Positions 1-64,000 of a stretch of DNA of 64,000 bases are shown piece by piece. The DNA is taken from the NCBI GenBank assembly GCA_963708365.1, contig CAVPSM010000011.1, forward strand, positions 251,807 to 315,806, written 5' to 3'. Positions within the stretch are counted from its first letter, which is position 1. Each line of letters begins with the position of its first letter. Origin of the DNA: an uncultured Actinomycetes bacterium (GTDB taxonomy: Bacteria; Actinomycetota; Thermoleophilia; Gaiellales; JAICJC01). Position numbers and translations under genes: made by a program. The notes under the pieces were generated by a model. The model ran no database searches. It saw nothing but the letters and a program-made list of their open reading frames with translations, and was not told where the DNA came from.

Positions 1-510
1 CGCGGCGACGATGGCGAGGGTGCGCGGCGAGAGGGTCGCTGTGGGATGGCCGGCGACCGCGAGCACGGCCACCGGGCCGAGGGCGTAGCACGAGCTGACG
101 ACGTGCAGCCCGAGCCGGCCGGGATGCCAGTCGCCGCGCAGGTGGCGGGGCAGCGCGCTCAGGGCGTAGCCGAGCGCGACCAGGAGAGGCACGGCGGCAG
201 GGGCCGCCAGGAACAGCATCGGGACGAAGACGAGCTGGGTTAGCACGGCGGCGCCGGCGCCGACCTCGAACTGCACACCGGCGACCGCGGCGTAGCAGAG
301 CACGAGCAGCGCGGCGGTGAGGACGCTGTGCCCGGTCGGATCGGGCGCCCACTCGCAGATCGCGGCGACCGCGATCACGAATCCCGCGACGACGATCGCC
401 GTCGCGACGGCCTCGCGCCGCATCGGCGCCCGGCGCATGCGGGCGCGCGACTGCTCGACCAGCCGATCCTCTTCTGCGGGGGCCGTGTGCCCCCGACCGA
501 GACCGGGCAC
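1..510 (-). CDS. Membrane protein, N-terminal part only (runs off the window); probably a membrane-bound HD-GYP or other c-di-GMP signalling protein
   Basis: Open minus-strand frame EEDRLVEQSRARMRR...VQFEVGAGAAVLTQLVFVPMLFL with several hydrophobic segments. The catalytic domain is not in the window and the start codon is uncertain. Confidence 0.5.
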   Translation of the reverse strand, partial: MPGLGRGHTAPAEEDRLVEQSRARMRRAPMRREAVATAIVVAGFVIAVAAICEWAPDPTGHSVLTAALLVLCYAAVAGVQFEVGAGAAVLTQLVFVPMLFLAAPAAVPLLVALGYALSALPRHLRGDWHPGRLGLHVVSSCYALGPVAVLAVAGHPTATLSPRTLAIVAA

Positions 511-553
511 GCGCCAGCCCAGATGCCGTGTCGGACGCCACATCTCACACGAG

Positions 554-580
554 TCATCGGCAAAAACGCCAATAGGTTGA
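554..580 (-). promoter_or_regulatory. Sigma-28 (FliA/WhiG-type) promoter
   Basis: Minus strand reads TCAA-N15-GCCGATGA, against the consensus TAAA-N15-GCCGATAA. Confidence 0.6.
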
Positions 581-697
581 TACCACGATCACCGAAACAG
601 GGGACGCGCGGCGGCGATTTCGTCTCCACCCTGAGCAACGGCGCGACGCTTCCCCCGTGTCCGCCGCTCGCCCAAGACCCCCGCTTCAAGGAGCACC

Positions 698-1342
698 GTG
701 GCTCTCCGCACCCTCGCCCGCATCCTCCTCGGCATGGCCGCGCTCGCGTCGGCCGCCGCCATGACGGCCTCGGCCGCCGCGCCCGCACACGCGGCGTCGC
801 TCGGCCTCTCCTGTCCCAACCCCACCTACACGCCGTTCGTCACGTTCCGGGACGTTGACAACTACGCCGCTGTGCCCGACGGCGGCTTCGAGAACGGCGC
901 CGCCGGCTGGACGCTGACGGGCGGCGCTCGCGTCGTCACCGGGAACGAGCCGTGGATGGTCGGCGCCCCCGGCGACACCCACTCGCTCTCGCTCCCGGCC
1001 GGGAGCAGCGCCACCTCGCCGCCGATGTGCATCGGGCTGTTCTCGAAGCAGATGCGCTTCTTCGCCCAGAACTCCGGCGCAGCCGGGTCGCAGCTCCGCG
1101 TCCAGGTCATCTACCACGGTGGTGTCGGCGCCCTCCTCGGCGGGCTCGGCAGCACGCTCGGGATTTCCGACAAGAAGTCCTTCCCCGGTGGCAAGGCGTG
1201 GGATGTGAGCCCAGTCGTCCCAATGACCGGCGGCGTTCTGCCGCTCCTGACGCAGTCGGTGCAGTTCCGGATCACGCCCCTCTCCACCGGCGGGAACTGG
1301 CGCATCGACGACGTCTACCTCGACCCCCTCATGCACCGCTAG
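698..1342 (+). CDS. Secreted hypothetical protein with a probable jelly-roll/CBM-like beta domain
   Basis: AAGGAG RBS, Ala-rich signal peptide, DGGFE and WRIDDVYLDP motifs. Confidence 0.7.
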   Translation: MALRTLARILLGMAALASAAAMTASAAAPAHAASLGLSCPNPTYTPFVTFRDVDNYAAVPDGGFENGAAGWTLTGGARVVTGNEPWMVGAPGDTHSLSLPAGSSATSPPMCIGLFSKQMRFFAQNSGAAGSQLRVQVIYHGGVGALLGGLGSTLGISDKKSFPGGKAWDVSPVVPMTGGVLPLLTQSVQFRITPLSTGGNWRIDDVYLDPLMHR

Positions 1343-1432
1343 GAGCACCAAGGATCCTCGGGCCGGCGCCGGCCCGAGGTGTGGGCACGGCAGGCGCCGC
1401 GCCCTGGGCAGGCCGTCTGGCATTCTGCCCGG

Positions 1433-2629
1433 GTGCGGCGCCCGGTCGTTCTTCTGCTGTTCGCGGCCGTGTTCGTCGGCGAGGCGATGTGGAGCGCGAT
1501 CGTCCCGCTCGTCCCCGAGTTCGCGCACCGCTTCGCGCTCTCCCCGCTCGAGTCGGGCTTCCTGCTCGCCAGCGCGAGCGTCGCGATCCTGGTCGTCTCG
1601 ATCCCCGCCGGGATGGTCGGCGACCGGTTCGGAGTGCGCCGGGTCACGCTGATCGCGCTCGCCCTGATCGCCCTCAGCGACGCGGGCCAGGGCGTGGCGG
1701 GCAGCTTCTGGGCGCTGGTCGCGGCCCGAACGCTCTTCGGCGTCGGCTTCGGCGCGCTCTGGACGACGGGGCTCGCCTGGCTGAGTGAGGCGACGGGCGA
1801 GCGTCGCTCGAAGGCGCTCGCGCTGACCGTGACGACCGCCGGCGTCGGCAACGTCGCCGGGCCTGCGTTCGCCGGCGTGCTCGTCGACCGCTTCGGCCTC
1901 GCCGCGCCGTTCACGATCGCCGCCCTGGTGACCGGCCTGCTCGTCACGGCGCTCGCGCTCGAGACGTCGGGTACCGGCCACCGGGAGGCGAGCGAGGGAC
2001 TCCCGGCCACCGGCGCCGTCGTCGCGGCGCTGCACGACCGCCTGGTGGTCGCGAGCCTCGTGCTGATGGCGCTCGGCGGCATGATCGGCGGGGCCATCAA
2101 CCTGCTCGTGCCGCTCGAGCTGCACCGCAACGGCGTCGCGGCGGCCGGGATCGGGGCCGCCTTCGCCGCGTCGGCCGTCCTCTTCATCTGCTCGAGCGCG
2201 GGCGTGGCCCACCTCGGCGACCGGGCGGTCCGGGCCAGCATCGGCGCCGCGGCATGCGCCTGCGCCGCCGCGATCATGCTGATCCCGCTCTCGAGCACGG
2301 CCACCGCATCGCTGGTGGTGTTCCTGCTCGCCCGCGGGCCGATCACGGCCGTCCTCTATACGGTCACGTTCCCGCTCGGCGCCCTCGGCGGCCGCGAGGC
2401 CGGGATCGGCGTTGCGACCGTTGCCGCCCTCCTCAACATCGTCTGGGCGGCGTCGATGCTGGTCGCGCCGGTCGCGGCCGGCGCGATCTCGCAAGCCGCC
2501 GGGGACCGGGCCGCCTACGCGGCGGTCGCCGCGCTCTCGGTCGCGGTCGCGGTATGGATCGCGTCGACGAGCCCGCAAGCGCCGGCCGCACGGCCGGCGC
2601 TCAGCGACTCGCGGTCTACCAGCGCTTGA
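1433..2629 (+). CDS. MFS transporter
   Basis: About 12 hydrophobic helices and motif A GMVGDRFGVRR; start approximate. Confidence 0.85.
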   Translation: MRRPVVLLLFAAVFVGEAMWSAIVPLVPEFAHRFALSPLESGFLLASASVAILVVSIPAGMVGDRFGVRRVTLIALALIALSDAGQGVAGSFWALVAARTLFGVGFGALWTTGLAWLSEATGERRSKALALTVTTAGVGNVAGPAFAGVLVDRFGLAAPFTIAALVTGLLVTALALETSGTGHREASEGLPATGAVVAALHDRLVVASLVLMALGGMIGGAINLLVPLELHRNGVAAAGIGAAFAASAVLFICSSAGVAHLGDRAVRASIGAAACACAAAIMLIPLSSTATASLVVFLLARGPITAVLYTVTFPLGALGGREAGIGVATVAALLNIVWAASMLVAPVAAGAISQAAGDRAAYAAVAALSVAVAVWIASTSPQAPAARPALSDSRSTSA

Positions 2630-3185
2630 CCCAGTCGGCCGTCCAGACGCATGCGCCGGCGTGGCCGAGAAAGCGCCCGCAGGCCCGGCTGATGCCGATG
2701 CGCGACCAGGTGGCGGAGAGCAGGATCGCGCGGTGCTCGGGGCTGTGCAGCCAGGCGATGACGACCTGGCCCGGCTTGGCGAGGACACCGGTCCCCCAGG
2801 CGAGTGTCTCGCCCGCCTCCCACGAGTAGCCGGTGACGAATCCGCTCTTCGTGATGCGGTCGAGCAGGGTGCTGCCGCCCGGACTCGTGTGGCTGAAGTA
2901 GTCGCGGATCACCATGTCGTCGGAGTGCCGCTGCGCTGTCAGCCGGAGCAGGAGCGACGGGCGCACGGCGCCCAGCCCGTGCGTGACCCGCACCTCGTTC
3001 AGCTTCTCCAGCATGACCGTCCGCGGACGTAGGGTCGCCCCTGTCGCGATCGCCGTTCCGAGCGTGCCCACGCCCATCAGTACCACCAGCCCCACCACGA
3101 ATGCACGAAGTCGAGTGTCCACGCCAGGGACGTCGGCCGTCGCGCCCCGGCCGCCCCCCACCGAATCGGGGTGGTCGGCATCCAC
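2616..3185 (-). CDS. CAP (SCP/Tpx-1) domain protein
   Basis: LNEVRVTHGL, AQRHSDDM, YFSHTSP, GETLAWG and WLHSPEHRAILL motifs. Start is at 3185 or 3122. Confidence 0.85.
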   Translation of the reverse strand: MDADHPDSVGGGRGATADVPGVDTRLRAFVVGLVVLMGVGTLGTAIATGATLRPRTVMLEKLNEVRVTHGLGAVRPSLLLRLTAQRHSDDMVIRDYFSHTSPGGSTLLDRITKSGFVTGYSWEAGETLAWGTGVLAKPGQVVIAWLHSPEHRAILLSATWSRIGISRACGRFLGHAGACVWTADWVKRW

Positions 3186-3280
3186 CGAACCGTGGAACCG
3201 CCGCCTCCCCGCCTCGGTGGAGGACGGCTCCCCGATCCGGCCAGGGCGATGTAACCGTCTGCGCCCCCGGCCAGGGCCCC

Positions 3281-4222
3281 GTGAGACTACGATCCGGCGC
3301 GTTGATCCTGCTCGCGATCCCCAGCCCGTCGAGTCCCTACATCTTCCGGTTGGGGGCGCTGCAGCCCCGCTGGTACGGGCTGTTGCTCGCGTGCGGCGTG
3401 CTCCTGGCGGGGTGGATGGCGCGGCGCGAGTTCCGCCGCCGCCGCATCGACCCCGACCTCGCGTACACGATCGCCGTGTGGACGGTGCCGTTCGGCCTGG
3501 TCGGCGCACGGCTCTACCACGTCGTCACCGACTGGGGCGCCTTCTGGCCGCACCACCTCGCCGACACGCCGAAGATCTGGCAGGGCGGGCTCGGCATCTG
3601 GGGCGCCGTGCTGGGCGGGATGCTGGGGACGTGGATCGGCTGCCGCCGTGCGCGACTGCCGTTCTGGCAGGTGGCGGACTGCATCGCCCCGGGCCTGATC
3701 CTCGCCCAGGCGCTCGGCCGGTGGGGCAACTACGCCAACCAGGAGCTCTACGGTCACCCGTCCAGCCTGCCCTGGGCGGTGAAGATCGATCCAGCGCACC
3801 GCTACGCGCCCTATCAGGCCGACTCGACGTTCCAGCCGATGTTCCTCTACGAGTCGATCTGGGACGCGCTCATGTGCCTGGTGCTCCTGTGGTTCACCCG
3901 CCGCTACTGGCGCCGGGTGCCGATCGGCACGATCTTCGCGCTCTACGTCGTGCTGTACGACCTCATGCGACTGCCGCTCGAGACGATGAAGATCGACCCG
4001 GCCGACCACATCTTCGGCCAGCGCATCAACGTGTGGGTCGCCGCCGGGACGCTGGTCGCCGCGCTCGTCGTCTTCATCATCCTGTTCCGCCGCCGCACGC
4101 CCGAGCCGGCGCCGGAGCCCGTCGAGACCTCCCCCGCCGTCCCCGGACACGTGCCCACCGCGCGGCCCGAGGCGGCCATCGCTGCCCGCCGCGCGTCGCA
4201 GCGCCGCCGCAGACCCGGGTAG
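3281..4222 (+). CDS. lgt: Prolipoprotein diacylglyceryl transferase
   Basis: RWYG, GARLYHV, IWQGGLGIWG, GRWGNYANQELYG and FLYES motifs. Confidence 0.92.
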   Translation: MRLRSGALILLAIPSPSSPYIFRLGALQPRWYGLLLACGVLLAGWMARREFRRRRIDPDLAYTIAVWTVPFGLVGARLYHVVTDWGAFWPHHLADTPKIWQGGLGIWGAVLGGMLGTWIGCRRARLPFWQVADCIAPGLILAQALGRWGNYANQELYGHPSSLPWAVKIDPAHRYAPYQADSTFQPMFLYESIWDALMCLVLLWFTRRYWRRVPIGTIFALYVVLYDLMRLPLETMKIDPADHIFGQRINVWVAAGTLVAALVVFIILFRRRTPEPAPEPVETSPAVPGHVPTARPEAAIAARRASQRRRRPG

Positions 4223-4225
4223 CCC

Positions 4226-5251
4226 TCAGAAGTTCGAGCTGGCCGCGCAGGGGCCGCGGACGATCACCGTCGGACGGCCGCCGGCGAACGGGATGGTCTC
4301 GAGCAGGCCGTAGGGCGAGGCCAGGCCGCCGCAGCCGATCGACGCGAGCACCGTATGTCCGTCGCGGGAGAGTCCCTGCGGAAAGAGATCGCCGACGAAC
4401 CGCGTTAGCGGCCGTGCCCGCCCGGTCGCCACGTCGACCGCGTAGAGCCTGCCGTTGTGGGTCGCCGGGTAGGCGGCCAACATCCGCGTCCCGTCGGCCG
4501 ACCACGCGGCCGGGTAGATGCCGGCGTGGGTGTGCGTCAGCTGGTGTGGATCGCTCCCATCGGCTCCCATGAGCCAGACATCGCCATACCCGTTCGGCAT
4601 GTACCGCTCGAACGCGATCCCCCGCGGGCCCCAGAGCGGATAGATGCTGTGCCCTCCGCTCGTCAGCCGGTGGATCACATCTCCCTTGATCGTCACCGTG
4701 TAGATGTCCGGCCCGTGACGCCCGTTGGTCTCATAGACGAGCGCCGAGCCGTCCGGCGAGAACGAGAAGCCGTACCCGCCCGGGTGGAGGTTGAGCACGC
4801 GTGTGCGCAGCGTCCGGGCGTCAAGCAGCGCCAGACCGTGGTGCGCCACCGCCACGGCCAGCAGCTGTCCGTCCGTTGACCAGGCCGCGGCCGAGCCGGT
4901 GAGGCTGGTGTCCCGCGGATGTCCGCCGAGCGTGCTCACCAGACGTAACGTCGACGGGTGCGCGAGGGGGCCTCCGATGTACGCAACCCAGCGTCCATTG
5001 GGCGACAGCAGTGGATCCGTCCCCTCCGCAAGTGGTGTCGGCTGCCTTCCGGAGGGCGAGGCGACGTAGACGACCTCGCCCTTGACGTCGTACCCGGTGC
5101 CGATCGGCTTCGCATACACGAGCGCGACCCGCGCCGGTGCGGCGATCGGGACGGCGGCCGGACCGCCTCGACTGCGGACGACGACCAGTGCGCTGCCAAG
5201 AACGAGGGCCGCCACGACGAACCCGGCTGCGACACGGCGGGCGAGCGTCAC
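4226..5251 (-). CDS. Exported TolB-like/PD40 beta-propeller protein
   Basis: N-terminal hydrophobic anchor followed by repeated SPNG/WSTDG/FSPDG/WSADG motifs. Confidence 0.75.
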   Translation of the reverse strand: MTLARRVAAGFVVAALVLGSALVVVRSRGGPAAVPIAAPARVALVYAKPIGTGYDVKGEVVYVASPSGRQPTPLAEGTDPLLSPNGRWVAYIGGPLAHPSTLRLVSTLGGHPRDTSLTGSAAAWSTDGQLLAVAVAHHGLALLDARTLRTRVLNLHPGGYGFSFSPDGSALVYETNGRHGPDIYTVTIKGDVIHRLTSGGHSIYPLWGPRGIAFERYMPNGYGDVWLMGADGSDPHQLTHTHAGIYPAAWSADGTRMLAAYPATHNGRLYAVDVATGRARPLTRFVGDLFPQGLSRDGHTVLASIGCGGLASPYGLLETIPFAGGRPTVIVRGPCAASSNF

Positions 5252-5254
5252 TCG

Positions 5255-6724
5255 CTAGTGCGGCGTCACCGTGATCGCGTCGAGCTTGAACGTGCCGGAG
5301 TGGACGCTGATCCGGATCGTGTGCTTCCCGGGCGATGCAAGGAAGATCCGGTCGAGGCGGACGCGGGACATTGCCGCGCCGGTCTCGCTGACCGTGCCCT
5401 TCGACTTCCCGTCGATCTGGATCGTCGCCGAGCCCAGCCCCGGCCCCCGCGCGCCGATGACCGAGACGCTCGTGCCCGTGAAGGTGAGCGCCGCCGCCGC
5501 GCCGGCCGTCGACGACTGCTTCACGAACCCGCCGTAGGCGCCGGCCAGGGCCGTCCGCGTCCAACCGCTCGAGTAGTGGACGGCCGGGCTCGTCTCGTCG
5601 TCGATCGCGATCGGCGTGAACAGGTAGAGAGTGTTCGACCCGTTGTCGTTCGGCCCGAGGGCGGTGATGAGGCCGTGGAGGTTGTTGCTCGTCGCGACCC
5701 CCGACCAGCCCGGCGTCACTCCCGGGTTCGTCGACGGCCGATCGAACGGCGTCTGGGCCGCCGTGATCCGCGCGACGGCACCGCCCTGGTAGACGACCGG
5801 CTGCAGATTCCCGGCGGCGTCGGTGATCCCGCCGACGACCTGGCCGCTGTTGGCGATGTGCCCGGGGTTGTTCGGCAGGCTGCTTCCACCCGGGATGTCG
5901 CCCGCCAGGATGCACTGGCCGCTCAGCTTCGGCAGCACCGTCCGCGTCCCGGCGTGCCACAGCCACGTCGCGCACCCGCCGCCGCCGTTGACCGCGTACC
6001 CGAGCACCGTTCCGGAGGCGTTCACCGAGGTCGCGCAGCCCTGGGTCATCCCGACCGGCAGTCCGAGGTCGGTCATCGCCCCGCCCTGATACCGGAACGG
6101 GTGGTACCTGCCGGCCGACGTCTGGGCGCAGCCGACCGCCCGGCCCGAGGCATAGGTCGCATACGCGACGCTGTTGTCGCCGCCCAGCGTGCCGAGGTCC
6201 TTGACCGTCGACCCGTCCCACAGGAACGCGTGCGTCACGCCCGACGCCAGATCCGCCTGGCCGACCACCTGGCCGGCGCCGTTGATCCCCTCCCCGTCGG
6301 CGTTCGTCCCCCCGAGCGTCGGGATCAGCGTCGTCTGCCCGGTCGCGATCGAGTAGCGGTAGGCCTGGTTGAAGTCCGTCTGGGTGGTGGCGTCGAAGTT
6401 CGAGACGCTGCCCGTGATCTGCCCGGCCGCGTTGATCCCGAAGGCGCCCGCGCCGAAGCCGTTACAGAGCATGCAGGCCGCCGGCAGGATCGTGACCCGC
6501 CCATGCGACCAGTACCCGGCGTCGTCGCAGCAGCTGCCCTGGAAGACGGAGAGCGCAACCTGGCCGTTCGCGTTCAGGCTGGCGGTGTCGATCCCCGCCT
6601 CGTCGGTGATCGGGACGACGGCATAGCGCGTGGCCGCCCTCGCCGACGAGGCGCCCAGCCCCCCGAGCACCGCCGTCGCGAGGCACACCGCCACGACAAC
6701 AACACGGATCCGGCGAGCGTCCAT
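5255..6724 (-). CDS. Secreted HAF-repeat protein with a C-terminal beta-sandwich domain
   Basis: Signal peptide MDARRIRVVVV; repeats of INAAGQITG, HAFLW and DLGTLGG; GGAGG RBS. Confidence 0.8.
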   Translation of the reverse strand: MDARRIRVVVVAVCLATAVLGGLGASSARAATRYAVVPITDEAGIDTASLNANGQVALSVFQGSCCDDAGYWSHGRVTILPAACMLCNGFGAGAFGINAAGQITGSVSNFDATTQTDFNQAYRYSIATGQTTLIPTLGGTNADGEGINGAGQVVGQADLASGVTHAFLWDGSTVKDLGTLGGDNSVAYATYASGRAVGCAQTSAGRYHPFRYQGGAMTDLGLPVGMTQGCATSVNASGTVLGYAVNGGGGCATWLWHAGTRTVLPKLSGQCILAGDIPGGSSLPNNPGHIANSGQVVGGITDAAGNLQPVVYQGGAVARITAAQTPFDRPSTNPGVTPGWSGVATSNNLHGLITALGPNDNGSNTLYLFTPIAIDDETSPAVHYSSGWTRTALAGAYGGFVKQSSTAGAAAALTFTGTSVSVIGARGPGLGSATIQIDGKSKGTVSETGAAMSRVRLDRIFLASPGKHTIRISVHSGTFKLDAITVTPH

Positions 6725-6773
6725 GGCGCCTCCCCTCGATTGCCGGAAGGCATACACCCCGCGCGCGGCGAAG

Positions 6774-7181
6774 TCAACCGGCTGCGGGGCCCGCGCCGAG
6801 CTCCGCAAGGAGCGCGTCGACGCGACGTCCGATCTCGTCGCGGATCCGCCGCACCTCTTCCACGGGCCGGCCGGCCGGATCGTCGAGCGCCCAGTCGATG
6901 TACCGCTTCCCCGGCAGGAACGGGCACTCGTCGCCGCAGCCCATCGTGACGACCACCTCGGCCCAGCGAACATCGGCGTCGTCGAGCAGGTACGGCACCC
7001 GGCCGCCGAGGTCTGTCCCGGCCTCGCGCATGGCCTCGACCACCTCGGGATGCACGCGCGTGGCGGGGCGACTGCCTGCCGAACGGGCGCCGTACCGGCC
7101 GCCGGAGGCCCGCACGAACAACGCCTCGGCCATCTGCGACCGGCCGGCGTTCTGGACGCAGACGAAAAGCACGTTCGTCAC
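6774..7181 (-). CDS. arsC: Arsenate reductase, LMW-PTP family (orphan copy)
   Basis: VLFVCVQNAGRSQMA P-loop, MGCGDECP and DWALDDP motifs. Confidence 0.88.
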   Translation of the reverse strand: MTNVLFVCVQNAGRSQMAEALFVRASGGRYGARSAGSRPATRVHPEVVEAMREAGTDLGGRVPYLLDDADVRWAEVVVTMGCGDECPFLPGKRYIDWALDDPAGRPVEEVRRIRDEIGRRVDALLAELGAGPAAG

Positions 7182-7288
7182 GTCGCCGTCTCCGCCCACG
7201 GGTCGGCGGCGATACTGGCAAACGCGATCAGCGTCACCTGGCGATGATACTCAGCGGGTGGCTGGTGGCACGGCCCCCACAACCACAT

Positions 7289-8494
7289 ATGATCGCCGCC
7301 ATCGCCGACGCCTCCGGACTCATGCAGGGCCTGCCGCCGTCGGGTGACGGCGTCGTCGGCGTCCACAACTGGTCGACCTACCCGCACCTGCGATGGGGCT
7401 TCCTGCACACCCGCGAGATCGTGCCGACGGCGCGGATCGAGCGCGGCGCCGGGCCGCCCCTGGCGCTCGAGCCCGACCTGCGCGACGTCGCCGGCCTCAC
7501 GTACCCGTGGGCAGGCGAGCGCCTGACCGTGGCCGACATGCTGGAGCGCACGTACGCCGACGGCTTCCTGGTGCTCCACGGCGGCCGCGTGGCGATGGAG
7601 CACTACGGCGCCGGGATGACCTCCGCGACGACCCACCTGCTCCAGTCGGTGTCGAAGTCGATCGCCGGCACGGTCGCCGGCATCCTCGTCGGGCGCGGAC
7701 TGATCGCCCCCGACGCGCCGGTGACGGACTACGTCGACGAGCTCGCGGGCACGAGCTTCGAGGGCGCGACCGTCCGCCACGTCCTCGACATGCGCACCGG
7801 CACCGCCTACGACGAGACATACGACGACCCGGCTTCCGACGTGTTCCTGACCGAGGTGCTGGCGGGGTGGAGGCCTCCGGCCGGCGAGCCTGCGGCCGCC
7901 CACGTCTACGAGCAGATCACCCGCCTTCGGAACGCCCGCGCGCACGGCGAGGCGTTCGACTACCGCTCGATCCTGACCGAGCTGCTCGCTTGGGTCATGG
8001 AGCGCGCTTCGGGCATGCGCTATCCGGAGCTCGTCAGCGAGACGCTGTGGTCGCGTATCGGAGCCGAGCAGGACGCCGACGTCACGATCCGCCACGGGGT
8101 CGCCCTGCCGGACGGCGGCGTGTGCGCGACGCTGCGCGACCTCGGCCGCTTCGGGCTCATGCACCTGCGTGAGGGCCGCGTCCGCGACGCCCAGGTCGTC
8201 CCGCGCGACTGGGTGCTCGACACCCGCCACGGCGACGACGAGTGCATCGCCGCCTACGCGCGCGCCGAGGACGTCGAGGTGCACTCCGGCGAGATGTACC
8301 GCAATCAGTTCTGGGTGCTCGAGCGCGACGCGGTCTACGCCGCGCTCGGGATCCACGGGCAGATGGTGTGGATCGACGTGCCGGCGGACGTCGTCTGCGT
8401 GAAGCTCTCGACCTGGCCCGAGCCGACCAACGACGAGCTCGAGGGCTGCTGCCTGGCGGCGTTCGCTGCGATCGCAGATGCGCTGGGCGGCTGA
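7289..8494 (+). CDS. Serine hydrolase, beta-lactamase family (6-aminohexanoate-dimer hydrolase NylB-like)
   Basis: HLLQSVSKS (SxxK), FDYRS, YRNQFW and GIHGQ motifs. Confidence 0.85.
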   Translation: MIAAIADASGLMQGLPPSGDGVVGVHNWSTYPHLRWGFLHTREIVPTARIERGAGPPLALEPDLRDVAGLTYPWAGERLTVADMLERTYADGFLVLHGGRVAMEHYGAGMTSATTHLLQSVSKSIAGTVAGILVGRGLIAPDAPVTDYVDELAGTSFEGATVRHVLDMRTGTAYDETYDDPASDVFLTEVLAGWRPPAGEPAAAHVYEQITRLRNARAHGEAFDYRSILTELLAWVMERASGMRYPELVSETLWSRIGAEQDADVTIRHGVALPDGGVCATLRDLGRFGLMHLREGRVRDAQVVPRDWVLDTRHGDDECIAAYARAEDVEVHSGEMYRNQFWVLERDAVYAALGIHGQMVWIDVPADVVCVKLSTWPEPTNDELEGCCLAAFAAIADALGG

Positions 8495-8527
8495 CAGCCG
8501 ACCCGATCCCTCGATCCACGGCGGTAG

Positions 8528-13083
<4,556 letters not shown>

Positions 13084-13103
13084 AGACGGGCCGGCCGCCC
13101 CCG

Positions 13104-13877
13104 TCACCTTTGAGACCCCGGCACCACCCGTCCCAGTCCCAGCCAGAGCGCCTGTGTGGATCCGATCTGCGCGACCATCGCGGCCCGGGCCGCGTCCTCG
13201 TCGTGGGCCGCGATCGCCGCGATCACCTGGTCGTGCTCGCGGTCTGCGAGCGCGACGACCTCGGCGGTGACCGGCACGAGCTGGGAGATCCGGAACACCT
13301 CGGCCCGCAGCCGCCCCACTTCGACCATCAGCCGGCTCGAGCCGGTGATGTCGGCGATCAGCAGGTGCAGCAGCGTGTCCTGCTCGCTCCACTCGCGGAA
13401 GCTCTTCGTGTGCGTCATTCCCGACGCCAGGGCCGAGAGGTGCTCGACGTGGTCGGGGGTGACCCGGCGGGCCGCGAGCGCCGCGGCCCCGCCCTCGACG
13501 ATGCAGCGGTAGTCGACGAGGTCCGCGAGCTCGGACTCCTCGGGCAGTTGCCCGCCGAACTCCGGCGGCCGGTCCGGCTCGGTCACGATGGTGCCCCCAC
13601 CCCGCCCACGACGGGTCTCGAGGAGCCCCGCGTTTCGCAGGATGGTCAGGGCGCCGCGCAGCGAGACGGGCGAGATGCCGAGGTCGCGGGCAAGCTGCGT
13701 CTCGGGGGGTAGCCGGTCGCCGGGGCGCAGGAGGCCCATCCCGATTGCCTGGCCGAGCCGCGCGACCGCCTGGGCGGTGACGTCTCCGCCGCGGACGGGG
13801 ACGAAGACCGTCTGCTCGACCACGCGTCGCAGGGCCGCGCCGGCGTCAGCCGCCGTCGGGGACGTCTTCGAGGACAT
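13104..13877 (-). CDS. FadR/GntR family transcriptional regulator
   Basis: PGDRLPPETQLARDLGIS...RRGRGGGT HTH plus FCD domain; alternative start at 13823. Confidence 0.88.
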   Translation of the reverse strand: MSSKTSPTAADAGAALRRVVEQTVFVPVRGGDVTAQAVARLGQAIGMGLLRPGDRLPPETQLARDLGISPVSLRGALTILRNAGLLETRRGRGGGTIVTEPDRPPEFGGQLPEESELADLVDYRCIVEGGAAALAARRVTPDHVEHLSALASGMTHTKSFREWSEQDTLLHLLIADITGSSRLMVEVGRLRAEVFRISQLVPVTAEVVALADREHDQVIAAIAAHDEDAARAAMVAQIGSTQALWLGLGRVVPGSQR

Positions 13878-14025
13878 CCTCGATCATCTCCTCCAGCTCG
13901 AAGCTGCCGTGGACGGTCTGGATGTGCTCCTGGGCGGCCTGCACCGCCTCGGGCACGCCGGCGGTGACGACCGACCAGTCGCATCCGGGCTCGACACACG
14001 ACCAGCGCTTGGCCACCGCCGTCAC
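13846..14025 (-). CDS. 59-aa C-x4-C-x18-H-x4-H metal-binding microprotein (DUF1059-like)
   Basis: Manual translation MTAVAKRWSCVEPGCDWSVVTAGVPEAVQAAQEHIQTVHGSFELEEMIEDVLEDVPDGG; its start overlaps the oxidase stop (GTGA). Not in the ORF track. Confidence 0.7.
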   Translation of the reverse strand: MTAVAKRWSCVEPGCDWSVVTAGVPEAVQAAQEHIQTVHGSFELEEMIEDVLEDVPDGG

Positions 14026-14980
14026 CCCGCCTCGACGCCGACGACGAAGTCGATCGACGGGTCGAGGATCTGCTCGATCAACGTCTCGTCGGGCGTCACA
14101 CCCATCTCGCGGCAGCGATTGCGGTAATGCCGCACCTTCATGGTCTGGTACTTGTCGAGGTCGAGCCCGGGCACCGCCTTCTGGTACTCGACGAGGCCGA
14201 CGATGTTGCCGCGATAGGCATCGAAGACCTCGTGCACCGCCTCCTCATAGGACGGATCCTTCTCGATCAGGATCCTGCAGGCCATCGTGCCGAACGTGAT
14301 GTGGCGACCCTCGTCGGAGAGGATCAGGCGAAAGCCGCGGGTGAGCGCGGGGAACCCATTCCACCGCTCGGTGGTGTCGATCACGATCTCGTACGAGGGC
14401 ATCGTCAGGACGCCCTCGACGAACCCGTTGTACGCGGCCGAGAACTGGACGAAGGCTCGCTCGACGTCGGCGTCCGAGCCGGAGTGCACCGCCTCCATCA
14501 GCCGGCCGCCGTAGTCGGGGAGCGCCTCGTACATCACGTCGCGAACGGTGAACCGGCCCGTGGGATCGACCGTCGCACCGCGGACGAGGAAGTGCTGCGC
14601 GACCTCCTCGGGGTCGAGCACACCGACCACGTGCTCGTGCCAGCGCATGAAGAACTCCGCGTGCTTCGCCTCCTCCATCAGGAAGGTCGACAGAAACATC
14701 GTCCAGTCGAACCGGCGCAGCCGGTGGGCTCGGCGAGCATCGGCACGAGCTCGTCGGTCACCGCCTGCTCGCCGGCCAGGAACCGCACGGTGACGCCCAG
14801 AAGTCCGGCTCGCTGCTGCGGCGTGATCCGCTTCCAGTCGAGCGCATCCTGGCTGAAGTCGATCTCGTCGACCGTCCAGATCTTGCGCATCGCCTTCTCG
14901 TACTTGCGATAGATCGGCCCGGCGAGCATCTCGCGGGAGAAGTGGAATCGAGCGACGACGCTCGGGTCGGGGACGGCCAC
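14022..14980 (-). CDS. R2-like ligand-binding oxidase (ferritin-like Mn/Fe di-metal protein); one frameshift near 14730
   Basis: IDFSQDALDW, FLAGEQAVTDEL, EEAKH, YNGFVEGVL and DEGRH motifs, split over two frames; GGAGG RBS. Confidence 0.8.
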
Positions 14981-15021
14981 GGGAACCTCCTTCGATCGGC
15001 GTGCGCGACGAGCCTACACGA

Positions 15022-15044
15022 TAAACGCTGATCTTAGAGGTTTA
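15022..15044. promoter_or_regulatory. Candidate FadR/GntR operator
   Basis: Inverted repeat TAAAC-N13-GTTTA just upstream of a TAGGCT -10 of the oxidase operon. Confidence 0.4.
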
Positions 15045-15058
15045 GCGCCTCCGACGTC

Positions 15059-15361
15059 TCACATGACCGGCGGCGGCGCGAACGATCCGAGATGGTGGAT
15101 GCGGTCGAGCCCGACGCTTCGCAGCTCGAGCGCCCGCAGCCAGGCCGAGTGGAGCTCCGTCCTCGGCAGATCCAGGCCGGGGCCGAGCGGGCGGAACGAT
15201 CCGAGGCCGTATGCGCGATCGAGGGCGCGGCCGCGCAGCACGAGCGCCTGCTCCCATGCCGGCACCGTCCGGTGGGTGACGTTCGCAGCTGCCGGCACGC
15301 TCGCCGCGCCGAGGGCGAGGGCGGCCGCGATGGTCGCGGCTACGTGGGCGGGTGCTCTCAT
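15059..15361 (-). CDS. Small secreted protein with two internal repeats
   Basis: AAGGAG RBS, signal peptide, and repeats AWEQALVLRGRALDRAYGLGSF / AWLRALELRSVGLDRIHHLGSF. Confidence 0.7.
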   Translation of the reverse strand: MRAPAHVAATIAAALALGAASVPAAANVTHRTVPAWEQALVLRGRALDRAYGLGSFRPLGPGLDLPRTELHSAWLRALELRSVGLDRIHHLGSFAPPPVM

Positions 15362-15412
15362 GGTGTCGCTCCTTCTGGTCTCGGTGGGGACGCCGGGATG
15401 CTGGCCGCACCG

Positions 15413-15440
15413 GGTAAGTCGGAGATCAGCGCTAGGTAAA
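15413..15440. promoter_or_regulatory. SARP/OmpR-type phased direct repeats
   Basis: GGTAAG (15413), GATCAG (15424) and GGTAAA (15435) at an 11-bp period between the divergent genes. Confidence 0.5.
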
Positions 15441-15466
15441 CCGCTGCCACGGTGGTAGAAACAGCC

Positions 15467-17275
15467 ATGCAGTACCGGATCCTGGGGCGTCTCGAGGCCG
15501 TCCGGGACGGCGCGCCGCTGCCTCTGGGCGGCTTCCAGCAGCGTGCGCTGCTGGCGATGCTGCTGATCGCCCGTGGTCGCACAGTCTCGCTCGACAGGCT
15601 GGTGGATGAGCTGTGGCCGGAGCAGCCGCCGAAGGCAGCAATCCGCACCGTGCGCGTCTACATCTCCCAGCTGCGTAAGCTGCTCGGCGAGGACGAGGTC
15701 GAGACCCGCGAGCGCGGGTACGGCCTGCGCCTGGGGCCGGACGCCCTCGACGCCGACCGCTTCGGACGGCTCGTGGACGATGCGCGTTCGAGCGCGGCGG
15801 CCGGTGACGCCACCACCGCCCGGACGCAGCTGCAAGGGGCGCTCGACCTGTGGCATGGGGCGGCCCTGGCCGAGTTTGCGCCCGCCGGCTTCGCCGCGTC
15901 CGAGGCGGCCCGCCTTGAGGAGCTGCGGGTAGGGGCCGTCGAGGATCTGGTCGACATCCAGCTGTCGGAGGGGGCGTCGGCGGCCCTGATCCCACGGCTC
16001 GAAGAGCTGCGCGCCTCCAATCCGCTGCGGGAGCGCGTCACCGCACAGCTGATGACCGCCCTTTACCGCGCTGGGCGCCAGGCCGACGCCCTCGCCGCCT
16101 ACGAGGGTACCCGCCTGGCCCTCGACGAGCTCGGCCTGCAGCCGGGCGAGGAGTTGCGTCGCCTCCAGCGCCAGATCCTCCAGCACGACGGCGCGCTCGA
16201 CGAGGCGTCGCCGCAGCCGCCCCCGACCACAGCAATGCGCGCCGGGACACCGCGGCGGTGGTGGCTGCTGATCGCCGGACTGGCGGCGGCGGTCGTGGCG
16301 GCCGCCGCGCTGGCGTCTTCGCCTGGTGACAAGGGATCTTCAGTGCAGACGGACACGCGTTCCCGCCCGATCACGCTCGTACTCGGCGGGCGGCCTCCGA
16401 AGGCTCAGACCGCGCCAGATGACCTCCAGGACACGATCGCGTCGGACGACCTGAACGGGCTCAGATCGGCGGCCAGGGCCTACGGCGCCCGCGTCCGCGT
16501 CGCCTACGGCAACTACAACGCGAACCTGACTCGTGCGGCTGCCCGCTCGAGTGTTGTGCTGCTCGGCCCCGGCTTTGATGACCTCGGCGAGCTGGCGGCC
16601 GTCACCCGCGCCCATCCGCGCACGGTCTACGTCCTTATCGGCGGGTCGATCCACGATGCCCCGTTCGGCCCGAACGTCGTCGGCATGACGTTCGACGACC
16701 ACGAGGTCGGCTATCTGGGCGGATACCTCAGCGCGCTCATGGCCCGGCGCGGGCATCCATCCGCCGTCGCAGGGCTGCCGACGCCGGAGGTGGTGAAGAT
16801 CGTCCGTGGTTTTGAGGCGGGCGTGCGGGCCGCGGCGCCGCGCATGTGGACGCAGGTCTCGTATGCGGGCACCTTCGTCGACCAGCCGGTCTGCGAGCAC
16901 GTCGCCAACCGGCAGATCGACGGCGGCTCGACGGTCGTGTTCGACATCGCCGGCACCTGCGGATTCGGCGCCATCGACGCCGCCGGCGTCCGCGGTGTCA
17001 ATGCGGTGGGGATCGACACCGACCTCACATCGCTCGGGCCGCAGGTGATCGGCTCCGTCGTAAAGCGGTTCGACAGCGCGGTCGAGCTCTCGGTCCAGCT
17101 GGCGGTGCACCACGACCTTCGCGCCGGGCGGGATACCGTGCTCAACCTCGGGAACGACGGGGTCGACGCGGTCAGCCTCGGCTCCCAGGTTCCGGCAGGG
17201 GTCCGGACCAAGCTGGAGCGCGTGATCACCGCGCTGCGCGCCCGCGACGTGGCCGCCAATCGCACAGGGACATGA
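15467..17275 (+). CDS. SARP-family regulator (wHTH + BTAD) fused via a TM helix to a BMP-family ligand-binding domain
   Basis: YRILGRLE, PLRERVTAQLMTALYRAGRQADALAAY and LGLQPG motifs; TM segment WWLLIAGLAAAVV; BMP-like GYLGGYLSA, GIDTD and SVVKRFD motifs. Confidence 0.85.
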   Translation: MQYRILGRLEAVRDGAPLPLGGFQQRALLAMLLIARGRTVSLDRLVDELWPEQPPKAAIRTVRVYISQLRKLLGEDEVETRERGYGLRLGPDALDADRFGRLVDDARSSAAAGDATTARTQLQGALDLWHGAALAEFAPAGFAASEAARLEELRVGAVEDLVDIQLSEGASAALIPRLEELRASNPLRERVTAQLMTALYRAGRQADALAAYEGTRLALDELGLQPGEELRRLQRQILQHDGALDEASPQPPPTTAMRAGTPRRWWLLIAGLAAAVVAAAALASSPGDKGSSVQTDTRSRPITLVLGGRPPKAQTAPDDLQDTIASDDLNGLRSAARAYGARVRVAYGNYNANLTRAAARSSVVLLGPGFDDLGELAAVTRAHPRTVYVLIGGSIHDAPFGPNVVGMTFDDHEVGYLGGYLSALMARRGHPSAVAGLPTPEVVKIVRGFEAGVRAAAPRMWTQVSYAGTFVDQPVCEHVANRQIDGGSTVVFDIAGTCGFGAIDAAGVRGVNAVGIDTDLTSLGPQVIGSVVKRFDSAVELSVQLAVHHDLRAGRDTVLNLGNDGVDAVSLGSQVPAGVRTKLERVITALRARDVAANRTGT

Positions 17276-17454
17276 GCTGCCAGCCAGGGCGATTCACGAC
17301 GCGGGCTTCTTGAAACGGTTCGTGAACCGCGCGCGTTTTACGAACCCTGTGGCTGGGAGTGGGAGCGCGGTAGCTGCCCGCCGCTGAGCGGTTTATTGCG
17401 GCTGCTCAGCGGCTCCATGGCGTGCGGATCGCCACAACCTGTCCGGACGCCTCG

Positions 17455-18075
17455 CTACGCCGACCCCGCCACCGCATGGCAGCGATCTTCGCGGAGGCAT
17501 TCGCGGGTTTCGCGGTAGGCGATTGTCTGCACCATGGAGCGGACGGGCACGTCGTCGTAGCGTTCGAGGATTGAGTCCGCGCAGGCGCGGATCTCGTCGG
17601 CTGGATGCGCGTCGCCGAACTCGCGGGCGAGGTCGGGGAGCATCCGCGCGAGTCGGACTTGGTGGGCGGTGCGGTTCTCGCGGACGCCGTCGAGCCTGTG
17701 GTCGATGAAGTCGCGGACGCGGTCTTCGATCTCGTCGCGAATGGCGCGCACCTCCTCCGTCGAGCGGCCGTGCGGGTCGGGGATGTCCCAGTCGTCGACG
17801 CGGGTAGGCACGTATGGGCAGGCGCCGCCGCAGCCGAGCGTGATCGCCCAATCGGCGTGCAGTTGCATCTCCAGATCGAGCTTCTTGGGGCGTTCGCGGG
17901 AGATGTCGATGCCGACCTCGCGCATCACCTCGACGACCTCGGGCCATGGTGTGGCAGCGGGTTCCTGGCCGGCGCTTTCGGCGCGGACATCCGCGGGGGC
18001 GTACGCGTTCCAGAAGGCCTGGGCGATCTGGGAGCGACCGGCGTTGTGGGTGCAGACAAACAGCACGTACTTCAT
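17455..18075 (-). CDS. arsC: Arsenate reductase ArsC with a C-terminal three-helix-bundle extension
   Basis: VLFVCTHNAGRSQ, LGCGGACP and DWDIPDP, then an ~70-aa helical tail ending VPVRSMVQTIAYRETRECLR. Confidence 0.82.
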   Translation of the reverse strand: MKYVLFVCTHNAGRSQIAQAFWNAYAPADVRAESAGQEPAATPWPEVVEVMREVGIDISRERPKKLDLEMQLHADWAITLGCGGACPYVPTRVDDWDIPDPHGRSTEEVRAIRDEIEDRVRDFIDHRLDGVRENRTAHQVRLARMLPDLAREFGDAHPADEIRACADSILERYDDVPVRSMVQTIAYRETRECLREDRCHAVAGSA

Positions 18076-18482
18076 GTCGCTTCCTCCTTTGCCGTTGCGA
18101 GCTCGACGGCGAGGGCGTCGACCCGCTCGCCGATCTGGTCGCGGATGCGGCGCACGTCGGCGAGCGGCCGGCCGGCGGGGTCGTCGAGCTCCCAGTCGAT
18201 GTAGTGCTTGGCGGGGACGTACGGGCACTCATCGCCACAGCCCATGGTGATGACGATGTCCGCCCACCCCATGTCGTCGGCGTCGAGCTTGTGCGGGCGC
18301 TTCCCAGCCAGGTCGACGCCGAGCTCGCCCATCACCTCGACGACCTCGGGGTGGACGTGCTCGGCGGGGCGGCTCCCCGCCGAACGAGCTTCATTGCCGC
18401 CCGTGGCGGCGCGGTCGAACAGGGCCTGGGCGATCTGAGAGCGACCGGCGTTCTGGATGCAGACAAACAGGACGTGGCTCAT
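18072..18482 (-). CDS. arsC: Arsenate reductase
   Basis: VLFVCIQNAGRSQ, MGCGDECP and DWELDDP motifs. Confidence 0.9.
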   Translation of the reverse strand: MSHVLFVCIQNAGRSQIAQALFDRAATGGNEARSAGSRPAEHVHPEVVEVMGELGVDLAGKRPHKLDADDMGWADIVITMGCGDECPYVPAKHYIDWELDDPAGRPLADVRRIRDQIGERVDALAVELATAKEEAT

Positions 18483-19186
18483 GCCGCCTCCCGCGCCGGT
18501 TCGGCGTCAGGCAGCTCTGCGGGCCGGTCGACGACGTCCCCGCGGAGGAACTGGTAGGTGAACGCTCCGACGGCGGCTCCGACGAGTGGCGCGGCCAGGT
18601 ACACCCAGATTGCGGTGTAGGTGCTGGATGCGATCGCGGGGCCGAGGCTGCGGGCCGGGTTCATGCTGGCGCCGGTGATCGGCCCGCCGAACATCGCGTC
18701 CAGGCCGACGGTGGCGCCGATCGCGATCGCCGCCGCCTCGCCGACCGCGCGCGTGTCGGTGGCGACGGCCATGATCACGAACATGAGCAGGAACGTCAGC
18801 ACGCCTTCCCACAGGAACGCCTGTCCGTCAGACCCGGACGGAAGCGTCGCGCCGACGTGGGCGATGTTGCCGAGCGAGCCGCGAAGGACGAGGGCCGCGG
18901 CGAGTGCACCGGCGAGCTGGGCCGTCCAGTAGAGCGGGACGCGCGGCCAGGGGAAGTGGCGAGAGATGGCGAACGCGAAGCTGACGGCCGGGTTGAAGTG
19001 CGCGCCGGAGATGTGGCCGACGGCGTAGATCATCACCATGATCACCAACCCGAAGCTGATCGCCACGCCGACGTGGCCGAGCGCCCCCGTCTTCGCGTCG
19101 ACCATGATCGCGCCACACCCGGCGAAGACGAGCGCGAAGGTGCCGACCACCTCCGCAAGAAGCGCCCGCGCCAGCCGCACGTCCAT
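18479..19186 (-). CDS. MIP/aquaporin channel (AqpS-like arsenite channel)
   Basis: HISGAHFNPAVS and GASMNPARS NPA motifs; located inside the ars operon. Confidence 0.9.
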   Translation of the reverse strand: MDVRLARALLAEVVGTFALVFAGCGAIMVDAKTGALGHVGVAISFGLVIMVMIYAVGHISGAHFNPAVSFAFAISRHFPWPRVPLYWTAQLAGALAAALVLRGSLGNIAHVGATLPSGSDGQAFLWEGVLTFLLMFVIMAVATDTRAVGEAAAIAIGATVGLDAMFGGPITGASMNPARSLGPAIASSTYTAIWVYLAAPLVGAAVGAFTYQFLRGDVVDRPAELPDAEPAREAA

Positions 19187-20007
19187 CAGCAGCAGCCCGC
19201 CCTCGTCGCCGGCTCGATCACCGGCAGCCCTTTGGCCCCGGGCTGGGTCGTCTTCTGGGCCTTGACGATCGCGCCATACATCCCGTCGGCGACCTCGTGC
19301 GTGAACACGACGGAGACCTGCTCGAGGCCGGCGGCTTCGAGGCCGGCCTCGTACTCGGCCTTCGATAGGGCGCCTGCGATGCAGCCGACGTAGCTGCCGC
19401 GTTCGGCGCGCTGCTCGGCCTTGAGCTCGTCGTCCGCGACGATGTCGCTGATGCCGAGCCGTCCGCCCGGCCGAAGCACCCGGCTGATCTCGGCCAGCAC
19501 CGCCGGCTTGTCCGTGGAGAGGTTGATCACGCAGTTGGAGATGACCACGTCGACCGAGTCGGCGGGAAGCGGGATCTGCTCGATCAACCCCTTCAGGAAG
19601 TGGACGTTTCGAACGCCCGCGTCGCGGGCGTTCTGCTGCGCCAGGGCGAGCATCTCGTCGGTCATGTCCACGCCGTAGGCGGTGCCCGTTTCGCCGACGC
19701 GCTTGGCGGAGAGGATCACGTCGATGCCGCCGCCCGAGCCCAGGTCGAGCACGGTCTCGCCCTCGTGCAGGTCCGCGACCGCGGTCGGGTTGCCACAGCC
19801 GAGCGAGGCGAGCACAGCAGCATCAGGAAGCTCGTCGCGCTCCTCGGCGGCGTACAGCGCCTCGCCGAACCTGCCGCGTTCGGTGTTGTCCGCGCAGCAC
19901 TCGCCCGACCCACACGCACAACCGGCGCCTTCGCCGCGAACGACTCGGGCCGACTCGGCGTATTTCGACCGCACCTGCTCGCGCAACTCATCCGCACTTG
20001 TCGTCAT
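19186..20007 (-). CDS. arsM: Arsenite S-adenosylmethionine methyltransferase
   Basis: SLGCGNP, VLDLGSGGGID, ISNCVINLS and GCIAGAL motifs; C-terminal CC. Confidence 0.92.
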   Translation of the reverse strand: MTTSADELREQVRSKYAESARVVRGEGAGCACGSGECCADNTERGRFGEALYAAEERDELPDAAVLASLGCGNPTAVADLHEGETVLDLGSGGGIDVILSAKRVGETGTAYGVDMTDEMLALAQQNARDAGVRNVHFLKGLIEQIPLPADSVDVVISNCVINLSTDKPAVLAEISRVLRPGGRLGISDIVADDELKAEQRAERGSYVGCIAGALSKAEYEAGLEAAGLEQVSVVFTHEVADGMYGAIVKAQKTTQPGAKGLPVIEPATRAGCC

Positions 20008-20348
20008 CAGCAACACGCTCCCTTCAGATCCGCCACGGCAGCCAACGTCTCGACGGCCTCGGGCCGAAGCGAGAAGTACGCCCACTTGCCCCGCTGCTCG
20101 CGCTCGAGCAGTCCGGCGTCCGTCAGCTTCTTCAGATGATGCGAGACGGTCGGCTGCGACAGGCCCAGCGGCTCGATCAGATGGCACACGCACACCGGCT
20201 CGCCAGTCGTGGCAAGCACGTTCACGATCCGCACCCGAGCCGGGTCGGAAAGCGCCTTGAATACATCCGCCGTCGCCGCCGCCTGCTCATCCGAAAGCGT
20301 CGCAGCGGCCAACGGACCGCAACAGGAAACGGCCTCGACCGCGCTCAC
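20007..20348 (-). CDS. arsR: ArsR/SmtB family repressor
   Basis: SCCGP, FKALSDPARVRI, VCVCH and SQPTVSHHLKKL motifs; C-terminal CC. Confidence 0.92.
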   Translation of the reverse strand: MSAVEAVSCCGPLAAATLSDEQAAATADVFKALSDPARVRIVNVLATTGEPVCVCHLIEPLGLSQPTVSHHLKKLTDAGLLEREQRGKWAYFSLRPEAVETLAAVADLKGACC

Positions 20349-20482
20349 GGCCTCCCCCAACGCAACGCCTTGTCGCGCGCATCGGCAAGCACCGCCTCGC
20401 GGCGACACGCAGCGTCGCACACACTCCCGCAGCCATCGCAGAAGTCGACCACCAACTCCCTGTCCCTTCGGAATCTCAGCAC
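20345..20482 (-). CDS. 45-aa Cys-rich peptide (C-x2-C-x3-C-x3-C), first ORF of the ars operon
   Basis: AGGAGG RBS 6 nt before GTG; translation MLRFRRDRELVVDFCDGCGSVCDAACRREAVLADARDKALRWGRP; stop overlaps the arsR start (GTGA). Not in the ORF track. Confidence 0.75.
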   Translation of the reverse strand: MLRFRRDRELVVDFCDGCGSVCDAACRREAVLADARDKALRWGRP

Positions 20483-20501
20483 GATTCGCCTCCTACGTTA
20501 T

Positions 20502-20535
20502 ATCGACTGACGTCAATGTATCGAAGGAAGTCGAT
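20502..20535. promoter_or_regulatory. Tandem ArsR operator boxes
   Basis: ATCGA-N6-TCAAT-GT-ATCGA-N6-TCGAT directly upstream of the ars operon RBS. Confidence 0.7.
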
Positions 20536-20657
20536 TCATGCAAACTTGCGCGGACGCCCGGGCTCGCGCTCGCGGCCCCCTTGAGAGGGTGCCTTACACC
20601 CTTAGTGGTCGTCAGTGACCGGGAGTGATTCGAGAGACGCCGGCGGGCGCCGGGCCG

Positions 20658-22481
20658 CTACTCGACCGTGACGGTCTTCGCCAGGTTCCGCGGCTTGTCG
20701 ACGTCGAGGCCGCGGCGCGTGGCGATGGCGTAGGCGAGCTGCTGCAGCGGCAGCACCGCCAGCACGGGCTGGAGCTCCGGCTCGGTGCGCGGCAGGTAGA
20801 GCACGTGCTCGGCCAGCTCGCGGATGCCCTCGTTGCCCTCGGTCGCGACCGCGATCACGTGGGCGCCGCGGGCACGCACCTCCTCGATGTTCGACACGAC
20901 CTTCTCGTAGACGTGCCCGTCGGTCGCGATCACGACCACCGGCGTCGAGTCGTCGAGCAGCGCGATCGGGCCATGCTTCATCTCCCCGGCGGCGTACGCG
21001 TCGGTCGAGATGTAGGAGATCTCCTTCAGCTTGAGCGCGCCCTCGAGCGCGATCGGCAGGCCGATGTTGCGGCCCAGGTAGAGGAAGAACTCGTTGCCGG
21101 CGAAGCGGTCGGCGATCGGCTCGACGAGCTCGCCCCGCTCGAGCGTCTGCCGAACGAGGTCGGGGAGCGACCGCACCTGGGTGAGCAGCGTCTCGGCCCG
21201 CTCGCCGGTGACGGTGCCCCTGATCGTGCCCAGGCGCAGCGCGAGCAGGTAGAGCAGCGTGAGCTGCGCGGTGAACGTCTTCGACGCGGCGACCCCGATC
21301 TCGAGCCCGGCCCGGGTGTAGAGCACCGAGTCGCACTCGCGCGTCATCTGGCTGCCCATCACGTTCGTGATCGCGAGCACATGCGCGCCACGTGCGCGGG
21401 CCTCCTTCATCGCCGCGAGCGTGTCGATCGTCTCGCCCGACTGAGCGATCGCGATCACGAGCGTGTTCTCGTCGATCACGGCGTGGCGGTAGCGCCACTC
21501 GCTGGCGATGTCCGACTCGGACGGGATCCGTGCCCACTCCTCGAGCAGGTAGCGGCCGACGAGGCCGGCGTGGTACGACGTCCCGCAGGCCAGGAACACG
21601 ATCCGGGAGAGGCCGCGGATCTGCTCGTCGGTCAGGTTCAGCCCGTCGAGCTGGAGCTGCCCGTGGTAGAGCCGCTCACCGATGGTCTCGGCGATCGCGT
21701 CGGGCTGCTCCCAGATCTCCTTGAGCATGAACGTGTCGTAGCCCTGCTTCTCGGCAGCGTCTTCGTCCCACTCGACCTCCTGCACCTCGCGCTCGATCAG
21801 GGTGCCGTCGCCGGAGAGGAACGTGGCGCCGTCGGTGCGGGCGACGACGATCTCATCGTCGAACACGTGCTGTACCTTGCGCGTCTCGGCCAGGAACGCC
21901 GGGATGGCGGAGGCCATGAACATCTCGCCCTCGCCGACACCGACGACGAGCGGGCAGCCGCGCCGGGCGGCGACCAGCACACCGGGGCTGTCCTGGTGGG
22001 CGACCGCGAACGCGAAGTGCCCGTCGAGCCGCTGGTACGCCTTGTGCACGGCCTCGACCAGGTCACCGTCGTAGCACTCCTCGACCAGGTGGGCGATGGC
22101 CTCCGTGTCGGTGTCCGAGTGGTAGACGTGGCCGGCCTCGGACAGCTCGCGCCGCAGCGCCGCGTAGTTCTCGATGATGCCGTTGTGGACGACGGTGACG
22201 CCCGAGCCCTCGCAGGCCTCGATCGGGTGGGCGTTGGCTTCGATCACACCGCCGTGCGTGGCCCAGCGGGTGTGGGCGAGACCGGTCGTCGCCGGATGCG
22301 ACGACTCGCCGACGGCGTCCCGCAGCACGGCCACCTTGCCGACGCGGCGGGTGATGTCGGCACGGCCGTTGATCAGGCAGATGCCGGCGGAGTCATAGCC
22401 GCGGTACTCCAGCCGCTCGAGCCCCGTCAGCAGCAGCTCCTTGCACGGGCGCCCACCCACATATCCGACGATCCCGCACAT
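20658..22481 (-). CDS. glmS: Glutamine--fructose-6-phosphate transaminase
   Basis: MCGIVGY, LEYRGYDSAG, HTRWATHG and PRNLAKTVTVE motifs. Confidence 0.97.
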   Translation of the reverse strand: MCGIVGYVGGRPCKELLLTGLERLEYRGYDSAGICLINGRADITRRVGKVAVLRDAVGESSHPATTGLAHTRWATHGGVIEANAHPIEACEGSGVTVVHNGIIENYAALRRELSEAGHVYHSDTDTEAIAHLVEECYDGDLVEAVHKAYQRLDGHFAFAVAHQDSPGVLVAARRGCPLVVGVGEGEMFMASAIPAFLAETRKVQHVFDDEIVVARTDGATFLSGDGTLIEREVQEVEWDEDAAEKQGYDTFMLKEIWEQPDAIAETIGERLYHGQLQLDGLNLTDEQIRGLSRIVFLACGTSYHAGLVGRYLLEEWARIPSESDIASEWRYRHAVIDENTLVIAIAQSGETIDTLAAMKEARARGAHVLAITNVMGSQMTRECDSVLYTRAGLEIGVAASKTFTAQLTLLYLLALRLGTIRGTVTGERAETLLTQVRSLPDLVRQTLERGELVEPIADRFAGNEFFLYLGRNIGLPIALEGALKLKEISYISTDAYAAGEMKHGPIALLDDSTPVVVIATDGHVYEKVVSNIEEVRARGAHVIAVATEGNEGIRELAEHVLYLPRTEPELQPVLAVLPLQQLAYAIATRRGLDVDKPRNLAKTVTVE

Positions 22482-23779
22482 CAGCCCTCCCCGATCTCGG
22501 CCTCGACGATCCCGACCAGATGGTTGCACACGGCCGCGCACGACGCGGCATCCGCGGCCTCGACCATGACCCGGACGACCGGCTCCGTGCCCGAGGCCCT
22601 GACGACCACGCGGCCGTCCTCTCCGAGCTTCGCCTCGGCCGCCTCGACCTCCTGCCAGATCCGCTCCGATCCGGCCAGCGCGCCGCGGTCGGCACGAATG
22701 GCGACGAGCTTCTGCGGGAACGGCACGATCAGGTCGGCGAGCTCCGCCATCGACATCCCGAGCTGCGGCAGCGCCGCCAGCAGCATGAGGGCGGTCGCGA
22801 GGCCGTCGCCGGTCGTGTGGTGAGCGAGGTCGACGACGTGGCCTGACTGCTCGCCGCCGAGCGTGGCGCCGGTCGCGAGCATCCGCTCGAGCACGTAGCG
22901 GTCGCCGACATCGGTGACCTCGACGGCGACGCCGTGCTCGCGCATGATCCGGTGGAAGCCGAGGTTCGTCATCGAGGTGACGACGACCCGGTCGACGCGG
23001 CGGGCGAGCGCGATCGCCGCGATGATGGCGTCGCCGTTCACCGGCCGGCCGGCGGCGTCGACGGCGAGGCAGCGGTCGGCGTCGCCGTCGAACGCGAGCC
23101 CGCAGGCCGCGCCCCCGGCGTGCACGGCATCGCCGACGGCGTCGAGATGGGTCGAGCCCACCCCGGCGTTGATGTTGCGTCCGTCAGGGTCGGCGCCGAT
23201 GAAGGTCGCGTCCAGGCCCAGGCGGCGGAAGACGATGGGCGCCACGGCGTGCGCCGCGCCGTTCGCGCAGTCGGCCACCAGGCCGCCGGCGGTCGAGACG
23301 CCCTCGCCGTAGGTCTCGACGAGCCAGTCCGCGTACTCGTCGACGGCGCCACCCAGATCGGCGACGGTCCCGCCGGAGACTGCCGGGGCCGAGCCCACCA
23401 GCCGCTCGATCGCCGCCTCCAGGTCGTCGCCCAGCTTGCGCCCGTCGCCGCCCAGGAACTTGATGCCGTTGTCCTCGTAGGGGTTGTGCGACGCCGAGAT
23501 GACGCAGCCGAGGTCGGCCTCGCCCAGGCGGACGAGGACCGCGACGCCCGGCGTCGGGATCACCCCCGCGTGAACGGCCCGGCCGCCGCCGGAGGCGATC
23601 CCTTCGGCGAGCGCCTCTTCGAGCTCCGGCCCGGACTCGCGGGTGTCGCGGCCGATCAGGACGCGCGAGCCCTCGCCGGCCCAGGCCGCCGCGGCCGCGC
23701 CGAGATCGCGGGCGAGGTCTGAGGTCAGGTCGACGCCGGCCACGCCGCGCACCCCATCGGTGCCGAACAAGGTACGCAC
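22481..23779 (-). CDS. glmM: Phosphoglucosamine mutase
   Basis: LFGTDGVRG, ISASHNP, FDGDADR, GGEQSGH and RASGTEP motifs. Confidence 0.95.
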   Translation of the reverse strand: MRTLFGTDGVRGVAGVDLTSDLARDLGAAAAAWAGEGSRVLIGRDTRESGPELEEALAEGIASGGGRAVHAGVIPTPGVAVLVRLGEADLGCVISASHNPYEDNGIKFLGGDGRKLGDDLEAAIERLVGSAPAVSGGTVADLGGAVDEYADWLVETYGEGVSTAGGLVADCANGAAHAVAPIVFRRLGLDATFIGADPDGRNINAGVGSTHLDAVGDAVHAGGAACGLAFDGDADRCLAVDAAGRPVNGDAIIAAIALARRVDRVVVTSMTNLGFHRIMREHGVAVEVTDVGDRYVLERMLATGATLGGEQSGHVVDLAHHTTGDGLATALMLLAALPQLGMSMAELADLIVPFPQKLVAIRADRGALAGSERIWQEVEAAEAKLGEDGRVVVRASGTEPVVRVMVEAADAASCAAVCNHLVGIVEAEIGEG

Positions 23780-23790
23780 GGTAGGAGCCG

Positions 23791-24189
23791 TTAGCGCTTC
23801 GAGAACTGCGGGCGCTTGCGGGCCTTCTTCAGACCCGCCTTCTTGCGCTCGACCTGGCGGTCGTCGCGGGTCAGGAAGCCCTGGCGCTTCAGCTCCGTGC
23901 GCAGGTTCTCGTCGACCCCGATGAGCGCACGCGAGATGCCGTGCCGCAGCGCGCCGGCCTGGCCGGAGATGCCACCGCCGTCGATGCGGGCGCGCACGTC
24001 GTAGGCCGCGTCGGTGCCGGTCAGCTGCAGGGGCGCCGTCGCGATCGCGCGCAGCGTCTGACGGGGGAAGTAGTCCTCGAACGCCTTGCCGTTGACCGTG
24101 ATGGCTCCGGCGCCGGGGACGAGCACGACCCGCGCGACCGACGTCTTGCGCTTGCCGGTGCCGCGGTACGAGACGGCGGTGTCTGCCAC
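23791..24189 (-). CDS. rpsI: 30S ribosomal protein S9
   Basis: [12 protein letters not shown] and [10 protein letters not shown] motifs; C-terminus [11 protein letters not shown]. Confidence 0.97.
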
Positions 24190-24623
24190 TACGTTCTCTC
24201 CTGCAGGGGTTCGGGGTTCTGGGCCGCGTGCGGGTGCTCCGGGCCGGCATAGATCTTCAGCTTGCGCAACTGTGCCGCGGCCAGCCTGTTCTTCGGCAGC
24301 ATGCCCTTGACCGCCTTCCGCAGGACCTCTTCGGGGCGCCGCGCGAGCTGCTCGCGCAGCGTCCGCGTGTGCAGTCCACCGGGGTAGCCGCTGTGCTTGT
24401 AGTAGAGCTTCTGGTCGAGCTTCTGGCCGGTCACGTGGATCTTCTCGGCGTTCACGACGATCACGAAGTCGCCCGTGTCGACGTGGGCGGTATAGGCCGG
24501 CTTGCCCTTGCCGCGGAGCACGCCCGCGATCTGCGTCGCGAGCCGTCCGAGCGTCTTCGACTCGGCGTCGACGACGTACCACTGGCGCTCGATCTCACCC
24601 GGCTTGGCGGTGTAGGTCTTCAT
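24189..24623 (-). CDS. rplM: 50S ribosomal protein L13
   Basis: [24 protein letters not shown] and HSGYPGG motifs. Confidence 0.97.
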
Positions 24624-24708
24624 GGCGACCCGGAACTGTAGACGAATGCGCGTGGCGCGGGGCACATCCGCCTGATTGCGTGCGCAAGCGACCTGCTACG
24701 GTTTCTCG

Positions 24709-25773
24709 ATGCGCGAGGTTCTGGACGACGTCCGGCGGATGCTCGCCGCGGGCGACCGGGTCGCGGTCGCGACCGTCGTCGATACCCGTCGCTCCGCCCC
24801 GCGCCCGCTCGGCTCCAGACTTGCGCTCAGCTCGAGCGGCGAGATGGTCGGCTCGGTGTCCGGCGGATGCGTCGAGTCCGACGTGGCGCTGCGGGCCGAA
24901 GAGGTGTTGGCCGGCGGGCCGCCGCTGCTGCTGCACTACGGCATCTCCGACGACGACGCGTTCGACGTCGGCCTGCCCTGCGGCGGCGAGATCGACGTCT
25001 TCGTCCAGCCCGTCGACACCGAGGAGCTCGACCGCGTCGAGGCGGCGCTCGAGTCCGGCCGCCGCCTGGCGGTGACGACGACCCTCACGGGCGAGGCCGC
25101 CGGCGCCAAGCTCTACGGCGAGGGCGAGGCCCACTCCGCGGCGACGCGCACCGACGAGAGCACCTTCGTCGAGCACTACGCCCCGGCTCCGGTGATGATG
25201 GTGTTCGGCGCCGTCGACACGGCCGCGGCGCTGTGCCGGATGGCGAAGACCGTCGGGTTCCACACGATCGTCTCCGACGCCCGCGGCAAGTTCGCCACCC
25301 GCGAGCGGCTGCCGGACGCGGACGAGATCGTCGTGGGCTGGCCGGCGATGGCCTACGACCTGCACGCCCCGGACGAGGCGACCTACGTCGTCGTCCTCAC
25401 CCACGACGCCCGCTTCGACGAGCCGGCGCTGGGCCCGGCGTTGCGCTCACAGACGCCGTACATCGGCGCCCTGGGCAGCCGCCGCGCACAGGATGCCCGC
25501 CGCCGCCGGCTGCTGAACGCCGGCTACAGCGAGGACGAGATCGGCCGCATCCGCGGCCCGCTCGGCCTCGACATCGGCGCGGTCACGCCGGCGGAGACGG
25601 CGGTGTCGATCCTGGCCGAGGTGCTGGCCGTGCGCGCCGACCGTGAGGGCGGCCCGCTGTCCAAGAAGGCCGGCCGGATCCACCCCGAGGCAGTCGCAAA
25701 TTCGGCAGGCTTGCGGACCGGGCCGACGATCCGCCACACGGCGGCGATACCCAGGCCGACCCAGAGCAGGTAG
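24709..25773 (+). CDS. XdhC/CoxI family molybdenum cofactor insertion protein
   Basis: SAPRPLG, GSVSGGCVE, GLPCGG, YIGALGSRR and GLDIGAVTPAETAVSI motifs. Confidence 0.9.
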   Translation: MREVLDDVRRMLAAGDRVAVATVVDTRRSAPRPLGSRLALSSSGEMVGSVSGGCVESDVALRAEEVLAGGPPLLLHYGISDDDAFDVGLPCGGEIDVFVQPVDTEELDRVEAALESGRRLAVTTTLTGEAAGAKLYGEGEAHSAATRTDESTFVEHYAPAPVMMVFGAVDTAAALCRMAKTVGFHTIVSDARGKFATRERLPDADEIVVGWPAMAYDLHAPDEATYVVVLTHDARFDEPALGPALRSQTPYIGALGSRRAQDARRRRLLNAGYSEDEIGRIRGPLGLDIGAVTPAETAVSILAEVLAVRADREGGPLSKKAGRIHPEAVANSAGLRTGPTIRHTAAIPRPTQSR

Positions 25774-26216
25774 AAGGCGCTGAACTCGCTGCCCAGGTGG
25801 GTGTGGAACAGGTCCCACGTGTGGCCGCTGAGGTATCCGTAGTAGCGCCCGCCGAGCGAGCCGAAGCGGTGCTCCGCATCGCGGTGGAGCAGATAGGCGA
25901 AGGCGGCGTACTTGCCGACCACGAGGGCGACGACGACGGCCACGGCCCCCGCGACCGCCGGGAACACGCCCCGCTCGCCGCCGGTGAACCGGTGGATCAG
26001 CCGGCCGGCCAGGAACCCGAGCCCGACCGCGGCGATGCCGATCGAGTGATTCGTGAGCACGACCATCACCGCCCATGCGGCGGCGCCCAGGGCCGCGGCG
26101 AGGGCGGCGGCCAGGACGGCGCGGCCGACCGGCGGGCGGGCGTCCTCGCGCAGGACGCCGGCAAGCGGCGACTCGGCCGGGACGGGATCGAGGGTGAGCG
26201 ATTCGGACTCGGACAT
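25524..26216 (-). CDS. Hypothetical membrane protein
   Basis: Four hydrophobic segments; the 3' end overlaps xdhC convergently and is uncertain. Confidence 0.6.
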   Translation of the reverse strand: MSESESLTLDPVPAESPLAGVLREDARPPVGRAVLAAALAAALGAAAWAVMVVLTNHSIGIAAVGLGFLAGRLIHRFTGGERGVFPAVAGAVAVVVALVVGKYAAFAYLLHRDAEHRFGSLGGRYYGYLSGHTWDLFHTHLGSEFSAFYLLWVGLGIAAVWRIVGPVRKPAEFATASGWIRPAFLDSGPPSRSARTASTSARIDTAVSAGVTAPMSRPSGPRMRPISSSL

Positions 26217-26249
26217 GCGGGCCTCGGCGGTTCGAAGACGGACGTTCCG

Positions 26250-28343
26250 TCAGTCTTCGACCTGCGCGGGCGCCGACTTGAGTCCCGGCACCGGTCGCTC
26301 CCGGCGGCCCGACGGCCACCAGTTCCAGTCGCCGAGCACGCGCATCGTCGCGGGCACGAGCAGCGAGCGGATCAGCGTCGCGTCGAGACCGATCGCGAGC
26401 GCCAGGCCGAGTCCGAGCTCCTTCACGATCACGACGTCTGCGGTCGTGAACGCGAGCCCGACGACCACGAGGATCGCCGCCGCCGACGTGATGATCCGGC
26501 CGGTGGCGACGAGCCCGGTCGCGACGGCGTCGCGGTTGCTCGCGCCGCCGCGGTAGGCCTCGGCGATGCGCGAGAGCATGAACACCTCGTAGTCCATCGA
26601 CACGCCGAACAGGGTGCAGATGATCACGACCGGCATCGTCGACTCGATGTAGCCGAGCCGCGTGAGCCCGAGGAAGCCGTCCAGGTGGCCGTCCTGGAAC
26701 ACCCAGACGAGCACCCCGAACGCCCCGGCGATCGAGAGGCTGTTCATGACGATCGCCTTCACCGGAAGCACGATCGAGCGGAAGGCCAGGGCAAGCACGA
26801 AGTAGGTCGCGAGGATCACGAACGCCGCCGCCCACGGCGCCCGGCTCTTGATCTGGGCGAGGAAGTCGAGCTCGCCGGCGGTCTCGCCCGTGACGAGGAA
26901 CTGCGGCCCGTGCCCCGGGAGCGCGCGGATGCGGTCGACGACTGCCCGGCCGGCGTCGGTGAACGGGCTGACCGAGGGCGTCAGGTCGATCGCCGACCCG
27001 CGCGGGCCGCGCTGCACCTGGGCGACGCGCTCCACCCCGGGCACGGCGGCGAGCCGGTGAACGAGCGGCGGCACCGCCACGCCGGGCTTGACCACGACGA
27101 CGATCGGGTTGAGGGCCGCCTGCGAGAACTCGCGGTCGAGCAGCTGCTCGCCCCGCCGCGAGTCGAAGCGCGACGGCAGCACGTCCGCGCGGGCCACGTT
27201 CAGCGTGGCCGAAAGCAGCGGCGCCGCCAGCACGCCGATGATCGCCAGCGTGATGACGATGAACGTCCACGGCCGCGCCATCACCGTCCGGGCGAGCCGC
27301 TCCCAGAAGTGCGAGCCGGCCCGGTCGCGGCCGTACCGGCGCGGCAGCAGCGGTCCCCGCTCGACGCGCGGCCCCAGCATCCCCAGGATCGCCGGCAGGA
27401 GCGTGACCGCAGCGAAGGCCGAGACGGCGACGACGATGGTGCCGCCGGCGGCGATCGACGAGAGCACCCGCAGGCCGAACGCCCACATCCCCGAGAGGCC
27501 GATCAGAACGGCGACCCCGGAGAAGGCGATCGCCCGGCCCGCCGTCTCGACGGTGCGGACGACGGCGGCCTCGACGTCGCGGCCGGCCCGCAGCTCCTCG
27601 CGGAACCGCGAGACGGCCAGAAGCGCATAGTCCACCCCCACCCCGAGCCCGAGCATCGTCGCGATGTTCAGGACGAAGATCGAGAGCGGCACTTGGTGGG
27701 CCAGCATCCACAGCAGCCCGAGGGTGGTCAGCACGGCGACGCCGCCGACGACCAACGGGATGCCGGCAGCCACGGCCGTCCCGAACGCGAGCGCCAGCAC
27801 GATCAGGGCGGCGGGGATGCCGATCGACTCGGCCCGGCGCAGGTCGGCCGAGGTGGCGAGCTGGATGTCCTCGAACACGGCCGGCGGCCCGGTCACGTCG
27901 ACCGCGAACCCCGGCGGCGGCCGCAGCGCGGCCCGGAACCGCTCGACGTACGCGCGGGCGGTGTCGGGATCGACGTTCAGCGGGAACGCCGCATAGGCGG
28001 CCTTCCCGCGGCGGGCGTGCACGATGCGCGGGCCACTCGGCGGCAGCACGACATGCGGGAAGTGCACGAGCGGCGCGATCGTGCGCCGCAGGTCGGTGAC
28101 GTTGCCGTCCGGCGCGACCACGACCAGCTCCGATCGCGGCCGCTGCGGGAGCCAGCGGTAGAGCATGTTGCCCGCCTTGACCGCCTCGGAGTCCTGGGCC
28201 ACGAAGCCGCCCGACGCGAGGATGCCCTGGAGCTGCGGTGCGAGCGGTGCGAGCACCGCCACGGCGGCGAGCCACAGGACGACGACCAGCCGCCGGCGGC
28301 GGTAGACCCAGCGGCCGAGGGAGGCGAATCGCTGCGCCGGCAC
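26250..28343 (-). CDS. MMPL family (RND) transporter
   Basis: GLGVGVDYALL..SRFREEL, FGVSMDYEVF and DATLIRSLLVPA motifs. Confidence 0.92.
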   Translation of the reverse strand: MPAQRFASLGRWVYRRRRLVVVLWLAAVAVLAPLAPQLQGILASGGFVAQDSEAVKAGNMLYRWLPQRPRSELVVVAPDGNVTDLRRTIAPLVHFPHVVLPPSGPRIVHARRGKAAYAAFPLNVDPDTARAYVERFRAALRPPPGFAVDVTGPPAVFEDIQLATSADLRRAESIGIPAALIVLALAFGTAVAAGIPLVVGGVAVLTTLGLLWMLAHQVPLSIFVLNIATMLGLGVGVDYALLAVSRFREELRAGRDVEAAVVRTVETAGRAIAFSGVAVLIGLSGMWAFGLRVLSSIAAGGTIVVAVSAFAAVTLLPAILGMLGPRVERGPLLPRRYGRDRAGSHFWERLARTVMARPWTFIVITLAIIGVLAAPLLSATLNVARADVLPSRFDSRRGEQLLDREFSQAALNPIVVVVKPGVAVPPLVHRLAAVPGVERVAQVQRGPRGSAIDLTPSVSPFTDAGRAVVDRIRALPGHGPQFLVTGETAGELDFLAQIKSRAPWAAAFVILATYFVLALAFRSIVLPVKAIVMNSLSIAGAFGVLVWVFQDGHLDGFLGLTRLGYIESTMPVVIICTLFGVSMDYEVFMLSRIAEAYRGGASNRDAVATGLVATGRIITSAAAILVVVGLAFTTADVVIVKELGLGLALAIGLDATLIRSLLVPATMRVLGDWNWWPSGRRERPVPGLKSAPAQVED

Positions 28344-28432
28344 GTTCGAACCGTACTCGCGCACCCCGCGCCGGCCGTGCATCCAACCGGGGGATTGTGA
28401 CGATGGCGACGCGGTGCCGATTAACAGTCTTG

Positions 28433-29823
28433 ATGAGGCGGATCGCGCTTGCCACGACGCTGCTCACCCTGCTCGCGACGGGCCTGCCCGGCCCTGCGTC
28501 GGCGTCGGGCGGCTGCGTCGCGCACGTGACCCGGCTGCGCTACCGGCCCGACATCACGTGGACGTGCGCGGCGCCGGTCGCGACGGCGGCCGCGGTCGTG
28601 CAGCGCACGTCGAACCACGCCATCGTCGCCGCCGACCCGATCGCCGGCGCCGGCGGGCAGGCGCTCACCCTCTCGCTGCGCGGCGACCTGGCCTCGGCCG
28701 CCGCCTACTCGGTGACGCTCTCCTACGACGACGGCTCCGGCCCGGCGACGCTCAAGACCACGTGGAAGACGCTGCCGCCCCCGGCGCACCCCGCCCTGCA
28801 CGTGAAGTACATCACCGCGATCCCGGCGGACGCCGTCATGGACATCGCCCACCGGATGGACGCGGCCAACCTCTTCGCGGTGCCGCGGCCCTCCGACTTC
28901 GTCGACGCCCACGCCCGCTCCCTCTCCGCCAAGGCGTACGCCGCCGCGCTGCGCGGCCGCCAGTCGGCGCTTGTCGTCACCGACCTCTCGGTGCAGAACC
29001 GGCTCGGGCTCGACTCCGCCCTCGCCGCCTACTGCAGCGCCGGCCACGGAGTCGTCCTCGGGGGCCAGACGCACTGGCTCACGGGCCACAACGAGGGCTG
29101 GCAGGTGGGCAGCGCCGTCGGCGGCCAGACGACCCGGTTCGCCTCGAAATGGGCCATGTACACCTACGACGACGTCTTCCCGAATCAGATCTCTGCCGGC
29201 GTCCACCAGCTCGCGCCTGGCTCGATCGAACCGCACTTCCTCACCCACGGCCTGCACCACTTCACCGTCGTCGGGCCGGGCTCCGGCGAGGTGATCATCC
29301 AGGACTACTCCTCCGGGCACATGCTGGCCCGGCTGAAGACGGCATCCGGCCCGTTCGCCGCCTTCGGCCAGGTGTTCCTGGCCGAGCGCCAGATCGGCGC
29401 CGGGCGCGTCGTCGATCTCGGCTTCCGGCCGTGGTCGTCGAGCGTCTCGGACGGCGGCTTCGACCCGGCGGTGAGCGCCGGCGGCGCGCTGACCGCACGG
29501 TCGCTGTGGTGGGCGACGAACCGGATCCCGCCGTCGGGGACGCGCTTCACCACGAAGCCCGCCAACCCGTCCGACCGGGCCACCGTCGTCTTCGCGATGG
29601 CCGCACAAGGACGCCGACCCGGACGGGTTCCGCGACCTGCGCTTCCGCTACCGGGTCGACAGCGGCCACTGGAGGTGGGCGGTCGGCAATTCGTTCGTGC
29701 TCTACGGCCTCGCCCACGGCAGCGTCCACACCGTCTGGGGCACAGGCCGTGGACTCGGGCGGGAACCTCGACCCGCACCCCGCGCGATACACATTCCGTG
29801 TCAGCGCGAACGCCCTCGGCTGA
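28433..29823 (+). CDS. Secreted hypothetical protein with a C-terminal Ig-like domain; two apparent frameshifts (~29607, ~29740)
   Basis: Signal peptide MRRIALATT; the frame-corrected tail KDADPDGFRDLRFRYRVD...QAVDSGGNLDPHPARYTF ends at TGA 29823. Confidence 0.6.
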
Positions 29824-29878
29824 CCGCCGGGAACCGTCGCTCAACCATCAAGACCCTTCCAGGCTGTGCGGTACAGTG

Positions 29879-32249
29879 ATGGTCGAGTTGACGGGCCGTT
29901 CACCTATCCGCGTTGCGGCATTCGCGGCCTGCTGCGCCCTTGCGGGTGGCACGGCCGGTCCCGCCGCCGCTTCGTCGGTCGCGCACGCGCGAACGGCCCC
30001 GCTCGTCGCCCTGCCCGGGACGGCCGTTCCCGCGATCGCGGGCGCCGAGGCGGTGGGAGCCGTCGCGCCGGACACGACCGGTTCAGGCGGTGGTCACGTT
30101 CAAGCCGCGCAACGCCGCGCTGCTGCAGCGGCTCGCGCTGCAGTGGAGCGGCCGCCCGGGCATGAGCGAGGCCCGCATCCGCAGCCTGTTCGCGCCGTCG
30201 CCGCAGAGCGTCCAGGGCGTCGAGACGTACCTGCGTGCCCCGGCCTCACGGTGACCGGCCGGACAGACATGACGATGACGGTGGCCGGCACGGCCGCCGC
30301 GGCCGGGCGCGCCTTCGCGGCGCCGATGCAGACGTTCCACGCGGCGGGACGGACGTTCGCGGCGCCCGCCGGCCCCGTCCACCTGCCTGCGACGCTCGCC
30401 CGCTCGGTCGCAACCGTTGGAGGCCTCGACACATCTGTGAAGCTGCGACCGGCCACCGCGCAGACGAAGGTGGGCGCGTCGGTCGCGGTCACCCCGAGCT
30501 GCAGCGGGGCCCGCTCCGCCCAGCGCGCGCTCGGCGGCTACCTCCCGTCGAATCTCGGCCGCGCCAGCGCCTACGGCCACAACAGCCTGCTCGCGGGGGG
30601 CGCCGACGGCAGCGGTGAGCTGATCGGGATGGTGGAGTTCTCGGGCTACTCCCGCTCCGACGTCAACCACTTCCGCAGCTGCTTTCCGAGCATCACCGGC
30701 GTCTACCAGCCGGACGCGATCGTCGGGCAGCGCAACTTCGACTCGAGCGGGAAGAGCGAGGTGGCGCTCGACCTCGAGGTGGCGATGGCGGCCGCGCCTG
30801 GTTCCGACGTGCGCGCATACGTCTCGCCCAACGACCCCGCCTTCGCGCCGGCGATCCTGGACAAGATGCGGCAGGACGGCGTCAACATCATCAGCGACAG
30901 CTGGGGCGCCTGCGAGCCGCTCATCTCGCCGCAGCTCCTGACCGCCGAGAGCACCGCGCTCGAGCTCGCAGCCGTCGCCGGGATCTCGACCTACGTCGCC
31001 ACGGGCGACTTCGGCTCGAGCGACTGCTTCCCGTTCACCGGTTCCACCAACCTGCTGATCGACGATCCCTCGTCGCAGCCGTTTGCGACCGCCGTCGGCG
31101 GCACGGCGCTCGAGATCCCGCCCGTATTCAAGGGCCATCACGAGACCGCGTGGCGCGGCGCCGGCGGTGGCGTCTCGATGTTCTGGCGGAAGCCGGGCTA
31201 CCAGCTCGGCAAGACCGTCCCGGTGGCCGGCCGCAAATGCCGCGCCGGCAAGGCCCAGTGCCGGGAGACGCCGGACGTCTCGCTCGACGCCCGCCCCCGC
31301 CGCACCGGGTACATCATCTACTGCAACCGCTGCGGGAACGGGCCGGGCCTGCCCTGGGCGCCGATCGGCGGCACGAGCGCGGCGGCCCCGCTGATGGCGG
31401 CGCTCACCGCCGACGCCGACGAGGCTGCCGGCAAGCAGCTCGGGTTCGCGAACCCGTTCCTGTACGCCCACGCCGGGACGAGCGTGTTCCACGACATCGT
31501 CTCGGGGACGAACAGCCTCTTCGGCGGGCACCACTACACAGCCCGGCCCGGCTACGACCTGGCCACGGGCCTGGGATCGATCCGGGCGGGTGCCTTCGCG
31601 TCGGCGCTGGCCGCCTGGACGCCGCCGCCGATCACGCTCGACACGACCCAGCTGCGCCTGATCGGGCCGCTGGACAGCCACCGGCTGATCTACGGTCGCA
31701 AGGTGACCTTCCGCGGGCGGCTGATGGACACGACGACCGGGAAGCCGATCGCAAACGCCCAGGTGCTCGTCATCACGTCGGTCGACACGTACCGCGTGCG
31801 CACGAACGCCGGCGGGGCGTGGTCGGTATCGCGGTCGCGGGCGATCGGGCGCGACATGAGCTGGCACGCCGCCTACCTCGGCTCCGAGATGAACGCCTCG
31901 GCGACGACGCCGTCGCGCAAGCTGCTCGTGCAACCGCACCTCGGTCTCAGCATCCACCTCCCGTTCAGCAACGGGCACTACCTCGCCACCGTGGCGAGGC
32001 CGTTCTCGGCGTTCGGCAGGTCGCAGCCGCTGATGGCCGGCGCCATCGTGATGCTGCAGGCCCGCCGAGGCGCCGGGCCCGTGGCGGAACGTCGGGCCAA
32101 GTGCCGTCGTCGGCGGCGGCCGCTACCAGCACGACGGGGTGCGCCTGCAACGCGGCCAGGCGCTGCGGCTGCGCTGGGCCTACCTCGGCGGCTCGTTCCG
32201 GCGCTGGCTCCCGACCCACTCGCGGGCCGTCACGGTGGTGGCGCCGTAG
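29879..32249 (+). CDS. Secreted S53 (sedolisin/kumamolisin) peptidase with prodomain and C-terminal beta domains; frameshifts at ~30080, ~30240 and ~32080
   Basis: EVALDLE, TGDFGS, PDVS, GGTSAAAP and GYDLATGLGS motifs. Confidence 0.82.
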
Positions 32250-32266
32250 CCGCCGGCGCGATCACG

Positions 32267-32596
32267 GTGCGGAACGCCGTAGCCGCCGACTATGACCGCA
32301 TCGCCCCGCTCGTGGACGAGTGCTGGGGGCGTTCGTGGCCGAAGCCGGACGAGGCCTACATCCACTTCGTCGGCGTGTCGCCCGACCACCGCCGCCGCGG
32401 CATCGGCCGGCTGCTCTACGAGCGCCTCTTCGCCGCCGTCCGCGCGCAGTCCCGCAGCATCGTCCGCTGCGTCACGGCCCCGATCAACGAGCGGTCGGTC
32501 GCATTCCACCGCGCGCTCGGCTTCGAGGTCGACAGGGTGGCCAAGGGCTACGACGGCCGCGGCGGCGACAGGGTGCTGATGTCGAAGCAGCTCTGA
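32267..32596 (+). CDS. GNAT acetyltransferase, apparently internally shortened
   Basis: EAYIHFVGVSPDHRRRGIGRLLY and NERSVAFHRALGF motifs. Confidence 0.65.
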   Translation: MRNAVAADYDRIAPLVDECWGRSWPKPDEAYIHFVGVSPDHRRRGIGRLLYERLFAAVRAQSRSIVRCVTAPINERSVAFHRALGFEVDRVAKGYDGRGGDRVLMSKQL

Positions 32597-32621
32597 ATAA
32601 AAGGGGTCTGACCCCTTTTAT

Positions 32622-32624
<3 letters not shown>
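32594..32624. repeat. REP-like palindrome, copy 1
   Basis: TGAATAAAAGGGGTC-T-GACCCCTTTTATTCA, a perfect 15-bp inverted repeat. Confidence 0.85.
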
Positions 32625-34204
<1,580 letters not shown>

Positions 34205-34208
<4 letters not shown>

Positions 34209-35362
34209 CGGCTCATCCCGACGCCTGCTCCTGCTGGAGCTTCTTGCCCTCGGTCTGGAGCGCCGGCGCGAACATGATCTCGGCCTTCTGGAACGCCTGG
34301 ATCGAGTCGTACCCGGTCGTCGCCATCGACGTGCGCAGGGCGCCCATCAGGTTGAGCGTGCCGTCGTTCTCGGTGGCCGGGCCGGTGACGATCTCCTCGA
34401 GCGTGGCGACCTGGTCGGTCTTGACGCGGGCGCCGCGCGGCAGGCTCGGGTGGAACGTCGCCATGCCCCAGTGGTAGCCGCGGCCGGGCGCCTCGTAGGC
34501 CCGGGCCAGCGGCGAGCCGATCATCACGGCGTCGGCGCCGCAGGCGATCGCCTTGGCGATGTCGCCGCCGGTGCGCATGCCGCCGTCGGCGATGACGTTC
34601 ACGTACTGGCCGGTCTCGAGCAGGTGCTGGATGCGGGCCGCCGCGGCGTCGGCGATGGCCGTCGCCTGCGGCACGCCGACGCCGAGGACGCCGCGGGTCG
34701 TGCAGGCCGCGCCCGGGCCGACGCCGACGAGGACGCCCGCGGCGCCGGTGCGCATCAGGTGCAGCGCCGCCTGGTACGAGGCGCAGCCGCCGACGATCAC
34801 CGGGACCGGGAGCTCGGCGATGAACTGCTTCAGGTTGAGCGGCTCGACGACGGTCGAGACGTGCTCGGCCGAGACGACGGTGCCCTGGATGACGAGGATG
34901 TCGAGGCCGGCCTCGAGCGCGATCTGCCAGTACTCGCGCACCCGCTGCGGCGTGAGCGACGCGGCCGCGAGCACGCCCTCGGCCTTGATCTCCGCGATCC
35001 GCCGCGCGATCAGCTCCGGCTTGACCGGCTCCGCGTAGATCTGCTGCATCCGCGCGTCGCCTCGGCCTTCTCGAACTCGCGATGCGCTCGAGCTCCGCGT
35101 CGGCGTCGTCGTAGCGCGTCCAGATGCCCTCGAGGTTGAGCACCCCGAGGCCGCCCAGCTTGCCGAGGATGACCGCCGTCGCGGGCGAGACGACGCCGTC
35201 CATCGCCGAGGCGAGCAGCGGCAGCTCGAGCAGGTGCGGCCCGAGCTGCCAGGCGATGTCGACGTCCTCGGCGTCGCGCGTGCGCCGGCTCGGCACGATC
35301 GCGATGTCGTCGAACCCATATGCGCGGCGCGCCTTCTTGCCCCGCCCGATCTCGATCTCCAC
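34205..35362 (-). CDS. guaB3: GuaB3-family IMP dehydrogenase-related protein; frameshifts near 35070 and probably near 34222
   Basis: [49 protein letters not shown] and IADGG motifs; adjacent to guaA. Confidence 0.88.
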
Positions 35363-35495
35363 GGTCGACCGCCTCTCCGTCAGGCCGCACGCCCGAACGC
35401 ACACGACCCAGGCGGCTGGGGGCCGGCCCGGGTCGTAACGTGGATCGCTGAGCGCCGCAACGAGCTTTCAAAGTTGGGCGCAGTCTACCAGCGGG

Positions 35496-36463
35496 TCAGG
35501 ACGCAGCCCGCGTTCCCGCCGGCCTGATCTCCTGCACCTCGACCATGCCCGCGAAGCGGGCCACGTCGCGGGATCGAACACCCCGGCGCCCACCGTCTGC
35601 GAGTTGGCCGCGCCGCAGCGAGCGCCCGCCGCAGGCACTCCTCGAGCGGCAGCTCGGCCGCCTGCGCGGCGACGAACCCGGCCAGGAGCGCCTCGCCCGA
35701 GCCGACCGACGAGACCGCCTCGACCTGCGGGATCCAGGCCCGGTACATCTGCGCGCGGCCGCGGCCGGTGCGGAGCAGCGCGTAGCAGCCGGTGCGCAGC
35801 GTGATCAGCACGCTCGCCGCCCCCATCGACGCGATCTCGGAGAGCGCGTCCTGGAAGTCCTCGTCGGTCTGGAACTCGTGCCCGACGAGCGACTCCGCCT
35901 CGCGCTGCTCGGTCGACACGAGGCCGGGCTGGGCGACGAGCGCCTTGCGCAGCGGCTCGCCGTCGCAGTCGATCACCGTGCGCACCTTGCGCCGGGTCAT
36001 GTCGGAGATCATCCCGGCGTAGAGCTCGGTCGGCACGCTGCGCGGCAGGCTGCCCGCGAGCACGACCGTCGAGACGGCGCCGCGACAGGTACTGCAGCTT
36101 CTCGCGCAGCATGGCGAGCTCGTCCTCGCCCACCTCGGGGCCGTACTCGTAGATCTCGGTCTGGACGCCGCTCGTCGGGTCGACGACCACCGTCGACGTC
36201 CGCGACTCGCCGCGGATGCGGACGAAGTCGTTCAGGATCCCCTCCTCGGTCATCCCGTCGAGGATGTGGCTGCCGGTGCGGCCGCCGGCGAGGCCGGTCG
36301 CGATCACGGGCTCGCCGAGCCGTTTCAGCGCGCGGGCGACGTTCACGCCCTTACCTCCGGGAATCACGATGCCCTGCTGGGCGCGGTGCCGGTGGCCCAG
36401 CTGGAGGTTCGGGACGGTGAGCGTCTTGTCGACCGCGGCGTTCGCGGTCACGGTGAGGATCAT
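35496..36463 (-). CDS. 1-phosphofructokinase-family hexose kinase (PfkB); several frameshifts
   Basis: MILTVTANAAVD, GGKGVNVARAL, AGSLPR and VGSGEALLAG motifs over several frames. Confidence 0.8.
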
Positions 36464-36533
36464 CTTCGTGCCCCCCTCATCGGCGTCGCCGATTGTATAG
36501 CCCCTGGCGCCAAGAAACTGTAAACTTGCAGGG

Positions 36534-36860
36534 ATGTTCCGTACTCGCACCCGCACGATCGTGACCTTCGCGGTGGTGCTCGAGGGTGCGATCGCCGGCT
36601 GGGCGGTCGGCGCGGGGTGGCTCGGATTGCTGGCGATGATCGCCGCCGTCACGATCGCCGACACGGCCTGGGGGTCTCCCGGCGCGGCGTTCGCCGACGT
36701 GGCCGGGCTCGAGGTGGCCGTCGCGCTCGCGATCATGATCGCGGCCGGCGCACCGGGCACGATGACCGCGCTGACCGCGGCGGCGTGTGCGGCCTGGGTC
36801 ATCCGCGACGGCCGGGCTGCATCCCCGGCGGCGACGCGCCGCGCACCAGAAGGGGTCTGA
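36534..36860 (+). CDS. Small hypothetical membrane protein
   Basis: Hydrophobic 108-aa ORF divergent from pfkB. Confidence 0.55.
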   Translation: MFRTRTRTIVTFAVVLEGAIAGWAVGAGWLGLLAMIAAVTIADTAWGSPGAAFADVAGLEVAVALAIMIAAGAPGTMTALTAAACAAWVIRDGRAASPAATRRAPEGV

Positions 36861-36873
36861 CCCCGCCCGGTGC
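36842..36873. repeat. REP-like palindrome, copy 2
   Basis: Core GGGGTCTGACCCC at 36852-36864 with CGCACC/GGTGCG outer arms. Confidence 0.7.
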
Positions 36874-36874
36874 G

Positions 36875-37659
36875 TCAGCCGCGAGCGGCGAGGGCGACCA
36901 CCTCGTCGTGCAGGGGCGGGCCGCACGTGGTGAGGCAGGAGCGGTTGTCGGCGATCGGCGAGCCGTCGATCTGTGTGATCGCGCCGCCGGCCTCGCGGAC
37001 GATCACCTCGACCGCGGTCGTGTCCCAGGTGTGGACGATCGGGTCGACCATCACCTGGGCGGCTCCGCGGGCCACCAGCATGTGCCCCAGAAGTCGCCCA
37101 GCCCACGTACCCGCCACGCCGACTCGGACAGAGGCGATAGAACGGCTCGAAGCCGTGCTCCTGGGCCGAGCGCAGCCGCCCGAGACGACCATCGCCTCGT
37201 CGAGCGGGGTCGCCCGGACGCCGATCGGCTCGCCGTTCATGCGCGCGCCGCCGCCGGTCGTCGCCTCGTAGGTCTCCCCCACACCGGGCGCATGGCAGAC
37301 GCCGACCACGACCGCGCCGTCCACGACCAGCCCCACCAGGGTCGCCCACAGCGGGATGCCGACCATGTAGCTGTGGGTGCCGTCGATCGGGTCGACGACC
37401 ACGTCGGCGCGCCCGGCACGGGCTCGCCGCCACCGGCAGCGTGCAGGCCGTCCTCCTCGCCGAGCATGTTGTGGCAGGGGCGGGCCTCCGCCAGCCGAGC
37501 CCGGATGGCCTGCTCGGCGGCGACGTCGGCCTCGGTCACCCACGTGCCGTCGCCCTTGCGCGTCGCTGGCGGGTGGTGCATGTAGCGGTCGTGGGCGATG
37601 CCGCCGCCGAGCAGCGCCAGCTCGCGCGCCAGCTCGAGGTCGGCGGTGTGATCGCTCAC
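36875..37659 (-). CDS. Inositol monophosphatase family protein (HisN-like); frameshifted
   Basis: KGDGTWVTEAD, LGEE, VDPIDGT and WDTTA motifs over two or three frames. Confidence 0.78.
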
Positions 37660-38534
37660 ACCGTGAGCACGGATCGGCGCAGCTCCGACGCGGCGGCGCG
37701 GATGCTCTGGCGCCAGTCGCCCCCACGGTCGCGCCAGGCATAGATGACCGAGCGCGACGGCGCGATCAGCCCGCCGGCGGGATGGGTCGACGTGGCGGCG
37801 TGGAGCACGTCGGGACGTCCACCCTGCGCCCCGATCCCCGGCAGGAGCAGGATCGCGTGCGGCATCAGCTCGCGGGCGCGCGCGACGGCCTCGGGCTGCG
37901 TGGCGCCGACGACCGCGCCGACGGCCGATAGGCCGCTCTCGCCGACGTGATCGTCGCCCCAGCGGGCGACCAGCGACGCCATCCGCTCCCAGACGAGCTC
38001 ACCGCCGGCGAGCTCCGCCTCCTGCATGTCGGCGCCGCCGGGGTTGGATGTCCGCGTGAGGATGAAGAGCCCCGAGCCCTCGCCGCACGTCGCCAGGAAG
38101 GGCGCGAGCGAGTCGCCGCCCATGTACGCGTTCAGGGTGATCGCGTCGCCGGCGGGCGGGGCGCCGTCGCGGCGATGGAGCCATGCCTCGGCGTAGGCCT
38201 CGGCCGTCGAGGAGATGTCGCCCCGCTTGGCGTCGACGATCACGAGCAGGCCCGCGTCGCGCGCGTGGGCGCAGACCCGCTCGAGCGCCGAGATGCCGAC
38301 GCCGCCGAGCGCCTCGAAGAACGCCACCTGCGGCTTCACCGCAACCGCCTCGTCGGCGACGGCGTCGACCACGCCGCTGCAGAAACGCTCGTACGCGCGG
38401 GCGCGACCGGACGCGCCGGGGTGCAGGCCGGTGATGACCTCGGGGGGCAGCAGGTCGATCCGGGGATCGAGCCCGACGCAGAGGCAGCTCTGCTTGCGCT
38501 CCACCGCCTCGGCGACGCGATCTCCGAAGTTCAT
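37656..38534 (-). CDS. pyrF: Orotidine-5'-phosphate decarboxylase
   Basis: LCVGLDP, KPQVAFFE, DAKRGDI, RTSNPG, GAVVGAT and PGIGAQGG motifs. Confidence 0.95.
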   Translation of the reverse strand: MNFGDRVAEAVERKQSCLCVGLDPRIDLLPPEVITGLHPGASGRARAYERFCSGVVDAVADEAVAVKPQVAFFEALGGVGISALERVCAHARDAGLLVIVDAKRGDISSTAEAYAEAWLHRRDGAPPAGDAITLNAYMGGDSLAPFLATCGEGSGLFILTRTSNPGGADMQEAELAGGELVWERMASLVARWGDDHVGESGLSAVGAVVGATQPEAVARARELMPHAILLLPGIGAQGGRPDVLHAATSTHPAGGLIAPSRSVIYAWRDRGGDWRQSIRAAASELRRSVLTV

Positions 38535-40432
38535 CTCCGCAAGGGTACCGTCCGCCGCAGCCGGACGAGGCGCGCCGTCGCCTCGGACACCGTGGCCCGG
38601 TCGATCGCCACCGCCCGCAGCGACGGCGAGGGCCGCGCGAGCGCCGCCGCCACCACCCGGGCCTGGTCTGCCTGCGCCGGTGAGAAGGCGGTCGGCGGGC
38701 TGCGCAGGCCGTGGGCGAGCGCGGCGACGAGGGCGTCTGCCTCGAGGCGGCCGTCGCCCGCGCGCGGCAATCGCCGCCGCGCAACCACCCGGCCGCCGGC
38801 GCACGCGAACGACTGCACGAAGCGCTCGTCGACGTCGGGCGCGAGCACGATCCCGCTGCGCCCCGACGACCGGCGCAGCCGGGCGAGCGCGCGCCGCCCA
38901 CGGTCGAGGGCCGCCAGCTGGTCGCGCGCGGCCGCGGCCTGCTCGTAGCGGCGCTCGGCGCTCAGCTTGCCCATCCGCGAGCGTACCCGTTCCTGCGGCC
39001 CCTCCCGGTCGTCGCCGTCGAGCCACGTCCGGGCCGCAGCGAGCGCGTCGGCGTAGGCATCGACGGCCGGCCCGCCCCGGCACGGCGCCCGGCACGTGCC
39101 GATGATCCCGGCCAGGCAGGAGCCGTCGTCGACGGGCAGGGCCGGCCGGCACACCCGCAGCCCGAAGGTCTCGCGCATCGCCGCCGCGACGGCCTCGGCC
39201 TGCCTCCGGGAACGCAGTGGGCCGGCGGTGACGTCGCCGGGCCCGCCCGGCTTGGCCGACACCCGCACTCGCGGCACAGCCTCGCCCAGCGTCAGCACGA
39301 GATAGGAGGCCTTGTCGGGGTCGGCCCCGCGCGTGTTCGCCGGCGGCCGCAGCCGCTCGATCAGCTCGAGCTCGAGCAGCGCGGCCTCGAACTCCGAGCC
39401 GAGCGGGCGGGTCTCGACCCGCGCCGCCGCCTCGACCGCGCGCTCGACCTGCGCCCGCAGCGCCCGCCCCGTGAAGTACGACCGCACCCGGGCGCGCAGG
39501 TCGGTTGCCTTGCCCACGTAGAGGACGCGCTCGGTAGCGTCGCGGAAGAGGTAGACGCCCGGCCCGGTCGGCACGCCGGACGCGAGCGCGCGGCGGCCGG
39601 AGGCCCGTCGCTGCGCCGGCGCGCACAGGCCGATCACCTCGCCGACCGTCGCCGCGCCGCGCTCCTGGGCGAGCCCGAGCAGCCGCAGCAGCACCTCGGC
39701 GGTCGCCTCGGCGTCGGGCAGCGCACGGTGGCAAGGGCGTACCTCGGTGTCGAAGCGTTCGGCCAGCGTCGCCAGCGCCATCCGCGGCAGCCGGTCGCCG
39801 ATCACGCGCCGAGCCAGCGCGACCGTGTCGATGACGGGCGCCGCCAGACGCCCGCCGCGCAGCCGGCGCAGCTCGGCGTCGACGAAGCCGACGTCGAAGC
39901 GCGCGTTGTGCGCGACAAGCACCGCCCCGGCGCTGAAGCGCAGAAACTCGGCCATGACGCTCTCGATGCGGGGGCGCCCGCGCACGTGCGCCGGGGAGAT
40001 CCCGGTCAGCGCGGTGATCGCCGGCGGAATCGGGACGCAGGGATCGACCAGGCGCTGGAGCCGGCCGACCGGCTCGAGGCCCGACAGCCGCACCGCCCCC
40101 ACCTCGACGATGCGCGACTCGCCGGGCCGGGTGCCGGTCGTCTCGAGGTCGAAGACGACGTAGTCGGCCTGCTCGAGCGGCGCATCGAGCAGCGAGCCCG
40201 ACACGTCCTCCCAGTCGGCCAGGACGACCTCGTCGCCGGAGCGCCACGCGAAGCGGGCGTCGGCCTTGATGACCTCGTCGACGAGCTGGCGCATGAGCGC
40301 CGCGGGGGCGCTGCGCAGGGCGAAGAGACAGGTGGCCGCATCGGACATCGACAGCGGCCGCCCGGCCTCGGAGAGACGGGCATGCAGGCGGTCACCGCCG
40401 TCGAGAGTGAGCTGGGCGCCGTTGGCTCGCAT
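38531..40432 (-). CDS. DEDD (DnaQ-like) exonuclease fused to a UvrC-like GIY-YIG nuclease
   Basis: VVFDLETTG, AHNARFD and HRALPDA exonuclease motifs; GPGVYLF..LYVGKA..LRARVRSYF GIY-YIG motif; UVR-like RYEQAAAARD. Confidence 0.9.
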   Translation of the reverse strand: MRANGAQLTLDGGDRLHARLSEAGRPLSMSDAATCLFALRSAPAALMRQLVDEVIKADARFAWRSGDEVVLADWEDVSGSLLDAPLEQADYVVFDLETTGTRPGESRIVEVGAVRLSGLEPVGRLQRLVDPCVPIPPAITALTGISPAHVRGRPRIESVMAEFLRFSAGAVLVAHNARFDVGFVDAELRRLRGGRLAAPVIDTVALARRVIGDRLPRMALATLAERFDTEVRPCHRALPDAEATAEVLLRLLGLAQERGAATVGEVIGLCAPAQRRASGRRALASGVPTGPGVYLFRDATERVLYVGKATDLRARVRSYFTGRALRAQVERAVEAAARVETRPLGSEFEAALLELELIERLRPPANTRGADPDKASYLVLTLGEAVPRVRVSAKPGGPGDVTAGPLRSRRQAEAVAAAMRETFGLRVCRPALPVDDGSCLAGIIGTCRAPCRGGPAVDAYADALAAARTWLDGDDREGPQERVRSRMGKLSAERRYEQAAAARDQLAALDRGRRALARLRRSSGRSGIVLAPDVDERFVQSFACAGGRVVARRRLPRAGDGRLEADALVAALAHGLRSPPTAFSPAQADQARVVAAALARPSPSLRAVAIDRATVSEATARLVRLRRTVPLRR

Positions 40433-40433
40433 A

Positions 40434-40447
40434 CGAACACATGTTCG
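40434..40447. promoter_or_regulatory. LexA (SOS) box, Gram-positive type
   Basis: CGAAC-ACAT-GTTCG, a perfect GAAC-N4-GTTC, 1 nt from the ATG of the DEDD/GIY-YIG gene. Confidence 0.85.
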
Positions 40448-40574
40448 CATACCCGACGGACGGCTGGACCCTCGCGTTGTTAAGGATCTCCGTCAGCTTC
40501 CGCTTGCGCGGCGGCGCCTCAAGAACGAGCGCCGGGCCGCCCGCGACGCAGCGGGCGGCCCGGCGGGCAGGTTC

Positions 40575-40854
40575 CTACTGCTTGACGGCAGCCTTCAGCT
40601 GGCTGCCGGCGGAGAACTTCGGCACCTTGCTGGCCGGGATGGTGACTTTCTGACCCGGGTTGCGCGGGTTCACACCGGTGCGCGCCTTGCGTGCCTGCAC
40701 GCTGAACTTCCCAAAGCCGGTGAAGGTGACATCGTCGCCCTTCTTCAGGGCGTCCTTCACGGATTCGAGCACCGCGTCGAGCGCCGTGCCGGCGTCCTTC
40801 TTGGACAGACCGGGACCTGGTCGCCACGGCGTCGATAAAGTCGCTCTTGGTCAC
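40575..40854 (-). CDS. hup: HU family DNA-binding protein; one extra base near 40813
   Basis: MTKSDFIDAVA...GLSKKDA...GFGKF...RKARTGVNP...PKFSAGSQLK. Confidence 0.9.
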
Positions 40855-40947
40855 GTGTCCTCCTGGGTCGTTTATCCGGGAACCTGTGAAGCGGCCACAC
40901 CCTATCACCGCGGTCGGACGGCCACAATCGCCCTACCGGAGCCAGTT

Positions 40948-41505
40948 TTAGGCTGTCTGAGGGGTGGGCGTGAGCCCGAGCGATTCGACCGTGAAGAGGG
41001 CGGTGTATGGCACCCCTTCTGCGGCGATCGCGGCGGCGCCCCCCTCCTGGCGGTCAACCACCGAAATTGCAGCACAAACGTCGAGATTTTCGGCTCGCAG
41101 AGCCGCAACTGCGGACAGCAGCGCACCGCCCGACGTGACCACATCCTCGATCACGCAGACGGCCGTCCCTGCCGCCCAGACGCCCTCAAGACGGTTGCCC
41201 GTCCCGTACTCCTTCGTATCCTTGCGCACAATTATGAAGGGCAGGCCGGCCTCGATCGACGTCGCCGCCGCGAGTGGCACCGCGCCGAGCTCGGGGCCGG
41301 CCAGGAGGGCCGCCTGGGGCGCGTGTGCGCGCACCATCCCGGCCAGTTCGCGGCCCAGCCCGGCGAGCAGCTCCGGTTCGGTCTCGAAGCGGTACTTGTC
41401 GAGGTAGTAGCGGCTGCGGCGGCCCGAGCGGAGGACGAAGTCACCCTCGAGGTATGCCCGCTCCACAAGCCGGCGGCCGAGCTCGGCCCGGCCGGAAGAC
41501 GTCAC
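40948..41505 (-). CDS. pyrE: Orotate phosphoribosyltransferase
   Basis: GDFVLRSGRRSRYYLDK, VRKDTKEYGT and IEDVVTSGG motifs. Confidence 0.92.
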   Translation of the reverse strand: MTSSGRAELGRRLVERAYLEGDFVLRSGRRSRYYLDKYRFETEPELLAGLGRELAGMVRAHAPQAALLAGPELGAVPLAAATSIEAGLPFIIVRKDTKEYGTGNRLEGVWAAGTAVCVIEDVVTSGGALLSAVAALRAENLDVCAAISVVDRQEGGAAAIAAEGVPYTALFTVESLGLTPTPQTA

Positions 41506-41708
41506 CCGGCCTCCGCCAGCAGGTCGCGCGCGATCGGGAGCAGGCGGTCGGCGTCGGGGGCACCCGTCGCCAGCGACAGCATCGAGCCGTCGTCGAAGTA
41601 GAGGTCGACGCGGGTGCGATTACGGGCGCTCCGGCGGCGGTAGAAGATCGTGCCCGCGAAGGAGCCGGCGCCGATCAGGGCGCCGATGATGATGCGGCGC
41701 TTAGGCAT
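41502..41708 (-). CDS. Small membrane-anchored hypothetical protein
   Basis: TM segment then RVDLYFDDGSML; overlaps both neighbouring genes. Confidence 0.6.
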   Translation of the reverse strand: MPKRRIIIGALIGAGSFAGTIFYRRRSARNRTRVDLYFDDGSMLSLATGAPDADRLLPIARDLLAEAG

Positions 41709-42090
41709 CGCCGCTTTCTCCCGCCTCGGCCGGCGCGGCCGCAGCCCCGTCGTCGTCGAGCTGGCGCAGCAGCGTCTTTAGGTCGTAAAAGACGAGCCCG
41801 ACCGTCGGGTCGGCGCCCGTCGTCGCGACCGCCATCCGCTCGCCGTCGAGCGCCACGAACACGCTCCCGTCGGGCGTCGCCGCCTGGAGCTGGGAGAGCG
41901 CGTCGCGGCCCAGATCGCCGCGGACGCTGTCGGCCCCCGCGACCAGGTCGCGGGCCAGGCTCCCGAGACGATCGGCCCGCTCGCCCTCGACCGTGGAGGC
42001 CGTCACCGACCCGTCCCGGCCGGCCACCATGATCACCTCGATCTGGGTAGACAGGCTCCGAAGCTCGTCGATCGCGGCGGCTGCGTCCAT
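41701..42090 (-). CDS. Roadblock/LC7-like domain protein
   Basis: AIDELRSLSTQIEVIMVAGRDG...GLVFYDLKTLL pattern. Confidence 0.65.
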   Translation of the reverse strand: MDAAAAIDELRSLSTQIEVIMVAGRDGSVTASTVEGERADRLGSLARDLVAGADSVRGDLGRDALSQLQAATPDGSVFVALDGERMAVATTGADPTVGLVFYDLKTLLRQLDDDGAAAAPAEAGESGDA

Positions 42091-42149
42091 CGGGTTGAAC
42101 CTAGCACATGCCGATATTCTCACCGCCGATGGCGGCAAACACTCCCAAG

Positions 42150-42998
42150 ATGGTGCTCCACCCGCTGCGAACCGCGGCGCGGCTCGGGCATCCCGTGATC
42201 TCGAAGTACCTGCGCGACCGCGGTCCGCACCTGGCCGCGATGGTCGCCTACTACGCCCTGCTCTCGCTGGTGCCGTTCCTGTTTCTGACGGCGTCGCTGC
42301 TCGGGTTCGCAGGGCACGTCTCCCCCAACTCGTACCTGATCCGCGAGCTGACCCACATCCTCCCCGGCCAGTCCGCGCGCGACCTGCTCCGCACCGTCCA
42401 GGCCATCCAGCGCGACGCGGGAACGCTGGGAGTGATCGGCGTGTTCGGCCTCGTCTGGGGCACGCTCGGGTTCTACTCGGCGCTCGAGTCGGCGCTGAAC
42501 ATCGTGTTCGGCGTGCAGAACCGCACGTTCCTGCACCAGAAGTGGGTCACGTTCGTGCTCGTGACCATCTCGCTGCTGGTGCTCTTCACCTCGCTGATCG
42601 TGACGACGGCGGCGACGGGCTGGTACCACCGCCATGCGCCCCACCTCATCGACCTGAAGCTGATCCCGTTCGTCGCCACCCTGGCCGCGACGACGGTCGG
42701 CATCTTCCTGTTCCTGACCGCCGTCTACAAGTACCTGACCAACGTCGACCTGCACCTCGCCGACGTGTGGCCGGGGGCGCTCGTCGGGACAGTCCTCTTC
42801 CAGGCGCTCTTCTCGGGCCTCTCGCTCTACCTGCGCTTCTCCGACCAACTGCTCACCCTGCGCGCCTTCGGCGGGCTGGTGCTGCTGCTGGTGTGGCTCT
42901 ACCTGATGGCGAACATCATCGTCCTCGGCGCCGAGATCAACTGGTGGCACTGGTCGCGCCGCCAGCCGACCGAGCCGGAGCTGGAAGGGCTCGCGTGA
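42150..42998 (+). CDS. YihY/virulence factor BrkB family membrane protein
   Basis: AAMVAYYALLSLVP, VWPGALV and WLYLMANIIVLGAEIN motifs. Confidence 0.88.
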   Translation: MVLHPLRTAARLGHPVISKYLRDRGPHLAAMVAYYALLSLVPFLFLTASLLGFAGHVSPNSYLIRELTHILPGQSARDLLRTVQAIQRDAGTLGVIGVFGLVWGTLGFYSALESALNIVFGVQNRTFLHQKWVTFVLVTISLLVLFTSLIVTTAATGWYHRHAPHLIDLKLIPFVATLAATTVGIFLFLTAVYKYLTNVDLHLADVWPGALVGTVLFQALFSGLSLYLRFSDQLLTLRAFGGLVLLLVWLYLMANIIVLGAEINWWHWSRRQPTEPELEGLA

Positions 42999-43327
42999 AC
43001 GCGCCGGACCCCGTCGATGCGCAGCTCGCCGCGTACAACGCGGGCGATGCGGATGCGTTCGCCGCCTGCTATGCAGACGACGTCGTGATCGAGGACGCCG
43101 GCCGCCACGTGCTCGCGCGTGGCCGCGCACAGGTGCTGGAGCAGTACACGCGGTTCTTCGCAGCTTCGCCCGACGTGCACGCGGAGATCGTGACCCGGAT
43201 CCGGATCGGTGCGCACGTGATCGACGAGGAGCGGGTCACGGGCGCGGGCGACGAGCCGATGCATGCCGTGGCGATCTACCACGTCGTGGACAGGCTGATC
43301 GACCGCGTGCAGTTCCTGAGGCCATAG
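42995..43327 (+). CDS. SnoaL/NTF2-like domain protein
   Basis: QLAAYNAGDADAFAACYADDV and VIDEERV motifs. Confidence 0.85.
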   Translation: MNAPDPVDAQLAAYNAGDADAFAACYADDVVIEDAGRHVLARGRAQVLEQYTRFFAASPDVHAEIVTRIRIGAHVIDEERVTGAGDEPMHAVAIYHVVDRLIDRVQFLRP

Positions 43328-43332
43328 GAGTC

Positions 43333-43964
43333 GTGTCGGCCGCGCTCGGCGACGTCGACCCGGCGGCGCGGCTGCTCGCCCGGGCGTTCTTCGCCGACCC
43401 GCTTGCGGCATACGTCTTCCCCGACGAGACGACGCGGTCTGGACGCGCTCGGCGCACTCGTTCGCGTGGCGTGTGCGCTACGGGCGGTCGTACGGGCACG
43501 CGTCGCGGCCGGCGGCGAACCTGAGCGCCGTGGCGCTGATCCTTCCGCCCGACCCCGAGCACTACTCCGCCGCCCGGCTCTCCGACTCCGGCTACGAGGG
43601 CGTAGCCGCGGCGCTCGGCCGCGCCGAGGCACACCGGATCGCCACGACGGCCGCGGCGGTGGTCGGGTACTGCGAAGGTGCCGCCGAGCAGGCCGGCGAG
43701 GCGACCGACTGGCAGCTCCACCTGATCGGAATGGATCCCGAGGCGCAGCACACCGGGGTCGGCGGCAGGCTGATGGCGGCGATCAACCGCCGTGCCGATG
43801 ATGCCGGAGCCGGCATGCGCCTGCTCACGTTCCTCGAGGCCAACCTCGGCTTCTACGCGAGACACGGCTACGCGGTTGTGGTGAACGGCCGCGAGCCCGG
43901 CTCTGGTCTGGACTTCTGGGTGCTACGACGTCAGGCCCGCGTCCACAACGCGCCCGAGCTGTAG
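43333..43964 (+). CDS. GNAT acetyltransferase; frameshifted near 43440-43475
   Basis: LARAFFADP, WQLHLIGMDPEAQHTGVG and NLGFYARHGY motifs. Confidence 0.72.
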
Positions 43965-44701
43965 CGGCGCAGGCCGATCCGGAAGGTCGTCACCGCCGCG
44001 AGCGCGAAGAACGCCGCCGCGCCGACCGCTGCGAGCGCGACCGGCCACTGGAAGCTCGACACGAGGCTTGTCGGCAGCCCGGTCACGAACGCTGCTGGCA
44101 CCGCGGTGAAGAGGAACAGCTTCGTCAGGCCGCCGAAGACGTCGATCGGGTACGAGGCGAAGATCAGGATCGCCTGGAAGCCGAGGTCGGCCTGCTCGCC
44201 GCGGCCGCCGGCGAACAGCGTCACCGATCCCAGCGCGACCAGGAACCCGACCAGCACCACGGTGCCGCAGAGCGCGCCGAAGACGAAGATCAGCGCCCGC
44301 TCCGGCGTTGGGTCGCCGGCGACGACGAACAGCACGGGCCCGAAGGCGAGGTCGCCGAGGAGCGCCGTGTCGACCCGCCGCGTCAGCAGGTAGGCGAGCG
44401 GGTTCGTCGGCAGCGCCAGCGCGGCGTCGAGCGAGCCGCCCGCGATCAGCTCGCCCAGCCGGCGCGAATTCGCGAGCAGGCCGAGCCCCGTCCCGCTGAC
44501 GGTCGTCAGGATGGCGAAGAGCAGCAGCACCTTGTGGGTGTCCCAGCCCTTCAGCGAGCCGACCTTGCGGAAGAAGAGGACCCAGAAGATCACCCAGGCG
44601 ACGTCGTTCGCGGCCATGATCCCGATCTGGAACCAGAACCCGCGCCGGTTCGACCACGCCTCCAGGAACGCGGTGCGCATCGTGGCGAGCGCGACGGTCA
44701 T
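43931..44701 (-). CDS. ABC-2 family transporter permease (DUF990-type)
   Basis: GWDTH, GGSLDAALALPTNPL, YPIDVF and GLRRYSS motifs. Confidence 0.85.
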   Translation of the reverse strand: MTVALATMRTAFLEAWSNRRGFWFQIGIMAANDVAWVIFWVLFFRKVGSLKGWDTHKVLLLFAILTTVSGTGLGLLANSRRLGELIAGGSLDAALALPTNPLAYLLTRRVDTALLGDLAFGPVLFVVAGDPTPERALIFVFGALCGTVVLVGFLVALGSVTLFAGGRGEQADLGFQAILIFASYPIDVFGGLTKLFLFTAVPAAFVTGLPTSLVSSFQWPVALAAVGAAAFFALAAVTTFRIGLRRYSSGALWTRA

Positions 44702-45474
44702 CCGCCCACCACCTCCAGCCGCCGCTCGCCCGCCCGGAAGACGCCGCCGGCGGCTGCCAGCAGGGCGACCAGCCACGCGGCCTGCACGAGCAGCAGCCAC
44801 GGCTCCACGTGCCCCGAGGCGAGCCGCGCCGGGGCGTACGCCATCGCGGCGAACGGGAGCGCCTTGGCCACGTCGGCGAGGGCCGGCGGCAGGAACTCGA
44901 GCGGCAGCAGCATCCCGCCCAGCAGGAACACGAGCTTCTGGTACAGGAACCAGGTCGAGCGGGCATCGCGGAGCCAGAACGCCGCGCCCGCGAACGCGTG
45001 CTGCGCGGCCAGGTTGCAGCCGACCGCCAGCAGGCTCGCCGGCACGAAGAGGGCGATCCCGGCGGCGCTCGGCGGCGGCCCGGCGTAGAGCCACACGATC
45101 ACGCAGCCGACCGCGAGCGAGCACACGAGCCGCACGATCGCCTCGCCCAGCTCGGCCGCCAGCCGCAGGCCGACCACCGAGGCCGGCCGCAGCATCTCGG
45201 TCACGATCGCGCCGGAGGAGATGTCCCAGCCGATCGTCTCGATCATGCGCGGCTTGGTCGCGATCACCGCGCCCTCGGCCGCCGCGACGTACCAGAGCAG
45301 CGAGTGGGCGGTGTAGCCCGCGATCGAGCCGCCGTTTGCCCGCGTCGCCGCCGACCAGAGCGCCGAGAAGATGACCAGGATGAGCGCGTAGAAGGTCACG
45401 CGCACGGCCAGCTCGCCCGGCTGGCGCATCGTCCGCCGGGCCGACAGCTCCACCTGGGCAAGGAGGGCGCTCAC
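44698..45474 (-). CDS. ABC-2 family transporter permease
   Basis: DISSGAIVTEMLRP, GGMLLPLEFLP and LEVVGG motifs. Confidence 0.85.
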   Translation of the reverse strand: MSALLAQVELSARRTMRQPGELAVRVTFYALILVIFSALWSAATRANGGSIAGYTAHSLLWYVAAAEGAVIATKPRMIETIGWDISSGAIVTEMLRPASVVGLRLAAELGEAIVRLVCSLAVGCVIVWLYAGPPPSAAGIALFVPASLLAVGCNLAAQHAFAGAAFWLRDARSTWFLYQKLVFLLGGMLLPLEFLPPALADVAKALPFAAMAYAPARLASGHVEPWLLLVQAAWLVALLAAAGGVFRAGERRLEVVGG

Positions 45475-46412
45475 GTCCGCCCCTCGTAGATCTCGGAGAT
45501 GACCTGCTCGAGCGGCGGATCGACCACCGAGATGTCGGCGATCGAGAAGCCGTCCAGCAGCTCGTCGAGCACCTCCCGCACCGACAGGCGGCGGGTGTCC
45601 ACGACCAGGCTGTACACGGTGTCGGACTCCGGCGTCACCTGGACGCCCTCGATCGCCAGCGTCCCCGGCGCATCCTCGAAGCGCACCTCGAGCAGCTTCG
45701 TCTGCAGCAGCGAGCGCCTCATCCGCGCCACCTGGTCGTCGTAGATGATCGTTCCGTGGTTGATCACGACGACGCGGTCGGCCACGTGCTCGATGTCGGC
45801 CACGTCGTGCGAGGTCAGGAAGACGGTCGTGCCCTGCTCCTCGTTCAGGCGCACCACCATCTCGCGGAAGCGCTGCTTCGCGATCAGGTCGAGGCCGATG
45901 GTCGGCTCGTCGAGGAAGAGCACCTCCGGCCCGTGGAGCACCGTCGCGGCCAGCTCGCAGCGCATCCGCTGGCCGAGCGAGAGCGAGCGGACCGGCTGGT
46001 CGATCAGATCGGCCGCGTCGAGCAGGGCGGCCAGCTCGTCGGTGCGGCGGCGGGCGTCGTCGGCATCCAGCCGGTAGATCCGCGCCAGCAGGTGCAGCGT
46101 CTGCCGGGTGGTGAGCTCGAACCAGAGCTGGGAGCGCTGGCCGAAGAGCGTGCCGATGCGGCGGGCGAGCTCGCGCCGCTGCGTCCACGGCACCAGCCCG
46201 AGCACCTCCGCGTCGCCCCGCGTCGGGTGCAGGATGCCGGTGAGCATCTTGATCGAGGTCGACTTGCCGGCCCCGTTCGGCCCGATGTAGGCGAGCCGCT
46301 CGCCTCGCTCGACCGAGAACGTGATGTCGCGCACGGCCTCGACGCGGCGGCGGTCACGGCCGCGGCCGGCGGTGAATTCCTTCGAGAGCTCGTGGGTGGA
46401 GATGGCAAGCAT
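45471..46412 (-). CDS. ABC exporter ATP-binding protein
   Basis: GPNGAGKST, FGQRSQLW, LSLGQRMR and LFLDEPTIGLD motifs. Confidence 0.92.
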   Translation of the reverse strand: MLAISTHELSKEFTAGRGRDRRRVEAVRDITFSVERGERLAYIGPNGAGKSTSIKMLTGILHPTRGDAEVLGLVPWTQRRELARRIGTLFGQRSQLWFELTTRQTLHLLARIYRLDADDARRRTDELAALLDAADLIDQPVRSLSLGQRMRCELAATVLHGPEVLFLDEPTIGLDLIAKQRFREMVVRLNEEQGTTVFLTSHDVADIEHVADRVVVINHGTIIYDDQVARMRRSLLQTKLLEVRFEDAPGTLAIEGVQVTPESDTVYSLVVDTRRLSVREVLDELLDGFSIADISVVDPPLEQVISEIYEGRT

Positions 46413-46424
46413 GGAGTTCGGTCC

Positions 46425-46452
46425 AACAAAAAGCCCCGGTGGGTCCCGGGGC
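46425..46452 (-). terminator. Intrinsic terminator in the 5' leader (attenuator)
   Basis: GCCCCGG-GACCCA-CCGGGGC-TTTTTGTT ends about 12 nt before the ABC ATG. Confidence 0.8.
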
Positions 46453-46483
46453 GGCGGCGGTGCAGAGATGATGCGAGATCGAT

Positions 46484-46558
46484 CTAGTGCGCGCGACGCC
46501 CCGACCCGGCGGGGTATGCCGGGCGCATGACCTTCGTCGTGTGGGTGCGACACGTCAT
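46484..46558 (-). CDS. Putative leader peptide (24 aa)
   Basis: MTCRTHTTKVMRPAYPAGSGRRAH, located between the promoter and the terminator hairpin. Confidence 0.65.
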   Translation of the reverse strand: MTCRTHTTKVMRPAYPAGSGRRAH

Positions 46559-46565
46559 CGCGACC

Positions 46566-46595
46566 ACGATAGCCGCATCCCGACGGGATACGCAA
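46566..46595 (-). promoter_or_regulatory. Sigma-70-type promoter for a leaderless leader-peptide transcript
   Basis: TTGCGT-N18-TATCGT-N7-ATG. Confidence 0.6.
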
Positions 46596-46626
46596 TGAAT
46601 AAAAGGGGTCTGACCCCGTTTATTCA
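46596..46626. repeat. REP-like palindrome, copy 3
   Basis: TGAATAAAAGGGGTC-T-GACCCCGTTTATTCA, 30/31 identical to copy 1. Confidence 0.85.
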
Positions 46627-47195
46627 GGCAGCTGGGGGCGGAGGGCCGCGGCGGCGCGGGCGCGGTGCGACATGGCGTCCTTCTCCTCGGGCGCCATCTC
46701 GGCCACGGTGCGCGTCTCGCCGTCGGGCACGAACGCCGGGTCGTAGCCGAAGCCGCCGCTCCCGCGCGGGGCGAGGGCGAGCGTGCCGGTCAGCTCGCCG
46801 CGGGCCTGCAGCTCCGCCCCGTCCGGGGCGATCGCGACCAGCTCGGCCACGTAGCGGACGCGGCGGTCGTCTCGGCCCGCGAGCGCGGCCAGGAGCTTGG
46901 CCAGGTTCTGCTCGTCCGTCGCGTCCTCGCCCGCGTAGCGGGCCGAGCGCACACCGGGGATCCCGCCGAGCGCGGCAGCCTCGATGCCGGAGTCGTCGGC
47001 CAGCACCCACTCGCCGCGGCCGATCGCCTCGTGCACGTGCCGCGCCTTGAGCAGCGCGTTCGCGACGAACGTCTCGCCCGTCTCCTCCGGCAGCCCGCCG
47101 CCGTACGGCTGCACGTCCCAGCCGGGCAGCACCCGGGCCAGCTCGACGGCCTTGTGCGCGTTCCCGGACGCGAGCACGATCCGGCGGCCGCTCAC
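46620..47195 (-). CDS. rdgB: Non-canonical purine NTP pyrophosphatase (Ham1 family)
   Basis: ASGNAHK, EETGETF, ADDSG, PGVRSARY, GFGYDP and SHR motifs. Confidence 0.93.
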   Translation of the reverse strand: MSGRRIVLASGNAHKAVELARVLPGWDVQPYGGGLPEETGETFVANALLKARHVHEAIGRGEWVLADDSGIEAAALGGIPGVRSARYAGEDATDEQNLAKLLAALAGRDDRRVRYVAELVAIAPDGAELQARGELTGTLALAPRGSGGFGYDPAFVPDGETRTVAEMAPEEKDAMSHRARAAAALRPQLPE

Positions 47196-47914
47196 GCCTC
47201 CTGCAGCACCCGGGTCTGCTCGCGGCCGATCGCCTCGATGCCACCAGCCGCCAGCTCCAGCAGGCGATCGAGCGAGGCCCGGCCGAACGGCGTCCGCTCC
47301 GCCGTCGCCTGCACCTCGATCAGCTCGCCCGACCCGGTCATGACGACGTTCATGTCCACCTCAGCGCGGCTGTCCTCGGCGTAGGGCAGGTCGAGCAGCG
47401 GCTCCCCGTCGACGATCCCCACCGACACCGCGGCGACCGAGTCGCGCAGCGGCACGCGCGGAAGCGCGCCCTTGCCGACGAGTCGCGAGAGCGCCAGATG
47501 CAGGGCCGCGTAGCCGCCGCAGATGGCTGCGCAGCGGGTGCCGCCGTCGGCCTGGATGACGTCGCAGTCGATCCAGGCGGTGCGCTCGCCGAGCGCCTTG
47601 AAGTCGACCACCGAGCGCAGCGACCGGCCTACCAGGCGCTGGATCTCGACGGTGCGCCCGTCGACCCGGCCGCGGCTCGCGTCGCGCGACTTCCGCTCCG
47701 ACGTCGAGCCCGGCAGCATGCCGTACTCGGAGGTGACCCAGCCGGTGCCGCGACCACGCATCCACGGCGGCACGGACTCCTCGATCATCGCGGTGCAGAT
47801 CAGCCGGGTCGAGCCGATCCGGAAGAGCGCGGAGCCGGACGCCGACGGGATGAAGTCGAGCTCGATCTCGACGGGGCGCAGCTCGTTGGCCGCGCGGCCG
47901 TCGCCGCGACTCAC
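47192..47914 (-). CDS. rph: Ribonuclease PH
   Basis: GWVTSEYGMLP, EIQRLVGRSLR, QADGGTR and DMNVV motifs. Confidence 0.95.
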   Translation of the reverse strand: MSRGDGRAANELRPVEIELDFIPSASGSALFRIGSTRLICTAMIEESVPPWMRGRGTGWVTSEYGMLPGSTSERKSRDASRGRVDGRTVEIQRLVGRSLRSVVDFKALGERTAWIDCDVIQADGGTRCAAICGGYAALHLALSRLVGKGALPRVPLRDSVAAVSVGIVDGEPLLDLPYAEDSRAEVDMNVVMTGSGELIEVQATAERTPFGRASLDRLLELAAGGIEAIGREQTRVLQEA

Positions 47915-48735
47915 GCGGCCACCCGCAGGGCATCGGCGTCGACGCGCTCGACCTCGGTCAAGGGCAGCTGCAGGAACCGGCCCGCCACGTCGCGGAACGC
48001 CGTCGGATCGCCGGTGCAGAGGAAGCGGTAGTCGCCTTCGCGGGCCGGGTCGTTGCCGACGCCGCGGCGGGCAATCGTCTCTGCCACCTCGCGGGCGATC
48101 TCCTCGGCCGAGGTGATCAGCGTGACGTCGCGGCCGAAGATGCGCTGGAGCATCTGCCGGATCAGCGGGTAGTGCGTGCAGCCGAGGATGACGGTGTCGG
48201 CTCCGGCCAGCTTGAGCGGCGCCGCGTAGGCCTTGGCCGCCTCGTGCAGGTCGTGGCCGTGCGTGTCGCCGGTCTGGATCAGCGGCACGAGCTCGGGGCA
48301 CGGCACCTGGGTGACCTCGATGCCGGCGTCGAGCGCGTGCACCGCCGCCGGATAGCGGCCGCTCGTCACGGTCGCCTGGGTCGCCATCACGCCGACGCGG
48401 CGGTTGTGGGTGACCTGCACCGCCGCACGCGCCTCGGGTGCGATCACACCGATCAGCGGCACGGCGAACTCGCGCTGCAGCTCGGGCAGCGCCGCCGACG
48501 TGGCCGCGTTGCAGGCCACGACGACGAGCTTCGTATCGAGCGCGGACAGATGTGTGGCGATCTCGTGGGCGAAGCGACGGATCGTCGCCGCCGGCTTCGG
48601 GCCGTACGGAAATCGGTCGGGCGAGGAGTCGCCGAAGTAGACGAAATCCTCGTGCGGCAGCGTCACGAGGCACTCGTGGAGCACCGTCAGGCCGCCGACG
48701 CCGGAGTCGAACATCCCGATGGGGCGCGGATCCAT
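47911..48735 (-). CDS. murI: Glutamate racemase
   Basis: FDSGVGGLTV, PYG, VACNAAT and LGCTHYP motifs. Confidence 0.95.
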   Translation of the reverse strand: MDPRPIGMFDSGVGGLTVLHECLVTLPHEDFVYFGDSSPDRFPYGPKPAATIRRFAHEIATHLSALDTKLVVVACNAATSAALPELQREFAVPLIGVIAPEARAAVQVTHNRRVGVMATQATVTSGRYPAAVHALDAGIEVTQVPCPELVPLIQTGDTHGHDLHEAAKAYAAPLKLAGADTVILGCTHYPLIRQMLQRIFGRDVTLITSAEEIAREVAETIARRGVGNDPAREGDYRFLCTGDPTAFRDVAGRFLQLPLTEVERVDADALRVAA

Positions 48736-48790
48736 GGGCGCATACTATGGGCGCCGTCCGACGGCGGCGCCTGGATACAATCGCCGCCAG

Positions 48791-50647
48791 ATGGTCGATC
48801 TGATCCCCCGCGACGTCCTGTTCGGAAACCCGGAGCGGCTCGCTCCGGCGGTGTCTCCGGATGGGCAGCGGCTGGCGCACATCGCACCGGCGGACGGAAT
48901 TCTGAACGTGTGGGTGGGGCCGCTCGGCGGCGAGGGCGCCAAGCAGGTGTCGCACGATCGCGAGCGGGGTGTGCGCGGCTTCGCCTGGTGCATGGACAAC
49001 CGCCACATCGTCTACCCCCAGGACACGGGCGGCGACGAGAACTGGCACCTGCGCCTGGTCGACCCCGACGAGGGCACCGACGTCGACGTGACGCCGTTCG
49101 ACGGCGTCCAGGCCCGCATCATGGCCGGCGACCGCGACCAGCCGCACCTGATCATGGTCGGCCTGAACCGCGACAACCCGGAGCTGCACGACGCCTACGT
49201 GCTCGACGTCCGCGACGGCTCGCTGGAGCTGGCGGCGAAGAACCCGGGGTTCGTCAGCTGGCTGGTCGACCGGCAGCTGAACGTCCGCGGCGGCATCGCC
49301 TTCCTGGCGGACGGCGGCGCGGAGATCCGGGTCGGTGACCCGGCCACCGGTGAGTACCGCACGCTCCTCGCCGTCGGCGCCGGCGACGCGATCACGACCG
49401 ACGTGGTCGGCTTCACGCACGACGGCACCGCCGTGTACCTGGTGACGTCGAAGGACGCGAACGCGGCCCGGCTCCTGCGCATGGACGTCGAGACCGGCGA
49501 TTTCGAGGTGCTGGCCGAAGACCCGATCTACGACGTGTCCGACGTCGAGATCGACCCCGACACGCACGAGGTGCAGGTGGTGACCTTCACGCGCGAGCGG
49601 GCGGATCACGTGGTGCTCGACGAGTCGCTGCGCGCCGACCTCGACGCGATGCGGAAGCTGCACGCCGGCGACCTGCACTTCAGCGGCCGCGACCACGCAG
49701 ACCGCATCTGGATCCTCGGCTTCACCGCCGACGACGGCCCGGTCGCCTATTACGCGTTCGACCGCACGACCGGCCGGGGGACGTTCCTGTTCGCGCACAA
49801 GCCCGACCTCGAGGCGTACACGTTGGCAGCGATGGAGCCGTTCTCGTTCACCTCCCGCGACAGGCTCGACGTGCATGGGTACCTGACGTTCCCGCCCGGC
49901 TCGGACCGGTCGCAGGTGGCGACCGTGCTGTTCGTGCACGGCGGCCCCTGGGCGCGCGACGAGTGGGGCTTCAGCCCCGACCCGCAGTGGCTCGCGAACC
50001 GCGGCTACCTGTGCGTGCAGGTGAACTACCGCGGCTCGACCGGCTACGGCAAGGACTTCCTGAACGCGGGCGACCGCGAATGGGGCGCGCGCATGCACGA
50101 CGACCTACTCGACGCGGTGGAGTGGGTGGTCGGCGAGGGGTACGCCGATCGCGACCGGATCGCGATCTACGGCGGCTCCTACGGCGGGTACGCCGCGCTC
50201 GTCGGCGCCACCTTCTCGCCCGATGCCTTCCGCTGCGCGATCGACGTCGTCGGCCCGTCCGACCTGCGCACGCTGATCCGCAGCATCCCGCCCTACTGGG
50301 CGCCGCTCGTGGCCCAGTTCCACCAGCGGGTCGGGAATCCCGACACCGAGCCCGACTTCCTGTGGTCGCGCTCGCCGCTTTCGCGCGTCGACGCCATCCG
50401 CATCCCGATGCTGATCGCACAGGGAGCGAACGACCCGCGGGTGAAGAAGGAGGAGTCCGAGCAGATCGTGGCGGCGATGACCCAGCGCGGCATCCCCCAC
50501 CGCTACCTCGTGTTCGAGGACGAGGGTCACGGATTCCGCAAGCCCGAGAACAACCTGGCGTTCCACGCGGCCGCCGAGGAGTTCCTGGCGGAGCACCTGG
50601 GCGGACGGCTCGAGCCCGCCCACGCCGACGAAGGGATCGCCACATGA
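48791..50647 (+). CDS. S9 family (prolyl oligopeptidase-like) peptidase
   Basis: VHGGPW, NYRGSTGYG, GGSYGGY, NDPRV and DEGHG motifs. Confidence 0.93.
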   Translation: MVDLIPRDVLFGNPERLAPAVSPDGQRLAHIAPADGILNVWVGPLGGEGAKQVSHDRERGVRGFAWCMDNRHIVYPQDTGGDENWHLRLVDPDEGTDVDVTPFDGVQARIMAGDRDQPHLIMVGLNRDNPELHDAYVLDVRDGSLELAAKNPGFVSWLVDRQLNVRGGIAFLADGGAEIRVGDPATGEYRTLLAVGAGDAITTDVVGFTHDGTAVYLVTSKDANAARLLRMDVETGDFEVLAEDPIYDVSDVEIDPDTHEVQVVTFTRERADHVVLDESLRADLDAMRKLHAGDLHFSGRDHADRIWILGFTADDGPVAYYAFDRTTGRGTFLFAHKPDLEAYTLAAMEPFSFTSRDRLDVHGYLTFPPGSDRSQVATVLFVHGGPWARDEWGFSPDPQWLANRGYLCVQVNYRGSTGYGKDFLNAGDREWGARMHDDLLDAVEWVVGEGYADRDRIAIYGGSYGGYAALVGATFSPDAFRCAIDVVGPSDLRTLIRSIPPYWAPLVAQFHQRVGNPDTEPDFLWSRSPLSRVDAIRIPMLIAQGANDPRVKKEESEQIVAAMTQRGIPHRYLVFEDEGHGFRKPENNLAFHAAAEEFLAEHLGGRLEPAHADEGIAT

Positions 50648-51743
50648 CGGACGCCTGGTACGACCCGGCCCACTTCCCCGAGCTACGCGAGAAGCCGCCG
50701 TGGGTGATGCAGGAGATGATCGAGAGCGAGCCCGCGCTGGTCGAGCGCATCGTCGGCTCCTGCGATCCCGCCGCCCTCGCCCTGCTCTGCAAGGGCCCCG
50801 GGCCACTGGCGATCGTCGGCTGCGGGACGAGCGAGCACGGGTCGCTGGGCGTCGCCGAGATGCTGCGCGAGGCAGGGCTGTCCGCCCTCACCCGCGACGG
50901 CCTCGAGGCGGCACTCGAGCCGCAGACCGGCGGCGCCGTGATCGGCGTCTCCCACGAGGGCGGCACCTGGGCGACGATCCAGGCGCTGACCGCGGCGCAG
51001 GCGAACGGCTCCGCCACCGGCCTCATCACCGCGCAGCCCGAATCGGAGTCGACCCGCCACGCCGATTCGGTGCTGGCGACGCCCGAGGTCGACCGGTCGT
51101 GGTGCCACACGGTTGGCTACATCTCCCCGCTCTCGGCCGGCTACGCCCTTGCGGCGGCCGCGTCCGGTGGCTCGGCTGACGCGGCGGCGACCGGCCGCCT
51201 CGTCGCCGCCGGCTTCGAATCCGGGGCGGCCGCGAAGGCCGCCGCCGCGCGCCTGCACGGCTGCTCCCGGCTGCTCATCGCCGGCAGCGGCGCCGACCGC
51301 ACCAGCGCCCGCGAGCTGACGCTGAAGATCGAGGAGGCGTGCCACCTGCCGACAGCGATGCGGAACCTCGAGACGCTGCTCCACGGACACCTGCCCGGCC
51401 ACCGACGAGACCACCGGCGTCGTCATCGTCCTGTGCGACCGCCGGGCGACGAGGGCCGCGGACGGCCCGCGCCCGCACGGCGCTCCAGGCCTGCGCCCGC
51501 ATCGGCATCGCCTGCGCGGTGATCACGACCGACCCCGGCCTGGCCGACCTGGCCCCAGCCGGCGTGCTGGTCGTGCCCGAGGCGGCCGGCCTGCCGGCCG
51601 CGGCGGCGGCCCTGCTCGGCGCGGCCGTACCGCTCCAGCTGCTGACGCTCGAGCTCGCCCACGCCCGCGGGACGAACCCCGACCTGATCCGGCGCGAGCA
51701 GGCCCCCTATCGCGAGGCCGCGAAGATCGTCGAGGGCGGATGA
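50644..51743 (+). CDS. Double-SIS domain protein (GlmS/FrlB-like sugar-amine isomerase or deglycase); frameshifted near 51400-51470
   Basis: EMIESEP, GCGTSEH, SHEGGT, SWCHTVGY, LKIEE, LLHGH and GTNPD motifs. Confidence 0.75.
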
Positions 51744-52459
51744 GCCTGCGCGCCCTCCACATCGTCAACGAGCCGAGCGGGCCCGGCGGGCTCTTCCTGC
51801 CGTCGCTCGAGAGCCGCGGCTTCGTCATCGACTCGGTCGACACCGCCCAGACGCCGCTCCCCGACACGCTCGCCGGTTACGACGCGGTCATCTCCTGCGG
51901 AGGCACGGCGAACACGCACGAGACCGACGTCTACCCGTGGATCGACCCCGAGATCGACCTGCTCCGCGAGGCGCTGCGCGACGAGGTCCCCGTGATCGGG
52001 CTCTGTCTGGGCGCGCAGCTGCTGACGAAGGCTGCCGGCGGCAGCGTGTACCACTGCGACCCGTCCGAGGTCGGGTGGGTCGAGGTGGAGACGAACGCCG
52101 CCGCCTCGGCGGACGCGGTGCTGGCCGACGTGCCGGACTCGTTCATGGCCATGCAGTGGCATCGCTACGCCTGCGAGCTCCCACCGGCCGCCGTCGAGCT
52201 GGGCCGAAACGGCACCTGCCTGCAGGCGTTCCGGCTCGGCGAGACGGCCTGGGGCACCCAGTTCCACATCGAGGTGACGCGCGAGATCCTGCTCGCATGG
52301 GCGCGCTGGGGCGGTGAGGATCTCGCCGCCGCCGGCTACACCCAGGAGCGCTACATGGAGGAGCTCGAGCGCAACCTGGACCGGCACGAGGAGATCGGCC
52401 GGGGCATGGCCGAGCGCTTCGCCGAGCTCGCCGCGACGCGCGCCCGCACCGCCGCCTGA
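51740..52459 (+). CDS. Type 1 glutamine amidotransferase
   Basis: GLCLGAQLL, QWH and QFHIE motifs. Confidence 0.88.
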   Translation: MSLRALHIVNEPSGPGGLFLPSLESRGFVIDSVDTAQTPLPDTLAGYDAVISCGGTANTHETDVYPWIDPEIDLLREALRDEVPVIGLCLGAQLLTKAAGGSVYHCDPSEVGWVEVETNAAASADAVLADVPDSFMAMQWHRYACELPPAAVELGRNGTCLQAFRLGETAWGTQFHIEVTREILLAWARWGGEDLAAAGYTQERYMEELERNLDRHEEIGRGMAERFAELAATRARTAA

Positions 52460-52551
52460 GCCGTCCAGATGGGGCAGGCCGGTCGCTTTACTCCGACCGG
52501 CCCACGGTCTAGTGTCGCGCAGAACTAAGTCGACCCCCAAAAGGAGGGCGA

Positions 52552-54171
52552 ATGAGCGTCGATCCGGGAGCGGGTGGAGGAGGGCCTCCGACCGCGGCTC
52601 CGCACCTGTCGGAGGACGAACAGACCCTGCACCGGCTCGGGTACGCGCAGGAGCTCCTGCGCGGATGGGGCGGGTTCTCGAACTTCGCGATCTCGTTCAC
52701 CATTATCTCGATCCTTGCCGGCTGCCTGACCTCGTACTACATCGCGATCGGGTGGGGCGGCCCGGTCGCCGTAACGTGGGGCTGGCTGATCGTCGGCGGC
52801 TTCTGCGTCCTGGTCTCGCTCGCGATGGGCGAGATCGCCTCGACCTACCCGACGGCGGGCGGCCTGTACTACTGGTCGTCGCGGCTCGGCAGCCCTGCCT
52901 GGGGCTGGTTCACGGGCTGGTTCAACCTCGTCGGCCAGATCGCCGTCACGGCGGCGATCGACTTCGGCGCGGCGACCTTCATCTCGTCGCTGATGCACCT
53001 GTGGTTCGGCTACTCGCTGAGCAAGGGCCACGTGTTCCTCACCTACACGGTGATCGTCGCCCTCCACGGCCTGATCAACACGTTCCTGCCGCGCCTGCTG
53101 GCGATGATCAACAACATCTCCGCCTGGTGGCACATGGGCGGAGTGCTCGTGATCGTGGGCGTGCTGATCGTCGTCCCCGACCACCACAAGTCGCTCAGCT
53201 TCGTGTTCACCGACACGGAGAACTTCTCCGGCTTCCAGGGGCACGGGTTCGCGAACCCGGTGTTCTGGTTCGTGTTCGGCCTGGGCCTGCTGATGGCCCA
53301 GTACACGATCACGGGATACGACGCCTCGGCGCACATGAGCGAGGAGACGCGCAACGCGTCACGGTCGGCCGCGATCGGCATGGTCATGTCGGTCGTGGTC
53401 TCGGTGATCTTCGGGTTCATCCTGCTGGTCGCCGTGACGTTCGCGATCCCGGGCCCGGTGTCCAACACCGCCCTGCAGTACGGGTTCGCGGTGCAGTACA
53501 TCTGGCAGACGGCCATGAGCGACAAATGGGCCGAGTTCCTGCTGGTGATCGCCTGCGTGGCCCAGTTCTTCTGCGGCCTCGCGTCGGTGACGTCGGCATC
53601 GCGGATGATGTTCGCGTTCTCGCGTGACCGGGCCATCCCGGGGCACCACCTGTGGCGCAAGGTGTCGGCCAAGGAGCGCGTGCCGGTGAACTCGATCTGG
53701 GCGATCTGCTTCCTGTCGTGGGCGCTGATGCTGCCGACGCTGAAGAACCCGATCGTCGGCTACGCGGTTGGTACCTCGATCGCCGTCATCGGCCTGTACA
53801 TCGCCTTCGTCCTCCCGATCATCCTGCGCTACCGCGCGAAGGACAAGTTCGAGACGGGCGCCTGGCATCTGGGCAAGCACTACAAGTGGATCGACCCGCT
53901 GGCGATCCTGTGGATCGCGCTGATCTGCATCCTGTTCCTGCTGCCGCTCTTCCCGGACGGCATCCCGGGCAAGGCGTCCGGCAACCACTTCCTGCTCGAC
54001 GTCAACTGGATCGACGTGAACTACGCACCGCTGACGGTGGGCGCGGCGTTCCTGTTCTTCGGCGGCTGGTGGGTGCTCTCCGCCAAGAACTGGTTCAAGG
54101 GCCCGGTGCGGATGGGCTCCGAGGAGGAGCTCGAGCAGATCGAGGCCGGTCTGGCGGGCAGCGGCGACTGA
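52552..54171 (+). CDS. APC amino acid/polyamine permease
   Basis: LGYAQEL, FSNFAISF, PTAGGLYYW and GYDASAHMSEET motifs; AAGGAGG RBS. Confidence 0.92.
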   Translation: MSVDPGAGGGGPPTAAPHLSEDEQTLHRLGYAQELLRGWGGFSNFAISFTIISILAGCLTSYYIAIGWGGPVAVTWGWLIVGGFCVLVSLAMGEIASTYPTAGGLYYWSSRLGSPAWGWFTGWFNLVGQIAVTAAIDFGAATFISSLMHLWFGYSLSKGHVFLTYTVIVALHGLINTFLPRLLAMINNISAWWHMGGVLVIVGVLIVVPDHHKSLSFVFTDTENFSGFQGHGFANPVFWFVFGLGLLMAQYTITGYDASAHMSEETRNASRSAAIGMVMSVVVSVIFGFILLVAVTFAIPGPVSNTALQYGFAVQYIWQTAMSDKWAEFLLVIACVAQFFCGLASVTSASRMMFAFSRDRAIPGHHLWRKVSAKERVPVNSIWAICFLSWALMLPTLKNPIVGYAVGTSIAVIGLYIAFVLPIILRYRAKDKFETGAWHLGKHYKWIDPLAILWIALICILFLLPLFPDGIPGKASGNHFLLDVNWIDVNYAPLTVGAAFLFFGGWWVLSAKNWFKGPVRMGSEEELEQIEAGLAGSGD

Positions 54172-54190
54172 CCGAAGCGGCCGGCGGTAC

Positions 54191-54223
54191 CCCGCCAGGA
54201 GGGGTCAGACCCCTTCTGGCGGG
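54191..54223. repeat. REP-like palindrome, copy 4
   Basis: CCCGCCAGGAGGGGTC-A-GACCCCTTCTGGCGGG. Confidence 0.78.
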
Positions 54224-55116
54224 CCGCAGCCCTCGTTCTTCGCGGCATCGAGCGCCCGCGTGACGAACTCCGTCTTCGCGCCGGAGTAGCCCAGCCTGTC
54301 TGCGCCGTACCGCTCCGCGAGCCCGCGCTTGAGGACCGCGTATTCCTGCGCCGTCCAGGGGTCGCCACGCAGGCGGTCGCGAAAGCGGACGTGGTTGGTG
54401 TGGGGGTCGTTGCCCTCGACGACGACGCAGACGTGGTGCTCCGGCGCGCCGGTCGGCCACAGGAACGCCTCACAACCCTTCACCCCCTTGTCGCCCTGGT
54501 ACACGTACCCGAGCGCGCAGAGGCGCTCGATGGCGGCCGGCACATCGGCGGCCGAGCTGACGGCAACGTCGATGTCGATGATCGGCTTGGCCGCGAGCCC
54601 CGGGACCGACGTGCTGCCGACGTGCTCGACCCGCGCGCCGAGCCCCGCGACCGCCGCCACGAGGGGTTGGGCGAGGCGCTCGAAGAGGGCGGGCCATCCG
54701 GCGTCGTAGTCGCTGACGACGATCGCCGAGCGGGGCGGCGGCGTCCGCGCAAGGATCTCGGCGACGGTCTGCTCCGGCGTTATCGTCGCCGCGTCCAGCC
54801 ACATGCCGACCCGCGGTCCCGCGCCCGCCGTGAGCGCATCGGCGGACGGAACCAGGACGACGACGTGGCACGGCCTGCTCCGGATCATCGTCCGGTAGTC
54901 GCCGAGCCGCGCGCCTGCGCCGACGTCCTCGAGCACGACGCTGAAGCCGTCCTCGGCGTATGTGTCCGCGGCGGCCGCGGCCAGCCGGTGGCTCGCGTAC
55001 GAGTCCCCCTGCAGATGGACGCCGCGCCGGAGCCGCGATGCGAGCAGACGGGCGGCGGTCGATTTGGCGGCGGACGCCGGGCCGGCGATCAGGTAGACGA
55101 CGGGCTCCTGCTGCAC
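54205..55116 (-). CDS. P-loop kinase-like domain fused to a GrpB (UPF0157) nucleotidyltransferase-fold domain
   Basis: LIAGPASAAKST at the N-terminus; HVGSTSVPGLAAKPIIDI, FRDRLR and YSGAK GrpB motifs. Confidence 0.8.
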   Translation of the reverse strand: MQQEPVVYLIAGPASAAKSTAARLLASRLRRGVHLQGDSYASHRLAAAAADTYAEDGFSVVLEDVGAGARLGDYRTMIRSRPCHVVVLVPSADALTAGAGPRVGMWLDAATITPEQTVAEILARTPPPRSAIVVSDYDAGWPALFERLAQPLVAAVAGLGARVEHVGSTSVPGLAAKPIIDIDVAVSSAADVPAAIERLCALGYVYQGDKGVKGCEAFLWPTGAPEHHVCVVVEGNDPHTNHVRFRDRLRGDPWTAQEYAVLKRGLAERYGADRLGYSGAKTEFVTRALDAAKNEGCGPPEGV

Positions 55117-55142
55117 GGGGCGAGCATAGGCCCGGAGCCGCG

Positions 55143-55778
55143 TCAGCTCGCGAGCAGCGCCTCGCGCACGGTGTGGAAGTCGTCGAACGGGGTGTAGTCG
55201 AGCCCCATCTCGTCGAGATCGCGGGCCAGGTGGCGGCGGGCGAAGCGGCGGTCTGCGGCGACCGCCGCACAGCGGTCGGAGTAGCCGTCGCCGATGTAGG
55301 CGACCGGCAGGCCGTCGCGCATCGCGGCGACCACGCCGCGCTTGCACTCCTCGCCGCAGACGTCGCAGTCAGCGTCTGCTAGGAACTCGATCGTCGTCCC
55401 GTCCGGCGTGATCCGGAACTCGTGGGCGACCACCTTCAGGTGTGCGGCGCCGACGCGGTCGAGCACCGGCCGGATGACCGACTCGAACCCGCCCGAGACG
55501 ATGACGAGCCGGTTTCCGGCCGCCTCCATCGCCTCGACGAACTCCCCGAACCCCGGCCGCACCTGGGCCGCCGCCACCGTCTCGGCGACGATCGCGGCAT
55601 GGTCGCCGCGCACCGGCGCGAACTCGAGCTCCATGCACTCGCGCAGCGTCAGCCGGCCCTCCGACAGGCCGCGCTCGGCCTCCACGTACGCCTCCGGCGC
55701 GTAGCGCTCGAGCAGATCGTCCTGGGTGTCGCGCTCGGTGATGGTGCCGTCGAAGTCGACGACGACCAGCCAGGTCAT
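55143..55778 (-). CDS. HAD-IB phosphatase (MtnX-like)
   Basis: DFDGTIT, VSGG, CK and GDGYSD motifs. Confidence 0.85.
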
Positions 55779-56059
55779 CCGCGCCGGATCCAGCGGGCGA
55801 CGGTGTCGGCGTCGTGACCGTGGGCGATCAGCTGCAGGAGCGGCTTGGGGCTCTTCAGCGTCTGCATCGTCTCCATCCTTCCGACCGAGATGCCCTGGCG
55901 CTGGCAGAAGCGCAGCAGCGCCTGGCGGTCGCTGGAGAGCAGGCGCCAGACCGTCTCCTGGCGGTGGCGGTCGAAATCGCGGTAGACGCCGACGTCGCCG
56001 GCGATCGCGCGGCGCACCGCCTCGTTGTACTCGGCCCGGTAGTCGTGTTCCTCCGACAC
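55775..56059 (-). CDS. Hypothetical protein
   Basis: 94-aa ORF with an ATGA overlap to the HAD gene and host-like codon usage. Confidence 0.55.
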
Positions 56060-56111
56060 GGCGAGGAGTCTAGATGGTTGCCCGGTACGCGGGATGATCT
56101 ACGCTTGCCGC

Positions 56112-56990
56112 ATGGCAGACATCGCCGCACCCAGCACGCGCCGTTTCGGCGCCCAGAGCATGACGGCGCCGCTCCGCGAGGTGCTCGTCAAGCGCCCCGG
56201 CGCCGCGTTCGGAAGCGCCTACGAGAACCCGGCGCACGGGTTCCTGCACCCGGTCGACCTGGCCGAGGCCCAGCGCCAGCACGACGCCTTCTGCACGATC
56301 CTGACCGGCCTCGGCGTCGCCGTCCACGAGCTCGAGACCGAGACGCACAGTCCCGATCTGGTCTACACGTACGACCCCGCCCTCGTCACCGATCGCGGCA
56401 TGATCGCGGTGCGGCCGGGGAAGGCCAACCGGCAGGGCGAGGAGTCGGCCCTGGCGGGCTGGGCCGAGGCGCACGACATCCCCATCCTCGGCCGACTGGA
56501 GGCGCCCGAGACCGCCGATGGCGGCGACACCTTCTGGCTGCGCCCGGACGTCTTCTGCATCGGCCGCTCGCTGCGCACGAACGCCGCCGGCGCCCGCCGC
56601 CTGACCGAGCTCGTCGGGGGCGAGGTGCACGTCTTCGACGTCCCCTACGCGAACGGACCGGCGGAGTGCCTCCACCTCCTGTCGGTCGTCTCCCCCGTCG
56701 CCGACGACCTGGCCGCCGTCTTCCTGCCCCAGCTCCCCGCCGGGCTCTACGAGCTGCTCGGCGAGCACAGCGTCGACCTCGTCCCCGTGCCCGAGGAGGA
56801 GCTCGCCACCCAGGGCTGCAACATCCTTGCGGTGCGGCCGGGCGTGATCGTCATGGTCGAGGGCAACGCCGCCACCCAGCGGGCGCTGGTCGACCGCGGC
56901 TGCGAGGTGCACACGTTCCCCGGTACGGAGGTCTGCATCAACGGCTCCGGGGGGCCCACCTGCATCACCCGCCCGCTGCTGCGCGGATGA
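56112..56990 (+). CDS. Amidinotransferase/dimethylarginine dimethylaminohydrolase (pentein) family protein
   Basis: YTYDP, RQGE, DGGD, RTN, LHL and [11 protein letters not shown] motifs. Confidence 0.88.
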
Positions 56991-58258
56991 AGAACCTGAC
57001 CCCGGCCGAGCTGGCCGTCGTCGCCCGGGTCGACCGCGACCGCGTCGCCGACGACCTCGCGGCGCTCGTCGCCGTCCCCAGCCTGACCGGCGCGGAGGGC
57101 GAGGTGCAGACCGAGGTCGCGCTGCGGATGACCACCGCCGGGCTCGACGTCGAGCGCGTCGACACGCCCGCCATCGACCTGGCCGCCGACCCCGACTTCC
57201 CCGGCGTCGAGGTCGCACGCGACTCCCACCCGGTCGTGACCGGGCGCCTGACCGGCGACGCCGCCGGCCGCCGCGTCCTGATCGCCGGCCACGTCGACGT
57301 TGTCGGCGCCGGTGACGAGCTGGCGTGGGCGTCGCCGCCGTTCCGGCCGCGGATCTCCGACGGCGTTCTCTACGGCCGAGGCGCGTGCGACATGAAGGGG
57401 GGCGTCGTCGCCGGCCTGGCCGCCCTGCGGGCGATCGCCGAGGCCGAGGTCGAGCTCGGCGGCGAGGCGATGCTGGTCACCGTCCCCGGCGAGGAGGACG
57501 GCGGGGCAGGCATGCTCGCGGCGATCCGGGCCGGATGCACGGGCGACTGGGCGGTGATCACCGAGCCGACCAGGCTCGAGATCGTGACCGCGCAGGGCGG
57601 TGCGATCACCTTCACCCTCACAGTCACGGGCCGGCCGGCGCACGCCGCCTTCCGCCGCCGCGGCGTGTCGGCGGTCGAGAAGCTCATCCCCGTCATGGAG
57701 GCGCTCGCCCGCAACGAGGACGAACGCAACGCCGCCGAGCGGATGCAGTCGATGCGCGACCTGGGCCTGCCCTACCCGACGTCGATCGGGCGCGTGAGCG
57801 CCGGCGACTGGTCGTCGACCGTGCCGGAGCGGCTCATCGCCGAGGGCCGCTTCGGCGTGCGCGTCGGCCAGACCACGGCGGAGGCGGAGGACGAGCTGCG
57901 CGCCGTCGTCGCCGCGGCCTGCGCCGGCGACGAGTGGCTGCGCGAGCACCCGGTCGAGGTGCAGATCACCGGCGGGCGCTTCGCCGCGGCCGCGGTGCCG
58001 TCGGATCACCCGCTGCCGTGGGCGCTGGGAGAGGCGGCCCGTGACGTGCGCGGGCGCCTGCCGCCATTCGTCGGCGTCCCCTACGGCTCCGACGCGCGCC
58101 TGCTGATCGACCACGGCGCGACGCCGACCGTGCTCTACGGCCCGGGCGACCCCGAGTACGCCCACTCGATCGACGAGCGGGTGCCGCTCGAGGACGTCGC
58201 GCAGTGCGCGCGCGTCCTCGCGGTCTGGGTCATGCGCGCGCTGCAGCCGGCGGGATGA
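56987..58258 (+). CDS. ArgE/DapE family (M20) deacylase
   Basis: [25 protein letters not shown] and AHSIDE motifs. Confidence 0.9.
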
Positions 58259-59210
58259 GCAGGAGCTTGCCCCGCGTCGCCCGCGACTCGAGATCCTCGT
58301 GGGCCCGGCGCGCCTCGTCGAGCGGGTAGCGACCGCCGATCAGCACCCGCAGCCTGCCCGTCCCGACCCACTCGAGCACCTGCTCGGCGCGGGCCACCAG
58401 AGCGTCGTGCGTGGCGGTGTACGCCGGCAGGGTCGGCCGGGTGACGAAGAGCGAGCCGCCGCCGCCGAGGCGGTCGAGCACGAGCGGCTCGGGCTGCCCG
58501 CTGGCGTAGCCGTAGAGCGCCATCGTCCCCCGCGGCCGGAGGGCGGCGAGGCCGCCGTCGAACGTGTCCCTGCCCACCCCGTCGTAGACGGCGTGGACGC
58601 CGGCGCCACCGGTGAGCTCCTTCACGGCCTCCGCGAACCCGGCGTAGGCGATCGCCTCGTCGGCGCCGTGCTCGCGGGCGAGCGCGCGCTTCTCCTCGGT
58701 CGACGCCGTCGCGATCACACGGCCGCCGCGCAGCTTCGCCATCTGCGTCAGGAGCAGGCCGACGCCGCCCGCCGCGGCGTGCACGAGGACGGTGTCGCCC
58801 CGCCGGATCGGGTAGGTCGACGTGGCCAGGTAGTGGGCCGTCATGCCCTGGAGAAGGACGGCGGCGGCGAGCTCGGAGCTCGTCGCGTCCGGTACCGGGA
58901 CGGCACGGTCGGCCTTCACGACCACGCGCTCGGCGTAGCTGCCGGTTGCGCTCGTCCAGGCGACCCGGTCGCCCGGCCCGAGCTCGGCCACGTCCGGCCC
59001 GGCTGCGACCACGGTGCCGGCGCCCTCCGCGCCCGCCACGAGCGGCGGCGGCGTGCCGTAGCCGCCGCGGCGTTCGTAGATGTCGCGAAAGTTCACGCCG
59101 GCCGCCTCGAGGGCGACGAGCAGCTCGCCGGGCCCGGGCTGCGGCTCGGGCCGGTCGCGCGGCTCGAGCACCTCCGGACCGCCGTTCCGCTCGATCACGA
59201 CCGCGCGCAT
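58230..59210 (-). CDS. qor: Quinone oxidoreductase (zeta-crystallin family)
   Basis: [21 protein letters not shown] and HAAAGGVG motifs. Confidence 0.9.
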
Positions 59211-59220
59211 CGAAGCTCCG

Positions 59221-60015
59221 TCAGCTCAGCGCCGACGCCGGGGTGCCGTTGTCCCAGCCGCGCAGCTCGAAGCCCGCACCGCGGAGCCGGTCGCGCAGGT
59301 CGGCGGCGGCGGCGGTCGCGCAGACGGCCAGGATGCCGCCCTCGCGCCCGTCGTCGCGGCGCAGCGCTGCGGCAACGCGGTCGGGCGGCTGCACGTGGTG
59401 GCCGGCCAGGCCGAGCTCCTGGTACGTGTCCCGGACGACGACGAGCGCGCCACCCGGCCCGCGGACGATCGTCGCCAGCTCGACGAAATGCCCGGCGTCC
59501 CAATCGGCCGGCGGCGGCTCGGGCTCGGCGCCGGCCAGGTGGTTGAGGACGACGCTCGGGTCGGGCCGCGAGCCCCAGAAGAGCGCCGTGCGCAGGTTGG
59601 CGATCAGAACGGCTGCCGGGCCGGCGACGTCGAGCACGGCGGTGACGGTGTCGCCCGACCAGGGCCCCGCCACCTCGATCGCCTCGAGTGCCCCGCCCGA
59701 CAGGCGCCGGATCGCGGCCGCGAGCTGGGTCGCGGCGGTGCCGGCGGTCTCCGGATCCGCCGCCATGGGCAGATCGACGCGGTAGTCGTTGCGCGGCGTC
59801 GCGCCGGGAGCGACATGCGTCTGCGGGTCGCCTCCGGGCAGGATCGCGCCCGCCTCGAGCGCGACCGCCTCCTGGTCCGCGTCGATGCCGGAGGCGCGCA
59901 GCGCCAGGCTGCCCCAGAAGCAGCCACAGAGATTGTCCATCTGCTGGCGCTCGGCGGCGTGGAGCTGCGCCAGCAGCTGGCGGTCGGGGATCGTGGTGAC
60001 CGCTTGTGCTGCCAC
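59221..60015 (-). CDS. Hypothetical protein with a papain-like Gln/Cys...His...Asp pattern (possibly DUF6885)
   Basis: QQMDNLCGCFW, WDAGHFV and VVVRDTY motifs. The family name is from memory and unverified. Confidence 0.6.
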   Translation of the reverse strand: MAAQAVTTIPDRQLLAQLHAAERQQMDNLCGCFWGSLALRASGIDADQEAVALEAGAILPGGDPQTHVAPGATPRNDYRVDLPMAADPETAGTAATQLAAAIRRLSGGALEAIEVAGPWSGDTVTAVLDVAGPAAVLIANLRTALFWGSRPDPSVVLNHLAGAEPEPPPADWDAGHFVELATIVRGPGGALVVVRDTYQELGLAGHHVQPPDRVAAALRRDDGREGGILAVCATAAAADLRDRLRGAGFELRGWDNGTPASALS

Positions 60016-60052
60016 GGAGGGGAGCTTACGCCGGAACGGCAGCGAGCGCGGA

Positions 60053-60085
60053 GGGGCCTGGCCCCGCCACGCGGGGCCAGGCCCC
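60053..60085. repeat. Inverted pair of variant REP-like palindromes
   Basis: GGGGCCTGGCCCC-GCCACGC-GGGGCCAGGCCCC. Confidence 0.65.
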
Positions 60086-60099
60086 GATTCGACGTCGCG

Positions 60100-61029
60100 C
60101 TAGGACGGCTCGGCGGGCGGCTCGAGGTCGAGGATCGTCGGCTCGTGGTGGCGGCGCGCGCTCGCCGCCCGCCCGAGGGCGACCCCGCCGACGATGACGG
60201 CCCCGCCCACGATCTGAAGGGCGCCGATCTGCTCGCCCAGCAGGATGGCGGCGAAGAGCGCGCCCAGAAACGGCTGCAGGTACATGAAGAGCGTCGCCCG
60301 GGCGGCGCCCACGCGCGGCAGAGCGGTGAAGTAGAGGACGTTCGTGACGATCAGCGGGAAGATCGTCGAGTACACGAGCGCGCCCCACCGCAGCCCGCCG
60401 ATGCTGCCGAAGTCCTGCTGACCGAGCTGGACGATCGAGATCGGCGCCATCAGCACCGCGCCGACGATGATCATGAGGGTCGAGAGCCGCATCGCGCTGT
60501 AGCGGCCGAAGAGCGGCCGCATCATCACCGAGTAGGCCGCCCAGGTGAGCGCCGCGCCGATGGCGAGGACGTCGCCCTTGAGGCTGAATCCTTCCACCCC
60601 CGCGCCGCCCTGCACGACGAGGGCGACCCCGGAGAGCGAGACGCCGAGGGCGAGCCAGTGCACCGGCCGCACCCGCTCGTGGCCGAGGGCGACGGCGAAG
60701 GCGGCCGTGAAGGCGGGGGCCGCGCCGAGGATCAACGCCACGTTCGCCGCGGCCGTGTAGTCGAGCGCGTAGTTGAACGTGAGCTGGTTCAGGAAGATGC
60801 CGGTCGCGCCGGCCAGGATGACCCGCGGGACGTCACCCCGGGCGACGCCGAGGCCGCCCTCGCGGATGCCGACGATGAGCGCCATGCCGATCCCGGCGAG
60901 CGTGAACCGCAGGCCCGAGAAGGCCAGCGGGTTCCAGGCCTCGAAGGCGTACTTGGTGGTGGCGTAGTTCAGGCTCCACAGCACGTTGGCCAGGACCAGC
61001 ATGCCGTCAGCCCGGTCGGGGCGTCGCAC
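60100..61029 (-). CDS. DMT (EamA) family transporter
   Basis: Ten TM segments in two EamA halves; YLQPFLGALFAAILLGE motif. Confidence 0.9.
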   Translation of the reverse strand: MRRPDRADGMLVLANVLWSLNYATTKYAFEAWNPLAFSGLRFTLAGIGMALIVGIREGGLGVARGDVPRVILAGATGIFLNQLTFNYALDYTAAANVALILGAAPAFTAAFAVALGHERVRPVHWLALGVSLSGVALVVQGGAGVEGFSLKGDVLAIGAALTWAAYSVMMRPLFGRYSAMRLSTLMIIVGAVLMAPISIVQLGQQDFGSIGGLRWGALVYSTIFPLIVTNVLYFTALPRVGAARATLFMYLQPFLGALFAAILLGEQIGALQIVGGAVIVGGVALGRAASARRHHEPTILDLEPPAEPS

Positions 61030-61064
61030 GGCGACAGCCTAGATGGTGGTGAGACAGCCGTGTT

Positions 61065-61832
61065 TCAGGCGGTGACGCGCGCGCCGGCCGCCGTGACGAG
61101 CATGTTGCCCGTCGTCTGCAGCGGCATCGGCAGGCGCTTCCCGGCCGCGGCGAGCGTGAGATTCCATGGCGCGCCGACCCGCACCCACAGGCGCCGGCGG
61201 GCGAAGCGCAGCCGCCGCCCCTGCGCGAGCGTGCTCTGGAAGAGCACCTTGCCGGAGGCCGACCCGGCCCGGACGTACAGCCAGACGTCGCCGCCGCTGG
61301 CGGCCAGGACGAGCTGGGCCGGCCCGGCGGGGGGCGGCGTCGTCGTCACGCCGGTCGTGCTCGTGGTCGCGGTGCTGGAGCTCTGGCCGGCCGGCGAGCT
61401 GATGCCCGTGTTGCCGCCCGGAGGCGGAGCCGACGCCCCGGACGAGGAGCCGCGCAGGGCGAGGAACGCGATCGCCGCGACGGCGACGAGCGCGAGGACG
61501 ACGGCCGCGGCGATCCAGACGACGACGCGCGCACGGTGGTCGAGGAGCGGCACCTGCGCCACCTGCCGCGGCGGCGCGACGACAACCTCGTCCGGGACGA
61601 GCTCGGGCCGGGCGTTCAGCTCGGCGACGAGCTCCTGCGGGTCGAGGCCGAGCTGCTCGGCGTAGTCGCGCACGAACGCCCGCACGTAGGCCGGACCGGG
61701 CAGCACGTCGAACCGCTCCTCCTCGAGCGCGAGTAGGAACTTGGCGCGGATCCGCGTCTCGGCCTCGATCTCGTCGATGCCGATCCCCTGGCGCTCGCGC
61801 TCGTCGCGCAGCCGTGCCCCCAGCTCACCCAT
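61065..61832 (-). CDS. RodZ-like protein (HTH, TM helix, DUF4115-like domain)
   Basis: LGARLRDERERQG...TRIRAKFLLALEEERFDVLPGPAYVRAFVRDYA, then a TM helix and a C-terminal beta domain. Confidence 0.85.
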   Translation of the reverse strand: MGELGARLRDERERQGIGIDEIEAETRIRAKFLLALEEERFDVLPGPAYVRAFVRDYAEQLGLDPQELVAELNARPELVPDEVVVAPPRQVAQVPLLDHRARVVVWIAAAVVLALVAVAAIAFLALRGSSSGASAPPPGGNTGISSPAGQSSSTATTSTTGVTTTPPPAGPAQLVLAASGGDVWLYVRAGSASGKVLFQSTLAQGRRLRFARRRLWVRVGAPWNLTLAAAGKRLPMPLQTTGNMLVTAAGARVTA

Positions 61833-61892
61833 ACCGTTCCGGATTCTGCCTGCATGCGCGGGAACCATCAAACCGCGCCGGCCGCGCGCCCG

Positions 61893-62831
61893 TCAGCCGT
61901 TGCGCAGCGTCGAGGTGTCGACCACCTCGAAATCGCTCCCGTGGATCTGGTTCAGCAGGTGGAGCGCAGAGTCGTTGAAGAGCGGGTTGGAGAAGCCGGA
62001 GATGTACCAGGGCGAGCCGTTGTCGGCGACGATCATCCCGTAGCGCTTGAGTGCCGCGCCGATCACGCGCACCGGCCGGGGCAGCCCGGAGAGGACGAAC
62101 GACGCCTTCAGGCGCACGCGCAGCCCCATCGGCGGCCAGTTGGCGCAGCTGCCGGACCCTGCGTTGTGGCGGGCCGGGTAGATGTGACCGCTGCAGGTGT
62201 GCGGGACGGTGAAGCGCAGAGCGTGGTCGATCACCCCGGCCTTGACCTCGTTGTGACGGACGAGCCCGGGCAGGATCGGCAGTCCGGCGGCGTCGGCGCT
62301 CGTCCAGCCGTTGGGGCGCAGGTGGTTCGACGTCAGCGACCAGACGGCGCCCGACCCGGCGTGCCAGCCGGTGGCCGTGTGCCTGACGGCGTAGAGCTCG
62401 TAGAGCCGGCAGGTGCCCCGGTTCACGATCAGCATGTGGCGGTCGGAGCCGGCCTCGATCTTCGGGTGCGCCGGGATCGGATACGGCACGTGGTTCGACT
62501 CGGTCTTGTAGAGGAACCGCACCCGGTGCGTGACCTGGTTGCGCGTGACGACGTTGATCGGGATGCCGTAGCCGGCGAAGGAGCCGAAGTCGGGATGCAG
62601 GCCGACGTTCAGGCCGATCGCGCGGATCATCGTGGCCGAGTCAGCCGCCACCGGGAGGGTGTCGACGGGCTTGTTCCACACGTTCGTCGCCGGGAAGATG
62701 GGGCAGTTGGGCGCGCTCGGGAGGCGGCTCGACGGCGCGGGCGGCACGGCGAGCGCGGCCGACGCGGCGATGCCCGCCAGCACGACGACAAGGACGGCCG
62801 CCGACGCGACCCGTACCGAACGACCCCACAT
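61893..62831 (-). CDS. Conserved secreted hypothetical protein
   Basis: Signal peptide; WNKPVD, DRHM, WTSADAAGLPILPGL, IDHALRF, PMGLRVRL and YGMIVADNG motifs. Confidence 0.75.
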   Translation of the reverse strand: MWGRSVRVASAAVLVVVLAGIAASAALAVPPAPSSRLPSAPNCPIFPATNVWNKPVDTLPVAADSATMIRAIGLNVGLHPDFGSFAGYGIPINVVTRNQVTHRVRFLYKTESNHVPYPIPAHPKIEAGSDRHMLIVNRGTCRLYELYAVRHTATGWHAGSGAVWSLTSNHLRPNGWTSADAAGLPILPGLVRHNEVKAGVIDHALRFTVPHTCSGHIYPARHNAGSGSCANWPPMGLRVRLKASFVLSGLPRPVRVIGAALKRYGMIVADNGSPWYISGFSNPLFNDSALHLLNQIHGSDFEVVDTSTLRNG

Positions 62832-62883
62832 GGGGCGCATAATCGGTGCAGTTGGCGCCGCCCGCAACCCTCGCAAGGGTGAG

Positions 62884-62922
62884 CTTACGGAACGCTTACG
62901 CGGGCGTCCGCGTATCCTTACG
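62884..62922 (+). promoter_or_regulatory. Phased CTTACG direct repeats (OmpR/SARP-type site)
   Basis: CTTACG at 62884, 62895 and 62917 (11- and 22-bp spacing), overlapping a TATCCT -10. Confidence 0.55.
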
Positions 62923-62926
62923 AGCG

Positions 62927-63907
62927 ATGGTGGTGAGGGGCGAGAGTGGGCCGGCGGTCGAGGTCGAGGGCCTCGAGAAGCGATACCCGAAGGCGCCCGT
63001 GAACGCCGTCGACGGCGTGACGTTCGCCGTCGAGCAGGGCGACGTGTTCGGCCTCCTCGGCCCGAACGGCGCCGGCAAGACGACCACGATCGGCGTGCTC
63101 ACGACCCGCGTGAAGCTCACCGGTGGCGTCGCCCGCGTCGGCGGGATCGACGTCTCGCGCGACCCGGTGCGGGCGCGCACGCAGCTGGCCGTGGTGCCGC
63201 AGCGGACGAACCTCGACCGGTCGCTCTCGATCCGCCAGAACCTGATCTTCCACGCCGCTTATCACCGGGTGCCGGGCGGTGAGCGCAACCGCCGCGCCGA
63301 CGAGCTGCTCGAGCTCTTCGGCCTGACCGACCGCGGCGACGACAAGCCGGACTACATCTCCGGCGGGCAGTCGCAGCGGATCATGATCGCGAGGGCCATG
63401 ATGCACACGCCCCGGGTGCTGTTCCTGGACGAGCCCAGCACGGGGCTCGACCCGGCGGCGCGGCTGTTCGTGTGGGACCGCATCCGCGACCTGCGCGAGC
63501 GCGGCACGACGATCGTCATCACCACCCACGACATGGACGAGGCGGCGACGCTGACCGAGCGCGTCGGCATCATGGATCACGGCAAGCTGCTCGCCCTCGA
63601 CCGTCCCGAGACGCTCACGCGCGGGCTGCCCGGCAAGACGACGCTCGAGATCGCCCTGGCCGGCGCCGACGGCAACCTCCACGCCGCGGTTGCAGCGCTC
63701 GAGCGGCTGTACGGCGTCGAGCGGCTGGAGCGCCTAGAGCACCGCGACGGCCACGTCCGCCTCTACGTCGCGGGCGACGCCCCGCTGATGGTGGCGCCGG
63801 TGGCCGGCGCCTTGGCCCGGTTCGGGATCACGCTGTCCGACGTGAAGATCGGCGAGCCCAGCCTCGAGGACGTGTTCATCAACCTGACCGGGCGGGCGCT
63901 GCGATGA
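62927..63907 (+). CDS. ABC exporter ATP-binding protein (DrrA-like)
   Basis: GPNGAGKTT, ISGGQ, LFLDEPSTGLD and SLEDVF motifs. Confidence 0.92.
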   Translation: MVVRGESGPAVEVEGLEKRYPKAPVNAVDGVTFAVEQGDVFGLLGPNGAGKTTTIGVLTTRVKLTGGVARVGGIDVSRDPVRARTQLAVVPQRTNLDRSLSIRQNLIFHAAYHRVPGGERNRRADELLELFGLTDRGDDKPDYISGGQSQRIMIARAMMHTPRVLFLDEPSTGLDPAARLFVWDRIRDLRERGTTIVITTHDMDEAATLTERVGIMDHGKLLALDRPETLTRGLPGKTTLEIALAGADGNLHAAVAALERLYGVERLERLEHRDGHVRLYVAGDAPLMVAPVAGALARFGITLSDVKIGEPSLEDVFINLTGRALR

Positions 63908-64000
63908 GCGCGCCGGGAATCCGGGTGCGCACGACCGCGCCGGGCGTGTTCATGGCGGTGCTGTGGCGCGACGTCTTCGTCACCGGCCGCGAGCTGCCCG
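63904..64000 (+). CDS. ABC transporter permease, partial
   Basis: ATGA overlap with the ATPase gene; FMAVLWRDVFVTGREL. Confidence 0.7.
   Translation, partial: MSAPGIRVRTTAPGVFMAVLWRDVFVTGRELP

What the first reader, a model, noticed from the sequence alone, without database searches (positions are those of the whole stretch)
20345..20535. Unannotated four-cysteine microprotein heads the arsenic operon
Seen: the first ORF after the tandem ArsR boxes is not arsR. It is a 45-aa ORF with a strong AGGAGG RBS and the motif FCDGCGSVCDAAC (C-x2-C-x3-C-x3-C), coupled to arsR by a GTGA overlap. Known: As(III) binds clustered thiols, as in ArsR, ArsD and ArsM. I know no named ars gene with this form. 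Inference: it may be an As(III)/MAs(III) chelator or chaperone feeding ArsM or the aquaporin, an ArsR co-regulator, or a small Fe-S/Zn redox partner of ArsC.
Basis: partly seen in the sequence, partly recalled or inferred. Interest (0 to 1): 0.75.

Follow-up and report, generated by a model that had tools for sequence, protein, structure and literature searches.

The report
Four-cysteine microprotein gene in arsenic operons
A 45-residue protein with four tightly spaced cysteines, encoded just ahead of the arsenic regulator gene, belongs to a widespread but unnamed family found almost only inside arsenic-detoxification gene clusters of soil actinobacteria, and probably binds arsenic through its thiols.

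Summary
Window 20345-20482 (minus strand) is a 45-codon ORF with a GTG start and AGGAGG 6 nt upstream. It lies directly behind two ATCGA-N6-TCGAT-type palindromes. Its stop overlaps the arsR start (GTGA). Downstream come arsR, arsM, a MIP channel gene and two arsC genes.

The ORF is a real gene. A profile search found 180 protein clusters, nearly all 46-50 aa, and 129 of 140 retrieved members keep C-x2-C-x3-C-x3-C. dN/dS is below 1. No Pfam, NCBIfam or solved-structure relative was found, and six literature searches found no description.

Of 98 informative loci, 95 are ars-linked. The usual order is small ORF, arsR, arsM with a 1- or 4-nt overlap. Rarer forms are small-arsM, arsR-small-arsM, arsM-small, and in Streptomyces-like genomes small-flavoprotein-ArsI-MFS.

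In the window's own genus, 12 of 15 orthologous operons lack the ORF, so it is an accessory cistron.

AlphaFold predicts a CxxC hairpin knuckle plus a helix.

My best reading (about 0.4) is a trans-acting As(III)/MAs(III) thiol buffer or chaperone. Rivals are an ArsR partner, a Zn/Fe redox microprotein, and a leader peptide. Function is untested.

The parts
20538..20543 (-). -35-like hexamer TTGCAT
   Evidence: Read. It aligns with the TTGACA found in Gaiellaceae homologues. The consensus scan found no promoter at its own threshold, so this rests on comparison only.
20520..20535 (-). ArsR-type palindrome 1, ATCGACTTCCTTCGAT, lying in the promoter spacer
   Evidence: Conserved in position in most of the fetched homologous loci.
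20515..20520 (-). -10-like hexamer TACATT, 17 nt after the -35-like hexamer
   Evidence: TATATT in homologues. Inference; the scan did not call it.
20502..20517 (-). ArsR-type palindrome 2, ATTGACGTCAGTCGAT
20489..20494 (-). Shine-Dalgarno AGGAGG, 6 nt before the GTG start
   Evidence: SD-like purine runs occupy the same position in homologues.
20345..20482 (-). Gene for the 45-aa four-Cys microprotein (stop codon included). Core motif V-x-F-C-[DE]-x-C-[GAS]-x-V-C-x3-C-R.
   Evidence: AF2 model.
20345..20348 (-). GTGA stop/start overlap coupling the microprotein gene to arsR
   Evidence: In 24 of 26 genome loci where arsR follows, there is a 4-nt (NTGA) or 1-nt (TGATG) overlap.
20007..20348 (-). 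arsR (113 aa, Rv2640c-like ArsR/SmtB). Cysteines: N-terminal CC, VCVC, C-terminal CC.
19186..20004 (-). arsM, arsenite methyltransferase (272 aa), ending in GCC
   Evidence: (NF008823, 293.7 bits against a cutoff of 263).
18479..19186 (-). MIP-family channel (235 aa). Its start overlaps the arsM stop by 1 nt.
18072..18482 (-). arsC, LMW-PTP-type arsenate reductase (136 aa)
17455..18078 (-). Second arsC (LMW-PTP domain plus a C-terminal three-helix-bundle domain, 207 aa)
   Evidence: NF046112 domain.

Best explanation
The ORF encodes a real cytosolic microprotein of a previously unnamed family. It is an optional cistron of ArsR-controlled operons that make or destroy trivalent (methyl)arsenicals.

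**Shown:** it lies behind the ArsR-type palindromes, it has its own Shine-Dalgarno sequence, and here its stop overlaps the arsR start.

**Inferred:** it is therefore made only when arsenite lifts ArsR repression, and in step with ArsR.

**Predicted:** a short beta-hairpin carries a CxxC(G) knuckle (C15, C18). It is followed by a helix whose start carries C22 and C26. All four thiols thus lie within a 12-residue stretch.

**Inferred mechanism:** the thiol cluster binds As(III) through three thiolates, or MAs(III) through two. It may do so in exchange for a resting Zn(II). The protein then acts in trans as an induced arsenic buffer or carrier. It would keep trivalent arsenic off cellular thiols and pass it to the Cys sites of ArsM and related enzymes (ArsI, the flavoprotein), and possibly to ArsR.

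I put about 0.95 on 'real, conserved, ars-specific small protein'. I put about 0.4 on this particular mechanism.
For: **Real gene and family**
- 24 representative clusters were found from the single sequence.
- 180 clusters were found from the profile, with lengths almost all 46-50 aa.
- F14, C15, C18, V21 and C22 are invariant, and C26 and R27 are at least 90% conserved, in 49 aligned members.
- 129 of 140 retrieved members keep the full C-x2-C-x3-C-x3-C motif.
- dN/dS is 0.16-0.5 in close pairs, with substantial dS.

**Arsenic specificity**
- 117 loci were fetched and 15 were dropped as duplicate peptides, leaving 102. Four of these end right after the ORF and are uninformative.
- 95 of the other 98 have ars genes next to the ORF (with for L049 and L070).

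**Acts in trans rather than as a positional element**
- The ORF keeps its sequence in five gene orders:
  - before arsR (76 loci)
  - directly before arsM (6)
  - after arsM (2; L171 and L128, each with its own SD)
  - before a flavoprotein-ArsI-ArsK-like operon in Streptomyces, Pilimelia, Spirilliplanes and Kribbella (8)
  - rare orphans (3)
- The common denominator of the partners is trivalent As/MAs chemistry on Cys sites.

**Fold**
- The AF2 model has mean pLDDT 76 (81-85 in the core), strands at 12-15 and 20-23, and a helix at 24-42.
- CxxCG is the classical metal-knuckle signature (recalled).
- The only weak structural or sequence echoes are small zinc fingers: UBZ, Sgf11, AN1, and the PKC C1 knuckle 'TFCDHCGS'. 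None is significant.

**Other context**
- ArsR and ArsM of this lineage both end in a Cys-Cys tail, so thiol-to-thiol hand-over sites exist.
- From general knowledge (recalled, not tested): As(III) binds C3H and C4 zinc-finger peptides; ArsD is an operon-encoded Cys-cluster As(III) chaperone; ArsM takes thiol-bound As(III) faster than free As(III).
Against: - No binding, expression or phenotype data exist.
- No RNA run holding this sequence was listed.
- The complex predictor was unavailable.
- Four cysteines give a capacity of one As per molecule, which is poor for a pure sink.
- The ORF is dispensable. In the same genus, 12 of 15 orthologous arsR-arsM operons have the promoter and boxes directly before arsR and no small ORF, with ArsR and ArsM otherwise alike. 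The ArsM tree needs at least 3-4 gains or losses.
- 11 of 140 members have lost one Cys.
- A C4 site could equally hold structural Zn or Fe, with arsenic playing no direct part.
- The near-universal 1- or 4-nt overlap with arsR (24 of 26 loci) fits an ArsR-centred role at least as well.
- The rows carrying the ORF were found by searching for it, so frequencies among ars operons in general are not known.
Confidence: 0.4

Rival explanations
1. ArsR accessory regulator. The microprotein binds ArsR as a co-repressor, an anti-repressor, or a donor of As(III) to the ArsR sensing site, in the way CopZ serves CopY. It would sharpen or widen the arsenic response. The C4 site would be the switch.
For: - An arsR gene of one subtype (best NCBIfam match the Rv2640c family, below its cutoff) lies next to the ORF in most loci. 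It is directly downstream in 76 of 102 loci, and divergent in the 8 flavoprotein loci, L164 and L169.
- Where arsR follows, the genes overlap by 1 or 4 nt in 24 of 26 loci. That is the arrangement typical of proteins made together.
- The ORF sits immediately behind the operator in both main arrangements.
Against: - ArsR proteins from operons with and without the ORF are alike, including every Cys group. So ArsR needs no partner.
- Several loci place the ORF next to arsM with no arsR adjacent (L065, L163) or after arsM (L171, L128).
- No interaction test could be run (tool unavailable).
Confidence: 0.2
2. Structural Zn or Fe(Cys)4 redox microprotein, rubredoxin-like. It would serve as an electron or thiol-disulfide partner. 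It could re-reduce the catalytic disulfide of ArsM or ArsC, or work with the adjacent flavoprotein.
For: - The CxxCG knuckle and four-Cys site.
- In 8 loci the next gene is a ~460-aa NAD(P)/FAD protein.
- Four ArsM loci carry an ArsO-like flavoprotein gene downstream.
- Some automatic source labels point to Fe-S Cys clusters.
- The window peptide has weak NCBIfam echoes to PorD/KorD, E 0.01.
Against: - There is no Pfam match to rubredoxin, ferredoxin or the CxxCxxCC family in any of 49 members, beyond single chance-level hits.
- The second Cys pair is C-x3-C in a helix, not a second knuckle.
- The flavoprotein's nearest solved relatives over its length are flavin monooxygenases, which need no protein partner. 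The thioredoxin-reductase hit covers only the N-terminal dinucleotide motif.
- Most loci have no flavoprotein.
Confidence: 0.15
3. Cis-acting leader ORF. What matters is translation of the short frame, not its free product. It would set how many ribosomes re-initiate on arsR. Conceivably the nascent Cys cluster could respond to arsenite or thiol status.
For: - It is the first cistron behind the promoter in the great majority of loci.
- The obligatory-looking overlap with the arsR start.
- The distance from the first Cys to the stop is tightly fixed at 31-34 residues in 121 of 129 members.
- The C-terminal G-x-R codons of the arsR-coupled form are purine-rich and lie where an arsR Shine-Dalgarno would be. 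They are absent from the uncoupled Streptomyces form (inference).
Against: - The peptide is conserved in loci where it is not upstream of arsR at all: before arsM, after arsM, before a flavoprotein, and as an orphan.
- There is no unusual RNA structure. The MFE z-score is 0.23, and 117 of 200 shuffles fold as well.
- Synonymous sites diverge freely.
- A compact fold is predicted.
- The Cys codons are spaced, not clustered as in Cys-attenuator leaders (recalled).
Confidence: 0.08
4. Spurious frame. The ORF would be a chance open frame in GC-rich leader DNA, or an N-terminal extension of arsR.
For: Short ORFs are common in DNA of about 70% GC. A longer alternative arsR frame, starting at 20420, also exists.
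Against: - Family-wide conservation of residues.
- dN/dS below 1.
- Its own SD sequence.
- A fixed length.
- The ORF occurs in several gene orders.
- Operons that lack it start arsR at the same MS(A/T)VE... position.
Confidence: 0.02

Closest known systems
ArsD, the arsenic metallochaperone of arsRDABC operons
   Same: It is an operon-encoded, ArsR-controlled accessory protein. Its function rests on a small cluster of cysteines that bind As(III) and pass it to a partner enzyme (recalled). It is dispensable for basal resistance.
   Different: - There is no sequence relationship (no Pfam or NCBIfam hit).
- ArsD is about 120 aa with a thioredoxin-like fold, a Cys12-Cys13-Cys18 site and ArsA as partner (recalled).
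- Here the protein is 45 aa with a C-x2-C-x3-C-x3-C knuckle-helix, there is no arsA in the operon, and the partners would be ArsM, ArsI or ArsR.
SmtA/BmtA metallothionein with its ArsR/SmtB-family repressor SmtB
   Same: A small Cys-based metal-binding protein whose gene sits directly behind, or divergent from, an ArsR/SmtB repressor gene and its operator. SmtA has a zinc-finger-like core (recalled).
   Different: - There are only 4 Cys and no His, so one site rather than a multi-metal cluster.
- There is no PF02069 match.
- The context is arsenic methylation and organoarsenical genes, not zinc.
CopZ-CopY of Enterococcus hirae (chaperone that metallates its own repressor)
   Same: A small CxxC protein encoded in the same operon as the repressor. 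It is a model for delivery of the inducer to the sensor (recalled).
   Different: CopZ is a ~70-aa ferredoxin-like fold with a single MxCxxC. The metal, the fold and the family all differ. No interaction is shown here.
C4/C3H zinc fingers (UBZ, AN1, PKC C1 knuckle) and rubredoxin knuckles
   Same: The predicted hairpin-knuckle plus helix and the CxxCG signature. The best, though non-significant, structural and sequence echoes are such fingers. C4/C3H fingers are known As(III) binders (recalled).
   Different: - No significant match: Foldseek best E 0.73, VIA Z at most 2.8, PDB profile E 0.05.
- All four ligands lie within 12 residues.
- The second pair is C-x3-C rather than a second knuckle or H-x3-H.
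Regulatory leader peptides / uORFs coupled to a downstream gene
   Same: A short first cistron whose stop overlaps the next start codon.
   Different: The peptide is conserved in positions where it cannot act on arsR. No alternative RNA structure was found.

Membership tests
ArsD (arsenical resistance operon trans-acting repressor / metallochaperone) | Sequence match to the ArsD family model | tested here: not met
   The window peptide has no Pfam hit at E<=1 and only two chance-level NCBIfam hits. No ArsD hit in 49 members.
ArsD (arsenical resistance operon trans-acting repressor / metallochaperone) | Vicinal Cys12-Cys13 plus Cys18 As(III) site (motif recalled) | tested here: not met
   The motif here is C15-x2-C18-x3-C22-x3-C26, with no vicinal pair.
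ArsD (arsenical resistance operon trans-acting repressor / metallochaperone) | Partner ArsA ATPase gene in the operon | tested here: not met
   The operon holds arsR, arsM, MIP, arsC and arsC only.
ArsD (arsenical resistance operon trans-acting repressor / metallochaperone) | Binds As(III) and transfers it to a partner | not testable with these tools
   Needs biochemistry.
Bacterial metallothionein SmtA/BmtA | Match to the family model; many Cys/His forming a metal cluster | tested here: not met
   No Pfam hit. There are 4 Cys in 45 aa and no conserved His.
Bacterial metallothionein SmtA/BmtA | Gene placed under an ArsR/SmtB-family repressor | tested here: inconclusive
   The gene is adjacent to arsR and lies behind conserved palindromes. 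Repressor binding itself is not shown.
Rubredoxin | Two CxxCG knuckles about 30 residues apart binding Fe (recalled); family model match | tested here: not met
   There is one CxxC[GAS] knuckle only. The second pair is C-x3-C at the hairpin-helix junction. No Pfam hit.
4Fe-4S ferredoxin / YcgN 'CxxCxxCC' family (labels given by some sources) | CxxCxxCxxxCP or CxxCxxCC motif and family model match | tested here: not met
   The spacing differs. One of 49 members hits Fer4_6 at E 0.027 and none hits the CxxCxxCC family. The source labels are automatic.
Cis-acting leader peptide | Always the first cistron directly upstream of the gene it controls | tested here: not met
   Of 102 loci, 76 are before arsR. 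But 6 are directly before arsM, 8 before a flavoprotein, 2 after arsM, and 3 are orphans.
Cis-acting leader peptide | Alternative or unusually stable mRNA structure linking leader translation to the downstream start | tested here: not met
   MFE -83.3 kcal/mol against a shuffle mean of -84.2, z = 0.23. Only the window sequence was folded.
Small zinc-finger folds (UBZ, AN1, C1) | Significant structural or sequence similarity | tested here: inconclusive
   Best Foldseek E 0.73, best VIA Z 2.8, best PDB profile E 0.052. A 45-residue model gives little power.

The most novel reading that the evidence does not exclude
This is the first dedicated arsenic carrier for the methylation branch: a minimal C4 knuckle-helix microprotein that captures As(III) or MAs(III) and hands it between the Cys sites of ArsR, ArsM, ArsI and efflux proteins. 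It is non-homologous to ArsD. It would be an unrecognised, gain-and-loss-prone ars gene common in soil Gaiellales/Thermoleophilia and present in Streptomyces and Micromonosporaceae. A bolder variant is that it is an arsenite-sensitive zinc switch made 1:1 with ArsR, giving the operon a second, post-transcriptional sensing layer.
Probability: 0.35. Interest if true: 0.75.

Novelty: new variant of a known kind. Interest (0 to 1): 0.62.

Why it matters
Arsenic resistance operons are among the best-catalogued bacterial gene sets. Even so, this family has no name, no Pfam or NCBIfam model, and no paper that my searches could find. It still appears in at least 180 sequence clusters and is almost exclusive to ars clusters.

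It is concentrated in Gaiellaceae/Thermoleophilia, which were recovered here from many soil metagenomes. There it is tied to arsM, the gene that controls formation of toxic and volatile methylarsenicals in soils.

- If it carries or buffers trivalent arsenic, it would be the missing counterpart of ArsD for the methylation and organoarsenical branch.
- It would also be a 45-residue natural As(III)-binding module of interest for biosensors.
- If instead it tunes ArsR, it would add a new layer to a textbook repressor circuit.

Either way the hypothesis is directly testable with a synthetic peptide and a plasmid-borne operon.

Tried and rejected
- **Family libraries.** Pfam and NCBIfam scans of the peptide and of 49 members gave nothing above chance.
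- **ESM Atlas.** Only unnamed 'hypothetical protein' clusters.
- **Fused forms.** The 'longer' search gave one hit, which is an over-extended ORF call and not a fusion. That search is weak evidence by its own note.
- **Structure searches.** Foldseek on PDB and VIA-wide found no significant match. The PDB sequence profile gave at best E 0.052.
- **Expression.** No RNA holder was listed for the stretch. All listed holders are DNA contigs, nearly all labelled soil metagenomes.
- **Promoter scan.** No sigma-70-like site at the tool's threshold in 17300-20700, and one chance-level terminator-like hairpin inside arsR. The promoter hexamers I give rest on alignment with homologues only.
- **RNA-structure explanation.** Rejected.
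- **Rubredoxin/reductase pairing with the Streptomyces flavoprotein.** Weakened, because over its length that protein's nearest solved relatives are flavin monooxygenases.
- **ArsR differences between operons with and without the ORF.** None seen.
- **Earlier notes of this scan.** No note on this sequence or place. Two loosely parallel notes concern other genomes.
- **Literature.** Six full-text searches, seen as listings and abstract starts only, plus a term look-up in PMC6205960 (passages only). None describes this family. Subscription-only papers are not covered.
Full report
**1. What is in the sequence**

On the minus strand, 20482..20345 is a 45-codon frame with a GTG start: VLRFRRDRELVVDFCDGCGSVCDAACRREAVLADARDKALRWGRP.
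- An in-frame TAA six codons upstream closes the frame.
- AGGAGG lies 6 nt before the GTG.
- Upstream are two palindromes, ATCGACTTCCTTCGAT (20535-20520) and ATTGACGTCAGTCGAT (20517-20502).
- They are the only matches to ATYGA-N6-TCGAT in the window. The palindrome counts on both strands, giving 3 matches against 0.22 expected.
- The longer composite motif occurs at only two places in the 4.06-Mb assembly, both in front of a copy of this ORF.
- The stop of the ORF overlaps the GTG of arsR (GTGA, 20348-20345).
- Downstream, each gene is chained to the next by a short gap or a stop/start overlap. The genes are arsR (HTH_5; closest NCBIfam the Rv2640c ArsR family), arsM (NF008823, above its cutoff), a MIP channel and two LMW-PTP-type arsC, the second with a three-helix-bundle tail.
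- The promoter hexamers I give (TTGCAT-17-TACATT) are an inference from homologous loci, which have TTGACA...TATATT around the same palindromes. The tool's own scan called nothing.

**2. Is it a gene?**

- The single sequence finds 2 close proteins in the word-indexed search and 24 representative clusters in the exhaustive search, best E 1.2e-7.
- A profile of 49 members finds 180 proteins at E<=1e-3, best 7.6e-19. Nearly all are 46-50 aa. All are labelled 'hypothetical protein' or carry automatic Cys-cluster labels.
- In the 49-row alignment F14, C15, C18, V21 and C22 are invariant, and C26 and R27 are at least 90% conserved.
- Of 140 retrieved family proteins, 129 keep C-x2-C-x3-C-x3-C. The other 11 mostly differ by one substitution.
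- Nei-Gojobori dN/dS is 0.16-0.5 for the closest pairs, with dS 0.15-0.9. The median is 0.55 over 539 pairs with 0.1<dS<2. This is purifying selection on the peptide, with free synonymous change.
- The mRNA of the region folds no better than shuffles (z 0.23).
- Pfam, NCBIfam, the ESM Atlas and PDB sequence and structure searches give no family.

**3. Where it occurs**

Genomes searched:
- Among 61 related genomes, strong matches (E<1e-15) occur only in G000 (two copies), G022 and G029. All other rows are E>=0.05.
- A profile search of 401 genomes sampled across the phylum gives 13 with E<=1e-3. I did not inspect these loci.
- A scan of one genome per species gives 37 loci. Most are Gaiellaceae, Thermoleophilia or other Actinomycetota MAGs. 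There is one Verrucomicrobiota MAG and one Chloroflexia MAG. Isolates include Streptomyces, Kribbella, Pilimelia, Spirilliplanes and Micromonospora.
- A metagenome scan gives 122 confirmed relatives, of which 80 were kept.

Tally of gene orders. I classified all 117 loci by tblastn with the window's ars proteins and five further ars proteins taken from loci. Fifteen loci were dropped as duplicate peptides, which leaves 102.

| Gene order | Loci |
|---|---|
| small ORF then arsR (68 show arsM next; 8 contigs end first) | 76 |
| small ORF directly before arsM (3 with arsR upstream on the same strand, 1 with arsR divergent) | 6 |
| small ORF then ~460-aa flavoprotein, with arsR divergent | 8 |
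| arsM before the small ORF | 2 |
| arsR divergent, downstream gene unidentified | 1 |
| contig ends right after the ORF (uninformative) | 4 |
| no ars hit in that script | 5 |

- Two of the last five (L049, L070) do have ars genes nearby.
- So 95 of 98 informative loci are ars-linked. The exceptions are L058, L073 and L167.
- The flavoprotein operon continues with ArsI/CadI and an ArsK-like MFS. In a Streptomyces linear plasmid it lies inside a larger ars island, where the small ORF is not in the gene table.
- Where arsR follows, 24 of 26 genome loci have a 4-nt (NTGA) or 1-nt (TGATG) overlap.
- The arsM-first cases were checked by eye. In L171 the ORF follows arsM with its own GGAAGGA. In L128 a 102-codon ORF lies between them.

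**4. It is optional**

- In the window's genus, 17 of 31 genomes have an ArsM orthologue at E<=1e-40.
- Of the 15 arsR-arsM loci I inspected, 3 carry the small ORF (G000, G022, G029). In the other 12 the same palindromes and an SD sit directly before arsR, which starts at the equivalent M-S... position.
- ArsR proteins of both kinds are alike, including the N-terminal CC, the VCxC and the C-terminal CC.
- On an ArsM tree of 35 rows, the with/without label needs at least 3 changes (4 on the best tree). Carriers and non-carriers are interleaved inside the genus clade.
- Caveat: carriers outside the genus were found by searching for the ORF, so the ancestral state cannot be read from this tree.
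- G000 also holds a rearranged second copy, outside the window (G000:C11 about 70.7-71.6 kb). It has identical boxes and an intact ORF with 4 aa changes. Its GTGA now opens the last 80 codons of a MIP gene followed by arsC. arsR, arsM and the 5' part of MIP are missing.

**5. Shape**

- AF2 with the 49-row alignment gives mean pLDDT 76.2 (blocks 57/81/85/85/68), strands at 12-15 and 20-23 and a helix at 24-42.
- C15 and C18 flank the hairpin turn, C22 ends strand 2 and C26 is in the first helical turn.
- The residue after C18 is G, A or S in 128 of 129 members. This is the CxxCG knuckle signature (recalled).
- I could not read coordinates, so the Cys-Cys geometry is unverified.
- No structural neighbour is significant. 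The ties include UBZ, Sgf11 and AN1 fingers. The best PDB sequence echo is the PKC C1 knuckle at E 0.052.

**6. How it most likely works**

Shown:
- It is a conserved protein-coding cistron.
- It is almost exclusive to ars clusters.
- It is placed under the ArsR-type operator.
- It is usually overlapped with arsR.
- It is movable within ars operons, and it is dispensable.

Inferred:
- The peptide is conserved in five different gene orders. No RNA structure or synonymous constraint is seen. So it acts as a free protein.
- Its varied neighbours (ArsM, ArsI, an FMO-like flavoprotein, an ArsK-like exporter, ArsR) share one feature: handling of trivalent arsenic or methylarsenite on cysteine sites.
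- A C4 knuckle-helix is the kind of site that As(III) is known to occupy (recalled).
- I therefore favour an induced thiol buffer or carrier for As(III)/MAs(III), at about 0.4.
- The ArsR-partner reading (0.2) is kept alive by the near-universal overlap with arsR.
- The redox-microprotein reading (0.15) is kept alive by the flavoprotein neighbours. However, over its length that flavoprotein is nearest to flavin monooxygenases.
- The leader-peptide reading (0.08) explains the fixed Cys-to-stop distance (31-34 residues in 121 of 129 members). It also explains the purine-rich C-terminal codons of the coupled form. It fails on the alternative gene orders.

**7. Comparison and novelty**

- By analogy it resembles ArsD (an operon-encoded Cys-cluster arsenic chaperone), SmtA under SmtB, and CopZ with CopY.
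- It is a member of none of these. Every sequence-defined membership feature tested was not met (see Membership tests).
- Six literature searches (listings and abstract starts only) and a term look-up in one 2018 review (passages only) show no description.
- I class it as a new, non-homologous variant of a known kind: an accessory metal(loid)-thiol protein of a resistance operon. Its function is still open.

**8. Limits**

- There are no expression data (no RNA holder listed) and no interaction prediction (tool unavailable).
- The assembly is 79% complete.
- The genus counts include one unpublished genome, G016, as a non-match.
- The carrier loci are an ascertained sample.

Noticed in passing
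Outside the window: G000:C11 about 70.7-71.6 kb (locus L021 5726-6560, minus strand): A second, rearranged copy. It has identical ArsR-type boxes and an intact 45-aa ORF (4 aa changes, dN/dS 0.16 against the window copy). Its GTGA now leads into the last 80 codons of a MIP gene and then an arsC. arsR, arsM and the 5' part of MIP are missing. It is flanked by a Na+/H+ exchanger gene and DyP-peroxidase/encapsulin genes.
   Followed up: partly
window 20007-20015 (arsR 3' end) and 19186-19197 (arsM 3' end): Both ArsR (...KGACC) and ArsM (...AGCC) end in a vicinal Cys-Cys tail. All 69 of 69 ArsM alignments that reach the C-terminus end in CC, in operons with and without the small ORF. This may be a capture tail for As(III)/MAs(III).
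   Followed up: partly
L068, L069, L071, L074, L063, L072, L064, L153, L094 (Streptomyces, Pilimelia, Spirilliplanes, Kribbella and a metagenome contig): An uncharacterised ~460-aa NAD(P)/FAD protein always follows the small ORF there, and is itself followed by ArsI/CadI and an ArsK-like MFS. It is only distantly related to ArsO (about 50 bits against a cutoff of 425). Its nearest solved relatives over its length are flavin monooxygenases. It is a candidate new organoarsenical enzyme.
   Followed up: partly
window 17455-20482: The genes of the operon follow one another with a 2-nt gap or short stop/start overlaps: GTGA, a 2-nt gap, TGATG, ATGA, and a 7-nt overlap. This suggests tight translational coupling from the microprotein to the last arsC.
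   Followed up: no
L042 (Verrucomicrobiota MAG) and L070 (Chloroflexia MAG): The small ORF plus arsR-arsM in a Verrucomicrobiota bin is about 74% identical in ArsR/ArsM to the Thermoleophilia versions. This is either horizontal transfer or a binning error. The Chloroflexia copy (GC 49%) has no ATG/GTG/TTG start in the expected range.
   Followed up: no
L049, L053, L060, L066 (MAG loci): arsR and/or arsM downstream of an intact small ORF are split into several frames in tblastn. These are either decaying operons or assembly errors.
   Followed up: no
L128 717-1022: A 102-codon ORF of unknown family lies between arsM and the small ORF in one metagenome contig.
   Followed up: no
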